The position numbers were made by a program, and so were the translations under genes. From Microcoleus sp. (GTDB lineage: Bacteria > Cyanobacteriota > Cyanobacteriia > Cyanobacteriales > Microcoleaceae), in the NCBI GenBank assembly GCA_042408215.1, contig JAYFMW010000030.1:192001-256000 (forward strand): DNA of 64,000 nucleotides, written 5' to 3'. This document shows positions 1 through 64,000 of the stretch, piece after piece; position 1 is the stretch's first letter, and each line of letters begins with the position of its first letter. Under the pieces are notes generated by a model. That model saw only the letters and a list, made by a program, of their open reading frames with translations, made no database searches and was not told where the DNA came from.

Positions 1-95
1 AATTTTTCAAAATCCAATGGCTTCATCTGCATCATACCAGACATACTAGCCATTCTTCTCATCGGTGCAGTTTGATCAAAGTGCTCTGGGGGTAG
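1..95 (+). other. Possible 3' end of a RiPP precursor peptide gene, truncated by the window edge
   Basis: Frame 3 reads ...HHTRHTSHSSHRCSLIKVLWG* with His every third residue; frame 2 reads IFQNPMASSASYQTY*. Lies directly upstream of a hairpin and a radical SAM maturase. True frame uncertain. Confidence 0.45.
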
Positions 96-122
96 TCAAT
101 AACTGGCTATGTACAGAATACT

Positions 123-168
123 AATTAAATGGCTACTAATTACCTCAAGCAATAGTAGCCATTTAATT
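123..168 (+). terminator. 16-bp perfect inverted repeat (stem-loop) between the putative precursor and the radical SAM gene
   Basis: AATTAAATGGCTACTA (123-138) / TAGTAGCCATTTAATT (153-168). Confidence 0.6.
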
Positions 169-216
169 CTGGCATACATAATTTAAGTTTTGAACATATC
201 ATAGATTTATGGCTGA

Positions 217-1374
217 GTGTCCACACCCTTACATTCGCTGGTTTGTAAAGTAGTATCCCGTTGCAACCTTAACTGTGATTATTGCTATATGTATCAGCAT
301 AGCGATCAAAGTTGGCAACAGCAACCTTTGAAAATGTCTGAAGCAACTATTACACAATTAGGTAAGAGAATTGATGAACATACCACCAAACACCAAGTAT
401 CAGAATTTTCTGTAATCATGCACGGTGGAGAACCTCTCTTAGCAGGGATTAGACTATCTCAAAAATTTTCAAGAGATTATTACAGAAAGATGTGCCTAAT
501 GTTAAACTAGAGATTTGGCATGCAAACTAATGGTGTGTTGTTAAACGATGAAATCTTAGATTTCTGTGTTTCTAATAATACAACAATAGGTCTAAGTATG
601 GATGGCGATCGAGAAGCTAACGATTTGCATCGCTTAGATCATCAAGGTAAATCTGCATTTTCCAGTTTGGAAAAGACTCTTCAATTATTAAGTAGCGATC
701 GAGGACGGAAAATATGGGCAGGTTTTTTATGTGTGATCGATCTACATAACGATCCTGAAGCTGTATATTCTTATTTGTCACAATATAATCCTCCTTCGAT
801 TGATTTTTTGTTACCTTTAAATCACCATGACTTAAGACCTCTTGGTAAAGAAAAATCTCTTGATGTAACTCCTTATGCAGACTGGCTACTTAAGATTTTT
901 GATATTTGGTATCATCAAAAACCTCAAACAATCAAAATTAGGAAATTCAAGGAAATTATTTTACTAATGCTAGGATTGCAAGGAAATTCAGAAGAATGGG
1001 GTTTAAACCCTGTTGATTTTGCCGTTATTGAAACCAACGGTGATATTGAAGCCGTTGATTCTTTGAAAGTTACTTATCCCGAAGCTACCAAGTTAGGAAT
1101 GGATATATTTACCCACAGTTTTGATGAGATTTTTGACTCCCCAAAGGTTATTCAACGTCAAGAAAAGTGGCAATATTTGAGCGAAACTTGTCAAGAATGT
1201 AACTTAGTTAAAGTTTGTGGTGGTGGTTATCTTCCCCATAGATATTCTAGCGAAAATTACTTTCATAATCCATCAGTGTATTGTTCCGATCTCAAAAAAC
1301 TGATTACTACAATTCGCCGCCAAGTAATTGAAGATATGCAAACAATCAAGAAGAAAAAACTTCCTGCTGTTTAG
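217..1374 (+). pseudogene. FxsB-type radical SAM/SPASM peptide maturase (cyclophane-forming family), interrupted at ~445-511 by a real lesion or sequencing error
   Basis: CNLNCDYC, HGGEPLL, MQTNG, SMDG and C-terminal CQEC..VCGGGYLPHRY..NPSVYC. ORFs 217-510 and 520-1374 share a frame and are split by TAG 508-510; the intervening protein-like sequence walks through frames 2, 3 and 1. Confidence 0.85.
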
Positions 1375-1408
1375 TCAAACTTCGTCTTATTAAATTAGGG
1401 TTAGTGCA

Positions 1409-3253
1409 ATGAAGATCGAACTGGATATTAATACCGTCAAAAACTTAGTTTCTCCTACGGGGGCTTCCGATCCATTAGTTAAAGTAATTTACTTAGCAGA
1501 ATATCATAGAACTTTGCTAAGGTTAAGTAATCTCTCTCAAAAACTGCAATCAGAATCACCTAAGTTAATTGATGGTTTAACCAACTTTTCTCAATCTTTT
1601 GAGTTGGTAAAATCTTTTTCTAAAAATGCCCAAAGAAAGATTTTACGCCATCCATCTTTTAGCGTTTGGTTAGATACAGCTTGGCAATTAGTTAACCGAA
1701 AAGCTCATATTCTGTTTCCAGAAATGCACATTAAGTTTCATCTGGAATCTTTCCCAAAGTTTCTTTTAGCAATGGCAAAATATGACAATATAGAAAATTT
1801 AGAGTGTTTTTTATATACCGATCATGCTGGAATTATTGCCATACCCGGAACCGGAATTTATTTACAGCATCCTCAACATCTTGCCTTTCAAAGATTGCGT
1901 TTTGTTACCACAACTAACGCTGGTTTTAATATTTATACAGATGGAAATCAAAATTTAGAGATGATTCAAAATGAAATACCTCATCTCAATAACGGCATTG
2001 AATTAAATGCTTTTGATAGCGATTTACGTTTAGGTGGTCGCTACGATTTGAATTTTGAGGAATTAACACCAACTTCCACTATTAAATGGTTATCTAGTTT
2101 AGAGGAAGCTTGGTTTTGGATAGAGAGTTGTTCAACTTTATTAGCAAGTGAAATTTTCATGGGAGTACAATCTTTAGTTCCAGTACATTCTCATGCTATA
2201 GATGTTCATAGAAGTCAGACATTTCGAGAAATACCCGGACTTTTGATTTTATCTTGGATGTCAGATACCTCAGTAATAGTAGAAGCTTTAGTCCATGAAT
2301 ATCATCATCATAAACTTAATGCTTTATTAAATTTAGAGCCAATCATTGTAGAAGGTAGTCCAGAAGAAATTTATTATTCTCCTTGGCGTGACGATCCCCG
2401 ACCTCTCAGTGGTATTTTGCAGGGAATTTATGTCTTTCAAGCTGTTTTAGAATTGTGGCATAAAATTCTGAAAACAGATATACCTGTTTTACAAGAAAAG
2501 CGTTTGCAACAAAAAGTATATTCTGCTAAGAAGCAACTGCTAACTGCACTTAAAGTTTTAACAACTAATGCAGGATTTTCTTTGATTGGTCAAGCATTGA
2601 TTGAAGCAATAGAAGAAAATATCGATCGAGTTGAACCTGAAATTTCTCAAATAGAACAACAACAAATTGACCTGAGATTAAAAGAACATCAGCAGAAATG
2701 GGAAGCGGCAAATCCTAATTTAGTCGGCACAAAAATCTTGCCAATTAAAGTATCTGTTGATTTGGCAAAAAATGACAACAATACAATATTGAATCAATCA
2801 TGTCAATGGCTAGGAATTACACCAAATATTGATTTACGTCCCTTAACTTATCTGAGACAACCATTCGATCCAATTCTTGAGACTTTAGTAGCTATTTACC
2901 ACGATCGAGGCTTAAAAGAATTAGAAGACATATTAAAAGGAACTCAGTTGGGAGATTCAATTTTATTAGATTTAATATGTGGACATACAGCTTATCTTAA
3001 TCAAGACTATCAGAAAGCAGCAGAATTTTATCAAAGTTGTATTGAGCAATATCCTAATGCTCCTTATTTTTGGCAATGTTTTATGTTTGCATTGAGACAT
3101 TTAAACCTGTTAGAAGATTACGAATTAATCTTGCTTAACATAGATAAAATTGTTGCTAATAGTTTAGAAATCAAAAAAATAATCAGGCAAAACTCAAACC
3201 CTGAAAATAAAGTTCAAATGATGGTTAAATTAGTTAAAACATTAGTTAATTAA
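1409..3253 (+). CDS. HExxH-domain protein (aKG-dependent peptide beta-hydroxylase family) with a C-terminal TPR-like region
   Basis: EALVHEYHHHKL and YYSPWRDDPRPLSGILQGIY motifs; TPR-like YQKAAEFYQSCIEQYPNAPYFW; adjacent to an FxsB-type rSAM. Confidence 0.85.
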   Translation: MKIELDINTVKNLVSPTGASDPLVKVIYLAEYHRTLLRLSNLSQKLQSESPKLIDGLTNFSQSFELVKSFSKNAQRKILRHPSFSVWLDTAWQLVNRKAHILFPEMHIKFHLESFPKFLLAMAKYDNIENLECFLYTDHAGIIAIPGTGIYLQHPQHLAFQRLRFVTTTNAGFNIYTDGNQNLEMIQNEIPHLNNGIELNAFDSDLRLGGRYDLNFEELTPTSTIKWLSSLEEAWFWIESCSTLLASEIFMGVQSLVPVHSHAIDVHRSQTFREIPGLLILSWMSDTSVIVEALVHEYHHHKLNALLNLEPIIVEGSPEEIYYSPWRDDPRPLSGILQGIYVFQAVLELWHKILKTDIPVLQEKRLQQKVYSAKKQLLTALKVLTTNAGFSLIGQALIEAIEENIDRVEPEISQIEQQQIDLRLKEHQQKWEAANPNLVGTKILPIKVSVDLAKNDNNTILNQSCQWLGITPNIDLRPLTYLRQPFDPILETLVAIYHDRGLKELEDILKGTQLGDSILLDLICGHTAYLNQDYQKAAEFYQSCIEQYPNAPYFWQCFMFALRHLNLLEDYELILLNIDKIVANSLEIKKIIRQNSNPENKVQMMVKLVKTLVN

Positions 3254-3260
3254 AACTTTT

Positions 3261-4232
3261 ATGAATACAGCAAGTTTGAGCAAACACTTAGTAAATAGTC
3301 CTTTTAGCAAATACTTTGAGATATTTCCTGATGGGGGACAATTACCTTCTTTTATTGCTACTGTCAAAGGGTTAAAATCGGCAACAGATTTATGGGTGCA
3401 AAAGCCCAAATGGAAATCTTTTTGTGAATTAGCTCAATATTTTGGCTTGTATTATTATGTAGATGCTTATTTTTATCGAGACATGGGAAAATTAAACAGT
3501 TTACCTCAAGAGTTATTTACTACAACTAAAGCTGTTTTTAGTAAAGAGTTTTCTGAGGAAGCTCATGTTTTTATTGCTAAGTCACAAGATGCTTTAACAA
3601 ATGCAATTGCTTCAGGATGGTATCCTTTAGTTGTCGGTCAAAGAGTAATTGAAAAACATTTACCAGACCATTATACTTTTGGAAAAGCACTAGGTTATCC
3701 TCAATGTTGTCTTGATTTTTTTCAAAAGCGAAATCATTGGAATTTTTATAATAATTACTATGAAACTTATCGCAATACGATTAACAAACCTACATATTTA
3801 TCAAATGGATTGTTACGTCATACTCCATTTTCACTAATTCCCCACATACCTTGTTCTTTTGATTGTCAAGCATCTATCCAATATGCTCAAAAAAATCGCC
3901 TTCTAATTAATGAGGAGAGCCAAGAATATTTAGAAGAAATAGAACATCATTTGCAAACACCAATTTTATGTCTGTCAGAACTTAAGATTTATCGTTTTGA
4001 AGGTAAAATTGTTGCTGAAAATATAGTCAACTATCAATCTGTAGAGGGAATATATCCTACATCACAAAATGATTGGCTATATCAAATACTTGTTAAAGGT
4101 GATACTTGTATTATTGAGGGGAATATTATTAGAGTCTACCGAGACAATTCTCAGATCAGTGCTTATTTTGCTAGAGGTGATAAACATGAAGTAGAGATTC
4201 CATTTTTGATGGATTTTTCCCAAGAGACTTAA
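3261..4232 (+). CDS. DUF483-like protein with Cys/His motifs, function unknown
   Basis: GKALGYPQCCLDFF and HIPCSFDC motifs; starts 7 bp after the upstream stop. Confidence 0.6.
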   Translation: MNTASLSKHLVNSPFSKYFEIFPDGGQLPSFIATVKGLKSATDLWVQKPKWKSFCELAQYFGLYYYVDAYFYRDMGKLNSLPQELFTTTKAVFSKEFSEEAHVFIAKSQDALTNAIASGWYPLVVGQRVIEKHLPDHYTFGKALGYPQCCLDFFQKRNHWNFYNNYYETYRNTINKPTYLSNGLLRHTPFSLIPHIPCSFDCQASIQYAQKNRLLINEESQEYLEEIEHHLQTPILCLSELKIYRFEGKIVAENIVNYQSVEGIYPTSQNDWLYQILVKGDTCIIEGNIIRVYRDNSQISAYFARGDKHEVEIPFLMDFSQET

Positions 4233-4318
4233 TTGACAAAATAGGCATTCTTAAAAACATTTTAGTGAGGAGCATAGAAGATGTATACTTTAGTTTTAAT
4301 TAGACGAGGATTAATCTA

Positions 4319-5119
4319 ATGAATCTTGTAGAAAGAATTATTAACAATATTCAAGAAAAAGACTTACAATATATTCTTGATTTAGAAAAAGAGATTTTGA
4401 ATTCTAAATTAACTTTAGATCGAAATTTGTTAATAGATGTGGAGGATCAAAAAACCGCCCAACGATATTTCTATCTTTATACACTACCTATGTTAGAAGG
4501 ACTAGGATTATTAGAGCAACAGGAAAATGCTATTTTTTGGGGGACTGTGCAATTATGTTTAGATTTACATCTCAGATATGTGGATTACATCATAGATGAT
4601 GATAAAATAGACATAAGCAGATTATTAATTACGCAAAAATCTTATGATTATTTATTCCGATCGCAAATGCTACTAAATCAAAAAGGCTATTTGTGGGGTT
4701 CCGATCAAATGGCTATTTATACCCAATATTTTGACTACGAGAAGGAGGCAAATACCGAGCAATTTCATGATTTTGGTAGCCTATGGAGACGAGTATCTCC
4801 TCTATTCATTGTTTCTGGAAGTTACTTAAAATTATCTGGTAAAATAGTTGATTTTGATTTTTATTACAAACGATATATAAGTTCTTGGCTGCTCAAAGCA
4901 GATTGCTCGGATATTATTAAGGATATTAATAAACAAAAAACCCCGATTACCAACTTAGTATATAATTACGATGCTCAAATTGATAAAAATGTCATGTTAA
5001 TGGCCAACACAGTTAACTCTATTGATGTCAAACTCGATCGAGGTTTAACTCAAATAAAAAACCACATATCTAACAAACTTCCAATATGGGCAATAATTAT
5101 TGAAAGTTTGTTGTCTTAA
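4319..5119 (+). CDS. Class I isoprenoid-synthase-fold protein, possible prenyltransferase
   Basis: Asp-rich YVDYIIDDD and second acidic motif LKADCSDIIKD; helical-looking 266 aa; GAGG RBS upstream. Confidence 0.5.
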   Translation: MNLVERIINNIQEKDLQYILDLEKEILNSKLTLDRNLLIDVEDQKTAQRYFYLYTLPMLEGLGLLEQQENAIFWGTVQLCLDLHLRYVDYIIDDDKIDISRLLITQKSYDYLFRSQMLLNQKGYLWGSDQMAIYTQYFDYEKEANTEQFHDFGSLWRRVSPLFIVSGSYLKLSGKIVDFDFYYKRYISSWLLKADCSDIIKDINKQKTPITNLVYNYDAQIDKNVMLMANTVNSIDVKLDRGLTQIKNHISNKLPIWAIIIESLLS

Positions 5120-5150
5120 AGTTTCCATAATATTCCTAAAGAATTACCTG

Positions 5151-5319
5151 TAATACCAATTTAATAGGTCGTTGCATATATTTCGATCCCCCTAAATCCC
5201 CCTTAATAAGGGAGTAGGGTGTGAGTAGGGGTTGACTTTGACCACCCTCTTGTCCCCCCCTTATTAAGGGGGGTTAGGGGGGATCAGATTCTATGCAGCC
5301 TCATAAAAAATTGGTATAA
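5151..5319. mobile_element. MITE with ATACCAAT terminal inverted repeats and a GATCCCCC...GGGGGATC core
   Basis: TAATACCAAT...ATTGGTATAA; reverse-oriented relative at 24834-25002. Confidence 0.7.
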
Positions 5320-5830
5320 GGGGGCATGGAAACCGACAAGCAAGGCGCGTCAATGCTTCGGCAGTCCAAAAGTCATATCAAATCCGTTGGCATCGGAATT
5401 ATTCATCTCTCAGGACTTACGCATTGTAACTGTGTGGCAAGGGTTTGAGATTCTTCGGTTCCCTCAGAATGACATAATTAGGTTATTAGTGCCTCCAGGA
5501 CTATCTCTCTCTTCTCTTCCTCTGCGGTCTCTGCGGTCTCTGCAGAGTTAAATCATTCCGAAACAACCGTAAACGAGATCGCTCAGACTTGTTTCATCAT
5601 GTCACCACAGGCGATACTGTCCAAGTTTTTCTCTTCAAGGTGAAGAAAACAAAGCATAATAGATCAAACTTACTGAGAGTGGAATCGTTAAACTGCACAC
5701 CACACTTCGGAGAAAAGCCGTGATGTTAGCAGAAAATAAGAGATTAACGGAGAAAAACCCCAGCAGGTCGGTGAAATTAAATTTCGATCGCCTGGGCGAA
5801 ACTCGGATCAAAGATAAATTCGGTTTATTT

Positions 5831-7552
5831 ATGCCCCTAAACTTAGAACAAAGCGATCGCAAAGTCAATCGATCGCGAAGCAAAGGTTTAAGTTCTTGGC
5901 TGATGCTCGTCTTTACCAGCGCTGCCTTTTTCTTGCCTCAACCGTCAGTGACCACCGCCCAGACTCCCCCCGCACAGCTCCTTGCTCAGGCGCAGCAGAG
6001 CGACATTAACATACTGTACGTCAGCTCGTCAGGCGGCAGTGACCAGGCGGGTAACGGGAGCGATCGAGATCCGTTCAAAACCCTTACCTACGCCTTGAGC
6101 GTCGCCCCGCCCAATACAGCAATTTTACTAGCCCCCGGTATCTACAGCGCTCAAACTGGCGAGCAATTTCCGATCGTACTCAAGCCCAGGGTGACTGTTC
6201 AGGGAAATCCCAACAATCGCGGCCAAAATATTGCGATCAAAGGCGGAGGAGAGTTTCTCAGTCCGACTTCGGCTGGTCAAAATATCGCGATTTTAGGGGC
6301 AGACGGGGCCGGACTCAGGGGGGTGACGGTGACAAATACCAATTATCGGGGTTACGGTTTGTGGATCGAATCGAGTTCTCCGATCGTTGTCAACAATACT
6401 TTTTCCGGCAGCACTCACGACGGAATTTCAGTGGTAGGGACTTCCCAGCCGACAATCAGCCAGAATTTTTTCTCGAAAAATGGAGCTAATGGCATCACAA
6501 TTTTTGGCAGTTCGAGACCAGAAGTTCGAGAGAATGTGTTTGAAAACACGGGATTTGGGGTGAATGTAGCTCAGAATGCTGCTCCTCTGTTGATTGGTAA
6601 TCAGATTACTCGCAATCAGGATGGCGTGGTGGTGCAAGCTGAGGCTAGACCGGTGCTGCGTCACAATTATATCGAGAGGAACCAGCGGGATGGAATTGTG
6701 GCGATCGCCCAATCGCTCCCGGATTTAGGAACTGTGGCGGAACCGGGAGGGAATGTAATTCGCAACAACGGCCAGCACGATGTCAACAATGCAGCCAAAG
6801 GTCAAGTGATCTCGGCTTACGGGAATCAATTGTTGAGTAACCGCACGGTGGGCGGAGTTGATGTAGGGGGAACTTTTAGCCCCCCGCCATCCATTAGCCG
6901 CCATGCTGTACAGTTAGTTACCGATCGACCCCCCAGAAGCTCCGGCCCAGAAAGTTCTCTTCCTGCTTACACTCCAGGCCCCCTAACTCCTAGGACTCAA
7001 AGAGCACCGATTTCGCCAAGAGTCCAAAATCAACGGGCACCGCGCAACATTCAGTTGCGCCCTCTTCTGACTCCCAGGAATGTCAATGCTTCGCCTGCTG
7101 CGACAGGGGCGATCGAAATTCCCGTGCCGAATCCAGATGCTCGATCGGTTCCAGAAATTTCGGTGCCGCAGCCAGTCCCTCCCAATTTTGAGAGTTCAAC
7201 TCCGGTTTCTGTCGAGGGTAGATTGCCGGTTCCGAGTCGCAACATTCCTCTGGGAAGGGGCGGCTACGTACCCACTGCTTTAGGGGGGAATTCTTTGTCC
7301 GACTCCGGGGAGAATGCGCCGTCACTCGATCGCGCCAGAGCTTTGGGTTTCCGGTATCGGGTTGTGGTAGATGCCGATAGTCAGGGCGCGAGAGCCAAGA
7401 CGCAATCTCTGGTTCCCGATGCTTTTCGCAGTTTTAGTAATGGGCGATCGGTCATCCAAGTCGGTGCTTTTCTGGAACGCGAAAAAGCTGATGAATTAGC
7501 ACAAATGCTCAGCCAAAACGGTTTGAATGTGCGAATTGAAGATATCAAATAG
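5831..7552 (+). CDS. DUF1565 / parallel beta-helix protein with a Pro-rich linker and a C-terminal SPOR-like domain
   Basis: LYVSSSGGSD..G..PFKTLTYAL..PGIYS motif, repeated NxFxxN..GI beta-helix units, C-terminal IQVGAF..A. Start uncertain (GTG 5720 possible). Confidence 0.75.
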   Translation: MPLNLEQSDRKVNRSRSKGLSSWLMLVFTSAAFFLPQPSVTTAQTPPAQLLAQAQQSDINILYVSSSGGSDQAGNGSDRDPFKTLTYALSVAPPNTAILLAPGIYSAQTGEQFPIVLKPRVTVQGNPNNRGQNIAIKGGGEFLSPTSAGQNIAILGADGAGLRGVTVTNTNYRGYGLWIESSSPIVVNNTFSGSTHDGISVVGTSQPTISQNFFSKNGANGITIFGSSRPEVRENVFENTGFGVNVAQNAAPLLIGNQITRNQDGVVVQAEARPVLRHNYIERNQRDGIVAIAQSLPDLGTVAEPGGNVIRNNGQHDVNNAAKGQVISAYGNQLLSNRTVGGVDVGGTFSPPPSISRHAVQLVTDRPPRSSGPESSLPAYTPGPLTPRTQRAPISPRVQNQRAPRNIQLRPLLTPRNVNASPAATGAIEIPVPNPDARSVPEISVPQPVPPNFESSTPVSVEGRLPVPSRNIPLGRGGYVPTALGGNSLSDSGENAPSLDRARALGFRYRVVVDADSQGARAKTQSLVPDAFRSFSNGRSVIQVGAFLEREKADELAQMLSQNGLNVRIEDIK

Positions 7553-7786
7553 TTATTAGTTCTTGGGAATTGGGAATTGGGCATTGGAACTAACAACCAA
7601 CCAATAACTAATAACTAATAACTCATAACCAATAACCGTTAACCCACAAATTTTGAGGGCCTAGCAACCGGATTGCAAGACCCTCAAAATTTTGTAATTT
7701 GAGTTGATTCAAGTTGATTTGAGCTAAGCTGACTTGAGCAATCTACGAGTAAAGGTGGACTTTTTGAGCAACTACTTTGTTCTGAG

Positions 7787-9141
7787 TTGACACTCCTCGG
7801 CCTGAAGGCACTCTTGATTCTTGGTTCAGTCAGTCGGCTTGCCCGTTGATGTTACCACCAACGAGTAGAGGTCGTTCTGTCCCCAAGCGTTAATTTCGGT
7901 GTGCCCCACCGTATTTAGATTGATTCCTGTTTGTTTTAATCCTTTTGCTAGAATATTCAGAGCTGCATTGTGGTCACGGTCTAATACCGCCCCACATCCG
8001 CAAATATGGGTTCTAGTTGATAGCGTTTTCTTAACTAGATTCCCACAACTTGAACAATCTTGGGAAGTGTACTGAGGAGCAACAGCAACTACTGTTTTAC
8101 CGTACACTTTCCCCAAGTATTGCAACCATTGAGCAAACTGCGACCAAGCTGCATCACTAATTGATTTAGCAAGCTTATGGTTTTTCACCATATTCCGCAC
8201 CTGAAGGTTTTCGTAGGCTACGAAATCGTTAGATTTCACTACGCACAACGCCATCTTAATGGCGTTGTCTTTGCGTTGCCTACTGACTTTTAGGTGTTTC
8301 CTTCCTAACTTATTGATTGCTTTTTTGCGATTACTAGAACCTTTCTTTTTCCGAGAAACTCGTTTCTGTAACCGCTTTAAAGCTTTTTCACTTTTACGGA
8401 GATGTCGAGGATTAGAAACTGTTTCTCCGGTGCTATCAGTGTAGAAATGGTTTAAACCCACATCCAACCCTACGGCTTTGCCAGTAGGAATTGTTTCCTC
8501 TGTCCGTTCCACGTTGATACAAAACTGAGCGTAGTAGCCATCGGCACGACGAACTATCCTGATTCGCTTAATTTCACCAGGTGCATAGAAGTGCAAATCT
8601 CGACTACCAAGTAGCCTAAATGTTCCAGCGGCAAAATCATCCGTGAAAGTTAAACATCTTTTGTCGGCAGAAAGCTTCCAACCTGAAGTCTTATATTCTA
8701 CAGAACGGGTGTGTTTCTTAAACTGCGGGTAGCCCTTTTTTCCTGGCTTCTTAGTTTTACAATTTGAGAAAAAACGTTGGATAGCAAAAATGGCGCGTTC
8801 AGCAGAAGCTTGACGTGCCATCGAGTTAAGTTTTCCTGCCCATTCAAACTATGAGGCCATGATGGCGCATTGTTTGTATAGATCAACTAACTTAACTACT
8901 TGATTGTCGATCCAATATCTAAGAGTTTTGTTTCGGACAAATTGCGCTGTGCGGATCATTTCGTCGATAATCCGATATTGCTGCGATTTGCCTTTTAATT
9001 TAAACTCTAGTACAATCATGCTATTATTCTATCGTTTTTGCAGAGCATTGTATTCGCAAAGTGCATATATTTAAGAATTGTTTACACTTTATAGAAATTA
9101 AAGCCGTCCTAGAAGGACGGGGCTTTAGACCCAAATTTTTG
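7787..9141 (-). mobile_element. IS200/IS605-family element carrying tnpB only (no tnpA)
   Basis: Left end TTAC|CAAAAATTTGGGTCTAAAGCCCCGTCCTTCTAGGACGGC; right end ...GGAGTGTCAA; encloses tnpB. Confidence 0.85.
7826..9019 (-). pseudogene. tnpB: TnpB RNA-guided endonuclease with an in-frame TAG at codon 57
   Basis: ATG at 9019 (MIVLEFKLKGK...) is in frame with ORF 7826-8821; TAG at 8851-8849; RuvC motifs GLDVGL, AYENL, DRDHNAA and a Cys zinc finger. Confidence 0.85.
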
Positions 9142-9473
9142 GTAAGTATCAGCGGAGTCTATTCAGACTTCTGTGTTTGATTGCCCGATCGCACATTTCG
9201 ATTAATCCAATAGTCTCTGACTATCTCACGAATCTCGATCGCCATGTCAACCTTGAGCGTGCCAACACCCTACACCATGCAACTGTTGCCTGAGAACCAG
9301 AGCCGACGAGGACAAACACTCTAATTCCCAATTGTTGGCTCCAAGTTTTTTGTGCTGCTTGGTTATGTCCTTCATGCTCTTAAAATAGCACAAACTTCCC
9401 GCACAACAACACTTTCTTTACCAAACTTGATACTTTTTGATATTTTGAAATACTTCCGCCAAAAACATAACAA

Positions 9474-9616
9474 CCAGCTCCCCGACTGAGCCGAAGTTGT
9501 CGGGGAGCTAAGGCGCGATCGCTATGCATCTCCTTGGTGTCGTGACCGAAGTAACGTAGCCATCAAAGGCTAAGACTGGCTATTTCTCCACAGACTGTAC
9601 TGGTTGTCCAGCGTTG
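9474..9616 (-). ncRNA. Truncated HEARO/IscB omegaRNA-like remnant
   Basis: Minus strand CCAGT..CTACGTTACTTCGGTCACGACACC..GATGC matches CCAGC..CTACGTTATTTGAGTCAAGACACC..GATGC at ~38758-38810; ends in hairpin AGCTCCCCGAC..GTCGGGGAGCT. Confidence 0.45.
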
Positions 9617-10333
9617 TCAGTGTTTAGCGGATAGCCACAAAGCTTCCCAAGTTGCGGCCCCGACTATACCGTCGGCTGGTAATTGATATTGCCGCTGAGC
9701 CGCCTTGACAGCAGTTTGGGTTTCCCGGCCAAATACTCCATCCGCACTCGATCGCAAAAATCCCTTGGCCCGCAGTCGCTCTTGCAAATCCCTAACAGTT
9801 TCCCCGCGCATTCCTCTTTTCAAAACGGGAAAATTTGCAGGCGCCAATTGGGGGTTAATCTCAGAGTTGTCAACAGCAGTTGCAGGAGGGTTGACACTCG
9901 CGCTGCTTGACGCCGGAAACAGCCGATTCCAAGTATCTTGACCCACTATACCGTCAGGAGCCAGGCCGGCAGCTTCCTGAAATTTAGACACGGCCTTGGC
10001 GGTGCTTTGTGAAAAAATGCCGTCTACAGTGTCAGAGTACAATCCCAATAACTTAAGAGCAGCTTGGAGTTCGATCACTTCCGAGCCCCGACTGCCCAAT
10101 TTGAGCGCTGGGCGAGCGATCGCACCGATTTGGACGATGGGGGTGTTGCTGTTGTCGGTATCAGAGGTAGGAAGCTTTGCAGCATTAGCAGTAGGGGCGA
10201 TCGCACCAGCCAATAAACCGCACAAGCTCCAGCCCAGCAGCCGACTCGGAACCTTGCGGGCCCCCTTCCACCTTACTGTCTGGTTTCGGAGCATCAGAAA
10301 TTTGACCTTTGCAAAACTGGTGCGATCGTACAT
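9617..10333 (-). CDS. Peptidoglycan-binding domain protein (two PG_binding_1 repeats)
   Basis: LKLGSRG..V..LQ..L..LG..DGIF...T..AV..FQ...GL..DGIVG..TW occurs twice; signal-like segment. Start trimmed to exclude the STRR-derived extension; ATG 10294 also possible. Confidence 0.85.
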
Positions 10334-10350
10334 CAAATCAGGGAAAATTT

Positions 10351-10456
10351 GGGAATTGGGAATTGGGAATTGGGAATTGGGAATTGGGAATTGGGAATTG
10401 GGAATTGGGAATTGGGCATTGGGAATTGGGCATTGGGCATTGGGCATTGGGCATTC
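10351..10456. repeat. STRR heptamer tract (GGGAATT/GGGCATT)n
   Basis: About 15 tandem 7-mers; related tracts at ~7565-7590 and ~17730-17808. Confidence 0.9.
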
Positions 10457-10576
10457 CCAGCCCTTCCCTCTCATAAAAAAAAATTATCTCTCTGAAATAG
10501 CTGCAATTGGCAAAAAAACTGCTAGATTGCGCTAGATAAAACATTGAACCGAGTTCATCGGGTTTTCTTCAACACC

Positions 10577-12387
10577 ATGTCCGAATCAATCAACGACATC
10601 AGAACCGCCAGCCAAATAGACATCGGCAACGTCAACATTGGCAACTTCCAAGTCGGTAGCATCGGCGGCACAAAATACAACGACCTCAACGCCAACGGCC
10701 GCCCCGATCCCGGAGAAGTCCCAATTCCCAACTGGCAAATCTACCTCGATATCAACAATAACGGCAGGGCGGACTTTAACGAACCTTCCACCCTCACCAA
10801 CGGCAAAGGCAACTACATCTTTTTGACATACTCCCCGACCTAAAGGTGCGGGGATTTCTTGACGCTTCATAGCAACGCGCTCCGCAAGCGGTAGTCTTAC
10901 CGTCGCTCCACGTCCGTTTAGAGTCTCCCAATGCCCTGTGGCGACTATCTGTATTCTAGCAAAAAGCCGTCCTAGAAGGACGGGGCTTGTATCCCAGTTT
11001 TTTGGTCAATATTCCCGCAGATACATATTTGGTGAGAGAAGTCCAGCAACCGGGTTTTCAGCAAACTACGCCCAACCCAGACCCGGTAAACGTTACTTCC
11101 AACGCCTCGATCGGCAATATTAACTTTGGTAATGTCTTTTTTGTCGGTAGCATCAGCGGACTCAAATACAACGACCTCAACGCCAACAGCATCCGAGATG
11201 CGACGGACCCGCCCCTCGCCAACTGGCAAATCTACATCGACCTCAACGCTAATGGCAGATTAGACGCGAAGGAACCCAATACTTTCACAAACCCGCAAGG
11301 GAATTATACTTTTGGGAATCTTTCCCCCGGCCGCTATTTGGTGAGGGAAGTTCAGCAACCGGGATGGGCACAGACTACGCCAAATCCAGGGCCGATCGAC
11401 ATTACCGGCAATACCAACGCTGTCGGCGTCAACTTCGGCAACAATTTGCCCATCGGTAGGATCAGCGGCTTCAAGTTCAACGACCTCAACGCTAACGGGA
11501 TCGACGAACCCACAGAACCGAAAGTTGCCAACTGGCCGATTTACCTTGACCTCAACAACAATAACAGCCTAGACCCGATCGAACCTGCGACTTTAACCAA
11601 CGCCCAAGGTAATTTCTCTTTCATCAACTTGGGTCAAGGCAGCTATTTGGTCAGGGAAGTGCCACAGCCCGGTTTTCGGCAAACAACACCAAATCCGACT
11701 CCCCTGACTGTCAGCAACGGTACAAATGCCACTAACATTAGCTTTGGCAACGTGTTGGTAACGGGCAACATCAGCGGTGTCAAGTTTAACGATTTTAACG
11801 CCAACGGCCTCCTCGATCCGGGGGAACCGCCGATCGCCAATACCCAAGTTTACATTGACCTGAATAACAACAGCAGTTTAGACCCAGGGGAAGCGAGTAC
11901 CTTCAGCGACGTTCAAGGCAATTACAGCTTCCGCAACGTTCCGGTGGGGAGTTACGTGCTCAGGGAAGTAACGCCTCCTGGTTCCATTCAAACTACCCCG
12001 CCTGCTGTTGTGACTGTCTCGACGGGAAATCGGGCTAGCAGTATTGATTTGCTGACGGGTGATGCTGAGGGTAAGTCGGCTAAATCCTTAAGTAGGGACC
12101 CGCTGACCGATGCCAGTAACTACGGGGGTGAGGTGTCTGCAACCAGCAAATTTGAGGCAGATAGCTTGCTTTGGAGTGAGGGTCGTGGTAATGATCAAAT
12201 TAATGATTTTTTGGTCGATCGACCTTTGACGAATTTAGCCAACATTCTTCTTAACTTTGGGCAACAAAATATCGGTTTGGAGACTAATGCAGAAAGCAGC
12301 GATTTTGTCAAGACAAATTTATTAATTAATTCGGCGATCGCTCTGTTCCCTAGCAGAACAAGTGTCGGAGACTTCGCCCTTGTTTAA
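10577..12387 (+). pseudogene. SdrD B-like repeat surface protein interrupted by a 182-bp mini-IS
   Basis: Repeated G.ISG.KFNDLNANG..D..EP....W.IY.DLN.N...D..EP...T...GNY.F....G.Y.VREV units; removing 10823-11004 restores GNYIF-VNIPADTYLVREV in frame. Confidence 0.85.
10823..11004 (-). mobile_element. Non-autonomous IS605-type mini-element (left end plus right-end/omegaRNA region, no ORF)
   Basis: Same left-end hairpin GCCCCGTCCTTCTAGGACGGC as the 7787-9141 element; right end ...TATGTCAA; no target duplication. Confidence 0.85.
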
Positions 12388-12936
12388 GATGCAACGACAC
12401 CGCCGGCAATGAATCCCAAACTGCGGGGATTGACCAGGGAAGAGCGGGCGATCGCGTGATACCCTATTGTTGTGAATCCCCCAGCACTCAAACCAGAGTT
12501 CCAGTAAGCCCAAAGCTGGCTTGATTTTTGATCGAAGAGGGGGGAACAAAATTCAGAGGCACTACCATCTCTGTTTTTAGGAACTATTAGACCATCCCTC
12601 CAGGTGCGATCGGCCTCGTGCCCTGGTCGAGAGTCACGGAGGTACAGTTAGTCTTAGGGTTTTTCATTTCTCAAAAAAGCAAGTGTCCAGCGGAAGAAGA
12701 ACGAGGCGCGCAAGTCGAAGATATTGTGCTCAAAATACCACCGTTCTTCAAAACCTGATATACTTGCCTGCGATAAAGCTTAAGGCATTTTTGTGTCAGG
12801 TGGGACACAATACATTGAATGCAGACCTATGTAAAATCGAATAGCGGTTGTCAGCTATCAGCAAAAGCTCTCAGCAATTGACAAACCCATACAATAGTCT
12901 GTAATTTACGTGGATTTAGGTGTGAAGGAGAAAATC

Positions 12937-15522
12937 ATGGCAGCAACAGATACTACTCAAGAACGCATTGCCCAGCAACTACAGCCAGTTCTAGTTGGGA
13001 ATACTGGCCCGGCAATTCTAGGAATCAAGTTCAATGACCTGAACGGAGATGGCATCAGACAGGGAAATGAACCGGGTCTGGCGAATATCCCCATCCTCCT
13101 CGAATCAGCAACCAGCACCAACGGTGTATTTAATGCTGGTACTGGGGAAGTCTCAACCACTACGGACGTTAACGGCGCCTTCTCATTCATAAATCTTGTC
13201 CCTGGCAATTACGTACTCACGGAAACCGCAATACCTGCTGGTTTCCGTGCTAGTACCCCCAACCCCCTCGCTGTCAATGTCGCCAACAGAAATGTCAACG
13301 TTTTGTTTGGAAACACCGCAGTTATAGGTAGCCGGATTGTAGGATGCAAATACTTAGACATAGATGCCGACGGCTTTCGAGATGGGAATGAACCGGGCAT
13401 TAAAAATGTCAGAATATATCTGGATTTAAATGGCAACGGCCAACGCGATGCAGCGGAACCCAACACCTTAACAGACAAAAATGGTGGATGGGCGTTTAAT
13501 GTAACACCCGGAACCTACAAAGTTCGGGAAGAACGGATCAGGCCGCAAATTCCTGCCGATCCGAACAGAATAGAAACTAATGCTACGAACGCAGAACCCT
13601 TAGAAACACAAGATTTTCCCCAAAGCACTCCCCCAGGCAACATTCCCGTACTGGACGTGACGGTAGCCGCCGGTCAAACCTTTGCCTGCGCTCAAGTTGG
13701 CGATACTCCGCTCTATCAAATTGAAGTTAACAAATTTCAAGACATCGATCGCAGCGGCACGCGAAATGTTGTCGGTGGAGTCATAGAACCCCCCATTGCT
13801 CGAGTACCCTTCATTTTAGATTTGAACGGGAACGGTCGCTGGGATTCAGGGTCTGAGCCGATCGCCATCACTGATGCAAACGGAGTAGTTACCTTCAAGG
13901 ATTTGCGGGCTGGCAATTATTCAGTGTTGGAAACTTTTCCAACTGTACTACCGGCAGAAGTAGGTGGCGGAGCCCCAGGCAACCTCAATGCCCCAGTAGC
14001 AACCACTCCCAACCCCACTCTGGTCTCGGCACCAGGGCCGCAGGCGCGATTCCAGGGTACGATCAGCAAAGAGCAACCGCTGTTAGTAGTAGACACAACC
14101 TATACACTGAAAGCAAACGACCCTAAATTCGTAGACACCAACCTCGACGGCGTTCAACAAACAGGTGAAAGATCTATTGCGGTGACAGGTGAGCGGCCGA
14201 TTTTTGCAGCGCCAACTGCAACTTTACCAGCGCGCAACCCCCAACCATCACTTACCTTTTCTCCTGTTGGAGCTACTCAGGGTGTTGGCAGTAATGCTGG
14301 TGTGGGCAACACTCGACCGAACATCAATGTCTTCAAATACAATGACTCAAATGCAAACGGTCGCTTTGAACCAACTCAGGGTGAATTGCCAATTAGCGGT
14401 GTCACCGTCTTCCTCGATGCCAACAATAGTGGGACTCCCGACGCTGGAGAACAGCAAATCCAGACAAATAACCTGGGTAGAGCAGCTTTTACCAACTTGG
14501 CATCTGGCAACTATGTCGTCCGGGAAGTTGTACCCTCTGGTTTCTCGGCTTCCACTCCCGCTAGCGTCAATGTGACCCTCAACACTCAGGATGCCAACGT
14601 TACCTTTGCCAACACACCCAACAGCAACATCACCGGTTGCAAATTTGAAGACTTTAACCAGAACGGTTATCGAGATGGCAATGAACCAGCCATTCCTAAT
14701 GTCACCATTTTTCTAGATACCAATAGCGATGGTCAGTTGCAAGCAACAGAACCCACTACTACTAGCGATCAGTTTGGTACCTTTAGATTCAACAATTTAG
14801 CCCCCGGCACTTACAAGATTCGAGAAGTAACACCTCCTGGTTATTTCCAAACGACTCAACCTGTGGATGTTGTTCTCGGTGCGAATCAAACATTTACTTG
14901 CGCTTTGGTGGGCAACTCTCGGTTCTATGACCTTAAAGTTCCTAAATTCCGAGACGACAACCGCAACGGTATACAAGACGGAAGCGAACCGCCCCTAGTT
15001 GGCATTCCGTTCACCTTGGATTTGAACAAAAACGGCCGCTACGATACTGCGACAGAACCGCTGGTGAGAACTGATGCTGCTGGTATTGCTCTGTTTCCTA
15101 ATTTGTCCCCTGGCACCTACTCGGTTTTGGAAGTCTTCGATGCGAGCGTTCAGAATCCGTTCCCGATCCCAACTGGGCCGAACCCGGTTAGCTTTGACGT
15201 GCCTGGCCCTAACGCAGTCCCTACGCAGACAGGAGTTGTGTCGGCAAAAAGTATTTCTAGCGTCGATTTGCTGACTGGCGATACGGCTACGGCTACGGCT
15301 ACGGCTACTGCTGATCCTCTGACTGACGGTGGCAGTTCACTCGATGCTACGGTTCAAGCCAGCAGCGTCGATAGCTTGATCGCACCTCAGAGTGCAGCTA
15401 TGAGCTTTGTTGACCTTAACAAGTTTAAGGACTCGCTAAGTTCGCTGACTACAGTAACGACAACAGATAACTCTCTCGATAAATTACTGTTAGGTGCTCC
15501 TGCTACGACTCCGCTGTTTTAA
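12937..15522 (+). CDS. Large SdrD B-like repeat (Ca-binding, adhesin-like) protein
   Basis: About six DxNxDG..D..EP...D.N.NG..D..E repeats; AAGGAG RBS before ATG 12937. Confidence 0.8.
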   Translation: MAATDTTQERIAQQLQPVLVGNTGPAILGIKFNDLNGDGIRQGNEPGLANIPILLESATSTNGVFNAGTGEVSTTTDVNGAFSFINLVPGNYVLTETAIPAGFRASTPNPLAVNVANRNVNVLFGNTAVIGSRIVGCKYLDIDADGFRDGNEPGIKNVRIYLDLNGNGQRDAAEPNTLTDKNGGWAFNVTPGTYKVREERIRPQIPADPNRIETNATNAEPLETQDFPQSTPPGNIPVLDVTVAAGQTFACAQVGDTPLYQIEVNKFQDIDRSGTRNVVGGVIEPPIARVPFILDLNGNGRWDSGSEPIAITDANGVVTFKDLRAGNYSVLETFPTVLPAEVGGGAPGNLNAPVATTPNPTLVSAPGPQARFQGTISKEQPLLVVDTTYTLKANDPKFVDTNLDGVQQTGERSIAVTGERPIFAAPTATLPARNPQPSLTFSPVGATQGVGSNAGVGNTRPNINVFKYNDSNANGRFEPTQGELPISGVTVFLDANNSGTPDAGEQQIQTNNLGRAAFTNLASGNYVVREVVPSGFSASTPASVNVTLNTQDANVTFANTPNSNITGCKFEDFNQNGYRDGNEPAIPNVTIFLDTNSDGQLQATEPTTTSDQFGTFRFNNLAPGTYKIREVTPPGYFQTTQPVDVVLGANQTFTCALVGNSRFYDLKVPKFRDDNRNGIQDGSEPPLVGIPFTLDLNKNGRYDTATEPLVRTDAAGIALFPNLSPGTYSVLEVFDASVQNPFPIPTGPNPVSFDVPGPNAVPTQTGVVSAKSISSVDLLTGDTATATATATADPLTDGGSSLDATVQASSVDSLIAPQSAAMSFVDLNKFKDSLSSLTTVTTTDNSLDKLLLGAPATTPLF

Positions 15523-15580
15523 TGTTAACTTGGGTCTCTAGTTCGAGACTCAACAATTAGCAGTTAGGTTGTTTTTAAAG

Positions 15581-15990
15581 AAACCCACCCTCCACAACCA
15601 TAGGTTATAGGGCGGGTTTATTTATCTCTTGAATTCCCCGAAATATTTTTCGTGAAACCCGCCCCTACAACTAATAGATACCGAGGGGAGTAGGGCGGGT
15701 TTTACCGACAATCTTTGAGGATAATTCACAAGTTAAATAAACCCGCCCCCCGCAACCATAGGTTATAGGGCGGGTTTATTTATCTTTTGAATTCCCCGAA
15801 ATATTTTTCGTGAAACCCGCCCCTACAACTAATAGATACCGAGGGGAGTAGGGGCGGGTTTTACCGACAATCTTTGAGGATAATTCACAAGTTAAATAAA
15901 CCCGCCCCCCGCATTCAGAGACTCGGAGGGCGGGTTTATTTATCTCTTGAATTCCCCGAAATATTTTTCGTGAAACCCGCCCCTACAACA
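15581..15990. repeat. ~159-bp tandem repeat (about 2.6 copies) of paired AAACCCGCCC/GGGCGGGTTT palindromes, REP/BIME-like
   Basis: CGTGAAACCCGCCCCTACAAC recurs at ~15651, ~15809 and ~15969 with near-identical intervening sequence. Confidence 0.85.
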
Positions 15991-16147
15991 AATATTTCTG
16001 CTTTGATTGACTTATTAATCCAAAAATGGTAAGAAATTAAGACTGTCTGCTGACTGATGATTTTTGTATCAACCAACGCCGATCGCCTATCTGTAAAGAG
16101 CTACTATAGTTGCAGCCGAAGTTAACTAGAGTTTAAGAAGAACTAGC

Positions 16148-17413
16148 TTGTCTCAACTCCCCATTGCTTTAGAGTTCCCAGCAAATGTCTGGAAGCTGAA
16201 TAACGGGTTAACCGTCATTCACCAGCGCCTGAAGGCCACACCTGTGGTCGCACTAGACGTGTGGGTAAAGGCGGGCGCAACGCTGGAGCCGGATTCGTGG
16301 TCGGGAATGGCTCACTTTCTCGAACATATGATATTTAAAGGGACTGATGCGATCGCCCCCGGAGAATTTGACCAGGTAATCGAAAATCGCGGCGGTGTCG
16401 CTAATGCAGCTACAAGTCACGACTACGCCCATTTTTATGTCACGGCGGCGGCCGATTATTTAGCAGAAACTACTCAGCCATTAGCAGAATTGCTGCTGCG
16501 TGCTTCGATTCCCGATCGGGAATTCGATCGCGAACGAGCTGTGGTGCTAGAAGAAATCCGTCAAGCTCAAGACAATCCCGATTGGCTCGGTTTCCAAGCA
16601 ATGATGGAAACAGTTTATCAGCGTCATCCCTACAGGCGATCGGTACTGGGCACAGAAGAGCTGCTGATGTCGCGAACACCTCACGAAATGCGCTGTTTCC
16701 ATCGCTCTCATTATCAGCCAGAAAATATGACTGTGGTGATCGTTGGCCCAATTGAGGAAGAACAGGCTAGGGAAGTGACTGGTAAAGCTTTTGAGCTGTT
16801 TTCTGACCGGTGGGATTGTCCCAAGTTGGAGGCCCAAGCAGAAGCGCCTCTGGTGGGAATTCGCCGTCAGGTACTCCACCTCCCCAGATTGGAACAAGCG
16901 CGGCTGACGATGGCTTGGACGGGGCCGGGAGTTGAACAGTTGGAAAGTGCTTGCGGCTTGGATTTGCTGTCGGTGTTGCTCGCTGACGGGCGATCGTCTC
17001 GTTTAGTCCGGGAACTGCGGGAAGAACTACAATTGGTACAGGCGATCGAGAGCTCTTTCTCGCTACAACGGGAATCGAGTTTATTTACCATCAGTGCTGT
17101 TTTGGAAGCGGAGGATGTCGAACAGGTGGAATCTCTGATTTGCGATCGCATCTGGGAATTGCAGTCTGAGCCGGTTTCTGAGGTAGAATTGCGACGCTGT
17201 AAGCGCTTGCTGTGCAACGATTTTGCTTTCTCGATCGAAACACCAGGACAACTAGCAGGTCTTTATGGGTATTATAATACGATCGCCAATGCCGAATTAG
17301 CCCTCAGCTATCCAACCAAAATTCAGGCCTTCGATCCATCCAACCTCCAGCGTTTAGCTCAACAATATCTTTCTCCCCGACACTATGCCGCTGTGGTGCT
17401 AAAACCAATTTAG
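16148..17413 (+). CDS. M16 family zinc peptidase, catalytic subunit
   Basis: GMAHFLEHMIFKGT (HxxEH), NAATSHD, ERAVVLEE. Confidence 0.92.
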   Translation: MSQLPIALEFPANVWKLNNGLTVIHQRLKATPVVALDVWVKAGATLEPDSWSGMAHFLEHMIFKGTDAIAPGEFDQVIENRGGVANAATSHDYAHFYVTAAADYLAETTQPLAELLLRASIPDREFDRERAVVLEEIRQAQDNPDWLGFQAMMETVYQRHPYRRSVLGTEELLMSRTPHEMRCFHRSHYQPENMTVVIVGPIEEEQAREVTGKAFELFSDRWDCPKLEAQAEAPLVGIRRQVLHLPRLEQARLTMAWTGPGVEQLESACGLDLLSVLLADGRSSRLVRELREELQLVQAIESSFSLQRESSLFTISAVLEAEDVEQVESLICDRIWELQSEPVSEVELRRCKRLLCNDFAFSIETPGQLAGLYGYYNTIANAELALSYPTKIQAFDPSNLQRLAQQYLSPRHYAAVVLKPI

Positions 17414-17517
17414 TCAGTAGTCGGTAGTCAGTAGTCATTAGTCATTGGTTATTAGTTATTGGTTATTTGCGGCGCCCTGAGCGTAGTCGAAGGGTTATTG
17501 GTTATTTGCTACCAATT

Positions 17518-17720
17518 CCCATTGGTGTCAACTTAACTTCAAATCAGGAGTCTCTCTTGTTTGTACCGAAGCTTCGATCCCCCCTAACCCCCCTTAATAA
17601 GGGGAGTAGGGGGTGGGACAAGAAAATTTCTCTTTCGTCCCCCTTATTAAGGGGATTTAAGGGGATCTAGACTTTGCATAAAAGCGACATTTATTATGGG
17701 TTTCAGTCTTAAGTTGACAC
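17518..17720. mobile_element. MITE with GTGTCAACTTAA terminal inverted repeats
   Basis: CCCATTGGTGTCAACTTAA...TTAAGTTGACAC; same family as the inner elements at 19196-19406 and 41719-41919. Confidence 0.75.
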
Positions 17721-17821
17721 TAACAACCAATTCCCCATTCCCCATTCCCCATTCCCCATTCCCAATTCCCCATTCCCCATTCCCCATTCCCCATTCCCAA
17801 TTCCCAATTAAATAATTCACA

Positions 17822-19090
17822 ATGAAAAATGAAATCCAGCGCACAGTTTTAGACAATGGTATTGTTGTTTTGGCAGCAGAAAACCCCGCAGCAGATATTA
17901 TTGCAGCTAGGATATTCCTACGGGCTGGTAGCCGCTGGGTACAGCCAGAACAAGCTGGATTATGTCACTTGCTGTCGGCGGTAATCACTAAGGGAACCGA
18001 TCGACTTTCTTCCCTAGAAATTGCCGAACGTGTAGAATCGGTGGGAGCGAGGTTGGGTACCGATTCAACTTCAGACTATTTTTTAGTGAGTTTGAAGACG
18101 GTTTCAGCCGACTTTACGGAGATGTTGGAGTTGGCGAGTCAATTGATGCGATCGCCCACTTTCCCGGAAGCAGAAGTAGAACTAGAACGCCGCATCGCCA
18201 TATCAGCAATTCGTTCGCAACAAGAACAACCATTTTCGATCGCCTTTGAGCAATTGCGGCACGCGATGTACCAGGAACACCCCTACGCTTTCTCTCCCTT
18301 GGGCACGGAAGCTACCATGTCAAACCTGAGTAGAAGCGAGATCGAACAGTTTCACCAAACCTATTTCCGCCCGGATAATGTAGTTATTTCTGTAGCCGGG
18401 AGAATATCAACGGAAGATGCGATCGCCCTGGTCGATCGCATTTTTGGCGACTGGAAAGCCCCAGAAACACCGCTGCCCACTTTAAGTTTACCCCCCCTCA
18501 CACCCCACCCCAAATCGACCGTAAAATCGCAAGAAACCCAGCAAGCAGTGATTATGTTGGGCTACCTTGCACCGGCAGTAAAAGATGCTGACTACGCAGC
18601 GCTGAAGTTGCTCAATACTTATTTGGGAAACGGTTTGTCGAGTCGATTGTTTGTGGAATTGCGGGAAAAGCGAGGCTTGGCTTACGATGTTTCCTCGCTC
18701 TATGCGACGCGCTTGGATGCGGCGCAGTTTGTGGTGTACATGGGTACTGCGCCAGAAAATACGGCGACTGCTTTTGAAGGATTGCGTACAGAGGTCGATC
18801 GACTTGCTAATATTCAACTTGACGAGGAGGAATTGCAAGCTTGCAAGAATAAAATGCTCGGTCAATATGCTTTAGGAAAACAGACTAATTCCCAAATTGC
18901 TCAAGTTGTAGGCTGGTACGAAACCTTGGGATTGGGAATTAAATTTGACGAACAGTTTCAAGCAGAAATTGCGGCAGTTACGGCTTCAGAAGCTAGGGAA
19001 GCTGCTCATAAATTCTTTATCGAACCCTATGTTTCTTTGGTGGGCCCGGAGGCGGCGATTACAGAGTTTGGGCTGGCGGCTGTTTGTTGA
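17822..19090 (+). CDS. M16 family peptidase, non-catalytic partner subunit
   Basis: HLLSA replaces HxxEH; SSRLFVELREKRGLAY motif; tandem with the catalytic subunit. Confidence 0.9.
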   Translation: MKNEIQRTVLDNGIVVLAAENPAADIIAARIFLRAGSRWVQPEQAGLCHLLSAVITKGTDRLSSLEIAERVESVGARLGTDSTSDYFLVSLKTVSADFTEMLELASQLMRSPTFPEAEVELERRIAISAIRSQQEQPFSIAFEQLRHAMYQEHPYAFSPLGTEATMSNLSRSEIEQFHQTYFRPDNVVISVAGRISTEDAIALVDRIFGDWKAPETPLPTLSLPPLTPHPKSTVKSQETQQAVIMLGYLAPAVKDADYAALKLLNTYLGNGLSSRLFVELREKRGLAYDVSSLYATRLDAAQFVVYMGTAPENTATAFEGLRTEVDRLANIQLDEEELQACKNKMLGQYALGKQTNSQIAQVVGWYETLGLGIKFDEQFQAEIAAVTASEAREAAHKFFIEPYVSLVGPEAAITEFGLAAVC

Positions 19091-19128
19091 GGTTGTTTGT
19101 AGAAGAGGGGCGATCGCTTTACGGCACT

Positions 19129-19455
19129 TACAGCGGAAACCGCTGTTATGAGGTACACCCACTTATCGTTCAATCCTCCTAGGGACACGGCAATGCCCAT
19201 TGGTGTCAACTTAACTTCTAACCCAGTCAGAGAATGCTGTTTGACTATTAAGGCCAGATCCCCCCTAGCCCCCCTTAAGAAGGGGGGGACAGGAGTCTTC
19301 TCAAAGTCACCCCCTACTCCCCTTCTTAAGGGGGATTTAGGGGGATCTAGACTCGGCTGTGAACGAGATTTCTCAAGGCTTTCAGGCTTAAGTTGACACC
19401 AATGGGCACCCGAAAAGTGTCCCTACCGTGTTTCATAACAGCGGGAACTGCTGTA
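19129..19455. mobile_element. Composite nested MITE, copy 1
   Basis: Outer ends TACAGCGGAAACCGCTGTTATGA / TCATAACAGCGGGAACTGCTGTA; inner MITE 19196-19406. Confidence 0.8.
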
Positions 19456-19619
19456 TCAACGAAGCAGACTATTTTTGCTGCCCTAATCTCGACTGAAAAC
19501 AGACAACCTTAACAGATTTTTTACTGTTGACATAACGGTTGCGTTCAACGGCGGTACAAAGTTTTGAGTCATCCCCAAAGTATGGATTCCGTGCGTTACA
19601 ACGCAGAGTTTTGTTGCTC

Positions 19620-19829
19620 TTTCTAGAAACGATTGAGATTAAGTTAGCCCTCAGTCTTAATCTCAAAGAACGTCGGCAAAGATTGATGACACAGGCAGAG
19701 TTGGCTGAGAAAATCAACTCCAGCCAACCTCCTATTGCAAAGGCTGAAAATGGCGAAGATTCGGTTTCCATTGAACTCTTAATACGCGCAATCTTGGCAA
19801 CAGGTGCAACGCCTCAATATCTAGGGTAA
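19620..19829 (+). pseudogene. XRE-family HTH (antitoxin-like) gene fragment
   Basis: IEIKLALS..LKERRQ..MTQAELAEKINSSQP.IAKAE.G..SVSIELLIRA; no convincing start and an apparently early stop. Confidence 0.55.
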
Positions 19830-19909
19830 ATTATTGCTAACTCACCCACAATACTATAGCCTTATTTTCTTTGATAAAAATCCAAGTGCAGGTAATTGTT
19901 AGGCTGAGG

Positions 19910-20740
19910 TTAATTTGGATTTTCAGCACTCAGGAGTGGAGCATACATCATTAAAGCGGAATTCTCTGTAATAAATTCTTCCCTCAGTAGTTGATTTGTA
20001 TTTGGGTCGCGTAGTTGCCGAATAAGTTGATTCTGACGCATATACCGCCCTGCGATCGGACCACTTATGAGATGATTCTTCTCCAAAATCTCGTAGCTAC
20101 AGAGACTTTCAACATTAGAACGGATCTCTCCACACAAATGCTCATCCGTTAACCATAAACACAACTGGTAATTATGAGTTGTTTTATTCTCAATTTGCAG
20201 GTCAATATAGTTATAGGACAGCGTTGCTCCGCTACCAAAGGGAAGAGTACGATTCACATCAGGAAAAACATCGTAGCTATGTCTCCAACGTTCTTTGATG
20301 GATAGAGGAGAATGTAATGTCATCCAATAAATTAAGTTGGCTAATTGACATAATCCACCACCATAACCAGCTTTCACAGTGCCATTATCTAAAGTCATTC
20401 CCAACTCAAAGCCTCTTTGCTTTGTGGGATTGCCTACCAAATACCAAAAAGAAAAGACCTCTCCCGGTTTAATCACCAAACCATTGATCGGTGCGATCGC
20501 TAAACGTAAATTTGTGACTTTATTATATTGCAGCCACATTTCTACATTTTGTAACTGGCGCATGAGAATTGACTGATGGGTAAAAATTTGAACAGGCAAA
20601 GGTTCAGAAATAATCTGGGTAGCAAACTTTATATTAGAGAAATACCACTCAAATCGACGCTTGAAAATATAGAAATATCGTCCTAGGTATAATCTCAACT
20701 TACTACGTTTTACGGGTAACTGAAAGAGATGGTTTTGCAT
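19910..20740 (-). CDS. VanW family protein
   Basis: NL.LA...ING..IKPGEVFSFW..VG, GGGLCQL, ERWRHS, GATLSYNYIDL; start taken at ATG 20740. Confidence 0.88.
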   Translation of the reverse strand: MQNHLFQLPVKRSKLRLYLGRYFYIFKRRFEWYFSNIKFATQIISEPLPVQIFTHQSILMRQLQNVEMWLQYNKVTNLRLAIAPINGLVIKPGEVFSFWYLVGNPTKQRGFELGMTLDNGTVKAGYGGGLCQLANLIYWMTLHSPLSIKERWRHSYDVFPDVNRTLPFGSGATLSYNYIDLQIENKTTHNYQLCLWLTDEHLCGEIRSNVESLCSYEILEKNHLISGPIAGRYMRQNQLIRQLRDPNTNQLLREEFITENSALMMYAPLLSAENPN

Positions 20741-21001
20741 AGCGCTCCTAGAAGGTTTAAGTATCCTAACTGCCAAGAATAACGATATATAGCCTTTCTC
20801 AGAAAGATGAGGTACGACTGGGCATAGGGCATGGGGCATGGGGCATAGGGCATAGGGTTCCGTGGGCATACCTCACTTTTTTGAGAACCGCTATATCAAT
20901 GTTACGGACATAATCTAGATAGGGCGTGAGGTTCTCTAGAGTCATGTTTAAAGTCGTCCAGGACTGTGAGTGACAAAGGTGCCACCACGAACGAAAAAAC
21001 T

Positions 21002-21071
21002 CGATCGGACTTAAATTGAACGTTTTCGGTTCCCGATCGGTCTAAATTATATACAGACCCGATCGGTCTAA
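21002..21071 (+). promoter_or_regulatory. Three CGATCGG(T/A)CT palindromic boxes, TetR-like operator candidate
   Basis: CGATCGGACTTA, CCGATCGGTCTAA and AGACCCGATCGGTCTAA immediately upstream of ATG 21077. Confidence 0.5.
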
Positions 21072-21076
21072 CTTAT

Positions 21077-22897
21077 ATGTACTTAGTAAATCACCTTCAG
21101 ATAAAAAAAGGACTGACTCCGTGGGTAAGCGGGCTGCTCGCCGCCGGACTGCTCGCCGGAGCAGGCTATATAGCTTATGACCAACTCACGGTCAAATCCA
21201 GCCGCGAAACCAAACGCAAGGAAAAAACCGTTGCTGTACAAAGAGTAAATCTGCCGATCGCCATTTCAGCAAACGGGACAATAGCACCCGAACGGAGCGT
21301 TAACCTCAGCCCCAAAACATCAGGAGTGCTCAAAAGTTTGCTCGTCAAGGAAGGAGACAGCGTTGAACAAGGGCAGATTCTCGCCTACATGGATGACTCC
21401 AACCTCCAAGGACAGTTGACCCAAAATCGCGGACAACTCGCCTCAGCCGAAGCAAACCTGCAAAAATTACTCAACGGTAATCGAGCCCAAGATATTGCAG
21501 CAGCAAAAGCACAAGTCGCCGAACAACAAGCAAATCTGGAAAAATTGCTCAACGGTAATCGCAGCCAGGATATTGCTGTCGCCGCTTCACAACTAGCAGA
21601 ACAACAAGCAAATCTCCAAAAATTGCTCAACGGTAATCGCAGCCAGGATATTGCTGTCGCCGCTTCACAATTAGCAGAACAACAAGCAACTCTGGAAAAA
21701 TTGCTCAACGGTAATCGCCCCGAAGATATCGCCCAAGCTCAAGCTAAACTCAGGGATGCTGAATACGCCAAAAAACAAGCAGAAGAAGACTTTCAGAGAA
21801 ATCAGGAACTCTACACAGCCGGAGCCATTGCTCTCCAAATTGTGAATACTTCTCGCACCGCGCGCGATCGAGCTCAAACTCAAGTTAGGCAAGCTGAACA
21901 AGCTGTAGCTTTGTTACAAGCTGGTTCCCGCCCGGAAGATATCGCGAGCGCCACTTCCGCAGTCGAGCAAAAACAGCAAGCTTTGGCCCTGTTGCGATCG
22001 GGTGCTCGCCCGGAAGACATCGCCCAAGCCCAAGCAGCCGTAGCACAAAAACAGCAAGCTTTGGCTGGAGTGCGATCGGGTGCTCGCCCGGAAGACATCG
22101 CCCAAGCCCAAGCAGCAGTCGAGCAAAAACAGCAAGCTTTGGCGCTAATTCAAGCCGGTGCTCGCCCGGAAGACATCGCGATCGCCCGCGCCCAAGTTCT
22201 CGCAGCCAAAGGGAGCCTCCAAACCGTACAAGCGCTGATTAACGATACGAAGATTCGCGCTCCTTTCAGCGGTATTGTGACTCGGAAATATGCAGATCCG
22301 GGCGCTTTTGTCACTCCCACAACGGCAGGTAGTGCAGTTTCTTCAGCGACTTCTTCTTCGATTTTATCTTTAGCTTCCAAAAATCAGGTTGTGGCTAATG
22401 TCGCAGAAAGCAATATTGCCCAAATCCGGCTAGGCCAAAATGCGTCTATTCAAGCTGATGCTTATACGGGAAAGACTTTTACAGGTAAAGTTAGCCAAAT
22501 TTCGCCTCAGTCGATCGTCCAGCAAAATGTTACCAGTTTCGAGGTAAAAACTTCTATTGTTGATGATGAAAAAAAAATGCTGCGATCGGGAATGAATGTG
22601 AATGTGGAGTTTAAAGCGGGTGAATTGAAAGATGTTTTGGTTGTACCCACTGCGGCAATTGTTCGTCAACAAAAAGAAACGGGGGTGTTTGTGGCGGTTG
22701 GAGAAGATGGGAAGCCTGTGTTTGTGCCCATTAAGACGGGGATGACAGTTGATGATAAGACAGAAGTGCGATCGGGCTTAAAGGGAAATGAAAAAGTTTT
22801 TATTAGTTTACCGCCAGGATTGCGGCAGAAATCTCAAAATCCATCGTCGGGTGGAATTCCGGGTTTGCAACCGGGGGGTGGAAGTCGCTTGCGTTAG
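21077..22897 (+). CDS. Efflux periplasmic adaptor (MacA/HlyD-type membrane fusion protein) with an expanded coiled coil
   Basis: N-terminal TM, LLVKEGDSVEQGQILA and IRAPFSGIV lipoyl half-motifs, 26-aa internal repeats. Confidence 0.9.
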   Translation: MYLVNHLQIKKGLTPWVSGLLAAGLLAGAGYIAYDQLTVKSSRETKRKEKTVAVQRVNLPIAISANGTIAPERSVNLSPKTSGVLKSLLVKEGDSVEQGQILAYMDDSNLQGQLTQNRGQLASAEANLQKLLNGNRAQDIAAAKAQVAEQQANLEKLLNGNRSQDIAVAASQLAEQQANLQKLLNGNRSQDIAVAASQLAEQQATLEKLLNGNRPEDIAQAQAKLRDAEYAKKQAEEDFQRNQELYTAGAIALQIVNTSRTARDRAQTQVRQAEQAVALLQAGSRPEDIASATSAVEQKQQALALLRSGARPEDIAQAQAAVAQKQQALAGVRSGARPEDIAQAQAAVEQKQQALALIQAGARPEDIAIARAQVLAAKGSLQTVQALINDTKIRAPFSGIVTRKYADPGAFVTPTTAGSAVSSATSSSILSLASKNQVVANVAESNIAQIRLGQNASIQADAYTGKTFTGKVSQISPQSIVQQNVTSFEVKTSIVDDEKKMLRSGMNVNVEFKAGELKDVLVVPTAAIVRQQKETGVFVAVGEDGKPVFVPIKTGMTVDDKTEVRSGLKGNEKVFISLPPGLRQKSQNPSSGGIPGLQPGGGSRLR

Positions 22898-23047
22898 TGG
22901 GAAGAATGAAGAAAAGCACCACAGGGATTTCGACATTTGTTTGTATCAGAATTATCGCTCTCTTTCTTCTCTCCCTCTGTGTTCTCTGCGCTCTCTGCGG
23001 TAAAAAAAAAATATTAATACTCGCCAATTAGCCATTACCTTTACCTA

Positions 23048-24313
23048 ATGAAATTAAAGACTCCCCCAGTGATTAATAAAATCTCAAATGTTCAAATTGT
23101 ATTCATGGCGACAGAGGCGCTGTGGAATAACAAATTGCGTACCAGTTTGACGATGCTGGGCGTAATTATTGGCATATCTTCTGTCATTACCATTACTTCG
23201 GTGGGACAGGGGGTACAAAAGTCTACAGAGGAACAGTTGAAGGCTTTGGGTACTGATGTGCTGTTGGTTTTATCTGGTGCTTCGCGATCGGGTGGTGTGA
23301 GTCAGGGTAGTGGTTCTGCTTCTACTGTGACTTGGGATGATGCTAGGGCGATCGGCAAACAAGCACCCGCTGTTAAGGCGATTTCGGCTTATTTGCAGCG
23401 AAGCGTGCAAGTTGTTTATGGCGGACAAAATTCATTTACTGCTATTTTGGGAACGGATTTAAATTATCCCGATGTGAAGAAAATTCAACCTCAAGAAGGA
23501 CGGTTTTTTAATGAGGATGAATTGAATGCTGCTGAGCCAGTGGTTGTCCTTGGTTCTAAGGTGCGAGACGACCTTTTTGGAGTCGGCGCTAATGCCCTAT
23601 CGGCTGATGTTCGTATTCAGGGAGGGCGCTACAAGGTCATTGGAGTGATGGAACCCAAGGGGTCTGTAGGGGGTACCGATCAGGACGATCGAGTGTATAT
23701 TCCCCTCAAAAATATGTCGGCTCGGATTGTGGGTAGAAATTCTTTGGCTGGAATTGCAATCTCTGGTTTTTGGTTGCAAACTAGCGGCGAATCGGATTTG
23801 GCCGATGCTCAATTTCAAGTAGAAAATATCCTGCGTTTGCGCCACAATATTTATCCGCCGCAACCGGATGATTTTCGAGTGATTAATCAAGTTGATATTG
23901 TTAATACTTTTAGCAATGTGGTAGGTTTGTTTACAGTTATGGTGGGAGCGATCGCCGGAATTTCTCTGGTAGTTGGCGGCATTGGTATTGCTAATATTAT
24001 GTTGGTGTCTGTTGTGGAGCGCACTAAGGAAATTGGGATTCGGAAAGCGGTAGGTGCTACTAATGCAGCTATTCTGATTCAATTTATGGCTGAATCGGTT
24101 TTGGTTTCGACGGTGGGGGGTACGGCGGGTATTGGTTTGGGAATTGCGATCGCCTTTGGAGCCTCGACAGCGTTCAAATTTCCGTTTGTGGTTTCTGTAT
24201 GGTCTATCGCTGCGGGTTTTGGGCTATCCTTTACTGTAGGGTTATTGGCTGGGGTGCTTCCGGCGAGGAATGCGGCTCGCTTAGATCCGATCGCAGCTTT
24301 GCGAAATGATTGA
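23048..24313 (+). CDS. MacB-like ABC transporter permease (no fused ATPase)
   Basis: NKLRTSLTMLGVIIG, GGIGIANIMLVSVVERTKEIGIRKAVGA, PARNAARLDPIAALR. Confidence 0.92.
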   Translation: MKLKTPPVINKISNVQIVFMATEALWNNKLRTSLTMLGVIIGISSVITITSVGQGVQKSTEEQLKALGTDVLLVLSGASRSGGVSQGSGSASTVTWDDARAIGKQAPAVKAISAYLQRSVQVVYGGQNSFTAILGTDLNYPDVKKIQPQEGRFFNEDELNAAEPVVVLGSKVRDDLFGVGANALSADVRIQGGRYKVIGVMEPKGSVGGTDQDDRVYIPLKNMSARIVGRNSLAGIAISGFWLQTSGESDLADAQFQVENILRLRHNIYPPQPDDFRVINQVDIVNTFSNVVGLFTVMVGAIAGISLVVGGIGIANIMLVSVVERTKEIGIRKAVGATNAAILIQFMAESVLVSTVGGTAGIGLGIAIAFGASTAFKFPFVVSVWSIAAGFGLSFTVGLLAGVLPARNAARLDPIAALRND

Positions 24314-24500
24314 AGTTATTGAATTTGGACCCGCTTAACCCCTCTTTCCCGCGCGATCGCGTCCTCCGCAGACTCGAACTGAGAAAATCTCTTGCTTTGG
24401 GTACCTGATACCAATTATGATAAATCCTGGACGCAATTAGAAATAATCTACTTTAGTTCCAATATAACCCGAAAAACTCTTTATCCAACAGGCAATTTCC

Positions 24501-24836
24501 ATGTTAGAAGCATTGGTATTGGCAACAGTATTTTGCGGATTTTTTGGTATCATCTTGAAAAAAAACCTGATCATGAAAATCGTCTGCATGGATGTCATGA
24601 GTACAGGAGTAATCGCCTATTACGTGGTGGTAGCAGCGCGAGATGGCTGGCTGACACCAATTATTGCAAAAGGCAAAATTGTCCCCTACGCCGATCCGGT
24701 TCCCCAGGCGGTAATCTTAACGGCGATCGTGATCGGCTTTTCAATTCAAGCCTTAATGCTGGTAGGTGTGATGAAGCTGGCACGGGATAATCCGACATTG
24801 GAATGTAACGAAATCGAGATGAATAACACGCCTTAA
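24501..24836 (+). CDS. mrpC: Mrp Na+/H+ antiporter subunit C
   Basis: DPVPQAVILTAIVIGF motif. Confidence 0.9.
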   Translation: MLEALVLATVFCGFFGIILKKNLIMKIVCMDVMSTGVIAYYVVVAARDGWLTPIIAKGKIVPYADPVPQAVILTAIVIGFSIQALMLVGVMKLARDNPTLECNEIEMNNTP

Positions 24837-25002
24837 TACCAATTTTTTATGAGGTTGCATAGAATCCGATCCCCCATAAAGAGGGCGGGCACGGGGGCAC
24901 CGCCCCTACAAGGGGGGGACAAGATTCTTCTCAAAGTCCCCCTACAACCAGGGGGATTTAGGGGGATCGAGATATGTGCAACGACCCATTAAATTGGTAT
25001 TA
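24834..25002. mobile_element. MITE (ATACCAAT TIR family) inside the mrp operon
   Basis: TAATACCAAT...ATTGGTATTA; reverse complement relative of 5151-5319; abuts the mrpC stop. Confidence 0.7.
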
Positions 25003-25055
25003 ATACTCCCCGCTCTTCCAGAGATGGGGTTTCCCAAACTACCGAAACTTATCTG

Positions 25056-26486
25056 ATGAATATCCTGACGATCGCCTGGATTACATTTCCGTTTTTTATC
25101 GGGTTTATCATTTATTTGGTTCCCAAGCTTGACAAGTATCTCGCAATATTAGGAGCGTTCGTATCTGCTACTTTTGCAGCCGAGCTTTTTGTGATACCAT
25201 CAGCGGTGACGCTGGAGTTACTAAATAATTTCAGTGTTACTTTGCTAGTCGATAGCTTGAGCGGCTATTTTATCTTAACCAATGCCCTAGTCACGGCAGC
25301 AGTTGTTATCTACTGTTGGCCCACAGATAAGAAGGCATTTTTTTACGCACAGATTCTGATGGTGCATGGCAGTCTGAATGCAGCTTTTGCTTCTACGGAT
25401 TTTATCAGTTTATATGTCGGTTTAGAGGTGAGCGGCATTGCGGCGTTTCTGTTGATTGCCTATCCTCGCAGCGATCGATCGATTTGGGTAGCTTTACGCT
25501 ATCTATTTATTAGCAACACGGCAATGTTGTTTTATCTAATCGGTGCCGTGCTGGTTTATAAGGCAAGTTATTCCTTTAGTTTTGCCGGATTGGCTAAAGC
25601 ACCCCCAGAGGCGATCGCTCTGATTTTTATGGGACTTTTGGTGAAAGGAGGTGTGTTTGTATCGGGGTTGTGGCTGCCGCTAACTCACTCGGAATCAGAA
25701 ACTCCGGTGTCGGCTTTGCTGTCGGGGATTGTCGTCAAAGCGGGCGTATATCCCCTTGTGCGCTGTGCCTTGATGGTGGACGAGGTGGCTCCTATCGTCC
25801 AGATTTTCGGAGTCGGGGCGGCGTTTATGGGCGTGTTCTATGCCATCTTTGAAAAGGATACTAAACGGATGCTGGCGTTTAGTACAATTTCGCAACTAGG
25901 CTGGATGCTTGCTGTACCCCAAGTGGCAGGGCTTTATGCTTTAGCGCACGGTTTGGTGAAATCGGCGCTGTTTCTAATTGCCGGTGCTTTACCGAGTCGC
26001 AATTTTCAGGATCTCAAACAAAAGCCGATCGATACCAAAATCTGGATAGCCTTAGTTATCGCTAGTTTATCAATCTCTGGATTTCCGTTTTTGGTTGGCT
26101 TTGGCGCGAAGATGTTGACGCTGAAAAATTTGCTACCTTGGCAAACGATCGCCATGAATGTGGCAGCAGTAGGAACTGCTATCCTATTTGCTAAATTCAT
26201 CTTTCTACCTCGTGGCGGACAAACAGCAGCCAAACCCGGTTTTTGGCCTGCGGTGTTGCTGTTACTAGGTGGGCTGATTGCAGCGAATGCCTTTTATGTT
26301 GAGGCTTATACGCTGGAAAATATGCTAAAGGCGATCGGCACCATCGGTGTTGGTTGGTTAGCCTATTTCTTGATTTTTCAACGCACGGCAATCAAACTGC
26401 CGCGTATGCTTGAACAATTCGATCATTTGGTCGGTTTTATGAGCTTGATTTCGCTTCTACTATTCTGGATGGCTTTACCCAAATGA
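25056..26486 (+). CDS. mrpD: Mrp antiporter subunit D-like proton-translocating membrane protein
   Basis: Polytopic; LYVGLEV, KGG..LWLP.TH, KRMLAFSTISQLG, HGLVKSALFL. Confidence 0.85.
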   Translation: MNILTIAWITFPFFIGFIIYLVPKLDKYLAILGAFVSATFAAELFVIPSAVTLELLNNFSVTLLVDSLSGYFILTNALVTAAVVIYCWPTDKKAFFYAQILMVHGSLNAAFASTDFISLYVGLEVSGIAAFLLIAYPRSDRSIWVALRYLFISNTAMLFYLIGAVLVYKASYSFSFAGLAKAPPEAIALIFMGLLVKGGVFVSGLWLPLTHSESETPVSALLSGIVVKAGVYPLVRCALMVDEVAPIVQIFGVGAAFMGVFYAIFEKDTKRMLAFSTISQLGWMLAVPQVAGLYALAHGLVKSALFLIAGALPSRNFQDLKQKPIDTKIWIALVIASLSISGFPFLVGFGAKMLTLKNLLPWQTIAMNVAAVGTAILFAKFIFLPRGGQTAAKPGFWPAVLLLLGGLIAANAFYVEAYTLENMLKAIGTIGVGWLAYFLIFQRTAIKLPRMLEQFDHLVGFMSLISLLLFWMALPK

Positions 26487-26866
26487 TTGGACATCTGATA
26501 TTAAGACTTACCATCTGGTTTCTACTGACTGCTGATTTTAGTTTGGCAAATATTGCGATCGGCATTGTCATCGCTTTGGTATTACCGCGCAGCTACTCAC
26601 CCCCGGAACCCTTAAAGGAGTGGTTCGATGTCTTTCGTAAAATCTTGATGGCGATTCCGATCGCTTATATAGAAGCATTTGAACTGATCTTCCGTCCCCA
26701 CAGACACGAAGATATAGTTATGGAAAAAGTGCCAAATCACCGATCGCCATTGTTGATATTCCTAGATGTGTTCTTGATTACTTTTACACCGAAAACAATT
26801 GTTGTGAAGTACCACGATGAGGGTTTTTACGAAGTACATCTGGTGCGTCGGACTTCCAGTAATTAG
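26483..26866 (+). CDS. mrpE: Mrp antiporter subunit E
   Basis: ITFTPKTIV motif; ATGA overlap with the upstream gene. Confidence 0.82.
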   Translation: MIGHLILRLTIWFLLTADFSLANIAIGIVIALVLPRSYSPPEPLKEWFDVFRKILMAIPIAYIEAFELIFRPHRHEDIVMEKVPNHRSPLLIFLDVFLITFTPKTIVVKYHDEGFYEVHLVRRTSSN

Positions 26867-26973
26867 CTGATGTTTTTTGAGGATTTTTTTTACCGCAGAG
26901 GGCGCAGAGGGCGCAGAGGAAGAGAAGAGGGAAATTTCTAGTTTTTATGGGGCTAAGTTAGGAGGGTAGATAA

Positions 26974-27237
26974 TTGCAGAACTTGAACAACTTGATTTTG
27001 ATTTTGATGATTTTGGCTCTGCTCATACCGATGTATGAGGTATGGAAAGATGATGATATCTGGCAGACAATGTTGGCTTTTGCTAGTATTTCAACTAAGG
27101 CGGCAATCATTGCTCTGGTTATATCTGTCTGGCGCGATGATTGGATGATCGGTGTGGTAGCGGCGATTATCCTGAGTGTGGGTAATGCTGGATTGATGTT
27201 GTTGGCACAAATAATTAAACGTATTAGTGACGCATGA
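26974..27237 (+). CDS. mrpF: Mrp antiporter subunit F-like
   Basis: Small three-TM protein between mrpE and mrpG. Confidence 0.65.
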   Translation: MQNLNNLILILMILALLIPMYEVWKDDDIWQTMLAFASISTKAAIIALVISVWRDDWMIGVVAAIILSVGNAGLMLLAQIIKRISDA

Positions 27238-27521
27238 TTGTAATAGATGTTTTGAGTTATACCTGCATTGGTATAGGAATTTTCTTCTGGTTTTGGGGTA
27301 CTTCTTATCTCCTGGGGAAGCGATCGGTTTTATATAAACTGCACAGTCTTTCGGTAGCAGATACGCTGGGTTCGATGTTGATTGTTGTTGGATTGTTACT
27401 GAAAATACCCAGTAAATGGCCTCTGTTAATTCTTGCCCTCATTTGCTTAGCAATATGGAATACAATGCTGGGATATGTATTAGCCTATTGTTCCAATGCA
27501 GGGAGTAACTATGAACGATAA
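27234..27521 (+). CDS. mrpG: Mrp antiporter subunit G
   Basis: KLHSLSVADTLG motif. Confidence 0.85.
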   Translation: MIVIDVLSYTCIGIGIFFWFWGTSYLLGKRSVLYKLHSLSVADTLGSMLIVVGLLLKIPSKWPLLILALICLAIWNTMLGYVLAYCSNAGSNYER

Positions 27522-28098
27522 CAGCTATATTTATGTCCTCGTTGCTCTGCTCCCGTTAGCTGCTGGTATGCTGGTGTTTCAGGTCAATCCATACCACGCA
27601 TTGCTGCTGCGAGGTGTATTGGGGGCGATCGCCGCCTTGGTGTATACAATATTAGGCGCGGGGGATGTGGGCTTAACCGAAGCGTTGATGGGTACCCTAC
27701 TGGCGATTACACTTTATGCAGTGACGGTGCGTTCATCCCTGGTGCTGCGTCTGGGTGTCATCGAAAACGCGATCGGAGATGATGCTGTCTCAGACGAGAA
27801 AAGTGCAGGTCATTTTAAGCAAGTAATAGATGACATTCGTGCAGTTTTTAAGAAACGCCATATGCGTCTGGAAGTGGTTCCCTATGCGACTGCACAAGCA
27901 TTAGAGCGGGCGCTGATGGAAAAAGAAGTTCATGCTGTTTGTTCCCCACAAAACCAACAGGAATACAGCGGCGAAGTGCCACCTTATCACACTGCAATTA
28001 GAGTTCGGCGCGTCTATGATATCATGCAAACCGAACTTGCATCACCGGGGACAACCCTAACCTATGTGAATACACCAGACCTAGAGGAGAAGCATTGA
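27511..28098 (+). CDS. DUF4040 / MrpA C-terminal-like membrane subunit
   Basis: GAGDVGLTEALMG motif; within the mrp operon. Confidence 0.75.
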   Translation: MNDNSYIYVLVALLPLAAGMLVFQVNPYHALLLRGVLGAIAALVYTILGAGDVGLTEALMGTLLAITLYAVTVRSSLVLRLGVIENAIGDDAVSDEKSAGHFKQVIDDIRAVFKKRHMRLEVVPYATAQALERALMEKEVHAVCSPQNQQEYSGEVPPYHTAIRVRRVYDIMQTELASPGTTLTYVNTPDLEEKH

Positions 28099-28763
28099 TG
28101 AAATGGGTTTACATTGTAGCTGGAATAGCGCTGTTTGTGAAAATGCTGCTTGTCGCTAATCCAACAGCAGACTTATCGCAGCCAAGTTCCATCGTCGAAT
28201 TGGTTGTCCAAGATAGTGGAGTATCCAATGCGGTTTCCGGTATCATTTTGCGGAACCGGCTGTACGATACCATTTTTGAAGTTGTGGTATTTACGATCGC
28301 CATTTTGGGCGCAAGTTATCTACTGGCCAATGAAAAGCCGTCCTGCGCGATTTATCAATTTACCGATCGACCATCGATTATTTTGGCGCGATTGGGAGCG
28401 ACGATTGCCGCGTTGGTGGGTGTAGAATTAGCAATTCGCGGGCATTTAAGTCCCGGCGGTGGTTTTGCAGCCGGTGTAGCGGGCGGAACCGCGATCGGAC
28501 TCATCGCCATTACCTCATCACCCCAAGCGATGCAAGACATATACAAAAAGTGGCACGCGGCGACTTGGGAGAAGGTTTCCGTACTGGTTTTTATTGTACT
28601 CTCAGTAATCACTCTTTCTGGATATGAGTTGCCCCACGGAGAGTTAGGCACACTTTTAAGCGGCGGAATTCTCCCCTTACTCAATATCCTGGTTGCAGTC
28701 AAAGTCACCTTGGGTTCCTGGGCAGTAATGTTAGTATTTATCCGTTATCGCGGATTGTTGTGA
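28098..28763 (+). CDS. mrpB: Mrp antiporter subunit B
   Basis: NAVSGIILRNRLYDTIFE and GHLSPGGGFAAG motifs. Confidence 0.88.
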   Translation: MKWVYIVAGIALFVKMLLVANPTADLSQPSSIVELVVQDSGVSNAVSGIILRNRLYDTIFEVVVFTIAILGASYLLANEKPSCAIYQFTDRPSIILARLGATIAALVGVELAIRGHLSPGGGFAAGVAGGTAIGLIAITSSPQAMQDIYKKWHAATWEKVSVLVFIVLSVITLSGYELPHGELGTLLSGGILPLLNILVAVKVTLGSWAVMLVFIRYRGLL

Positions 28764-28871
28764 TCCATATATCAATATTCCGATCTCAAATTGACAGAGA
28801 TCGGATTGAGTCATCCCTCTCTTATCTTACTCTGCGCCCTCTGCGCCCTCTGCGGTAAAAAAAATCCCAAT

Positions 28872-29492
28872 TTACACTAAACAAGCTCCAAAAATCTGAT
28901 TTGCAGTCAAGTTCAAATCGGGAAAAGTTTGCGATAAAATTCTGTCATTATCTCTAAACTTGAGAACTTGATATTCACCATCAACCAAATTACACACAGA
29001 AATTGTCGGTTGTTTAGGATTGCCAATAAAACTACGTCCGCCCAACGCAGCATAATCCACAATCCAATATTCAGCGATACCCATCTCCTCATAATCAGCA
29101 TATTTCAAATAGTAATCATCGCGCCAATTGGTTGACACAACCTCGATCGCCAAAGGTATCGATGCACCCAAACTGAGGATAGACTGTTTTTTCCACAATG
29201 TTTCGTTTACCAGATTTGCACGATTCAGCACCAGCACATCAGGGAAATAACCAGAATCTTTTTCAGGAGGTCTAACTATCACTTGGCGGGGGATACCGTA
29301 GGGAAATCCCAGACGTTTAATCTCAAAAGGAATTTCGATGCCAAGAAAGCTGATAACTTCCTCGTGTTCGCCTACTGGTTGTGCCATCTCAACAATATTT
29401 CCATTATGCAATTCGTAGCGTACCGCCGAATTTTCAGGTAGCCACTCCACAAATTCCTCGAAGTTTACGAGTTTGGGTAAAGCTAGAGTCAT
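28872..29492 (-). CDS. Uma2 (DUF820) family PD-(D/E)xK-like protein
   Basis: RYELHNG, PDVLV, LAIEVVSTN, K...Y...GIAEYWIVD. Confidence 0.9.
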   Translation of the reverse strand: MTLALPKLVNFEEFVEWLPENSAVRYELHNGNIVEMAQPVGEHEEVISFLGIEIPFEIKRLGFPYGIPRQVIVRPPEKDSGYFPDVLVLNRANLVNETLWKKQSILSLGASIPLAIEVVSTNWRDDYYLKYADYEEMGIAEYWIVDYAALGGRSFIGNPKQPTISVCNLVDGEYQVLKFRDNDRILSQTFPDLNLTANQIFGACLV

Positions 29493-29528
29493 AGGTTTTA
29501 AGAATTACCGATAATATAAATTATAACT

Positions 29529-30989
29529 CTATCCCTCTGCGGTTACAAATTCCCAATCTGCTAGCAGTGCTAGATTCAAACAATTTAAGACACTGGATTT
29601 GATTGGACGTTTTTCATCCCAAAATACGATCGCCGAATAAAACTTAATTGCAGCCGGTGAATTCAAAAGCTCAAAAGTTTGACGTGCAACTCCCTCGTCG
29701 TCAAAGCCGAGAAAGTAAACAGTATCATCGAAAATCACAGGTTTATCAGCTATTTCACCGATTAACCTAAACTCCAATTTTTTATAAAGCCCGCCGATCG
29801 CAATTTTCCAAGGTTTGAAGGTATAATCCCCAACTCCGAAAATAGCAAATCGAGGACTATTTTGATAAATTTTGCTTTTTCTATTATCTAGATATTGCCC
29901 ACTTTTCTCCAGATATTTCCAGGTTTTGGGAGCTATATTTTTGATATTTTCGGTTGATTCCCCGATGAATTTTTGAGTAATTAGCATATAGCTATCGGTA
30001 GCATTAATTCGATTTTGAGCAACACCAGATCCTTTGAGCAGCGGAAACAGATAAGTTTCCTCAATATCAGCAACTTCTCCCAATTTATTTACAAAATCAT
30101 TGTCAATTTTCCGAAACTCCATCACATTCGCACAGTCATGTTTTACACCCGATCGCCATTTTGTCCCTGAATCCACCGCATATAGATCGCTCACTTGACT
30201 AAAAGCATCTATATCCTTAACCAGCAGATTGTTGTGATATCCAATTCTGTGACAGTCTGAACTTTCTAAACTGCTAAATACATCACAGAAGTAGTTTTGC
30301 GAATCAGCATCAAATTTGCAGAATAACAGACAAGCATCAACATTTGCATCAAAATACTTTTTAGCATCTATTGTGTAAGTCGCACAGTCAGCAATATTGA
30401 GTTTTTGAGAGTGAAGGTAATTCAATAACTTTCTAGCAGTGGAATTCTTGCAAAGCATCGCCAGATCAGCATCGCGCTTTTGTAGCCATTGCACTACCTG
30501 AATCAGCATCCATTCTGAGATATCAAAATTACTCTTACCTGTGAGAGCATCTAAGCCGATGTGATTTTGAAAGTTGTTTTTTTTAGGTAAATTTTCGCTG
30601 CGAATAGTTCCTTGTTGTGAGTTTGTCACCCAAGGAAAATTGCCTAGTACAAGCAGTCTATCTGTGTATTGATTAACTAACGATTCCCAATCAAATTGAA
30701 AGAAATCTCCCTGGAAAATATCGCATCTCTCATCCTGAAATAATTGCTTATTTAGTCTGATTTCTGTTAAGTAATTTTGATTTATTTCAACCCCGATAAT
30801 CTTGGCTGCGGATGGAAAAGAATGTGCAGCAGCTTGAATAAAATTACCGACACCGCACGTTGGCTCAATTATGGTGCCAGGATTGACATTAAGTTCTACT
30901 AATTTGCGGCACACCATCTCGGCTAATGCCGGCGGTGTCTGAAAATCGCCGTATTCTAGTTTTGTTTTGCGATCGTGGGAACTCATCAA
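29529..30989 (-). CDS. Orphan SAM-dependent DNA amino-methyltransferase-like protein
   Basis: GDFQTP, IEPTCGVGNF (motif I), GVEIN, and LGNFPW at the NPPY/W motif IV position; no adjacent restriction nuclease recognised. Confidence 0.75.
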   Translation of the reverse strand: MMSSHDRKTKLEYGDFQTPPALAEMVCRKLVELNVNPGTIIEPTCGVGNFIQAAAHSFPSAAKIIGVEINQNYLTEIRLNKQLFQDERCDIFQGDFFQFDWESLVNQYTDRLLVLGNFPWVTNSQQGTIRSENLPKKNNFQNHIGLDALTGKSNFDISEWMLIQVVQWLQKRDADLAMLCKNSTARKLLNYLHSQKLNIADCATYTIDAKKYFDANVDACLLFCKFDADSQNYFCDVFSSLESSDCHRIGYHNNLLVKDIDAFSQVSDLYAVDSGTKWRSGVKHDCANVMEFRKIDNDFVNKLGEVADIEETYLFPLLKGSGVAQNRINATDSYMLITQKFIGESTENIKNIAPKTWKYLEKSGQYLDNRKSKIYQNSPRFAIFGVGDYTFKPWKIAIGGLYKKLEFRLIGEIADKPVIFDDTVYFLGFDDEGVARQTFELLNSPAAIKFYSAIVFWDEKRPIKSSVLNCLNLALLADWEFVTAEG

Positions 30990-31020
30990 GTTTGCATATA
31001 ACTTTATTACTCCACCAGAT

Positions 31021-31545
31021 TTACCCCTGCAAATTCACCTGCTCAACCACATCCAAAGGTAGTTCTAGCACCTCTGCAATTTGTTCATCGCTCAATCCAA
31101 ACTGCCGTAATTTACCAACAGCTTCAATCCTAGCTTTATTCTTAACGCGCTGAAAGTCAGAAGTTTGATGCTGACTTTCGTTTTGGGTAGAAATGGGTTG
31201 ATCTGAACTAACGTTTATGCAGCCAATTATATTACTATTAATACTTCTAATACTTTTACTTCTATCGCCAAAAGAAATAGTCAGATTACCTTGACGTTCT
31301 AGGACTGATTTAAGATTTTTTTTATCCACTGGTTCATCAAACACATCAGATAACATTTGCAAAAGCTCATAACCGACATCCTTAGCGTGACCCGCTGAAC
31401 AACCGCAATTTTCTGCAATATCAGGATACTTTTGGCGCTTCAACGTTCCCTCGATAATTTCGCGCTGCAAGTCATTGAGATGTTGGCCTGTCTTGGCGTA
31501 GACAACTTTGTCCACAAATTGCAATACCTCGTGAACTTGCATCAT
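31021..31545 (-). CDS. Small HTH protein (vWA-MoxR-associated N-terminal HTH-like) with a C-terminal GLSxEQIA..L.L HTH tail
   Basis: HLNDLQREII.G......Y..IAE......GHAKDVG.EL...LS.......V.KKN. Confidence 0.65.
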   Translation of the reverse strand: MMQVHEVLQFVDKVVYAKTGQHLNDLQREIIEGTLKRQKYPDIAENCGCSAGHAKDVGYELLQMLSDVFDEPVDKKNLKSVLERQGNLTISFGDRSKSIRSINSNIIGCINVSSDQPISTQNESQHQTSDFQRVKNKARIEAVGKLRQFGLSDEQIAEVLELPLDVVEQVNLQG

Positions 31546-31711
31546 TCGGGATGTGGGAGGACATTAGTTATTATAGCCGACTTAATCCGTCTTTTTCATT
31601 CTTTTTCCGCCTTTTACAAAAATTTACTAAAATCCGTCTTTTTCCGCTTTTCAATTGGTACAGCATGGGAAAAAATAAAATTTGAATAAATTTAATCTAG
31701 AATGCTGTAAT

Positions 31712-32509
31712 ATGTTTGCTGAAAAGCATAAATTTGAGTATGAGCATTTGCTTAAAAGGCTCGGTTCTATTGGGGCTGTGGGTGGATGGATCAGAGAATA
31801 TGTCGATCTGCACGGTTTTATAATTTTACAGGGCTTAGAATACGAGTTTTATGATTTGAGTTCTGCAAAGCTCTTTTTTACAAAGCTTTCCTCTCATATT
31901 GGTACTTTAGTGCCTCATAATTTTGGTCAATCTGATTTTGTATGGGAAATCAAGCCTAAATCATCAAATTCTATAATTAAGACTTTTTCTGAACATAACA
32001 AAGCTGCTCCATTACACACAGATTCTCAATACAGGAATCTGCCTGAAAAATATATGGCATTACTTGTTTTTCGTCAAGCTGAGTGTGCAGGAGGAGAAAC
32101 TATGTTACTGGATTTCAAACTTGTTTTAAATGAATTAAGACAAAGTGATTTTGGAAGACAAATGATCGAATTTGCTTGCCAAGATCAATTTCCGATTGCA
32201 GTACCAACTATATTTCAGACACAAGATAAAACGGAGTATATTTATTCAAGTTTGATTTCAAATATTCCCCTGATTCGATACAGATATGACACTTTGAAGA
32301 CAGGATTAGAATTAATTAAGCGCAGCCATGTAAAATATATTGATGAAAAGCTTCAGGCTTTTAATGATTTGATTAACAGAAGTCGATATTGCTCTAGTTT
32401 GTTACTTAATAATGGAGAAGCCATTTTTGTAGATAACCACAGGATGCTACACGGTCGATCGCCATTTTTAGATAATAACAGATTACTTCTGAGAATTCGC
32501 ATGAATTAG
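31712..32509 (+). CDS. TauD/TfdA-family Fe(II)/2-oxoglutarate dioxygenase
   Basis: PLHTDS (HxD), GGETML, VDNHRMLHGR, RLLLRIR; TTG 31682 is an alternative start. Confidence 0.88.
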   Translation: MFAEKHKFEYEHLLKRLGSIGAVGGWIREYVDLHGFIILQGLEYEFYDLSSAKLFFTKLSSHIGTLVPHNFGQSDFVWEIKPKSSNSIIKTFSEHNKAAPLHTDSQYRNLPEKYMALLVFRQAECAGGETMLLDFKLVLNELRQSDFGRQMIEFACQDQFPIAVPTIFQTQDKTEYIYSSLISNIPLIRYRYDTLKTGLELIKRSHVKYIDEKLQAFNDLINRSRYCSSLLLNNGEAIFVDNHRMLHGRSPFLDNNRLLLRIRMN

Positions 32510-32558
32510 TTAAAGACAAATACTTTTATTTCCCGATAAAAACAGCTACCATAAAAAA

Positions 32559-33716
32559 ATGGAAAAGTATATTGAACAATATTCCAAAGTTGGTCATGGA
32601 GCGTGGACAGCAAAAGCCTTCTATGATGAAGCAGTCACTTCTTTACTAAATCAACAGTTTGACAATCTTGAAGGCTTTCTGGAGATTTTCTATTTAATTT
32701 GCGGTGAATTTGGAGGTGAAGCAGCATCCCGCAAACTTCAAAAAGCAGCTAATCTCCTGCTAAAATACGGTCAGCAGCAAGAGATGTCTGAGCGTTGTCT
32801 CAAAATTGCAGCAAGCATTCGATTTCATCCACAGGTAGCTAGTTGTATCGACTTGAATAGTGTTGAAAGACAAATTAATTCTCATAATCTAATATCCTCT
32901 AGAATTGAAGAACTTTGTGAGTTTTTGGGTTGCTCTCAAAATAATCTAAATGACAATTTGAAAATGGAAGTTGAATCAGATACCATTCCCAGCGATTGGA
33001 GTTTACAAGTTTCTTCGTTGTACACGAGGGCGTATGATGAATGGTTTACGGAAATAGCTGATAGATACCTCAAAGACTACTTACCAAGTCGCGAAACTTT
33101 ATATGCTTCTCCAAAACTGAGAGTTGCTGACTGGAGTTCAGAGGTATGGCGGTGCTGGCGCTTCCTAGATTGTCCCACCTTAGTCGATCCAGGAATTTTT
33201 AGACCATCGCAGTTCTTTGTATGGCATATCATTCACGATTCTGTGCATATTTGGCAAATGCAAGCTTACGATCAAAAGTGGTCTAACATATTGGCTCCAA
33301 ACGAGTTTTTGTTTCTTGAAGCACAAGCAATGTCTGTGGAAATAATATTATTAAACCTCATGAAAGAATCTTATATAGAGATTCCTAAGTGGTATCCTTC
33401 ATCTCAAAAATCAATTATTATTAGACTTTTAATTGGGTTGCTTGAAAGAGAGATCAGATTAGATTTAGATTTAAAAGTACATCTTCACGGACAAAGTTTT
33501 ACAGCATGGCTTGAGGATATTTCAAGATTGACTAATTTATCACCAGAATATTTTCAAGGGCTTACTGCTGAGTTGCTTGGTATGCCTGGTTTTTGTGCAG
33601 CTTACACTGTAGTAACTGATAAATTTAAAAACTTATCTCAAGAACAACGAAAGATGTTGTTGCAAAATTTTCCTAACATCACTTATGAATCTATAGGAAC
33701 TACTTACTTTCCTTAA
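32559..33716 (+). CDS. Zincin/DUF885-like protein with an HDxxH motif
   Basis: HDSVH..Q, LEAQAMSVE, REIRLDLDLKVH, MPGFCAAY follow the order of DUF885 C-terminal motifs. Confidence 0.5.
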   Translation: MEKYIEQYSKVGHGAWTAKAFYDEAVTSLLNQQFDNLEGFLEIFYLICGEFGGEAASRKLQKAANLLLKYGQQQEMSERCLKIAASIRFHPQVASCIDLNSVERQINSHNLISSRIEELCEFLGCSQNNLNDNLKMEVESDTIPSDWSLQVSSLYTRAYDEWFTEIADRYLKDYLPSRETLYASPKLRVADWSSEVWRCWRFLDCPTLVDPGIFRPSQFFVWHIIHDSVHIWQMQAYDQKWSNILAPNEFLFLEAQAMSVEIILLNLMKESYIEIPKWYPSSQKSIIIRLLIGLLEREIRLDLDLKVHLHGQSFTAWLEDISRLTNLSPEYFQGLTAELLGMPGFCAAYTVVTDKFKNLSQEQRKMLLQNFPNITYESIGTTYFP

Positions 33717-33860
33717 TCTTATTTGTACTTATCTGCGTTAATCTGCGTGTATCTGCGGTTTAAGAATCAAAATTAGCCAAAAAACAGAGGGCGAGTTCAA
33801 CATAAAACTTGACTGCAAAAGTCTAATTTTATGCTCTAAACCCGCCCTCGCAAAACTCCC

Positions 33861-34364
33861 TTAATAAGCGTCTTGCAACTCGTAGAAATCCGGGGAAATG
33901 TAATCTTTCCGCAACGGCCAGCCTACCCAATCTTCGTTCATCAAAATCCGTTTCAGATTCGGATGTCCTTCGTAGACTATGCCGTACATATCGTAGGATT
34001 CCCGCTCTTGAAAATCCGCAGCCTTCCAAATCCAGTAGACTGATGGCACTCTGGGATCTTCCCGTGGAATGAATACTTTGACGCGGACTTCTTCGGGGTG
34101 CGAAGCATTATCTGTCAATTTAGCCAAGTGGTAGACGCTGACTAAATCTTGTCCAGGGCCTTGGTCGTAGGCGCACTGGCACTGCATATAATTGAACCCG
34201 TAGGCGTACAGTGCTGTTGACATGGGAATTAAGAAGTCGCGATCGACCTTTAAAATCTCCACACCCAAATTATCGGCCGCTAAAGCTTCGTGTTCAAAGC
34301 CATTCTGAGTCAACCACTGGGAAACTTTACCAGTTTCAACGATCGCAGATTCTTGCTCAGCCAC
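33861..34364 (-). CDS. ndhJ: NDH-1 subunit J
   Basis: [35 protein letters not shown]. Confidence 0.97.
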
Positions 34365-35082
34365 GGTTTACCTCCTGTGTTTGTGATGCAAGCAGGGCTG
34401 GTGGTACTGGCATTCCCATAGCTTCCGTCAATTCCTTTGGTGGCGCCATCCGGCCGGGAATTGACAAATATTTGCCATCCAAAATGTCGTCTACTACTTT
34501 CATTTTGTGGGGTCTGGTGTAGTAGCGGTGGGTTGGGAGCAAGTTGCCACGTTCTTGCATCGAATCGTTGGCGATTTTTTTCCGCAGTTTGATGATTGCG
34601 TCAATAATCGCTTCTGGACGCGGGGGACAACCTGGTATGTACAGGTCTACGGGGATCAGTTTGTCAACGCCTCTGACTGCTGTGGGGGAGTCTACGCTGA
34701 ACATTCCACCGGTGATCGTGCAAGCGCCCATCGCGATCACGTATTTGGGTTCGGGCATTTGTTCGTACAGCCGCACCAAGATGGGGGCGTACTTCATGGT
34801 GATGGTGCCGGCGGTGATGAGCAAGTCGGCTTGTCGTGGGCTCGATCGCGGTACTAAGCCAAAGCGATCGAAGTCAAAGCGCGATCCGATCAAAGCTGCA
34901 AATTCGATGAAGCAGCAAGCGGTACCGTAAAGCAGCGGCCACAGGCTCGAAAGTCTCGCCCAATTGTAGAGGTCATCAACCGTAGTTAGGATGACATTCT
35001 CTGATAATTCGGTGGTGACTTCAGGGCGAATAGCGGGGTTGACAATTAGAGGTTTTTGTGATGTATCAGAACTTAAGACCAT
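34357..35082 (-). CDS. ndhK: NDH-1 subunit K
   Basis: [28 protein letters not shown] 35082 overlaps the ndhC end. Confidence 0.97.
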
Positions 35083-35435
35083 TCCAAGGCTCCTTTGCGC
35101 CATGCATAGACAAGAGCAATAACGAGGATCGTGATAAAAAACAAGGCTTCGATAAAAGCCAACAGTCCTAGCTGGTTGAAAGCAACCGCCCAAGGATAGA
35201 GGAAGACGGTCTCTACGTCAAAGATGACGAAGACCAGGGCGAACATATAATATCGGATGTTGAATTGAATCCAGGCTCCGCCGATCGGCTCGACGCCGGA
35301 TTCGTAGGTAGTGCGTCGGTCGTAGGGACGACTTTTGGGGCGCAGTACCTTAGCCGCCGTGAGGGCGAGGATAGGGACTAGGCTGGAAATTAGCAGGAAG
35401 CCTAAGAAATACTCGTAGCCGCTGAGTGCAAACAC
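35073..35435 (-). CDS. ndhC: NDH-1 subunit 3
   Basis: [35 protein letters not shown]. Confidence 0.97.
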
Positions 35436-36121
35436 GGTGAATAATTACTGCCTAGGTGAAAGGGTTTGTAACTCGATCTTTACATTATATAGATTGTGTG
35501 TAACTGAAATTACGAGTTGGTTGAGATTAATCGTCCATCTTCTGCAATAATTTTTAATGTATATTCTAATATTGTAACTGCCTGTGGAAGGCGGGCGGCT
35601 GCCTGTGGACGCTAAGTAAGACCATCATCGACGCTTTGTGTCGAACACCCTTGTGGTGTCCCTAACGTGGCATCGGCGGTTGAGACGGGAAACCTCGAAG
35701 ACGAATAAGACCGTCCTAATCACAGTTTTAGTTGGAAGCCCCAACTATAACGAAGTTTAGTTGAGGTTGATTAAGAGTAAGACTTTTTCTGACATTTGCT
35801 AACAATCACTTACATTTGCCTTCGGGTCTTCATGTCATATAGAATGAATTTAGCCACTCAGATGTAGGTGAAAAACCTTGGTAGTACGCAACCGCTATAT
35901 AAATAAGTTGCCTCTACATTATCAAAGCAAATAATCAGATTGGCTAATAGCTGTAAGCGATAACCAAGCTGAAGGCAAGAATATAAGTGCTGGTAGAAAA
36001 TTCTACGGGCATCGGTTGATACGCCTTGGTTGAGATCTGATCTCAACTTATGTATTTGTTAGCAAATGTTAGCAAAAAAGTATCGGTACTTCACGATTAG
36101 CTAGCCTATTCTTTTCGATCT

Positions 36122-36457
36122 ATGAGCGATCCAGCCACTGAGACGAAAACCCTCGATCGGTACGAGTGCCGAGCCTGCGGCTACGTCTACAATCCTAAAA
36201 AGGGCGATCCTAAAAATGCCATTGCCCCGGGCACTGCTTTTACAGATGTGGCCCAAACTTGGGTGTGTCCCGTTTGCGGGGCGCGCAAGTCGATGTTTCA
36301 AAATCTCGGTCAGATGGAAGGGGCGTCTGGATTTAAGGAAAATCAGCGCTACGGTGTCGGCGTCAATGGCATGACCGAAGGTCAGAAAAGTTTACTGATT
36401 TTTGGCGGCTTGGTCGTTGGTTTCTTGTTTTTACTTAGTATGTATGGTTTGCAGTAA
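36122..36457 (+). CDS. rubA: Membrane-anchored rubredoxin
   Basis: CRACGYVY and WVCPVCG; C-terminal TM; upstream of ycf48-psbEFLJ. Confidence 0.93.
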   Translation: MSDPATETKTLDRYECRACGYVYNPKKGDPKNAIAPGTAFTDVAQTWVCPVCGARKSMFQNLGQMEGASGFKENQRYGVGVNGMTEGQKSLLIFGGLVVGFLFLLSMYGLQ

Positions 36458-36464
36458 GACGATT

Positions 36465-37457
36465 GTGAGAGTTTGGCAACGAATTGTAATTTTATTGAGT
36501 GCGGCACTCATCTGTGCCAGTTGCAGCACCATTGGTTCTGTGAGTTACAACCCTTGGCAGGTAATTTCCTTGCCGACGGAAGCTAATTTGCAGGATATTG
36601 CCTTTGCGGGCAATGCTCAGCACGGCTGGGTGGTGGGTTCTGAGGCGACTTTGTTTGAAACTGTGGACGGCGGTTCTAACTGGAAACCGATCGCCCTGGA
36701 TATTGACGAGCCGAGGTCGCGTTTTTCGTCGGTGAGTTTTTCGGGTTCCGAAGGCTGGATTGTCGGCCAGCCTTCAGTTTTGCTCCACACAGACGATGAG
36801 GGCAAATCTTGGACTCGGATTGCTTTGAGCTCTCAGTTACCAGGCTCTCCGAGTACGATCGCAGCGGATGGCCCGAACTCGGCAGAAATGACGACGGATG
36901 TGGGAGCGATTTACCGGACTTCTGACGGCGGCAAGAATTGGAAAGCTGTCGTTCAGGATTCTTTTGGAGTCGTTCGCAATATCAACCGTTCTGAAGATGG
37001 GCAGTATGTTGCGGTTTCCTCGAAGGGAAATTTCTATTCTGTGTGGAAACCGGGACAGGATGCTTGGGAACCTCACAACCGCAACAGTTCTCGTCGCCTC
37101 CAAAATATGGGCTTTACCAAGGACGGGCGTTTGTGGATGATCGCCCGCGGCGGTCAGATTCAGTTTAGCGATCCGTCAGAAGCCGAAGGTTGGGGAAAAC
37201 CGTTTTTTCCCGATCGCAAGGCGAGTTGGGGTTTGCTAGACATGGCTTACCGGACTGATAATGAAGTTTGGGTGGCTGGTGGCGGCGGAAATTTGCTGTG
37301 CAGTTTGGATGGCGGGAAAACTTGGCAAAAAGACCGCGAAGTAGAAGATGTTCCCGCGAACTTTTACAGGATTGTCTTTATGGGCCCAGCTCGCGGATTT
37401 ATTATCGGCGCCAACGGTACTCTACTTAAATATCAAGGTTCAGCGCAAGCTGCTTGA
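36465..37457 (+). CDS. ycf48: PSII assembly factor Ycf48/Hcf136
   Basis: BNR repeats (T.DGG..W), RNSSRRLQNMG, lipoprotein-like N-terminus, synteny; GTG start inferred. Confidence 0.95.
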   Translation: MRVWQRIVILLSAALICASCSTIGSVSYNPWQVISLPTEANLQDIAFAGNAQHGWVVGSEATLFETVDGGSNWKPIALDIDEPRSRFSSVSFSGSEGWIVGQPSVLLHTDDEGKSWTRIALSSQLPGSPSTIAADGPNSAEMTTDVGAIYRTSDGGKNWKAVVQDSFGVVRNINRSEDGQYVAVSSKGNFYSVWKPGQDAWEPHNRNSSRRLQNMGFTKDGRLWMIARGGQIQFSDPSEAEGWGKPFFPDRKASWGLLDMAYRTDNEVWVAGGGGNLLCSLDGGKTWQKDREVEDVPANFYRIVFMGPARGFIIGANGTLLKYQGSAQAA

Positions 37458-37474
37458 TAGTAGAATGGTTTTAT

Positions 37475-37772
37475 AAAGAATACCCTGAAAACCCTGTGAC
37501 TTTAGTCCAGGGATGAAAGGGCTTTGCAGGATTTATCCTGCCAGCCCTCTTTATGCAAGACACAAACCACATTCTGTTACCAGAAAAATGTGGGATGGAT
37601 ACACAGACGCAGGTCTGGGAAGCAAATGCCTACCACAAGTAGCCATAGACTCAGCAATGGGCGAGTGGGTAGTGGGTTATTGACAAACCCTTTAAGCATC
37701 AAGATTTGGGTGGATTCATCCCCCAAAGTTTGTCCTTAAGAATCCCCGTGTCTTTAGACCGGGGAGTGTCAA
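37475..37772 (+). mobile_element. Non-autonomous internal-deletion relative of the 41989-43536 tnpB element
   Basis: Shares left end TACCCTGAAAACCCTGTGACTTTAGTCCAGG and right end ...CCCCGTGTCTTTAGACCGGGGAGTGTCAA; inserted after TTAT. Confidence 0.88.
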
Positions 37773-37811
37773 AGATTGTCTGTCAATTTGTTGTTGAAAG
37801 GAGAATTCTAA

Positions 37812-38063
37812 ATGGCTGGCGGTTCAACTGGAGAACGTCCGTTTGGGGACATTGTTACAAGTATCCGTTATTGGGTAATTCACAGCATCACTATTCCGGC
37901 TTTGTTTATCGCTGGATGGCTGTTTGTACAGACTGGTTTGGCTTACGATGCCTTCGGCACTCCTCGCCCTAACCAGTATTTCACTCCGCAGCGGGAAGAA
38001 GTGCCGATTATCTCGGATCGCTTTGAAGCTAAGAAACAAGTAGATCAGTTCATCGGCAAGTAA
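37812..38063 (+). CDS. psbE: Cytochrome b559 alpha subunit
   Basis: [26 protein letters not shown]. Confidence 0.98.
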
Positions 38064-38084
38064 TTTAACAAGGAGTTTGAAAAA

Positions 38085-38219
38085 ATGACGGGCAGAACCC
38101 CAAACGAGCCAATTTCGTATCCGATTTTTACGGTGCGTTGGTTGGCCGTTCATACTTTAGGTGTCCCAACTATTTTCTTTTTGGGCGCGATCGCAGCAAT
38201 GCAATTTATTCAACGATAG
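38085..38219 (+). CDS. psbF: Cytochrome b559 beta subunit
   Basis: Manual translation [44 protein letters not shown]. Confidence 0.97.
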
Positions 38220-38228
38220 GAGTTTACA

Positions 38229-38351
38229 ATGCCTGAGCGCCTTCCTAATCCCAATGAGCAGCCTGTTGAGTTAAACCGGACTTCTTTGTATTTGGGTTTG
38301 TTGCTGATTTTTGTTTTGGGTATTTTGTTTTCCAGTTATTTCTTTAACTAA
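38229..38351 (+). CDS. psbL: PSII protein L
   Basis: Manual translation [40 protein letters not shown]. Confidence 0.97.
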
Positions 38352-38420
38352 CTGGTGTTTGAGTTTGCTTTCAATAGTTCGATCAAATTTATTTAGCTGT
38401 GAATTAGTGAGGTGATGGCT

Positions 38421-38540
38421 ATGTCTAGTGGTGGCAGAATTCCTTTGTGGATAGTGGGTACTGTGGCTGGCCTCGGTGCTCTGGGTATCTTGTCTCTTTT
38501 CTTTTACGGTGCTTATGCCGGTTTAGGTTCTTCTATGTAA
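38421..38540 (+). CDS. psbJ: PSII protein J
   Basis: Manual translation [42 protein letters not shown] 38415 is an alternative start. Confidence 0.96.
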
Positions 38541-38605
38541 GGAGAATTGGGCGTATTTTATGCCTCTAACCCCCCTGTTTCAAGGGGTTGAATTTTAGCA
38601 ATTTT

Positions 38606-38651
38606 GCTGTTAGATACCCGCAGGCTTAAAGTGCTGCGGGTATCTAACAGC
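38606..38651 (+). terminator. Long stem-loop after psbJ
   Basis: GCTGTTAGATACCCGCAG / CTGCGGGTATCTAACAGC. Confidence 0.65.
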
Positions 38652-38697
38652 GCTCTTGTCCGATCGCTTTTGAAATTAGCCAAAAGTTGTGAGTAGA

Positions 38698-39181
38698 GTC
38701 AGGAACCCCGCCCTTAAGGGACGGGGCTTGCAAGAGTAATCAAACAAGCCATTCTGACCAGCTATCGTCTTAGCTGACTACGTTATTTGAGTCAAGACAC
38801 CCGCTTGATGCGACGCTAGTCCCTTGCTCTGTCGCTGCTGGTTAAACAGTTCTAAGGTCACGCTTTACAGTGCTTTGGGCCCAACAAGCTCTTATAACAA
38901 AGGCGCGCGCGAACATTACCCGAAAGGGACGGTCGCAACCAGATCTCCAAAGGAGGGGCAACCATACCCCTGGGCCTCGCAAGAGGTAGGCAATTAATTT
39001 ATCGAATCAAACAAAGGCGATGCATTGAGCGAAGCCGAAGTGACGGGGTTTCAACCCTGCGCTTCGCTCCGCCCAATTTTCTGATGAATTTTCAGAATAT
39101 TCACAGGACGCTAAAGCATCCCGTGTCGCTTTTCCTCCCAGGGCTAAAGCCGCTGGGTTTCCAAGCTTCCGCGAGGTATTT
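38698..39181 (+). ncRNA. Stand-alone HEARO/IscB-type omegaRNA mini-element without an iscB ORF
   Basis: GTCA start with hairpin CCCCGCCCTTAAGGGACGGGG, then GACCAG, CTACGTTA, GACACC, TTAAACAG, ACCCGAAAGGG; distal end TTCCTCCCAGGGCTAAAGCC..GGGTTTCC..GAGGT followed by ATGA. Confidence 0.75.
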
Positions 39182-41434
39182 ATGACCCCACCGCAGCCGC
39201 CCCGCAAACCTCAAACCGTCTTGGGTGCTATTACCCAAGCAGTCCAGACTATTGCTAAGGTTAATTTTAACCAGCTAGTGCTGAAACCGAATGCTAAAGT
39301 ACCCGAACTGCGGGTGCAAGATGCTGGTGCTGCCACCGCTGAGGTTTATCCGCTATTGGGCGATCGATATTTGTTAGGTCGATCGTCCAAATCTTCTGAT
39401 ATTGTGGTTCGCAATCCTGTTGTCAGCCACGTACATTTATCCCTGTCGCGGGATAGTCGGCGACGAACTCCTTTTGTACTCAAAGATGAAGATTCTACTA
39501 ACGGCATTTACCAAGGAAAAAGGCGAGTAAAAAGTATCTCCCTGCGTCACGGCGACGTGTTTACATTAGGCCCGCCGGAACTCGCAGCCGCTGTCAGAAT
39601 TCAGTACGTTGATCCGCCCCCTTTGTATTCGGAAGTTTTGCGTTACAGCTTTTACGGTGTCAGCGGAATCACTGCTTTAATCGCGATGTTGATAGGCGTT
39701 GAATGCACAAAGTTTCAAGTGCGTCCTCTGCCGAGAAGTGTGAACGGGCCGGTGATTGTTTACGCTCGCGACGGTCAAACTCCCCTGCGTCCTCCTCAGA
39801 ATAACGCTCATTTGGAATTAAAGCAATTGACAGATTTTTCGCCTTATTTGGCCAAGGCGATAATTGCTTCGGAAGACAGCCGCTACAACTGGCATTTAGG
39901 GGTAGATCCGATCGGCGTTTTGCGAGCACTTTTAACTAATGTTCGCGGTGGCGGAATTCGCGAAGGCGGTAGCACTCTGACCCAGCAGTTGGCGAGGAGT
40001 TTGTTTCGAGATTATGTCGGAACTCAAGACTCGGCGGGACGCAAGTTACGGGAAGCTGTAGTTGCTTTTAAACTGGAGAGTTATTACAGTAAAGATGAGC
40101 TGTTGCTGACTTATTTGAATCGGGTGTTTTTGGGAATTGACCTTTACGGTTTTGAGGATGCGGCTCGGTTTTATTTTGGCAAGTCGGCGAAGGATTTAAC
40201 TTTGTCGGAGTCGGCGACTTTGGCGGGAATTTTGCCGGCTCCAAACAGTTTTAATCCGATTCAAAATTATCAGTTGGCGGTGCAGTATCGCGATCGGGTA
40301 ATCGAACGAATGCGGGCTATGGGGACGATTTCTCAGGAAGAAGCCGATCGCGCGAGGCGATCGCGAATTGAAATTAATCCGAAAGCTCGCGAATTTCTGC
40401 AAAGTACGATCGCTCCCTATTTCTACAGTTATGTATTTGATGAATTAGAGTTATTGCTGGGGGAGCCGTTAGCCAGAGAAGGCAATTTTATCGTAGAAAC
40501 TGGCTTAAATCCCAGCCTGCAAAAAGTAGCAGAAAGTTCCCTCAGAAATACTGTTGAAAATGCGGGAGCAAGTGCTGGCTTTTCTCAAGGAGCAGTGGTA
40601 ACTCTCAATACTGCAACCGGCGAAGTCTTAGCTTTAGTTGGCGGCGTAGATTATTTGCAAAGTCAGTTTAATCGGGCGACGCAAGCTTTGAGACAGCCCG
40701 GTTCTACCTTTAAAATTTTCACTTATACAGCAGCCCTGGAACGGGGAATCTCAGCGGGCAAAACTTATTCTTGCGCGCCGCTTTCTTGGGGCGGACAAAG
40801 TTACAGCGGCTGCGAAAGAACTAGCGGTAGTGCAGATATGTATCGGGGTTTAGCACAGTCAGAAAATGCAATTGCTTTGAGGGTAGCACAGGATGTCGGT
40901 TTAGACAATGTAGTGGGAATGGCTAGGCGTTTGGGGATTACTTCTCCCTTGCGTTCTGCCCCTGGTTTAGTATTAGGTGAAAGTGAAGTTAATGTGTTGC
41001 AATTAACGGGGGCTTTCGGGGTTTTGGCCAATCGGGGTTTGGGAAATCGTCCCCACGTAATTAAGCGAATTATTGACAGCAGCGATTGCAAAGATCGGAA
41101 TAGTTTTCAGACTTGCCGCGTGATTTATGACTATCAGAAAGATGGGGTAGCCAATCGACAGTTAGTTTCTGAAGCCGTAGCTGATACGATGACAGATATG
41201 CTGCAAGGTGTGGTGCGGGGAGGTACGGGTAGCAGTGCTGCTTTGGGGTTGGGAGAAGCTGGGAAAACTGGCACGACTAATGATAATAAAGATTTGTGGT
41301 TTGTGGGTTATATTCCGAGTCAGCAACTTGTGACTGGGGTTTGGTTGGGAAATGATGATAATTCTGCGACAGGGGGAGGTAGTGCTAATGCTGCTCAGTT
41401 GTGGGGGGATTATATGCGGCAAGTGGCGCGTTAA
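39182..41434 (+). CDS. Class A penicillin-binding protein (PBP1A) with an N-terminal FHA domain
   Basis: FHA GR..SD....VS..H...NG; transglycosylase EDSRY, GGSTLTQQLAR; transpeptidase STFK, SEN, KTGT. Confidence 0.93.
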   Translation: MTPPQPPRKPQTVLGAITQAVQTIAKVNFNQLVLKPNAKVPELRVQDAGAATAEVYPLLGDRYLLGRSSKSSDIVVRNPVVSHVHLSLSRDSRRRTPFVLKDEDSTNGIYQGKRRVKSISLRHGDVFTLGPPELAAAVRIQYVDPPPLYSEVLRYSFYGVSGITALIAMLIGVECTKFQVRPLPRSVNGPVIVYARDGQTPLRPPQNNAHLELKQLTDFSPYLAKAIIASEDSRYNWHLGVDPIGVLRALLTNVRGGGIREGGSTLTQQLARSLFRDYVGTQDSAGRKLREAVVAFKLESYYSKDELLLTYLNRVFLGIDLYGFEDAARFYFGKSAKDLTLSESATLAGILPAPNSFNPIQNYQLAVQYRDRVIERMRAMGTISQEEADRARRSRIEINPKAREFLQSTIAPYFYSYVFDELELLLGEPLAREGNFIVETGLNPSLQKVAESSLRNTVENAGASAGFSQGAVVTLNTATGEVLALVGGVDYLQSQFNRATQALRQPGSTFKIFTYTAALERGISAGKTYSCAPLSWGGQSYSGCERTSGSADMYRGLAQSENAIALRVAQDVGLDNVVGMARRLGITSPLRSAPGLVLGESEVNVLQLTGAFGVLANRGLGNRPHVIKRIIDSSDCKDRNSFQTCRVIYDYQKDGVANRQLVSEAVADTMTDMLQGVVRGGTGSSAALGLGEAGKTGTTNDNKDLWFVGYIPSQQLVTGVWLGNDDNSATGGGSANAAQLWGDYMRQVAR

Positions 41435-41566
41435 GTCATTAGTCATTAGTCATTGGTCATTAGTCATTGGTCATTAGTCATTGGTCATTGGTCATTGGTC
41501 ATTAGTCATTGGTCATTAGTCATTAGTCATTAGTCATTGGTCATTGGTCATTGGTCATTGGTCATT
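41435..41566. repeat. STRR heptamer tract (GTCATTA/GTCATTG)n
   Basis: About 18 tandem 7-mers. Confidence 0.9.
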
Positions 41567-41650
41567 TGTTACTTGTTGGTGGTTATTTGTTATGTGTTGA
41601 TGACAATAACCAAATAACAAATAACCAATGACTAATGACTGCGGATGCAA

Positions 41651-41966
41651 TACAGCGAAAACCGCTGTTATGAGGTACACCCACTTATCGTTCAATCCTC
41701 CTAGGGACACTCCAAGAGCCCATAGGTGTCAACTTAAGCCTGAAAGCCTTGATAAATCTCGTTTTTACCTGAGTCCAGATCCCCCTAAATCCCCCTTAAG
41801 AAGGGGGACTTTGAGAAGACTCTTGTCCCCCCCTTCTTAAGGGGGGCTAGGGGGGATCTAGGCTTAATAGTCAAACAGCAGTCTCTGACTGGGTTTGACG
41901 TTAAGTTGACACCAATGGGCTCCTGGAGTGTCCCTACCGTGTTTCATAACAGCGGGAACTGCTGTA
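41651..41966. mobile_element. Composite nested MITE, copy 2, with the inner module inverted
   Basis: Same outer ends and orientation as 19129-19455; inner 41719-41919 is reverse-oriented relative to 19196-19406. Confidence 0.8.
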
Positions 41967-41988
41967 TCTAAATTTATTCTAAAGTTTG

Positions 41989-43536
41989 TTGACACTCCCC
42001 GGTCTAAAGACACGGGGATTCTTAAGGACAAACTTTGGGGGATGAATCCGCCCAAAGTTTAATTCTCAAAGGGTTAGTCAGAAACCCCCTACCCACTCGC
42101 TCAATAATTGAGTCTATGGCTACTTTTGACTTTCTAATGATATTAGCTGCACCGTTAACATCTGCATTGATTAACAACCCAGCGCTAGAACGGTACAATC
42201 CTCTTTTGATTCTTTTACCCGATGGTTGCCAATTGTCAGGTTTTTCACCGACTTTTACTGGCAAAATGTCTCGGTCTAAAAAACTTGATTTTGATGTGTA
42301 AGATTCGTCTTGCTCTACAAATCGCCAGCCCCTTAAATCGCACTCTTGTTGGAGTCTATCTTTGACTTTAGCTGTGGGTATTTGGACAAAGTTCTGATTA
42401 GTCACTCCCCTCATATTGACTTCTTGCTTCTGTCCTTTATTCCAACCAAAGACTAAGACATTTATTTGGTTATTTTCGCAATAATCTATAATACTTCTAA
42501 CTGCTTTGTTGACAGCATCTCTCATCCTTCTAGTGCGAGTTTCTGACAACTGTTGTAATCTTTTTGACGAGAAACCTTTGGGTAATTTATGTATTGCGTG
42601 TTCTGATTGAATTCTCGCTTTTTCTTTGTTAAACCATTGGTTCCAAGACTTGAGTCTAAGTCCATCAATGATGAAAGGTTTACCATTGCTAGAGACACAA
42701 GTTAACCAGTTATTGATGCCGTGATCGATGCCCAGAACCCCTGTTACTTCCAAGCTGCAACTAGGGGCTTGTTCAGTGAGGGATTCGTGGACATATTCGA
42801 CCCATACCGCACCATTTCTAGGGATTAACCTGAGTTCTTTGATCTGGCAATTCTTGATCCGTTCAGGTAGCGGCACCCAAATCGCATCTTTCCCAAAGTA
42901 TTCTTTTCCTTTTTTCCCCAGGGGTAATCTGATTTTATTTCCAATTACCTTTAAGGCTTGACCGGGATAGGAAACGGGGTACATTCCCCCTTTGGTTCTG
43001 TACCTTGGTAGTCTCGGTTTTTGATTAATTGCTCCTTTGTTTGCCAACTTCTCTAAGGCTCGGAAAGAAGTAAAAGATTCTGCGACAGATTTAAGAGATT
43101 GTTGGGCAACTTGAGAGTATAGCAACCCGTAATTTTCGTTGGTCTTGGCTATTTTATATAAATCTGGATATTTAACTACGCTTTGGTTCTTAAAGTATTG
43201 TTGCCGACTTTCGTAAGTTCCGACATTAAACAGATTATTTGACCATCTTAGTAGTTGTTCGACAATGGTTTTGTCGAGTCCTTTTAAATGCCAAACATCT
43301 TTTTGTACTGCGTACATTTAACTTACTGGCTATTGTGACACTAGGTTTAGTATATATCGTGAATTAACAAGTTAATTAATCCTAAACAAATCTTTACCTT
43401 GGTCTCAATTGCTAGAAGAATTTGTCCGGGGACGGTTAAACATTATGTTATATTGAAACTTACGAACAGGCAGGATAAATCCTGCCACGCCCTTTCATCC
43501 CTGGACTAAAGTCACAGGGTTTTCAGGGTATTTCTT
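41989..43536 (-). mobile_element. IS200/IS605-family tnpB-only element inserted in the 3' end of cobA
   Basis: TTAT|AAGAAATACCCTGAAAACCCTG left end; ...GGGGAGTGTCAA right end; excision would give cobA ...RPVY-QTLE*. Confidence 0.88.
42022..43317 (-). CDS. tnpB: TnpB RNA-guided endonuclease, intact ORF
   Basis: SQVAQQ, LGIDHGINN, VFGWN, DESYTSK, INADVNGAANI. Confidence 0.92.
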   Translation of the reverse strand: MYAVQKDVWHLKGLDKTIVEQLLRWSNNLFNVGTYESRQQYFKNQSVVKYPDLYKIAKTNENYGLLYSQVAQQSLKSVAESFTSFRALEKLANKGAINQKPRLPRYRTKGGMYPVSYPGQALKVIGNKIRLPLGKKGKEYFGKDAIWVPLPERIKNCQIKELRLIPRNGAVWVEYVHESLTEQAPSCSLEVTGVLGIDHGINNWLTCVSSNGKPFIIDGLRLKSWNQWFNKEKARIQSEHAIHKLPKGFSSKRLQQLSETRTRRMRDAVNKAVRSIIDYCENNQINVLVFGWNKGQKQEVNMRGVTNQNFVQIPTAKVKDRLQQECDLRGWRFVEQDESYTSKSSFLDRDILPVKVGEKPDNWQPSGKRIKRGLYRSSAGLLINADVNGAANIIRKSKVAIDSIIERVGRGFLTNPLRIKLWADSSPKVCP

Positions 43537-44289
43537 ATAAACAGGGCGGCATCCAGACAATAAACCGTGCAAATTGACGACATTACCGATGACTGCGATC
43601 GCCGGTGCTGCAAATCCAGTCGCCTCAACTTGCTCTACAATTGTAGCTAAAGTTCCGATCAATTCTTCCTGTTCTGGCCGCGTTCCCCAACGCACTAAAG
43701 CTATGGGCGTTTCAGCACTCAATCCTGCTGCTGTCAACTGGCCGATGATGTATGGTAAATTGTGAATCCCCATGTATATTACAATGGTTTCGGAGCCGTG
43801 GGCGATCGCCTGCCAATTTACCTCTGGTCGATATTTTCCTGCTGATTCGTGACCGGTAACAAAGGTAACAGAAGAACTGTACGATCGATGTGTTAAAGGA
43901 ATTCCCGCATAAGCAGGGGCTGCAATCCCAGAAGTGACACCGGGAACTACTTCTACAGAGACTCCAGCTTTGACCAAATCTTCCATTTCTTCGCCACCAC
44001 GGCCGAAGATAAACGGATCGCCGCCTTTGAGACGGACAACTATTGCATTGTCTTGAGCTTTTTCGATCAATAACTGAGTTGTTTCGTCTTGGATTAGCGA
44101 ATGCTTGCCGCGACGTTTTCCGGCATCAATTCGTTCTGCTTGGGGGTTGATTGACTCCAAAATTTGAGGGCTAACTAAAGCGTCGTAAATTACCACATCG
44201 GCACACTCTAACAGAGTTTTTCCCTTCAGTGTCATCAAACCAGGATCTCCAGGCCCCGCACCTACCAAGTAGACTTTACCAACCGACAT
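43495..44289 (-). CDS. cobA: Uroporphyrinogen-III C-methyltransferase
   Basis: [31 protein letters not shown]; last 13 residues are IS-derived. Confidence 0.95.
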
Positions 44290-44333
44290 TTTTACCTCTT
44301 TTTTTAGTTGTGCCTCTTGTGTGTCTTTGCGGT

Positions 44334-45095
44334 TCATTTTTGAATTAACTCCCCAATTAAGTCTGCTAATTCTACAGTTGCGCCTAGAGGATTTGCTAGA
44401 TGAATTTCTGCTGTGGGAAATTGCTGCTTTAACTGTGCGACTGTTTTGGCGATCGCATCTGTAATTCCTCCATTAAATAAGAAGTATGGCACTATTCCTA
44501 TTTGCTGCTGTCCATCACGAACTAAATTGTCAATTTGTTCTTCCAAACTCGGCTTGACCGACCAATAAGCTGTTACAGCGCCAACTTTACTAGCTATTTC
44601 TTCAACTGTCGAGTTTCCTCCCGGACGGCGGCTGCCGTGAGATAGTAAAATCCACTTTGGTGAGCGCAAATTGGGGAGAAAAGCCACCTCTTGCATCTGA
44701 GTTTTCACCAAGTTGGTTAAGCCTGCTTCTTGGGTTCCCAAATGCGGCTGCAAGTTAATTGTTAGCTTGTCAGAAAAAGTTTTCCTGGCAATTTCTAGCT
44801 GTGCGGGTATGTCTTCGGCGACGTGAACTCCCGGCAATAAAAATATGGGCAAGATTTGGACTTCTGTCAATCCGAGGGAGAGGGTATGTTCGCCAAAATG
44901 GCAAATTTGTTCGTGCAGTGGCGCGAGGCCCAACTCTAAGGTGGCGGTTCCGACTGCGGGCACAGAGGAAGTGGCAGAATTGCTCAAAATTGGTGAATTT
45001 TGAGACAGCAGTTTAGCTAGGTTTTCCAGGGCTAGTTGGGGTCGGGGGTCGCGACTGCCGTGAGAGACTAATAAATAGGTCGATCGCAATTTCAA
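44334..45095 (-). CDS. Sirohydrochlorin chelatase (CbiX/SirB family)
   Basis: LVSHGSRDP, PIFLLPGVH..EDIP, second SHGSR domain; upstream of cobA. Confidence 0.88.
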   Translation of the reverse strand: MKLRSTYLLVSHGSRDPRPQLALENLAKLLSQNSPILSNSATSSVPAVGTATLELGLAPLHEQICHFGEHTLSLGLTEVQILPIFLLPGVHVAEDIPAQLEIARKTFSDKLTINLQPHLGTQEAGLTNLVKTQMQEVAFLPNLRSPKWILLSHGSRRPGGNSTVEEIASKVGAVTAYWSVKPSLEEQIDNLVRDGQQQIGIVPYFLFNGGITDAIAKTVAQLKQQFPTAEIHLANPLGATVELADLIGELIQK

Positions 45096-45281
45096 TATTT
45101 CAAGAGGGATGTGATGTTAATGGTCGATCAGAATTTTCAATAATTATAGCATCTTGGAGTTTCCCTGAATATTGCCGCACTCGGTTAATTTGGCTGACAT
45201 GACATCAAGGTGTCGCTGTCAGGGAGAGAGACTGACAGATCGCAGCCCAAGTTTCTCGATCGGCTTCTTGCGACTTTTTAC

Positions 45282-45311
45282 TTGACAAATAATCCCGCAG
45301 TTTGGTATAAT
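45282..45311 (+). promoter_or_regulatory. Consensus sigma70-type promoter with no downstream + strand gene
   Basis: TTGACA-N18-TATAAT with an extended -10 TG. Confidence 0.6.
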
Positions 45312-45403
45312 TAACACCCGGACATTCAATCAAATTAAGTTCCTAATTCAAAGTCATAAATCAAGAAGTCATAGCTCAAGAAGTCATAGCTCAATCAAAA
45401 TTG

Positions 45404-45544
45404 ATATCAATTCCGGTTGCACCGTCAGGTGATGTTGACTGTTGACTGTTGGCTGTTGACGGTTGACTGTTGACGGTTGGCTGTTGACTGTTGGCTGTTG
45501 ACTGTTGATGGTTTGAACAATACCGATGCAACCGGAAACGATAT
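45404..45544. repeat. (CTGTTGA/CTGTTGG)n heptamer tract enclosed by an inverted repeat
   Basis: ATATCAATTCCGGTTGCA ... TGCAACCGGAAACGATAT flank about 11 heptamers. Confidence 0.75.
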
Positions 45545-45643
45545 GATGGAGAAAAATTTTCCTGGGGATTGGTGGCGATATTGGTTGTTGAAAACTGAGG
45601 AGCGGGAGTTTTTAATAAACTTAAATTGGTCGAGTTATCGCTA

Positions 45644-46588
45644 TTAATGAGAGTAGGAATAATCCGAGCTTTTGGCGAGGGAGATAGAGTTGGGACTACG
45701 AATCTTTAAAGCTGCATTGATATCTTGCAAAACTTCGACGGCGAAACTGTATCGCTGATTGATATGAACTTGCAGCAATTTATCTAAGATTTCACCTAAC
45801 TCGTTGCTAATAATTGTGCCTTTTGGGAGGTACTCGCGCCACCACCAACGCTCGCTGTTGCCGTCGTACATATCCAAGGGAGGAACTTGGGTCATCATGC
45901 GAATGCAGGTGACACCTAAACTGTAAAGGTCGCTGGCAGGAAATACTTTCCCTCGCATTTGTTCGGGAGCTAAATAATCTGGGCTGCCGATTAAAGTTGC
46001 TGGACGGAGTAGGGCTGTATCGGTGAGCACTTTAGCAATCCCGAAATCGATCAATACTGGTTTGCGATCCGACTGGCGACGGATAATATTTTCTGGTTTG
46101 ATGTCGCGGTGAACAACGTGACGATCGTGGATGAATTGCAGCACTGGCAATAAGTCTTGCAGTAGTTGCCAAATCTGATTTTCACCATATATACTCTGGT
46201 CTAATTCTTGTTTTAGAGTCGGCCCATCAATAAATTCTTCAACTAAATAAACATGGTGTTCTTCTTCAAAGCAGGCTAACAATTTGGGGATTTGCGGGTG
46301 ATTTCCGAGTTCATCTAAACGAATAGCTTCTTGCCGAAATAGATCTAGTGCTTTGCTGCATATTTCGGGATCGCGATCGTAAAAATAAAATTGCTTGACT
46401 GCACATCGGGGATGGGATGGGATGTCTTCATCGACTGCTAAGAAAGTTTTGCCAAATCCACCTCTACCTAAAAGTGCGATCGGTCGATATCGCTGTCTCA
46501 GCAAAAGATTAGATCCACAACTTAAGCAAAATTCGGCAGTGTTAAGATTTTGGGGATTTTGACATTTTGGGTTGACACAGTAGCTCAT
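45644..46588 (-). CDS. Ser/Thr protein kinase with a 4-Cys N-terminal prefix and no C-terminal sensor domain
   Basis: MSYCVNPKC..FCLSCG, LGRGGFG, HRDIKPEN, IDFG, APE. Confidence 0.93.
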   Translation of the reverse strand: MSYCVNPKCQNPQNLNTAEFCLSCGSNLLLRQRYRPIALLGRGGFGKTFLAVDEDIPSHPRCAVKQFYFYDRDPEICSKALDLFRQEAIRLDELGNHPQIPKLLACFEEEHHVYLVEEFIDGPTLKQELDQSIYGENQIWQLLQDLLPVLQFIHDRHVVHRDIKPENIIRRQSDRKPVLIDFGIAKVLTDTALLRPATLIGSPDYLAPEQMRGKVFPASDLYSLGVTCIRMMTQVPPLDMYDGNSERWWWREYLPKGTIISNELGEILDKLLQVHINQRYSFAVEVLQDINAALKIRSPNSISLAKSSDYSYSH

Positions 46589-47045
46589 ATTGATTTTGGA
46601 TTTTAGATTTTAGATTAGGGAAAGGATCAAGAATTAACTATTTTAGTCCTGGACGCACTCCGACAAAGAAACCGGGTTTTTTACTTAATCTGTGGGTAAC
46701 AACGAAGTATTTTGGTAAAAAAACCCGGTTTCTGGACCCCGTAGGGACACGGCACTGCCGTGTCTAAAGCTGCACTTCATAAACCGGGGATACGCTGTAT
46801 GAGCCTATTTTAATGTGCTGGCCCAAATCGGGACACTGGTTTGTTGCTGGGTTCGGCTTCATCGACCCGGAACTGCCGAAAGATTGGGGACTGGTCACAA
46901 GCTAAAATTATGCTAAAGTCATACAGTGCATGAGATTCAAAGCACTGTGAATACAGGCGATCGCCCGAAATTCACAAAAATTAAAAAAAAATTTGCCAAA
47001 CCCCTAGACCTATGCTAACGTTAGATGCTATAGTGAAAAAAACAC

Positions 47046-47119
47046 GGCGAGTGTAGCCAAGTGGTTAAGGCAGTGGTTTGTGGTACCACCATTCGTGGGT
47101 TCAATTCCCATCATTCGCC
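47046..47119 (+). tRNA. trnH: tRNA-His (GTG), with G-1; CCA not encoded
   Basis: Acceptor GCGAGTG/CATTCGC, anticodon arm GTGGT-TT GTG GT-ACCAC, T-loop GGTTCAATTCC; TATAGT -10 just upstream. Confidence 0.97.
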
Positions 47120-47478
47120 CTTTTAAGTCCGCCAGGGCATAGATTCCCTGGCTAATAGCTGAATTCCTCTGAAGAGGAATAAGGGATCTTTTGTGTGACA
47201 ATTAGGCCTAGATCCCCCCTAACCAGGGCGGGCACGGGGGCACCGCCCCTACAGAAGGGGGGAACCGGAAATGGATCAAAGTCCCCCTTCTTAAGGAGGA
47301 TTTAGGGGGATCTAGACTCGGCTGTGAACGAGATATACAAGGGTTTTAGGCTTAAGTTGTCACCAATCGGTAGAGCCTGGTAACGAGTAGAATGAGTAGA
47401 ATAGTGCCCTGCGATGCAAGTTTCGATTGTGTTAATATTATATTAGTCGGGGCGACCAACAATTATTGAAAAATAAAG

Positions 47479-50400
47479 ATGCCATCTTTAGTTGCAGAAG
47501 ATTGGGGATATAAATTTACTGGAAATCGGGCGATTAATAAGTTTATTCGCGATGTTGAAGGAGAAGCGGCTTTAGCAAAATATTGCGATTGGGAATGCAA
47601 AGAGCGTGCGGAAATTTTAATGTCTGAGATTGCTGGAAAATCGCACAATCTTTTCTACGTGCGCCGCCAACAGGTAAATCAGAGATTTGCGGAAGAAGAA
47701 ATATGGGAATTAATCATTGCTACGGATCGAGATGATTTTGAATTACCGGAATTGCTGCAAAAAGCCGATCGCACTTTGCGATTATTAGCTTGTGTACGCT
47801 TTGAAGACGGAATTGGTGGCTTAAAGTTACTGGATGCTGGTTTAGTAAATCAGCTAAGAGGTAAGAAAGATGGGTATGTTTTGCCGGCGAAATTGCGACT
47901 TTTAGGCAATAGTAAAGCCGGTGTTCCTCGCAAGTCGATCGCCCGCGTGCAACAATTGCCATTTTGGGACGATAGACACATCCCAACTACGGAACAACTA
48001 AAAGTTTGGCACACTTTCTTAAAAGTTGAAAAACGCATTGCCGAAGCTCGTCAATTTTGCGTACCTTTTCGAGGTCATAATTACGGTTCTAGCCTCAAAA
48101 TCATCACTTTAGAAATTGATTGTAGTTCCGCAACTCTGGATGGCTATGATGAGAATTCCTTAGAATTGGGCGACTTTCGGGAAAGGCTGAAAAAGGCGCG
48201 CAATGAAGAAATTACCCTGTTTGATTCTGCACCGGGAAGCAGAAGCAGCCGAGATGGAGACACTTTAGGAACGATCGCCGAAATTGACTTTGAAAGCAGC
48301 AAGTTGCGGATTAAGTTAGATCCTGATTTAGCCGCTCGCAGGTTGGGCGATCGATATTTATTGCCTAAACAAGGATTCTTGTATTTTGAGGCTGCTGGCG
48401 ATATCAGTCAGATCAGACGCAAAGAACAAGCTTTAAAAATGTTGGCAGATGGCCGCGCTCAAAATCCCTATTTGAGTGATTTTTTATTCGACGCTTCTCA
48501 AGCAAGACAGCCGCAAAAAAATATTAAATTAGAGCGAGAAAACTTATTAAATCGCAATGCTAATGCTGACCAAATTGCTGCCGTAGAAACGGTGCTTTCC
48601 GCACGGGATTTAATTCTGATTCAAGGCCCGCCGGGAACAGGTAAAACTACCGTTATTGCCGAGATTTGCTATCAAATTGCCCGTCTGGGTGGGAAAACGC
48701 TGATTGCTTCTCAAGCTAATTTAGCTGTAGATAATGCTTTGAGTCGGTTGGTTCACAATCCGGCGATTCGGGCTTTGCGGAAGGGAAAAGCTCATAAGGT
48801 TCAGGAAGAAGGGCAGCCGTTTCTGGAGGAAAATGCGATCGGCACTTGGCTACAAAATACTGCGACTGACTGCGAACAAAAACTATTACAGCGGCATAAA
48901 AATGTCACATATTTGCGGCAGTTGCTGACAGACTATGAACGATTTGCAGCTTACTTTGCCGCCGAAGCCGAATTTTATAACCAACAGAAACATCTACACA
49001 GTAGCAAGGCAAGTCTTGAGGCTAACTGCAACCACCAAGAAACAGCATACCAGGAAAGTTTAGCACAAAAAAATGAAATTGAATCTTTATTTTTGGGTTT
49101 AGAAAATCTTCTGGCTGCACCGAATGTCAAGTGGGAATCTCCAGAAATTGCCGAATTTTTGCCCAGACTGAAACCATACTCAGAAGGCAATGTTTTAGTA
49201 GAAAACTTTCTGGCAAATGTGCGGATAGCCGCCAGCAATGCTACTCAAATTGGCTTTGTTAGGCCCCCTTGCGGTGCTTTTGGAATTGCGGTTTGGCTGC
49301 GGGAAACTGTAGCGCCCCAAATATCGGAATTTAAGGCAGCATTTGATGGTGCTGATGATGCTTGTAATGCTATGTCAGCAGTTGTGGAATCCCTGCGGGT
49401 GTCGCGGCAGATTTCTGATGCTTTGAATCAGCTACAATTGGGCGATCGACAACAGACAAATCGCCAAAATTTAGAGCAGAAAATCCAGAATTTAGAACTG
49501 CGAAAAGCGGAAATTGCGATCGTTGTAGTCGCAGTTGCAACATGGATTAACACAGCGGATGCTCGACTTTATGAAGTTGTGAAATCTTGCTGGGAAACGG
49601 GGGCTTTGCTGACCGATGACATGGTAGAATTGCCTGTGGGATTGTTAAAAATTGCCCGATCGCTCAAATTGCCGATCGTCCCCCCCAAATGGAAAGTTAA
49701 TTTGCCCGATTTAGAAAGACTGCAAAAGGCGATATCCCATGAAGCCAGCGCAGGTTTTAAGGACATTCAAGGCCAACAATTCCGGTTTAGCGAGTTTTTG
49801 CACCTAAATTTGAGTCAAACGCCCATCGTGCTCTCAGCGGGCGATCGGACTCAATGGCAACAACTAGCAAAAGACTTTGATAACTATTCCCAAGTAACTC
49901 GCAGTCAGCGCCAATTTCTCATAGAAAAAGCTCGCACTTTGTTAAGTAATATTCAACAAATTTACAGTGCATCTTTCCAGCCAAATAACATCGAGACTAC
50001 ACTACATAGCGTCGCCAAAGAATTGCTGCACAGCATCCTAGAAAATGCGCGACAATGCGTGGTTCCCCTGAAAACTGAAACCGAACAGCAACTGCAAAAA
50101 CAGCAACAGCTATTAGAGCGACTCAACTTAAGCTTAAACCAGGCAGAAATATCCGCCCTTAAACTTCAGCTAGAAACAGCACAGCAAGCAACAAATTTAA
50201 AAATTAACACAGTAACTAATCTACTGCAAGCAATTGTCCAACAGTCAAACCTACCTGAAAAATTGCGGATTCTAGCAGAACAATATATTGCCCAAAAATC
50301 TAATATTTGGGAACAGCCGCAGCAGTTTTCAAAGCAAGTTGATGCTTGGAAAGCCAATGCAGTTCAGCTTGAAAGTTCCATTGCTGGCTTAGATCCTTTC

Positions 50401-51780
50401 GGTGTTTTGAATATCATCAAAAACAGTCTTAACGAGCATTTATCTCCGCTGCAAATAGCCTCAGAAAAATCGCAGCAGCAACTTCAACAGCTACAAATAG
50501 AGTTAAGTGAAATTCATGCTCAAATCCAACAGCAACAGCTAACACCAGGATTAATTATTGAGAGAAATTGGTGGGACTCAGCATGGCCAACTATCCCCGA
50601 TAAATACAAACCAGAAATTCCCTCTACGGGATTATTCACTGTGGATTTTTTACGCAAAATCAAGCGGCAATTCAACAATTGGCAGCGGGAATTAGCACAA
50701 GACGAAACCGAACTAAATCGCTCTCAAAACTTCGTTACAGACTGGATTGAAAAACTCCGCAATCCCTCAGAAAAAGACCAAAGCGATTTAAAACAAATTT
50801 ATATTGACAATGCCAATGTCATTGGCATTACTTGCGTGCAAGCAGCCAGTTTCGACTTTAGCAAAAACTTTCCCAGCTTTGATGCAGTCATCATTGACGA
50901 AGTTAGTAAATGCACTCCTCCAGAATTATTAATTCCCGCTTTGAAAGGCAAAAAATTAGTATTAGTAGGCGATCACCGACAATTGCCGCCAATGTTCGAT
51001 CGCAATACGATCGACGATATTGCCGAAGAAATCGGCTGTACCGGAGACGAACTAAGTTTCATCAAAGAATCCCTGTTCAAAGTTTTGTTTGAAAATGCCA
51101 GCGACAGCATCAAACAAATGCTGACAACTCAATACCGAATGCACCCGCAGATTATGGGAGCAATCAATCAATTTTATGACCAAAAACTCAACTGTGGAAT
51201 TGCCGAACCCGATGCAAGACGCGCCCACAATCTCGCAGGTAAAATCATTCAAGAAAATAATCACATACTCTGGGTGAAAACGCCGATCGGACAAGGTTTT
51301 GAAGAAGAAAAAAATGGAACTTCGCGCTTGAATGTCAAAGAAGTAGATGCAATTGAACGTTTGTGCGAGCAAATGGAAACAGCTTGGTTGCCAAAAATTT
51401 CCGAGGGTGAACCGCCCAAAGAAATCGGAATTATTACTTTTTACGGCGCTCAATTGAGGTTAATTCAAGATAGAATTGAACCAGAAAAATTTCCATCTTT
51501 GAGCATCCGCACCGGTACTGTTGACATATTTCAAGGCATGGAGCGACCTGCGATCATTGTCAGCACAGTGTGCAATAATAATAGGGGTGATATTGGATTT
51601 GCTAAGGAACCGGAACGGGTGAATGTGGCATTTTCCCGCGCTCAGGAATTGCTGGTAGTTGTTGGCTGCCACGATTTATTTACCCAACAAACAGGTACTG
51701 TCGGAAAAATGTATCAGGAAGTTTCAAAAATTGTGCGTTACTTTGGAGGTTTTGTAGATGTTTCTAGCGTCATCAACTAA
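47479..51780 (+). CDS. Large SF1B (Upf1/DNA2-like) helicase with a long coiled-coil insertion
   Basis: IQGPPGTGKTT, SQANLAVDNA, IIDEVSK, LVGDHRQLPP, LTTQYRMHP, TVDIFQGME, RVNVAFSRAQ. Confidence 0.92.
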   Translation: MPSLVAEDWGYKFTGNRAINKFIRDVEGEAALAKYCDWECKERAEILMSEIAGKSHNLFYVRRQQVNQRFAEEEIWELIIATDRDDFELPELLQKADRTLRLLACVRFEDGIGGLKLLDAGLVNQLRGKKDGYVLPAKLRLLGNSKAGVPRKSIARVQQLPFWDDRHIPTTEQLKVWHTFLKVEKRIAEARQFCVPFRGHNYGSSLKIITLEIDCSSATLDGYDENSLELGDFRERLKKARNEEITLFDSAPGSRSSRDGDTLGTIAEIDFESSKLRIKLDPDLAARRLGDRYLLPKQGFLYFEAAGDISQIRRKEQALKMLADGRAQNPYLSDFLFDASQARQPQKNIKLERENLLNRNANADQIAAVETVLSARDLILIQGPPGTGKTTVIAEICYQIARLGGKTLIASQANLAVDNALSRLVHNPAIRALRKGKAHKVQEEGQPFLEENAIGTWLQNTATDCEQKLLQRHKNVTYLRQLLTDYERFAAYFAAEAEFYNQQKHLHSSKASLEANCNHQETAYQESLAQKNEIESLFLGLENLLAAPNVKWESPEIAEFLPRLKPYSEGNVLVENFLANVRIAASNATQIGFVRPPCGAFGIAVWLRETVAPQISEFKAAFDGADDACNAMSAVVESLRVSRQISDALNQLQLGDRQQTNRQNLEQKIQNLELRKAEIAIVVVAVATWINTADARLYEVVKSCWETGALLTDDMVELPVGLLKIARSLKLPIVPPKWKVNLPDLERLQKAISHEASAGFKDIQGQQFRFSEFLHLNLSQTPIVLSAGDRTQWQQLAKDFDNYSQVTRSQRQFLIEKARTLLSNIQQIYSASFQPNNIETTLHSVAKELLHSILENARQCVVPLKTETEQQLQKQQQLLERLNLSLNQAEISALKLQLETAQQATNLKINTVTNLLQAIVQQSNLPEKLRILAEQYIAQKSNIWEQPQQFSKQVDAWKANAVQLESSIAGLDPFGVLNIIKNSLNEHLSPLQIASEKSQQQLQQLQIELSEIHAQIQQQQLTPGLIIERNWWDSAWPTIPDKYKPEIPSTGLFTVDFLRKIKRQFNNWQRELAQDETELNRSQNFVTDWIEKLRNPSEKDQSDLKQIYIDNANVIGITCVQAASFDFSKNFPSFDAVIIDEVSKCTPPELLIPALKGKKLVLVGDHRQLPPMFDRNTIDDIAEEIGCTGDELSFIKESLFKVLFENASDSIKQMLTTQYRMHPQIMGAINQFYDQKLNCGIAEPDARRAHNLAGKIIQENNHILWVKTPIGQGFEEEKNGTSRLNVKEVDAIERLCEQMETAWLPKISEGEPPKEIGIITFYGAQLRLIQDRIEPEKFPSLSIRTGTVDIFQGMERPAIIVSTVCNNNRGDIGFAKEPERVNVAFSRAQELLVVVGCHDLFTQQTGTVGKMYQEVSKIVRYFGGFVDVSSVIN

Positions 51781-53656
51781 ACCAATTGATTCAAATTTAA
51801 GCGCCGTCGTCGAACAAATTGAGCAACAAAATCCCGGTTTGTCAGTTTTGGCGGCGCGTCAATTCCGCTGTCCAAGGCGGCAAACACCTTTAGAGGTGAC
51901 AATTAGCGAACCTCGCAGATTTAATGTTCTCGAAGAATTTATCCTCCGAGCTTGCATTGAGTTTGTACCTGCGCCAACTTTGAAAGAATTGGCTGATTTG
52001 CTGGGCTTAGACGAGATTTTTGTGACAACTACGGCGACTACTTTGGTTAGTTTGGATATCTTGGAGGTGTCTGCAACGGGGAAAATTGCGATCGCACCGG
52101 GAGGACGAGAATTTTTCGAGCTAGGTGCTGTTAGTCGATCGCAAATTCAATCAATTTATGCCATTTCCGATCCTTTAAATCAAAGTCTTACCTTTAACTT
52201 CGATTCTTTACCGACACAAACGGTAAACTTGCCAGATTTAGCAGATTTAGTAGGCCTCGAACATAAAATTGCTGACATTGCCAATTTAAGTATAGCAGAA
52301 ATCCACCCACTAATTCAAGCTTCCGGCTTAGGAATTCATGTACCTGAAAACGGCAAAATTGTATCAAAGTTCGATGTAATTGGCGACGATCAAAATATTT
52401 GGCAAACCATCTCAATTTTTGTTTTGTTTGACGCGATCGAAAATAAAACAAATATCCAAGTGCGACAGGGAAAGCAAATATTAGAAACAGCATCAAACCT
52501 GTTAAACGAACTCGAATTTCAAGAAAAAATATCCTTGAATGACTTGTGCAAATTAACAGAAGATGTTATTTTGCAAGAACAAGCAGCAATCCTCGCCAAG
52601 AAAAATCAAGAAGTTGCAGCGCGATTAGCGAAAATTCAAGAAAAAGCACTCTTCACTGTCAAAGAAACTCAGGTAAACACTGACAGCAATAGTTCCCCAA
52701 CGGTAGCAGAAACTGGTACTGTTGTCTTATTGCGCGACAGCGAAATTCGACAGGATTTCCTGAAAACTCTCAAATCTGCACAACAAAACATCTTTATTTA
52801 TTCTCCTTGGGTCACTCCAGAAGTCGTAGACAGCGAGTTTATTAAAATACTCCAAAATCGAGCCGATCGCGGTGTTTGGACTGCCATAGGCTACGGAATT
52901 GCCCGCAAACAGGAGGAAGAAGACAGGCCCATACCGCCAGAACTTGAGGACAAACTTCGACAAGTTAAAACACCAGAAGGATTGTCAGCAGTACAGATAT
53001 TTTGGCTGGGAAATTCCCACGCAAAGGAAGTAATTGTTGACGGTAAAATTCACTTATCCGGTTCTCACAACTGGCTTTCCTATCGGGGAGATAGACTGCC
53101 GCGAGGCGAAACTACCTATAAAGTTACGATTCCCGATTTAGTGCGAGAAGCTGGCGAATATATGGCGAATCGTTTCCAATCTCGCGCGCTGCAAGTGTGG
53201 AAAGAAGCCGTCACAAATCGAGATGTTACTATTGCTGAAAAGTCTTTTTGTCTGTGGGGTGCGTTGGGGATGGAAGCGGACGCGCTGCAACAATTGCAGC
53301 AGGAAAATTGGCTCGAACTTTATCCAATTTGGCTGCAATTAGTATGTCAGAGTTTGAGGTCAAAACAACTCTCTCCTCTGTCGGATTGTTTGGGGGAAGC
53401 GCTTGGTTTATTGAGTCAAATGTCGGCAGCAGACGGGCCTAGTTCGCCGTTGCAGGAGGGATGGCAACAGGTTATGGGTGCGATCGCAATTCTTGACTCA
53501 AAAACTGCCATAACACTGCTAAATGAGGCATCTTGGCCTGAGTTTGTCCGACTGGGAATAGCTGAAGCATCTATGAATTCCCCAGAAGAATTCATTTCAA
53601 AATATAGCAGTTCTAAGGCTCGGAAACCACCTTTGAAGAAAAAAATAAATAAATAA
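51758..53656 (+). CDS. Protein with an N-terminal wHTH-like region and a single PLD/Nuc-type nuclease domain
   Basis: IYSPWV, HAKEVIVD (HxKxxxxD), GSHNW; overlaps the helicase stop by 23 bp. Confidence 0.82.
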   Translation: MFLASSTKPIDSNLSAVVEQIEQQNPGLSVLAARQFRCPRRQTPLEVTISEPRRFNVLEEFILRACIEFVPAPTLKELADLLGLDEIFVTTTATTLVSLDILEVSATGKIAIAPGGREFFELGAVSRSQIQSIYAISDPLNQSLTFNFDSLPTQTVNLPDLADLVGLEHKIADIANLSIAEIHPLIQASGLGIHVPENGKIVSKFDVIGDDQNIWQTISIFVLFDAIENKTNIQVRQGKQILETASNLLNELEFQEKISLNDLCKLTEDVILQEQAAILAKKNQEVAARLAKIQEKALFTVKETQVNTDSNSSPTVAETGTVVLLRDSEIRQDFLKTLKSAQQNIFIYSPWVTPEVVDSEFIKILQNRADRGVWTAIGYGIARKQEEEDRPIPPELEDKLRQVKTPEGLSAVQIFWLGNSHAKEVIVDGKIHLSGSHNWLSYRGDRLPRGETTYKVTIPDLVREAGEYMANRFQSRALQVWKEAVTNRDVTIAEKSFCLWGALGMEADALQQLQQENWLELYPIWLQLVCQSLRSKQLSPLSDCLGEALGLLSQMSAADGPSSPLQEGWQQVMGAIAILDSKTAITLLNEASWPEFVRLGIAEASMNSPEEFISKYSSSKARKPPLKKKINK

Positions 53657-53854
53657 GTGATATTGAAAATATAGGGTTGTTATCTCGGTGGGTATCCTGG
53701 CATTTTTATTCGGAATGATTTAACCACAGAGGCCACAGAGGGCACAGAGGAAGAGAAGAGGGAGATGCATAATTCTGAGATCAATAATTTTTATATTAAA
53801 GCTTCTGAAGAACAGGCAATATGCCTGTTCTACAATAATTATGGGAGATGTCTA

Positions 53855-55069
53855 TTACTGAGCTTTAACACATTTCAATATCCGCAAAGTAGCCTCCCCC
53901 GCGTAATTCCGTTTTGCTGAATCATCGGGAGCAAACCGACTTCCAGTTTCATTGAGAGACGAAGCAATAGAACAATCAGAAGACTTTTGAGTAATCATCG
54001 AAGCAGCCCAATGACTTTCAGTGTCTGAAAAAGTTTTAGGTTGCTGCTTAGCAATTAACTCCGGCTTCATTCCCCGTACCGACAAGCCAAATTCCGCCGC
54101 TCTTCGCAGTACCGCTATCTATTCAGCGTGAGTGACTGGCTGCGTAGGTTGAAAAGTTCCATCTTTATAGCCACTCACTATCTTGTTATCCCGCGCAAAT
54201 TTAACTTTACCCGCACTCCAGCGCCAGATATCAACATCGCGGTAGGGAGGGGAAGAAATTTTGCTAGGAAATGTTACATTAGCACCTTGTATTCCTTTCA
54301 AAGATTCCAATACTAAAGATACCAATTGCTCTCTGGTGACAGCAAGTTGTGGTCGAAAAGTATTATCTTGAGAAAACCCCGCTACAAACCCAAGCCCCAC
54401 AGCTTCTTTAATTTCAGGAGCGTAGATATCATTAGCAATATCTCCTCATTTCGGAGTGCCCGTATTGCCGCCAATATTGCCGCCAATATTGCCGCCGGTA
54501 TTGCCGCCAATCTCGGACGGTGCGGGTTGATTGGTCGTGAAATAAAAGTGACCTAATGTGCGGCCTTGATAAGCTCTTTTAGTCAAGCGCCAAGCCGGAT
54601 CTAAAACGATTTTCATGAAGCCATTAGACTCGCCATTAGTTCTACCGATAATCACCGATTTAGCATTAGGGTAGATCGGAGCACCCATGAGTACAACATT
54701 GCCATCAACGGTTTCCAAACTCAGACTGTATTTTAATGCTAAATCAACGCCGGCCATGCGAATAGAAAAGCCGTTGCTGTCAGTAGCACGGCCACAAATG
54801 CCTGTGAAATCAAATGTTACCAATAGCGGATCGACTTTCACGGGATTAGAGCCATTTTCGGTCCAGCACTGCCGCTTATCAGATACCTGTTCGACAATTA
54901 GCAATTGGTAGCCACCCAAAGCACGGGGTTGAGCGATCGCAATTACCCGGTCTTGGTTAATTTCTGTTTCGTCAAAAGTAAATGCGATCGCCCCGCCGAT
55001 AGCGCCCACTGTTAAAAGTGCTGAACTAGCCAGTGCTGCGAAGGTTCGTACCAATGAAAATTTCATCAT
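53855..55069 (-). pseudogene. DUF3747 + three SLH-domain protein broken by two in-frame stops; the N-terminal DUF3747 ORF 54446-55069 is intact
   Basis: ORFs 54446-55069, 54119-54400 and 53855-54085 share one frame; read-through gives DIANDIYAPEI..GF..DNTFRP and similar SLH repeats; stops TGA 54448-54446 and TAG 54121-54119. Confidence 0.82.
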
Positions 55070-55336
55070 TTTTCGCTATTTCCACTTATTTTGATTCTAC
55101 ATTTCCACAAAAGACTTGCAAAAATCTATTTCATCTGCGTTAATCTGCGTTAATCCGCTTTGCTCTGCGGTGAAAAATAAAAACATCAGATTTTGGCAAA
55201 AAGTCTAATACAACCATGTCTCGATCGCCAGACAACAAATAGAATTTTACCAGGCCCCAAATACTTATACAAAAAATGGTGCGTTACGCTTCACTAACGC
55301 ACCAATTCAGCGCCGTCGGTTCAAAAATTGCCTGGT

Positions 55337-56329
55337 TTAGCGAAACATACTGCTAACCGAACTATCTTCGTGAATCCGCCAAATAGTTTCTCCCAGCAAA
55401 TTCGCCACCGAAAGCACAGTCAACTGCGGGAAATGGTGTTCTTCTGGCACAGGAATGGTATTTGTCACAATCACCTCTTCCAACACTCCACTCGACAAAC
55501 GCTCGATCGCCGGAGGCGAAAACACCGCATGAGTAGCACAAGCATAAACCTGCCTCGCGCCCTCGCGGCGCAACAGCCTCGCACCCTCAGAAATCGTGCC
55601 CGCAGTATCGATCATATCGTCCACTAACACCGCTGTTTTACCTTTCACATCCCCGATCACGTTCATCACTTCCGCCACATTGTGAGCTTGACGGCGCTTG
55701 TCAATAATTGCCAGAGGCGCGTCGTTCAGCTTTTTCGCAAAAGCCCTCGCCCTTGCGACACCGCCGACATCCGGCGAAACCACAACAATATCCGTCAACT
55801 GCTTGCTCTTGAGATAATCTAGGAGTATGGGCGACCCGTAAACGTGGTCAAAAGGAATGTCAAAATAACCTTGAATTTGAGCCGAGTGCAAATCCATCGC
55901 CAAAATCCGACCGGCCCCAGCCTCAGTAATCAAATTCGCCACCAACTTCGCAGTAATCGACTCTCGCCCGGCTGTTTTGCGATCGGCCCTAGCATACCCA
56001 TAGTAAGGAATCACGGCAGTAACTTGCCTTGCCGAAGCGCGGCGACAAGCATCGATCATAATTAACAATTCCATGAGACGATCGTTTACCGGACAGCAAG
56101 TTGGCTGAATCAAGTAGACATCGCAACCCCGAATGGATTCTTGAATTTGAACGTAGAGTTCTCCATCAGCGAACCGCTTGCGAACCATCGGCCCCAAATC
56201 GATCCCCAGATAGCGAGCCACCTCTTGGGCGAGGGGAACATTAGCAGAACCAGAGAACAGCCGCAGACGGTCATGAGCGGAAGCCGGCGGCTCTGGAAGC
56301 GGAAGCGGTAAAGTAGCAGAACGGATCAC
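55337..56329 (-). CDS. prs: Ribose-phosphate pyrophosphokinase
   Basis: FADGE, PYYGYARADRK, DLHSAQIQG, VDDMIDTAGT. Confidence 0.97.
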   Translation of the reverse strand: MIRSATLPLPLPEPPASAHDRLRLFSGSANVPLAQEVARYLGIDLGPMVRKRFADGELYVQIQESIRGCDVYLIQPTCCPVNDRLMELLIMIDACRRASARQVTAVIPYYGYARADRKTAGRESITAKLVANLITEAGAGRILAMDLHSAQIQGYFDIPFDHVYGSPILLDYLKSKQLTDIVVVSPDVGGVARARAFAKKLNDAPLAIIDKRRQAHNVAEVMNVIGDVKGKTAVLVDDMIDTAGTISEGARLLRREGARQVYACATHAVFSPPAIERLSSGVLEEVIVTNTIPVPEEHHFPQLTVLSVANLLGETIWRIHEDSSVSSMFR

Positions 56330-56490
56330 AGCAGGCCTCTTGCAGGACGTTTATTTTACGGTTATCTTACCACTTCAAACTCGAAATATGCAGCAGTAAA
56401 TTTTCCTAAGTTTCAGACGTGCAAAGGAAAAATTTTATACCATGTCGATTTTTTTTAGCCTGCGACGAGAATCGGGGCGATCGAAATGAC

Positions 56491-56779
56491 TTGACATACT
56501 CACTGCCCTAAAAGTGCAGTGATTCTTGACAGTTCATCGGGATGTGCTACCGAAGTAGTCTTACCTTCCCTCCTTGTCCGTTTAAAGTCTCCCAATGCCC
56601 TAGGGCGACTTTGTACTCTTGCTTCCGGGTTGGAGTCAACCATTGCCCTTTTGGCTGTCCCTAAGTTTGCTCTCATCGTAGCTGTTTCAACGTGTCTTGA
56701 GCCTAGAGATCCTCTGAGTATCTGAGTATTCTAACACAAAGCCGTCCTACAAGGACGGGGTTTTAAACCCAATTTTCTG
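56491..56779 (-). mobile_element. Non-autonomous IS605-type mini-element
   Basis: Left end TTAT|CAGAAAATTGGGTTTAAAACCCCGTCCTTGTAGGACGGC; right end ...TATGTCAA; shares GTCCGTTTA.AGTCTCCCAATGCCCT with 10823-11004. Confidence 0.85.
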
Positions 56780-56876
56780 ATAAATACGCAATAAACTGGA
56801 AAAATACTGTAAAAAAAGTTAAGAATCTGAGGCAAGCGTCCAGATTTTTGATACTAGCAAAGCCCGGGGAAAATAG

Positions 56877-57335
56877 ATGAGCTTAAGAGAACGCATTGAC
56901 GCCGAAATCAAAGCAGCCATGAAGTCCAAGGACAAAGTTCGCTTGGAAACAGTTCGCAGCATCAAGAAATTTATTCTCGAAAAAGAAGTCAGCCTTCGTC
57001 CTTCGGGGCAGGAAACGCTGACAGAAGCTCAAGAAATGGAAATTTTGGTGCAAATAGCGAAGCAGCGCCGGGATTCGATCGAACAATACCGCAAAGGTGG
57101 CCGCGAAGATTTAGTGGCACAAGAGGCGGCGGAGTTGGCAATTGTTGAAGAATATTTGCCACGTCAGATGTCTGACGAAGAGGTGAGTGCAGTCATTGAC
57201 GAAGTTATTGCTTCGCTTGGGGCGACTTCTGCAAAAGATCTGGGCAAGGTGATGGGGGCGGCGATGCAGCAGCTTAAAGGTAAAGCAGATGGCAAGAAAA
57301 TTCAAGACGCGGTGAAAGCAAAGCTTAGTCATTAG
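56877..57335 (+). CDS. GatB/YqeY domain protein
   Basis: KAAMK.KD..RL..R, KQRRDSIEQY..GGREDL..E..E...YLP, DLGKVMG..GKADG. Confidence 0.93.
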   Translation: MSLRERIDAEIKAAMKSKDKVRLETVRSIKKFILEKEVSLRPSGQETLTEAQEMEILVQIAKQRRDSIEQYRKGGREDLVAQEAAELAIVEEYLPRQMSDEEVSAVIDEVIASLGATSAKDLGKVMGAAMQQLKGKADGKKIQDAVKAKLSH

Positions 57336-57419
57336 TCATTAGTCCTTAGTCAGCAGTCATTAGTCAGCAGTCAGCAGTCCTTAGTCAGCAGTCATTAGTC
57401 AGCAGTCAGCAGTCAGCAG
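57326..57419. repeat. STRR heptamer tract (TAGTCAT/CAGTCAG)n
   Basis: About 13 tandem degenerate 7-mers. Confidence 0.85.
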
Positions 57420-57634
57420 GAAAAATGCAGGGGCAAACCCCCGTGGTAGCCCCTGCTTTATTTCAAGGTTGCTCCTGCTGAAACCAGCAAAAAAAACTGG
57501 TTTCTCAAAGTTGCGTAAAAAAAAGTAAAATGCTAACTTTGGTCGGGACTGGCAGGTAAAGAATGTGAAGTATGCTTTTGAGCCTGAAAAATCTAGCAGT
57601 CTAACTCTCTTATTTTAAACATTGTCTACTTAAA

Positions 57635-59344
57635 ATGATACAGCCACCTATTGCTATTGGAACTCTCCTACAAAACCGTTACCGCTTACTGAATATTTTA
57701 GGTCAAGGAGGATTTGGCCGCACTTATTTAGTAGAAGACTTGGGGCGGTTTCAAGAACGTTGCGCCCTGAAGGAATTTATTCCGGTGCAAAGTGGGCCTT
57801 ATGTTTTGGAAAAGTCGAAGGAGTTGTTTCAAAGAGAGGCGGCAATTCTTTATCAAATTCAGCACCCGCAAATTCCCCAGTTTCGGGCAATATTTGAGGA
57901 GAATCAGCGTTTATTTTTGGTGCAGGATTACGTCGAAGGGAAAACTTACCGGGAAATACTGCTCGATCGCACTTCAACGGGCCACACCTTCAGTGAAGCC
58001 GAAGTCCTGGTATTTATCCGGCAAATGTTACCTGTGCTGGCTCACATCCACGCCCGCGGCATCATTCACCGCGACATCTCGCCGGAAAACATTATTCTCC
58101 GTGAAAATGACAAAATGCCGGTGCTGATTGACTTTGGGGTAGTGAAGGAACTCGCCACCAAAGTACAGTCTCCCGAAGGCACAGCCCACGCAACAACTGT
58201 GGGTAAAATCGGTTACGCGCCGATCGAACAATTGCAAAGCGGGCGAGCCACAGCCAGCAGCGACCTCTACGCTTTAGCAGTAACAGCGATCGTCCTGCTG
58301 ACAGGGAAAGAACCCCAAGAATTACTCGATCAAACCACCCTGCTGTGGAATTGGCAGCAGCGAGTGCAGGTAAGTACAGATTTGACTTTGGTGTTAAATC
58401 GGATGTTGAGCCGCAGTCCAGCCGATCGCTATCAATCAGTCAGCGAAGTCGCCAAAGCACTCGACGGACAAACGAATCCCTATGCTAACCCCCAAACCGT
58501 AGCCCCGACTCAGCCACCGATGTCGTCCAATGTTTCGCAAGTAGCAACGGTAGCCGTGGGGAGGCGGCCAGATTCGATCGCCCAAAGTTCCCACTCACCA
58601 AACCAGCCAGGTCCAGTCATCGAGCCTGGAAGCGGTTCTTTGTGGGACAATCCAATGGCTGCGATCGGCATCGGTGCAGGTTTAGTCATCTTGACCGGCT
58701 TCGGTTCCTGGGCCTTAGTAGGTTCATTTCTGAATAAGGGGTCACAGCCAACCCCGACCCCACCAGCACTCACAAGTCCAACCCCAGAAACGTCGCCGAC
58801 ACCAACTCCAGAACCGTCGCCGACACCAGCCCCAGAACCAGCCCCAGAAACAGCCCCAGAAACAGTCCCAGAAACAGCCCCAGAAACAGCCCCAGAAACA
58901 GTCCCAGAAACAGCCCCAGAAACAGCCCCAGAAACAGTCCCAGAAACAGTCCCAGAAACAGCCCCAGAAACAGCCCCAGAAACAGTCCCAGAAACAGCCC
59001 CAGAAACAGCCCCAGAAACAGTCCCAGAAACAGCACCGACGCCAGCACCAGCACCCGCGCCAACTCCCGCACCAGCGCCGTCGCCAGCACCAGCGCCAAC
59101 TCCAGCGCCCAAACCGACGCCAGCACCAGCACCAGCGCCAACTCCCGCACCAGCGCCAACTCCCGCACCAGCACCCGCGCCATCGCCCGAACCAGTGCCA
59201 ACTCCCGCACCAGCACCCGCGCCATCGCCCGAACCAGCGCCAACTCCCGCACCGGCACCCGCGCCATCGCCCGAACCAGCGCCAACTCCCGCACCAGCAC
59301 CCGCGCCGGCTGAAAATCCCACCCAACCATCGCCTCCTCTTTAG
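57635..59344 (+). CDS. Membrane Ser/Thr kinase with a long Pro/Thr/Ala/Glu-rich C-terminal tail
   Basis: LGQGGFG, HRDISPEN, IDFG, TM segment IGIGAGLVILTGFGSWALV, PET(A/V) and PAP repeats. Confidence 0.93.
   Translation: MIQPPIAIGTLLQNRYRLLNILGQGGFGRTYLVEDLGRFQERCALKEFIPVQSGPYVLEKSKELFQREAAILYQIQHPQIPQFRAIFEENQRLFLVQDYVEGKTYREILLDRTSTGHTFSEAEVLVFIRQMLPVLAHIHARGIIHRDISPENIILRENDKMPVLIDFGVVKELATKVQSPEGTAHATTVGKIGYAPIEQLQSGRATASSDLYALAVTAIVLLTGKEPQELLDQTTLLWNWQQRVQVSTDLTLVLNRMLSRSPADRYQSVSEVAKALDGQTNPYANPQTVAPTQPPMSSNVSQVATVAVGRRPDSIAQSSHSPNQPGPVIEPGSGSLWDNPMAAIGIGAGLVILTGFGSWALVGSFLNKGSQPTPTPPALTSPTPETSPTPTPEPSPTPAPEPAPETAPETVPETAPETAPETVPETAPETAPETVPETVPETAPETAPETVPETAPETAPETVPETAPTPAPAPAPTPAPAPSPAPAPTPAPKPTPAPAPAPTPAPAPTPAPAPAPSPEPVPTPAPAPAPSPEPAPTPAPAPAPSPEPAPTPAPAPAPAENPTQPSPPL
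58844..59035 (+). repeat. Coding 12-bp VNTR, CCAGAAACAG(C/T)C x16
   Basis: Encodes PETA/PETV x16. Confidence 0.9.
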
Positions 59345-59410
59345 AGGCTTCTGGCAAAATTCCCCTAGACTGAAGTTGAGACCAATTACCCATTACCTAT
59401 TAGCTATTTA

Positions 59411-60118
59411 ATGAACTCCCTGCTAATTGCTGGAACTGATACCGACGCCGGCAAAACTGTTTTGACGAGTGCTCTGGCTGCTTATTGGCAAATGTATGTT
59501 TCCGATCGCAGTTTGGGAATTATGAAACTGTTGCAAACAGGAACAGGCGATCGCGAACTCTACACCCGTTTATTTGCCCTCGACCAAACCCCCGAAGAAC
59601 TCAACCCGCTGCACTTCAGCGCCCCTGTAGCACCCCCGATTGCCGCCGAACGGGAAGCCCGACATATTGAGTTAGAAAAGGTCTGGAAGGCGCTGCAAAG
59701 CCTCACTGAGCGCAAGGATTTTGTGTTGGTGGAGGCTTTGGGAGGGCTGGGTTCCCCTGTAACACGGGAACTGACGGTGGCTGACATTGCCAGAGATTGG
59801 CGGATGAGGGGGGTTTTGGTAGTCCCGGTGAGGTTGGGGGCGATCGGGCAAGCTGTAGCGAATGTTGCTCTCGCCAGACACAGCGGCTTTAACCTCAGAG
59901 GTATTGTCCTCAACTGTGTTCAAGCTTCTTCCGAACAAGAAATTGCGGATTGGACACCCATCGACTTAATCGAGTCCCTAACTCAAATCCCTGTTTTGGG
60001 TATTTTGCCCCATTTAGATGACCCAAATGACCTTGCCAAATTAGCTCAAGCTGCTTCAGAATTAGATTTAGAAAGATTGTTACATGGGGTCAATTTGGTT
60101 GCTCAGACTTTAAAATAA
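59411..60118 (+). CDS. bioD: Dethiobiotin synthase
   Basis: AGTDTDAGKT, MKLLQTG, LVEALGGLGSP. Confidence 0.93.
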   Translation: MNSLLIAGTDTDAGKTVLTSALAAYWQMYVSDRSLGIMKLLQTGTGDRELYTRLFALDQTPEELNPLHFSAPVAPPIAAEREARHIELEKVWKALQSLTERKDFVLVEALGGLGSPVTRELTVADIARDWRMRGVLVVPVRLGAIGQAVANVALARHSGFNLRGIVLNCVQASSEQEIADWTPIDLIESLTQIPVLGILPHLDDPNDLAKLAQAASELDLERLLHGVNLVAQTLK

Positions 60119-60123
60119 CCCTA

Positions 60124-60838
60124 TTCTCAAAACATCTCTTTTTCAATCTGATCTTTCTCTGCGTACTCTGCGGCCTCTGTGGTGAAAAACTCAGATTTTA
60201 TTTGAACCGCAGAGAGCGCAGAGAGCGCAGAGAAGGAAAAGAGAGGGTTTCACACATTATTCAGAATTCTCAACACCTCTCTTTTTCAATCTGATCTTTC
60301 TCTGTGTACTCTGTGCCCTCTGTGGTAAAAAACTCAGATTTTATTTGAACCGCAGAGAGCGCCGAGAGCACAGAGAAGGAAAAGAGAGAGTTTCACAAAT
60401 TATTCAGAATTCTCAACACCTCTCTTTTTCAATCTGATCTTTCTCTGCGTACTCTGCGCCCTCTGTGGTGAAAAACTCAGATTTTATTTGAACCGCAGAG
60501 AGCGCCGAGAGCGCAGAGAAGGAAAAGAGAGGGTTTCACAAATTATTCAGAATTCTCAAAACCTCTCTTTTTCAATCTGATCTTTCTCTGCGTACTCTGC
60601 GCCCTCTGTGGTAAAAAACTCAGATTTTATTTGAACCGCAGAGAGCGCCGAGAGCGCCGAGAAGGAAAAGAGAGGGTTTCACAAATTATTCAGAATTCTC
60701 AACACCTCTCTTTTTCAATCTGATCTTTCTCTGCGTACTCTGCGGCCTCTGTGGTGAAAAACTCAGATTTTATTTGAACCGCAGAGAGCGCAGAGAGCGC
60801 AGAGAAGGAAAAGAGAGGGTTTCACACATTATTCAGAA
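60124..60838. repeat. Five tandem copies of a 143-bp unit with internal inverted repeats, BIME-like
   Basis: TCAGATTTTATTTGAACC recurs at 60191, 60334, 60477, 60620 and 60763; no unique spacers. Confidence 0.92.
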
Positions 60839-60851
60839 AGGAGCATAAAAA

Positions 60852-62066
60852 ATGGTTTCTACTTTGCCTAATTTAACTTCTGTTGATTTATCTCAATTGC
60901 GGCTTGAGATTAGAAATTTGCAGCCTCAGTTAGTGGAATGGCGTCGCCGTTTGCACCAAAAACCTGAGTTGAGTTTTGCGGAAAATTTAACGGCGGAGTT
61001 TGTATCGCAAAAGTTGCAGGAATGGGGAATTGAGCATCAAACTGGTATTGCTCAAACTGGGATTGTCGCCACTATCGACAGCGGCAAACCTGGGCCTGTT
61101 TTGGCAATTCGAGCTGATATGGATGCTTTGCCGATTCAAGAGGAAAATGAGGTATGTTATCGATCGCAACATAACGGAATTATGCACGCTTGTGGCCATG
61201 ATGGTCATATTGCGATCGCCCTCGGTACTGCTTGTTATCTAGCTAAGCACAAACACAGCTTTTCGGGCACTGTAAAAATTATCTTCCAGCCAGCGGAAGA
61301 AGGCCCTGGCGGTGCGAAGCCGATGATTGAAGCCGGAGTTTTAAGGAATCCTGACGTTGATGCGATCGTCGGCTTGCATTTGTGGAACAATCTGCCTTTA
61401 GGCACTGTAGGCGTCCGTAGCGGCGCGCTGATGGCCGCAGTGGAAATTTTTGATTGCACAATTTTGGGCAAAGGTGGACACGGTGGGATGCCGCATCAGA
61501 CTGTAGATTCGATCGTAGTTGCAGCCCAAATTGTCAATGCTTTGCAGGCAATTGTAGCGCGGAATATCGATCCGATCGACTCCGCAGTAGTAACCGTCGG
61601 CACATTCCACGCAGGCCACACCCACAACGTCATTGCTGATACCGCTCAAATGGGCGGCACGGTGCGTTATTTCAATCCAGCATATCAAGGTTATTTTGAC
61701 AAGCGAATCGAGCAAGTAATTGCCGGAATTTGTCAGAGTCACGGGGCTAATTATCAATTAGATTATTATTCGCTTTACCCGCCGGTAATCAACGATGCTA
61801 ACATGGCTGAATTGGTGCGTAGTGTTGCAGAATCCGTTGTGGAAACTCCAGCGGGAATCGTGCCGGAATGTCAAACTATGGGCGGGGAAGATATGTCATT
61901 CTTTTTGCAAGAAGTGCCCGGTTGCTATTTCTTTTTGGGTTCGGCAAATCAGGAGAAAAATTTGGCTTACCCGCACCACCACCCGCGTTTTGATTTTGAT
62001 GAAACTGCTTTGGGGATGGGTGTAGAAATGTTTGTGCGCTGTGTAGAAAAGTTTTGTGTGATGTGA
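60852..62066 (+). CDS. M20D family amidohydrolase (N-acyl-L-amino acid amidohydrolase-like)
   Basis: RRRLHQKPEL, RADMDAL, MHACGHDGH, FQPAEE, GEDMS, HHHPRF. Confidence 0.93.
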   Translation: MVSTLPNLTSVDLSQLRLEIRNLQPQLVEWRRRLHQKPELSFAENLTAEFVSQKLQEWGIEHQTGIAQTGIVATIDSGKPGPVLAIRADMDALPIQEENEVCYRSQHNGIMHACGHDGHIAIALGTACYLAKHKHSFSGTVKIIFQPAEEGPGGAKPMIEAGVLRNPDVDAIVGLHLWNNLPLGTVGVRSGALMAAVEIFDCTILGKGGHGGMPHQTVDSIVVAAQIVNALQAIVARNIDPIDSAVVTVGTFHAGHTHNVIADTAQMGGTVRYFNPAYQGYFDKRIEQVIAGICQSHGANYQLDYYSLYPPVINDANMAELVRSVAESVVETPAGIVPECQTMGGEDMSFFLQEVPGCYFFLGSANQEKNLAYPHHHPRFDFDETALGMGVEMFVRCVEKFCVM

Positions 62067-62072
62067 ATAAGT

Positions 62073-62356
62073 CTTTCATGGGCGGGCTAGAAGCCCAACC
62101 CCTACTCCCCACAAGAAAATTTAGTTGTTGTGGAACCAGCAAATTCATCTCTTGTGGAACCGGGCGGAAAGCCTGTTCATAGAAATGGTGCAAGATCTTA
62201 GTTTAACCTGAGATATTGCACCATTCTGAATAACCCTTTCATGGGCGAGAAGCCCAACCCCTACTCCCCACAAGAAAATTTAGTTGTTGTGGAACCAGCA
62301 AATTCATCTCTTGTGGAACAGGCCGGAAAGCCTGTTCATAGAAATGGTGCAAGATA
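62073..62356. repeat. ~120-bp direct repeat, two copies
   Basis: CTTTCATGGGCG..GAAGCCCAACCCTACTCCCCACAAG...AAATGGTGCAAGAT at ~62073-62196 and ~62236-62356. Confidence 0.85.
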
Positions 62357-62468
62357 TCAGAAACGGAGGACACGGCAATGCCGTTTCCCTACCCCGATTA
62401 ATTGTAGGGAAACGGCACTGCCGTATCCTGACTGTGGGCAACATTAATTCCGATCCCACCGGATTTGA

Positions 62469-63449
62469 TCACTTAGTTTGAAAGATATTTTGCACCATTT
62501 TCTTATCTACGTTCGCCGCCGCTTTATCCAATTCTGCAATCTCGCCGCCGTCTAATTTCCACCCTAAAGCACCAATATTCTCTGCCGCCTGTGCCGCAGA
62601 TTTCGCCCCAGGAATAGGAAGAGTTTCTTTACAAATGCACCAGTTAATCGCTACCTGCGAAACTGTCTTATTTCTGGATGCTGCTATGGCTCGCAAACAC
62701 TCCAAAAGCGATCGCATTCCCGGCAATATTTGTTTACACGCTAAACCTCGGATGCCTTTAGGAAACGGGCCGTTTTCCGAGTATTTCCCCGTCAGCAATC
62801 CCAAGGCTAAAGGACTGTAAGCAATCAATTTTATACCCAGTTCGTCGCACAGTTCTTTCAATCCAAGTTCAGTAACTGGATAGGTAGAAAGTAGCGAATA
62901 TTGAAATTGTAATGTAACAATTGGAATCTGGCGATCGCTAAATTTTTTCTGTACCCATTTCAGCCGTTTCGGCCCGTAGTTAGACAAGCCCACACCCTTG
63001 ACTAATCCTTGCTCGTAAAGGTCGGCCAAACCATCTAAAAGAGCGCTTTCTTGCCAAGGAGCATAATTAGCTGTAGACCAGTGCATTTGCACCAAATCTA
63101 CATTTTTGCCGAGGCGGTAAGCAGAGGCTTTACAAGCCGATATCATTGACTGTCGCGTCAATCTCCAAGGATAAGCAGCCAGTTTTGTCGCAATACAAAT
63201 ACTGTCTTTATTTGCACCTTCATATGCTTGAGAAAACTGCCCCAAAAGTTGCTCGCTGCGTCCATTTAATTTCCCAGTTCCGTAAGAATCACCTGTATCG
63301 AATAAAGTGACACCGTTACTAACACAAAGATTGAAAACGGCTTGCAATTCGTCGTCCATACTTTCATCGTAGCCCCAGAGCAATCTGTTGCCCCAAGCCC
63401 AAGTGCCACAGCCCATTGTTGGTAGTAAAAGTTTTTGGTTATTTGACAT
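62469..63449 (-). CDS. Aldo/keto reductase
   Basis: GCGTWAWG, FDTGDSYG, IATK, VGLSNY, AYSPLALGLLTGKY, PIPGAK. Confidence 0.93.
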   Translation of the reverse strand: MSNNQKLLLPTMGCGTWAWGNRLLWGYDESMDDELQAVFNLCVSNGVTLFDTGDSYGTGKLNGRSEQLLGQFSQAYEGANKDSICIATKLAAYPWRLTRQSMISACKASAYRLGKNVDLVQMHWSTANYAPWQESALLDGLADLYEQGLVKGVGLSNYGPKRLKWVQKKFSDRQIPIVTLQFQYSLLSTYPVTELGLKELCDELGIKLIAYSPLALGLLTGKYSENGPFPKGIRGLACKQILPGMRSLLECLRAIAASRNKTVSQVAINWCICKETLPIPGAKSAAQAAENIGALGWKLDGGEIAELDKAAANVDKKMVQNIFQTK

Positions 63450-63511
63450 TTTTTGTGGATGGTAGTTGTTGGCAACACTGATATTTTTTTATGCACAGAA
63501 CTCGGTATCCC

Positions 63512-63669
63512 CTAGGGCGTGTTTTCAAAGTCTTAGATCCCCCCCAGCCCCCCTTAAAAAGGGGGGAGAAAGAGTCTCTTTCGTCAACCCCTACTCACAC
63601 CCTACTCCCTTTTTAAGGGGGATTTAGGGGGATCGGGATCTGAGGTCGCAGTTTGAAAACACGCCCTAG
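63512..63669. mobile_element. MITE with CTAGGGCGTGTTTTCAAA terminal inverted repeats
   Basis: CTAGGGCGTGTTTTCAAA ... TTTGAAAACACGCCCTAG around the GATCCCCC..GGGGGATC core. Confidence 0.75.
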
Positions 63670-64000
63670 CCCCCAGTAGATCTGTTTCATTCTGTCACGG
63701 GCCGCTCTTAGACTCAAGTCCCTGTCTAATAGCATAAGTCGGTTTTAACCGATTCAAATAGTAATCTCAATTTTTAAAAGTAGAGTTACACATATATTCT
63801 GCGCTAACTCTATAGAATAACAGGTTTAATAGAATTGCTACAGTCGTCTAAAGACGACTTAAGCTATGAGACAGGGGTTTCAACCCCTGTCGGACTGTCG
63901 GACTACTACAGCTTTGAGCGAATGAATCAGCCCAGGCGGAAGGGCGATTGAGGGAGCGAGACAACGGTTTCTAACTAATGATTAATGACTACTGACTAAT

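Follow-up and report, generated by a model that had tools for sequence, protein, structure and literature searches.

What product is made by the AT-rich gene cassette at the start of this stretch of Microcoleus sp. DNA (64,000 nt, hereafter the window)? An initial annotation had suggested that the locus may encode a cyclophane peptide that is also prenylated. The analyses below support that reading, in which we infer the prenylation and any chemistry of ORF4. As an overall explanation we favor, on balance, a triceptide-type RiPP pathway with a probably prenylated product.

Organization and distribution of the cassette

The four genes in the window all lie on the + strand, separated by gaps of 34, 7, and 86 nt, and their GC content is 0.328, compared with 0.451 for the genome; none of 1472 5-kb windows is equally low. 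The initial description of four co-oriented, closely spaced, AT-rich genes is thus borne out, but its gene set was incomplete: It lacked the precursor gene, which starts at window position −134, and a divergent NB-ARC gene upstream. The cassette spans ∼6.9 kb, in the order regulator, precursor, FxsB-type radical SAM enzyme (rSAM), HExxH-TPR protein, DUF483-like ORF4, and ORF5. The cassette genes encode no protease and no exporter, so leader removal and export would fall to host functions or to ORF4. A defense role is unsupported here, since PADLOC gave no match for ORF3-5. Scans for promoters (29 vs. 25.5) and terminators (4 vs. 3.0) stayed at chance level.

Within the Microcoleaceae the cassette is mobile, being found at differing genomic sites. 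It is whole in six out of six genome loci and likewise in a second genus (L132). Among the 11 genomes of the family that carry the cassette, three have decayed copies. A shared deletion has removed the TPR module, along with most of ORF4, from two genomes that keep the other genes, and in one genome the cassette is reduced to a remnant.

A perfect 16-bp inverted repeat (123-138/153-168, + strand) has a fold z-score of −4.68, with none of 200 shuffles as stable, and inspection of L003/L005 by eye shows a paired change from G-C to A-T. The initial annotation had placed the genes behind this hairpin; the repeat is real, but it occupies the gap between precursor and rSAM rather than a position ahead of the operon. 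It probably stabilizes the precursor mRNA or attenuates read-through.

The cyclophane synthase and its precursor

The first full gene of the window (209..1374, + strand; start placed by alignment to relatives) encodes an FxsB-type rSAM/SPASM cyclophane synthase and is split in this assembly. The family assignment made initially holds: The unbroken orthologue in L002 (386 aa; tblastn identity to the host gene, 91.6%) scores 431.5 on TIGR04269, above the cut-off of 370. The gene is not, however, the single ORF that had been described, because insertions of one nucleotide each, near 445, 489, and 510, shift the frame three times. It reads as 217-510 and 520-1374; scored one by one on TIGR04269, these two host fragments reach 111 and 304. 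The orthologue falls under the YhhB equivalog cut-off (NF041707, 393.1 against 445), and the rSAM falls under that of HxsB (75.7 against 370).

The precursor gene, whose 3′ part encoding the core occupies window 1..95 (+ strand; gene start at −134, L001:11866), is likewise frameshifted, although one frame still shows His triplets and ends Trp-Gly-stop. A 69-aa ORF found here, hydrophobic in its tail, was rejected as a frameshift product. In all, about 11 separate 1-nt insertions are clustered in window 3-510, non-coding DNA included, and the 3.7 kb that follow are free of them. They are missing from six out of six relatives and, wherever the sites are covered, from contigs of runs X1, X2, and X5, and 20 of 21 other genes tested are unsplit. 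Since the genes are intact in all six relatives, the frameshifts in precursor and rSAM are probably sequence errors, and the clustering looks like the trace of one poor read. That the insertions are instead genuine mutations, and the cassette dead in this strain, we consider unlikely: They are present in the assembly, the family does contain decayed copies, and a search for sequencing runs of this strain yielded none for comparison, but such dense packing across coding and non-coding DNA, the relatives, the covering contigs, and the unsplit genes elsewhere all speak against it.

The orthologous precursors are unbroken in L002-L007 (71-74 aa). All nine cyanobacterial cores listed have four to five aromatic residues exactly three apart, with variable residues between, and in the same nine Trp is the last or second-last residue. 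Each core is an unbroken run of four or five aromatic-X-X triplets, in most of which the aromatic residue is His, and then a terminal or near-terminal Trp, which cannot start a ring. The leader is weakly FxsA-like (TIGR04268, 13.4 bits against a cut-off of 28, for the L003 orthologue, the best of three precursors scanned); with that score, and with cores that end W or WG, the precursors fall outside the FxSxx-COOH family. They also score below the HxsA-family cut-offs (17.1 against 121.65 and 18.4 against 65).

In the first step of the proposed pathway, the FxsB-type rSAM would bind the acidic leader and cross-link each aromatic-X-X triplet through a bond from the aromatic ring to the C-beta of the third residue (−2 Da each), so that four or five rings, most of them based on His, would follow one another without a gap. 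Given the family assignment, such cyclophane chemistry is very probable.

The HExxH-TPR protein

The second gene (1409..3253, + strand) encodes a 614-aa aKG-HExxH peptide beta-hydroxylase with a C-terminal TPR module of ∼160 aa. It scores 109.9 on TIGR04267 (cut-off 40) and has both the HExxH and the PWRxDxRP motifs, in agreement with its first description; the TPR match, at residues 525-550, is weak. Homologues of the TPR module travel with DUF483-like proteins. In the second step, this enzyme would beta-hydroxylate a residue of the cyclised core, which we expect with good though not full confidence. Some other HExxH enzymes also cleave the peptide backbone.

ORF5 has an isoprenoid-synthase fold

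The initial annotation had seen two Asp-rich motifs in the last gene (4319..5119, + strand; 266 aa) and proposed an isoprenoid-synthase fold. Both Asp clusters are present, and structure prediction agrees, giving a class I fold like that of trans-isoprenyl diphosphate synthases: The model (pLDDT 89.7) has as its best structure matches (VIA) the GGPP synthase 3n3d (Z 17.7, rmsd 3.4, 256 aligned) and the prenyltransferase MoeN5 (Z 17.5), with cyclases ranking lower (Z about 10-12). Among the Foldseek matches listed, all are isoprenoid synthases or prenyltransferases, none reaching E 0.001, and the nearest named cluster in the ESM Atlas is an isoprenoid-synthase family at 0.91, which we take as a lead only. 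ORF5 matches no family model of Pfam or NCBIfam, and none of 52 ORF5 homologues matches an isoprenoid-synthase model there. Sequence searches with ORF5 against solved structures, Pfam, NCBIfam, plasmids, and viral contigs came back empty.

Residues D89, D93, D195, and D202 are found in all 52 ORF5 rows and D198 in 49; these metal-site clusters were placed by sequence motif rather than by superposition. Chain-elongating synthases have DDxxD followed by a loop with an RR pair, which has a role in IPP binding. In the ORF5 family the first motif is DDxxD in just 14 of the 52 rows and the RR pair follows in five, so that the family does not follow the pattern of chain-elongating trans-isoprenyl diphosphate synthases. 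The second cluster has DxxDxxxD spacing, which resembles class I cyclase and squalene-synthase motifs. A WRRxS motif is particular to the family, and a Gln lies within five residues of D195 in only four of 52 rows. Comparison of the host with six relatives gives a dN/dS of 0.13-0.32.

The genomic context of ORF5 links it to peptide maturation. Three homologues are C-terminal fusions to TIGR04267 (HExxH) domains. For 10 of 30 ORF5 clusters, the longest contig has exactly the same size as that of an ORF4 homologue, where 0.12 would be expected, and ORF5 directly adjoins an ORF4 homologue in L012, L021, and L132 (and, in pieces, in L022). The co-occurrence on which the initial reading depended therefore holds for ORF5. 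We think it likely that ORF5 prenylates the precursor peptide. It is improbable that it is a small-molecule enzyme that elongates or cyclises a prenyl diphosphate and leaves the peptide untouched: Its best structural matches are indeed chain-elongating synthases, and the second Asp cluster is cyclase-like in spacing, but the scarcity of DDxxD and RR, the poorer fit of cyclases, the lack of any other prenyltransferase in the cassette, and the three fusions to a peptide hydroxylase argue against this.

A terminal Trp is the candidate prenylation site

For a peptide prenyltransferase, the precursor, unseen in the initial annotation, supplies a likely acceptor in its conserved terminal Trp. Wherever ORF5 and the precursor are both visible (L002-L007, L132, L136, L137, and L021), the precursor ends W or WG (10 of 10), whereas none of five candidate precursors does so where ORF5 was not found and >1.1 kb is visible downstream (L018, L027, L029, L030, and L033); each side comprises about two lineages, whose members are kin and hence not independent. 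The comparison is small because genome gene order covered cyanobacteria only. In L017 a Trp-terminal precursor is present and an rSAM gene rather than ORF5 follows ORF4; the contig ends 866 nt later.

The characterized trans-IDS-like peptide prenyltransferases, as far as PMC13290415 describes them, all target Trp, and PalQ prenylates a conserved C-terminal Trp, according to the available text of PMC10853753. By analogy with ComQ and PalQ, ORF5 would in the third step ionise a Mg-bound prenyl diphosphate and alkylate the Trp outside the ring register. We somewhat favor this terminal Trp as the site. PMC13290415 also describes a Gln that precedes the second Asp motif as the residue by which ComQ/PalQ/Ord1 recognize Trp, and reports that PalQ tolerates no residues added beyond the Trp.

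Many cassette cores end WG, counter to this intolerance of PalQ.

The missing Gln, the His-rich core, and the WRRxS motif peculiar to ORF5 would fit a different outcome, in which ORF5 prenylates a core His (or Tyr/Phe) and Trp is retained for product activity; LimF, in the part of PMC11002830 available, geranylates His in RiPPs, but its fold differs. This is a slim prospect, since the His residues sit in ring register, His-rich precursors that end without Trp have no ORF5, and the characterized peptide-acting enzymes of this fold described in PMC13290415 use Trp throughout. The product is likely a short, rigid, His-rich lipopeptide.

ORF4, a partner of radical SAM enzymes

ORF4 (3261..4232, + strand; 323 aa) had been noted as DUF483-like with GYPxCC and HxPC motifs. 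Both motifs are confirmed, and the protein exceeds the PF04467 gathering cut-off (31.7 against 25 bits, residues 121-224). The four invariant cysteines C149, C150, C198, and C202 probably form a metal site, and the polar residues D43, H102, D136, N158, N182, H195, and E240 are each conserved in 70 or more of the 77 rows. The dN/dS of the host against six relatives is 0.31-0.45. The fold has no clear match: The best are 2guk (Z 7.5) and NleE (Z 5.0), in rows that cover mainly residues 13-144, and no match at E < 0.001 was found in the PDB or BFVD. A predicted complex of rSAM and ORF4 scored 0.00, which counts neither for nor against binding.

Metagenome homologues of ORF4 adjoin rSAM loci in 22 out of 27 cases, 15 of these being FxsB/YhhB-like with HExxH, and an rSAM is absent nearby in four (L023-L026); the association expected initially is thus confirmed. 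The family follows rSAMs with His-X-Ser/Thr/Asp substrates, in triceptide, HXS, and phage loci. A match on a Streptomyces plasmid proved to be a truncated relative of ORF4 that lies next to a transposase and belongs to no cluster.

In the fourth step, ORF4, with its four-cysteine metal site and aided by the TPR module, would act on the His-containing rings, a role suggested by co-occurrence. The His-cyclophane synthases HtkB and MicB form His rings when co-expressed with only their own precursors, so His rings do not as a rule depend on ORF4. That ORF4 is a tailoring enzyme is our tentative preference. It might instead be a non-catalytic or redox helper, presenting substrate or transferring electrons through an Fe-S center for the rSAM and its neighbors on His triplets, and the product would then be cyclised, hydroxylated, and prenylated only. 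Such a role is only slightly less likely, in view of the recurrence of ORF4 next to unrelated rSAM families, its fusions to TPR (P0056 and P0058) and to methyltransferase-like domains (46 of 80 viral proteins show a SAM-motif pattern), the two ORF4 copies that accompany two rSAMs in L027 and L029-L033, and its deletion in two genomes that retain the other genes. On the other hand, many polar residues beyond the cysteines are conserved, which suits an active site, and characterized His-ring synthases do without such a helper. A protease is very unlikely. The cassette most likely uses two enzymes from unstudied families, ORF4 and ORF5.

Significance and comparison with known systems

If the proposed pathway is correct, the cassette unites three-residue cyclophane and isoprenoid-synthase-type prenylation chemistries; our literature search found neither a prenylated triceptide nor these two chemistries together. 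ORF5 would then represent a new prenyltransferase family outside the Pfam and NCBIfam models, possibly useful for peptide lipidation at a terminal Trp. A bolder and rather doubtful version is a lipidated poly-cyclophane peptide made by two new enzyme families, a Gln-less Trp prenyltransferase and a four-cysteine DUF483 metalloenzyme with a new His-ring reaction; were it true, DUF483 chemistry would be an overlooked step common to triceptides, expanded HXS systems, and His-X-Asp-repeat phage proteins. With one short precursor, naturally varied cores, and an rSAM family proven in E. coli, the cassette is the simplest DUF483 test system and makes the function of this domain of bacteria, archaea, and phages directly testable.

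The closest known systems are the triceptides made by FxsB/YhhB-type rSAM and aKG-HExxH enzymes (MscB, ChlBH, YhhB, HaaB, HtkB; PMC11002830, PMC11499958, PMC12636437), which are alike in scoring above the TIGR04269 and TIGR04267 cut-offs and in their aromatic-X-X precursor motifs, His included. The cassette differs in its four to five contiguous triplets, terminal Trp, unfused rSAM and HExxH proteins, TPR on the HExxH protein, and two extra genes, and it scores under the cut-offs of both the FxSxx-COOH and YhhB families. Minviopeptin (mic cluster; PMC12912966), also a triceptide, likewise has a His-X-Ser ring and additional tailoring enzymes of an unusual kind, but its tailoring consists of ADP-ribosylation and oxidative cleavage, and the available text of that source names no DUF483 or isoprenoid-synthase-fold protein.

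ComQ, PalQ, and the ChrPC P-domain, as portrayed in the accessible portions of PMC13290415 and PMC10853753, share with ORF5 the isoprenoid-synthase fold, two Asp clusters, and a precursor Trp at or near the C terminus. Compared with these, ORF5 has no family-model match in Pfam or NCBIfam, lacks the Gln, carries WRRxS, and lies within an rSAM cyclophane cluster.

His-X-Ser repeats are the rSAM substrate in the HXS system HxsABCD too (PMC13128918), and expanded HXS loci contain close relatives of ORF4 as well as the TPR module. The cassette, in contrast, lacks HxsB, HxsC, and HxsD and has a single rSAM, whose substrate is a 71- to 74-aa peptide and not a periplasmic effector. Association or fusion of DUF483 with rSAM and methyltransferase domains is already in print, with DNA modification suggested (bioRxiv 10.1101/2024.08.14.607894). 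The Thermus phage rSAM-DUF483 module described there shares the Pfam domain PF04467 with ORF4; the neighbors of ORF4, however, are peptide maturases, and its distant viral homologues adjoin His-X-Asp repeat proteins.

A conserved, mobile RiPP cassette

The first kilobases of the window hold five co-oriented ORFs (217-510, 520-1374, 1409-3253, 3261-4232, and 4319-5119). The first two are the halves of a single FxsB-type radical SAM/SPASM (rSAM) gene; the initial annotation, which reported four co-oriented genes, was thus right about their orientation but not about the rSAM as one ORF in the assembly. Its HExxH and DUF483-like assignments are borne out by family models for 1409-3253 (TIGR04267, 109.9 > 40) and for 3261-4232, here ORF4 (PF04467, 31.7 > 25). 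No Pfam or NCBIfam model matched 4319-5119 (ORF5). The AT-richness and the hairpin it described are also present: the region has a GC content of 0.328 compared with 0.451 for the genome, a value as low as this occurring in none of 1472 5-kb windows, and the hairpin is a 16-bp perfect inverted repeat (123-138/153-168).

In the genome's upstream DNA, a precursor gene begins at -134, outside the window, and further upstream lies a divergent NB-ARC gene whose product is extended at the N terminus (L001:10257-11661 of the host locus; window -1743 to -339, minus strand). This gene accompanies the cassette in every case and is likely its regulator. IS605-type TnpB/OrfB genes flank the region on both sides (L001:8616-9908 and window 7826-8821), and a DNA cytosine methyltransferase-like gene, split into two ORFs in the assembly, lies upstream (L001:5014-6331).

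The cassette is intact at six genome loci, one of them in a cyanobacterial MAG and the other five titled Microcoleus, in the order NB-ARC (448-468 aa), precursor (71-74 aa), rSAM (386-388 aa), HExxH-TPR, ORF4, and ORF5. The DNA common to these relatives spans approximately -1740 to 5125 and ends there, and the flanking genes differ between genomes, which indicates that it moves as a cassette. Within the family, 12 of 144 genomes have an ORF4 match: Eight, including the host and one of another genus (L132), have the full cassette, two share a deletion, one retains a remnant, and one has another DUF483 type (L134). In wider samples, ORF5 was matched in two of 401 genomes of the phylum and ORF4 in three of 401 of the order. 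We conclude that the cassette is a real, conserved, and mobile RiPP unit.

The deletion is the same in both genomes (loci L136 and L137, in G062 and G744). It covers window 2828-4092, removing the TPR tail and most of ORF4, and leaves the precursor, rSAM, HExxH domain, and ORF5 open, a natural ORF4-less variant. A larger relative of the cassette (L021:576-8684) has three DUF483-like genes, an ORF5 homolog, and a methyltransferase with a PqqD-like domain; its precursor combines four His triplets with a terminal Trp.

The host copy carries single-base insertions near window positions 7, 30, 63, 86, 111, 445, 489, and 510 that are absent from all six relatives. A further insertion splits the NB-ARC gene, and positions 511 to 4232 are free of them. 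They are also absent from contigs of three sequencing runs (X1, X2, and X5) wherever the sites are covered (at least eleven), although the identity of these contigs with the host strain is not demonstrable, X1 differing at 34 of 1881 letters. Among other genes tested against the assembly, 20 of 21 are unsplit. Local sequence error is therefore a quite probable, if unproven, source of the insertions.

Precursor peptides

The precursors have an acidic, Leu-rich, almost invariant leader and a variable core. All nine listed cyanobacterial cores contain four or five aromatic residues, mostly His, spaced exactly three apart, with a central H-x-S triplet and with Trp as the last or second-last residue. 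One frame of the host precursor shows His triplets like those of its relatives and a Trp-Gly end. Aromatic-X-X rings are the defining feature of triceptides, and rings through His-C2 are known (PMC11499958; PMC11002830). Since a terminal Trp lacks the third residue needed for such a linkage, its conservation calls for another explanation.

ORF4 and its partners

The ORF4 model is confident (pLDDT 93.7), and structure searches gave no clear match. Across 77 aligned rows C149, C150, C198, and C202 are invariant, and several His, Asp, Asn, and Glu residues are also conserved. As the initial annotation anticipated, ORF4-like genes co-occur with rSAM/HExxH loci: Among 27 metagenome loci, 15 have FxsB/YhhB-like rSAM and/or HExxH genes, seven are His-Xaa-Ser (HXS)-like rSAM loci (L014 and L015 assigned by similarity only), one has ORF5 pieces only, and four have no rSAM. 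His triplets recur in their candidate substrates. In a 41-row tree, host ORF4 falls in a clade (100/99) that combines members from FxsB and HXS contexts. Homologs of the ∼160-aa tail that ends the HExxH protein form the N termini of two TPR-DUF483 fusions and also occur as small ORFs directly 3′ of DUF483 genes in HXS loci, so TPR and DUF483 form a module.

For the canonical HXS system, four genes are reported to suffice, and a +8 Da change is left unexplained (PMC13128918). Expanded HXS loci (L013, L014, L016, L019, and L020) have several rSAMs, a DUF483-like gene, and a small TPR gene, with an A24 peptidase in addition in L013. A second cluster type (L027 and L029-L033) has two YhhB/FxsB-like rSAMs, two HExxH genes, and two DUF483-like genes. 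Its precursors, of one or two cassettes, end in H-x-V/T-Y-x-S-G-V-F, and some loci carry an additional glycosyltransferase 61 or FkbM methyltransferase.

DUF483 proteins distant from ORF4 are encoded at mutually related viral loci (L037-L116; 80 retained of 83). An rSAM neighbor is found in 67 of the 80, and a frame with at least five H-x-D/S/T motifs in 40 residues likewise in 67. Shuffling produced such a frame in no case out of 80, and among 150 random host windows 11 had one. The rSAM, a DUF483-methyltransferase-like fusion, and a long His-X-Asp repeat protein make up a widespread phage module (67 of 80 loci), of which a cyanobacterial copy (L135:6231-11933) has an HExxH gene in addition. 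The rSAM-DUF483 link has been published for Thermus phages, with DNA modification proposed (bioRxiv 10.1101/2024.08.14.607894); contrary to that suggestion, the module looks like one for protein modification.

ORF5 and the terminal Trp

Searching 1.84 billion representatives with a profile gave 49 ORF5 homologs at E ≤ 0.001; the alignment comprises 52 sequences, omitting fragments, three fusions, the weakest match, and near-duplicates. The predicted model is all-helical (pLDDT 89.7). In VIA-align, terpene cyclases (Z about 10-12) rank below the top matches, which are the prenyltransferase MoeN5 and trans-isoprenyl diphosphate synthases (Z 17.7-17.4, rmsd 3.4-3.7). Foldseek agrees on the fold but gives no significant E-value. 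The isoprenoid synthase fold proposed in the initial annotation is thus predicted by modeling, and the two Asp-rich motifs it pointed out contain four Asp invariant in all 52 rows; R86, R158, S160, and T208 are almost invariant.

ORF5 belongs to the peptide pathway. Three homologs are fused C-terminal to HExxH domains, and adjacency to ORF4 homologs is directly visible at four loci (L012, L021, L132, and L022). For 10 of 30 ORF5 clusters looked up, the longest contig is exactly the size of an ORF4 homolog's, compared with 0.12 in an offset control, an indirect measure from an incomplete ORF4 list. Where both ORF5 and a precursor are visible, the precursor ends in W or WG (10 of 10); at loci that lack ORF5 over a visible stretch of more than 1.1 kb, no candidate precursor does (zero of five), these groups amounting to approximately two lineages per side. 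Four loci with Trp-ending precursors (L009, L010, L011, and L017) end too early to be scored; in L017 a gene other than ORF5 follows ORF4. All characterized peptide prenyltransferases of this fold are described as acting on Trp (PMC13290415), and PalQ as targeting a C-terminal Trp (PMC10853753).

Proposed pathway and comparison with known systems

Family assignments, folds, conservation, and co-occurrence are established by the analysis, and the chemistry is inferred throughout. The most likely order of steps is as follows. The rSAM would first form four or five rings, and the HExxH enzyme would then β-hydroxylate the cyclized core, as ChlH is reported to do at His and Asp (PMC12636437). ORF4 and the TPR module may modify or present the His rings, ORF5 would prenylate the terminal Trp, and host proteases would release the core.

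The initial annotation knew of no description of the four-gene combination, and searches of the accessible papers on triceptides with prenylation and on DUF483 likewise yielded no account of the cassette and no prenylated triceptide; supplementary cluster tables may list the locus. The cassette is a triceptide variant with two uncharacterized enzyme families. ORF5 in particular differs in its motifs both from chain-elongating synthases, whose DDxxD occurs in 14 and RR loop in five of the 52 aligned sequences, and from ComQ/PalQ, whose Gln is shared by only four.
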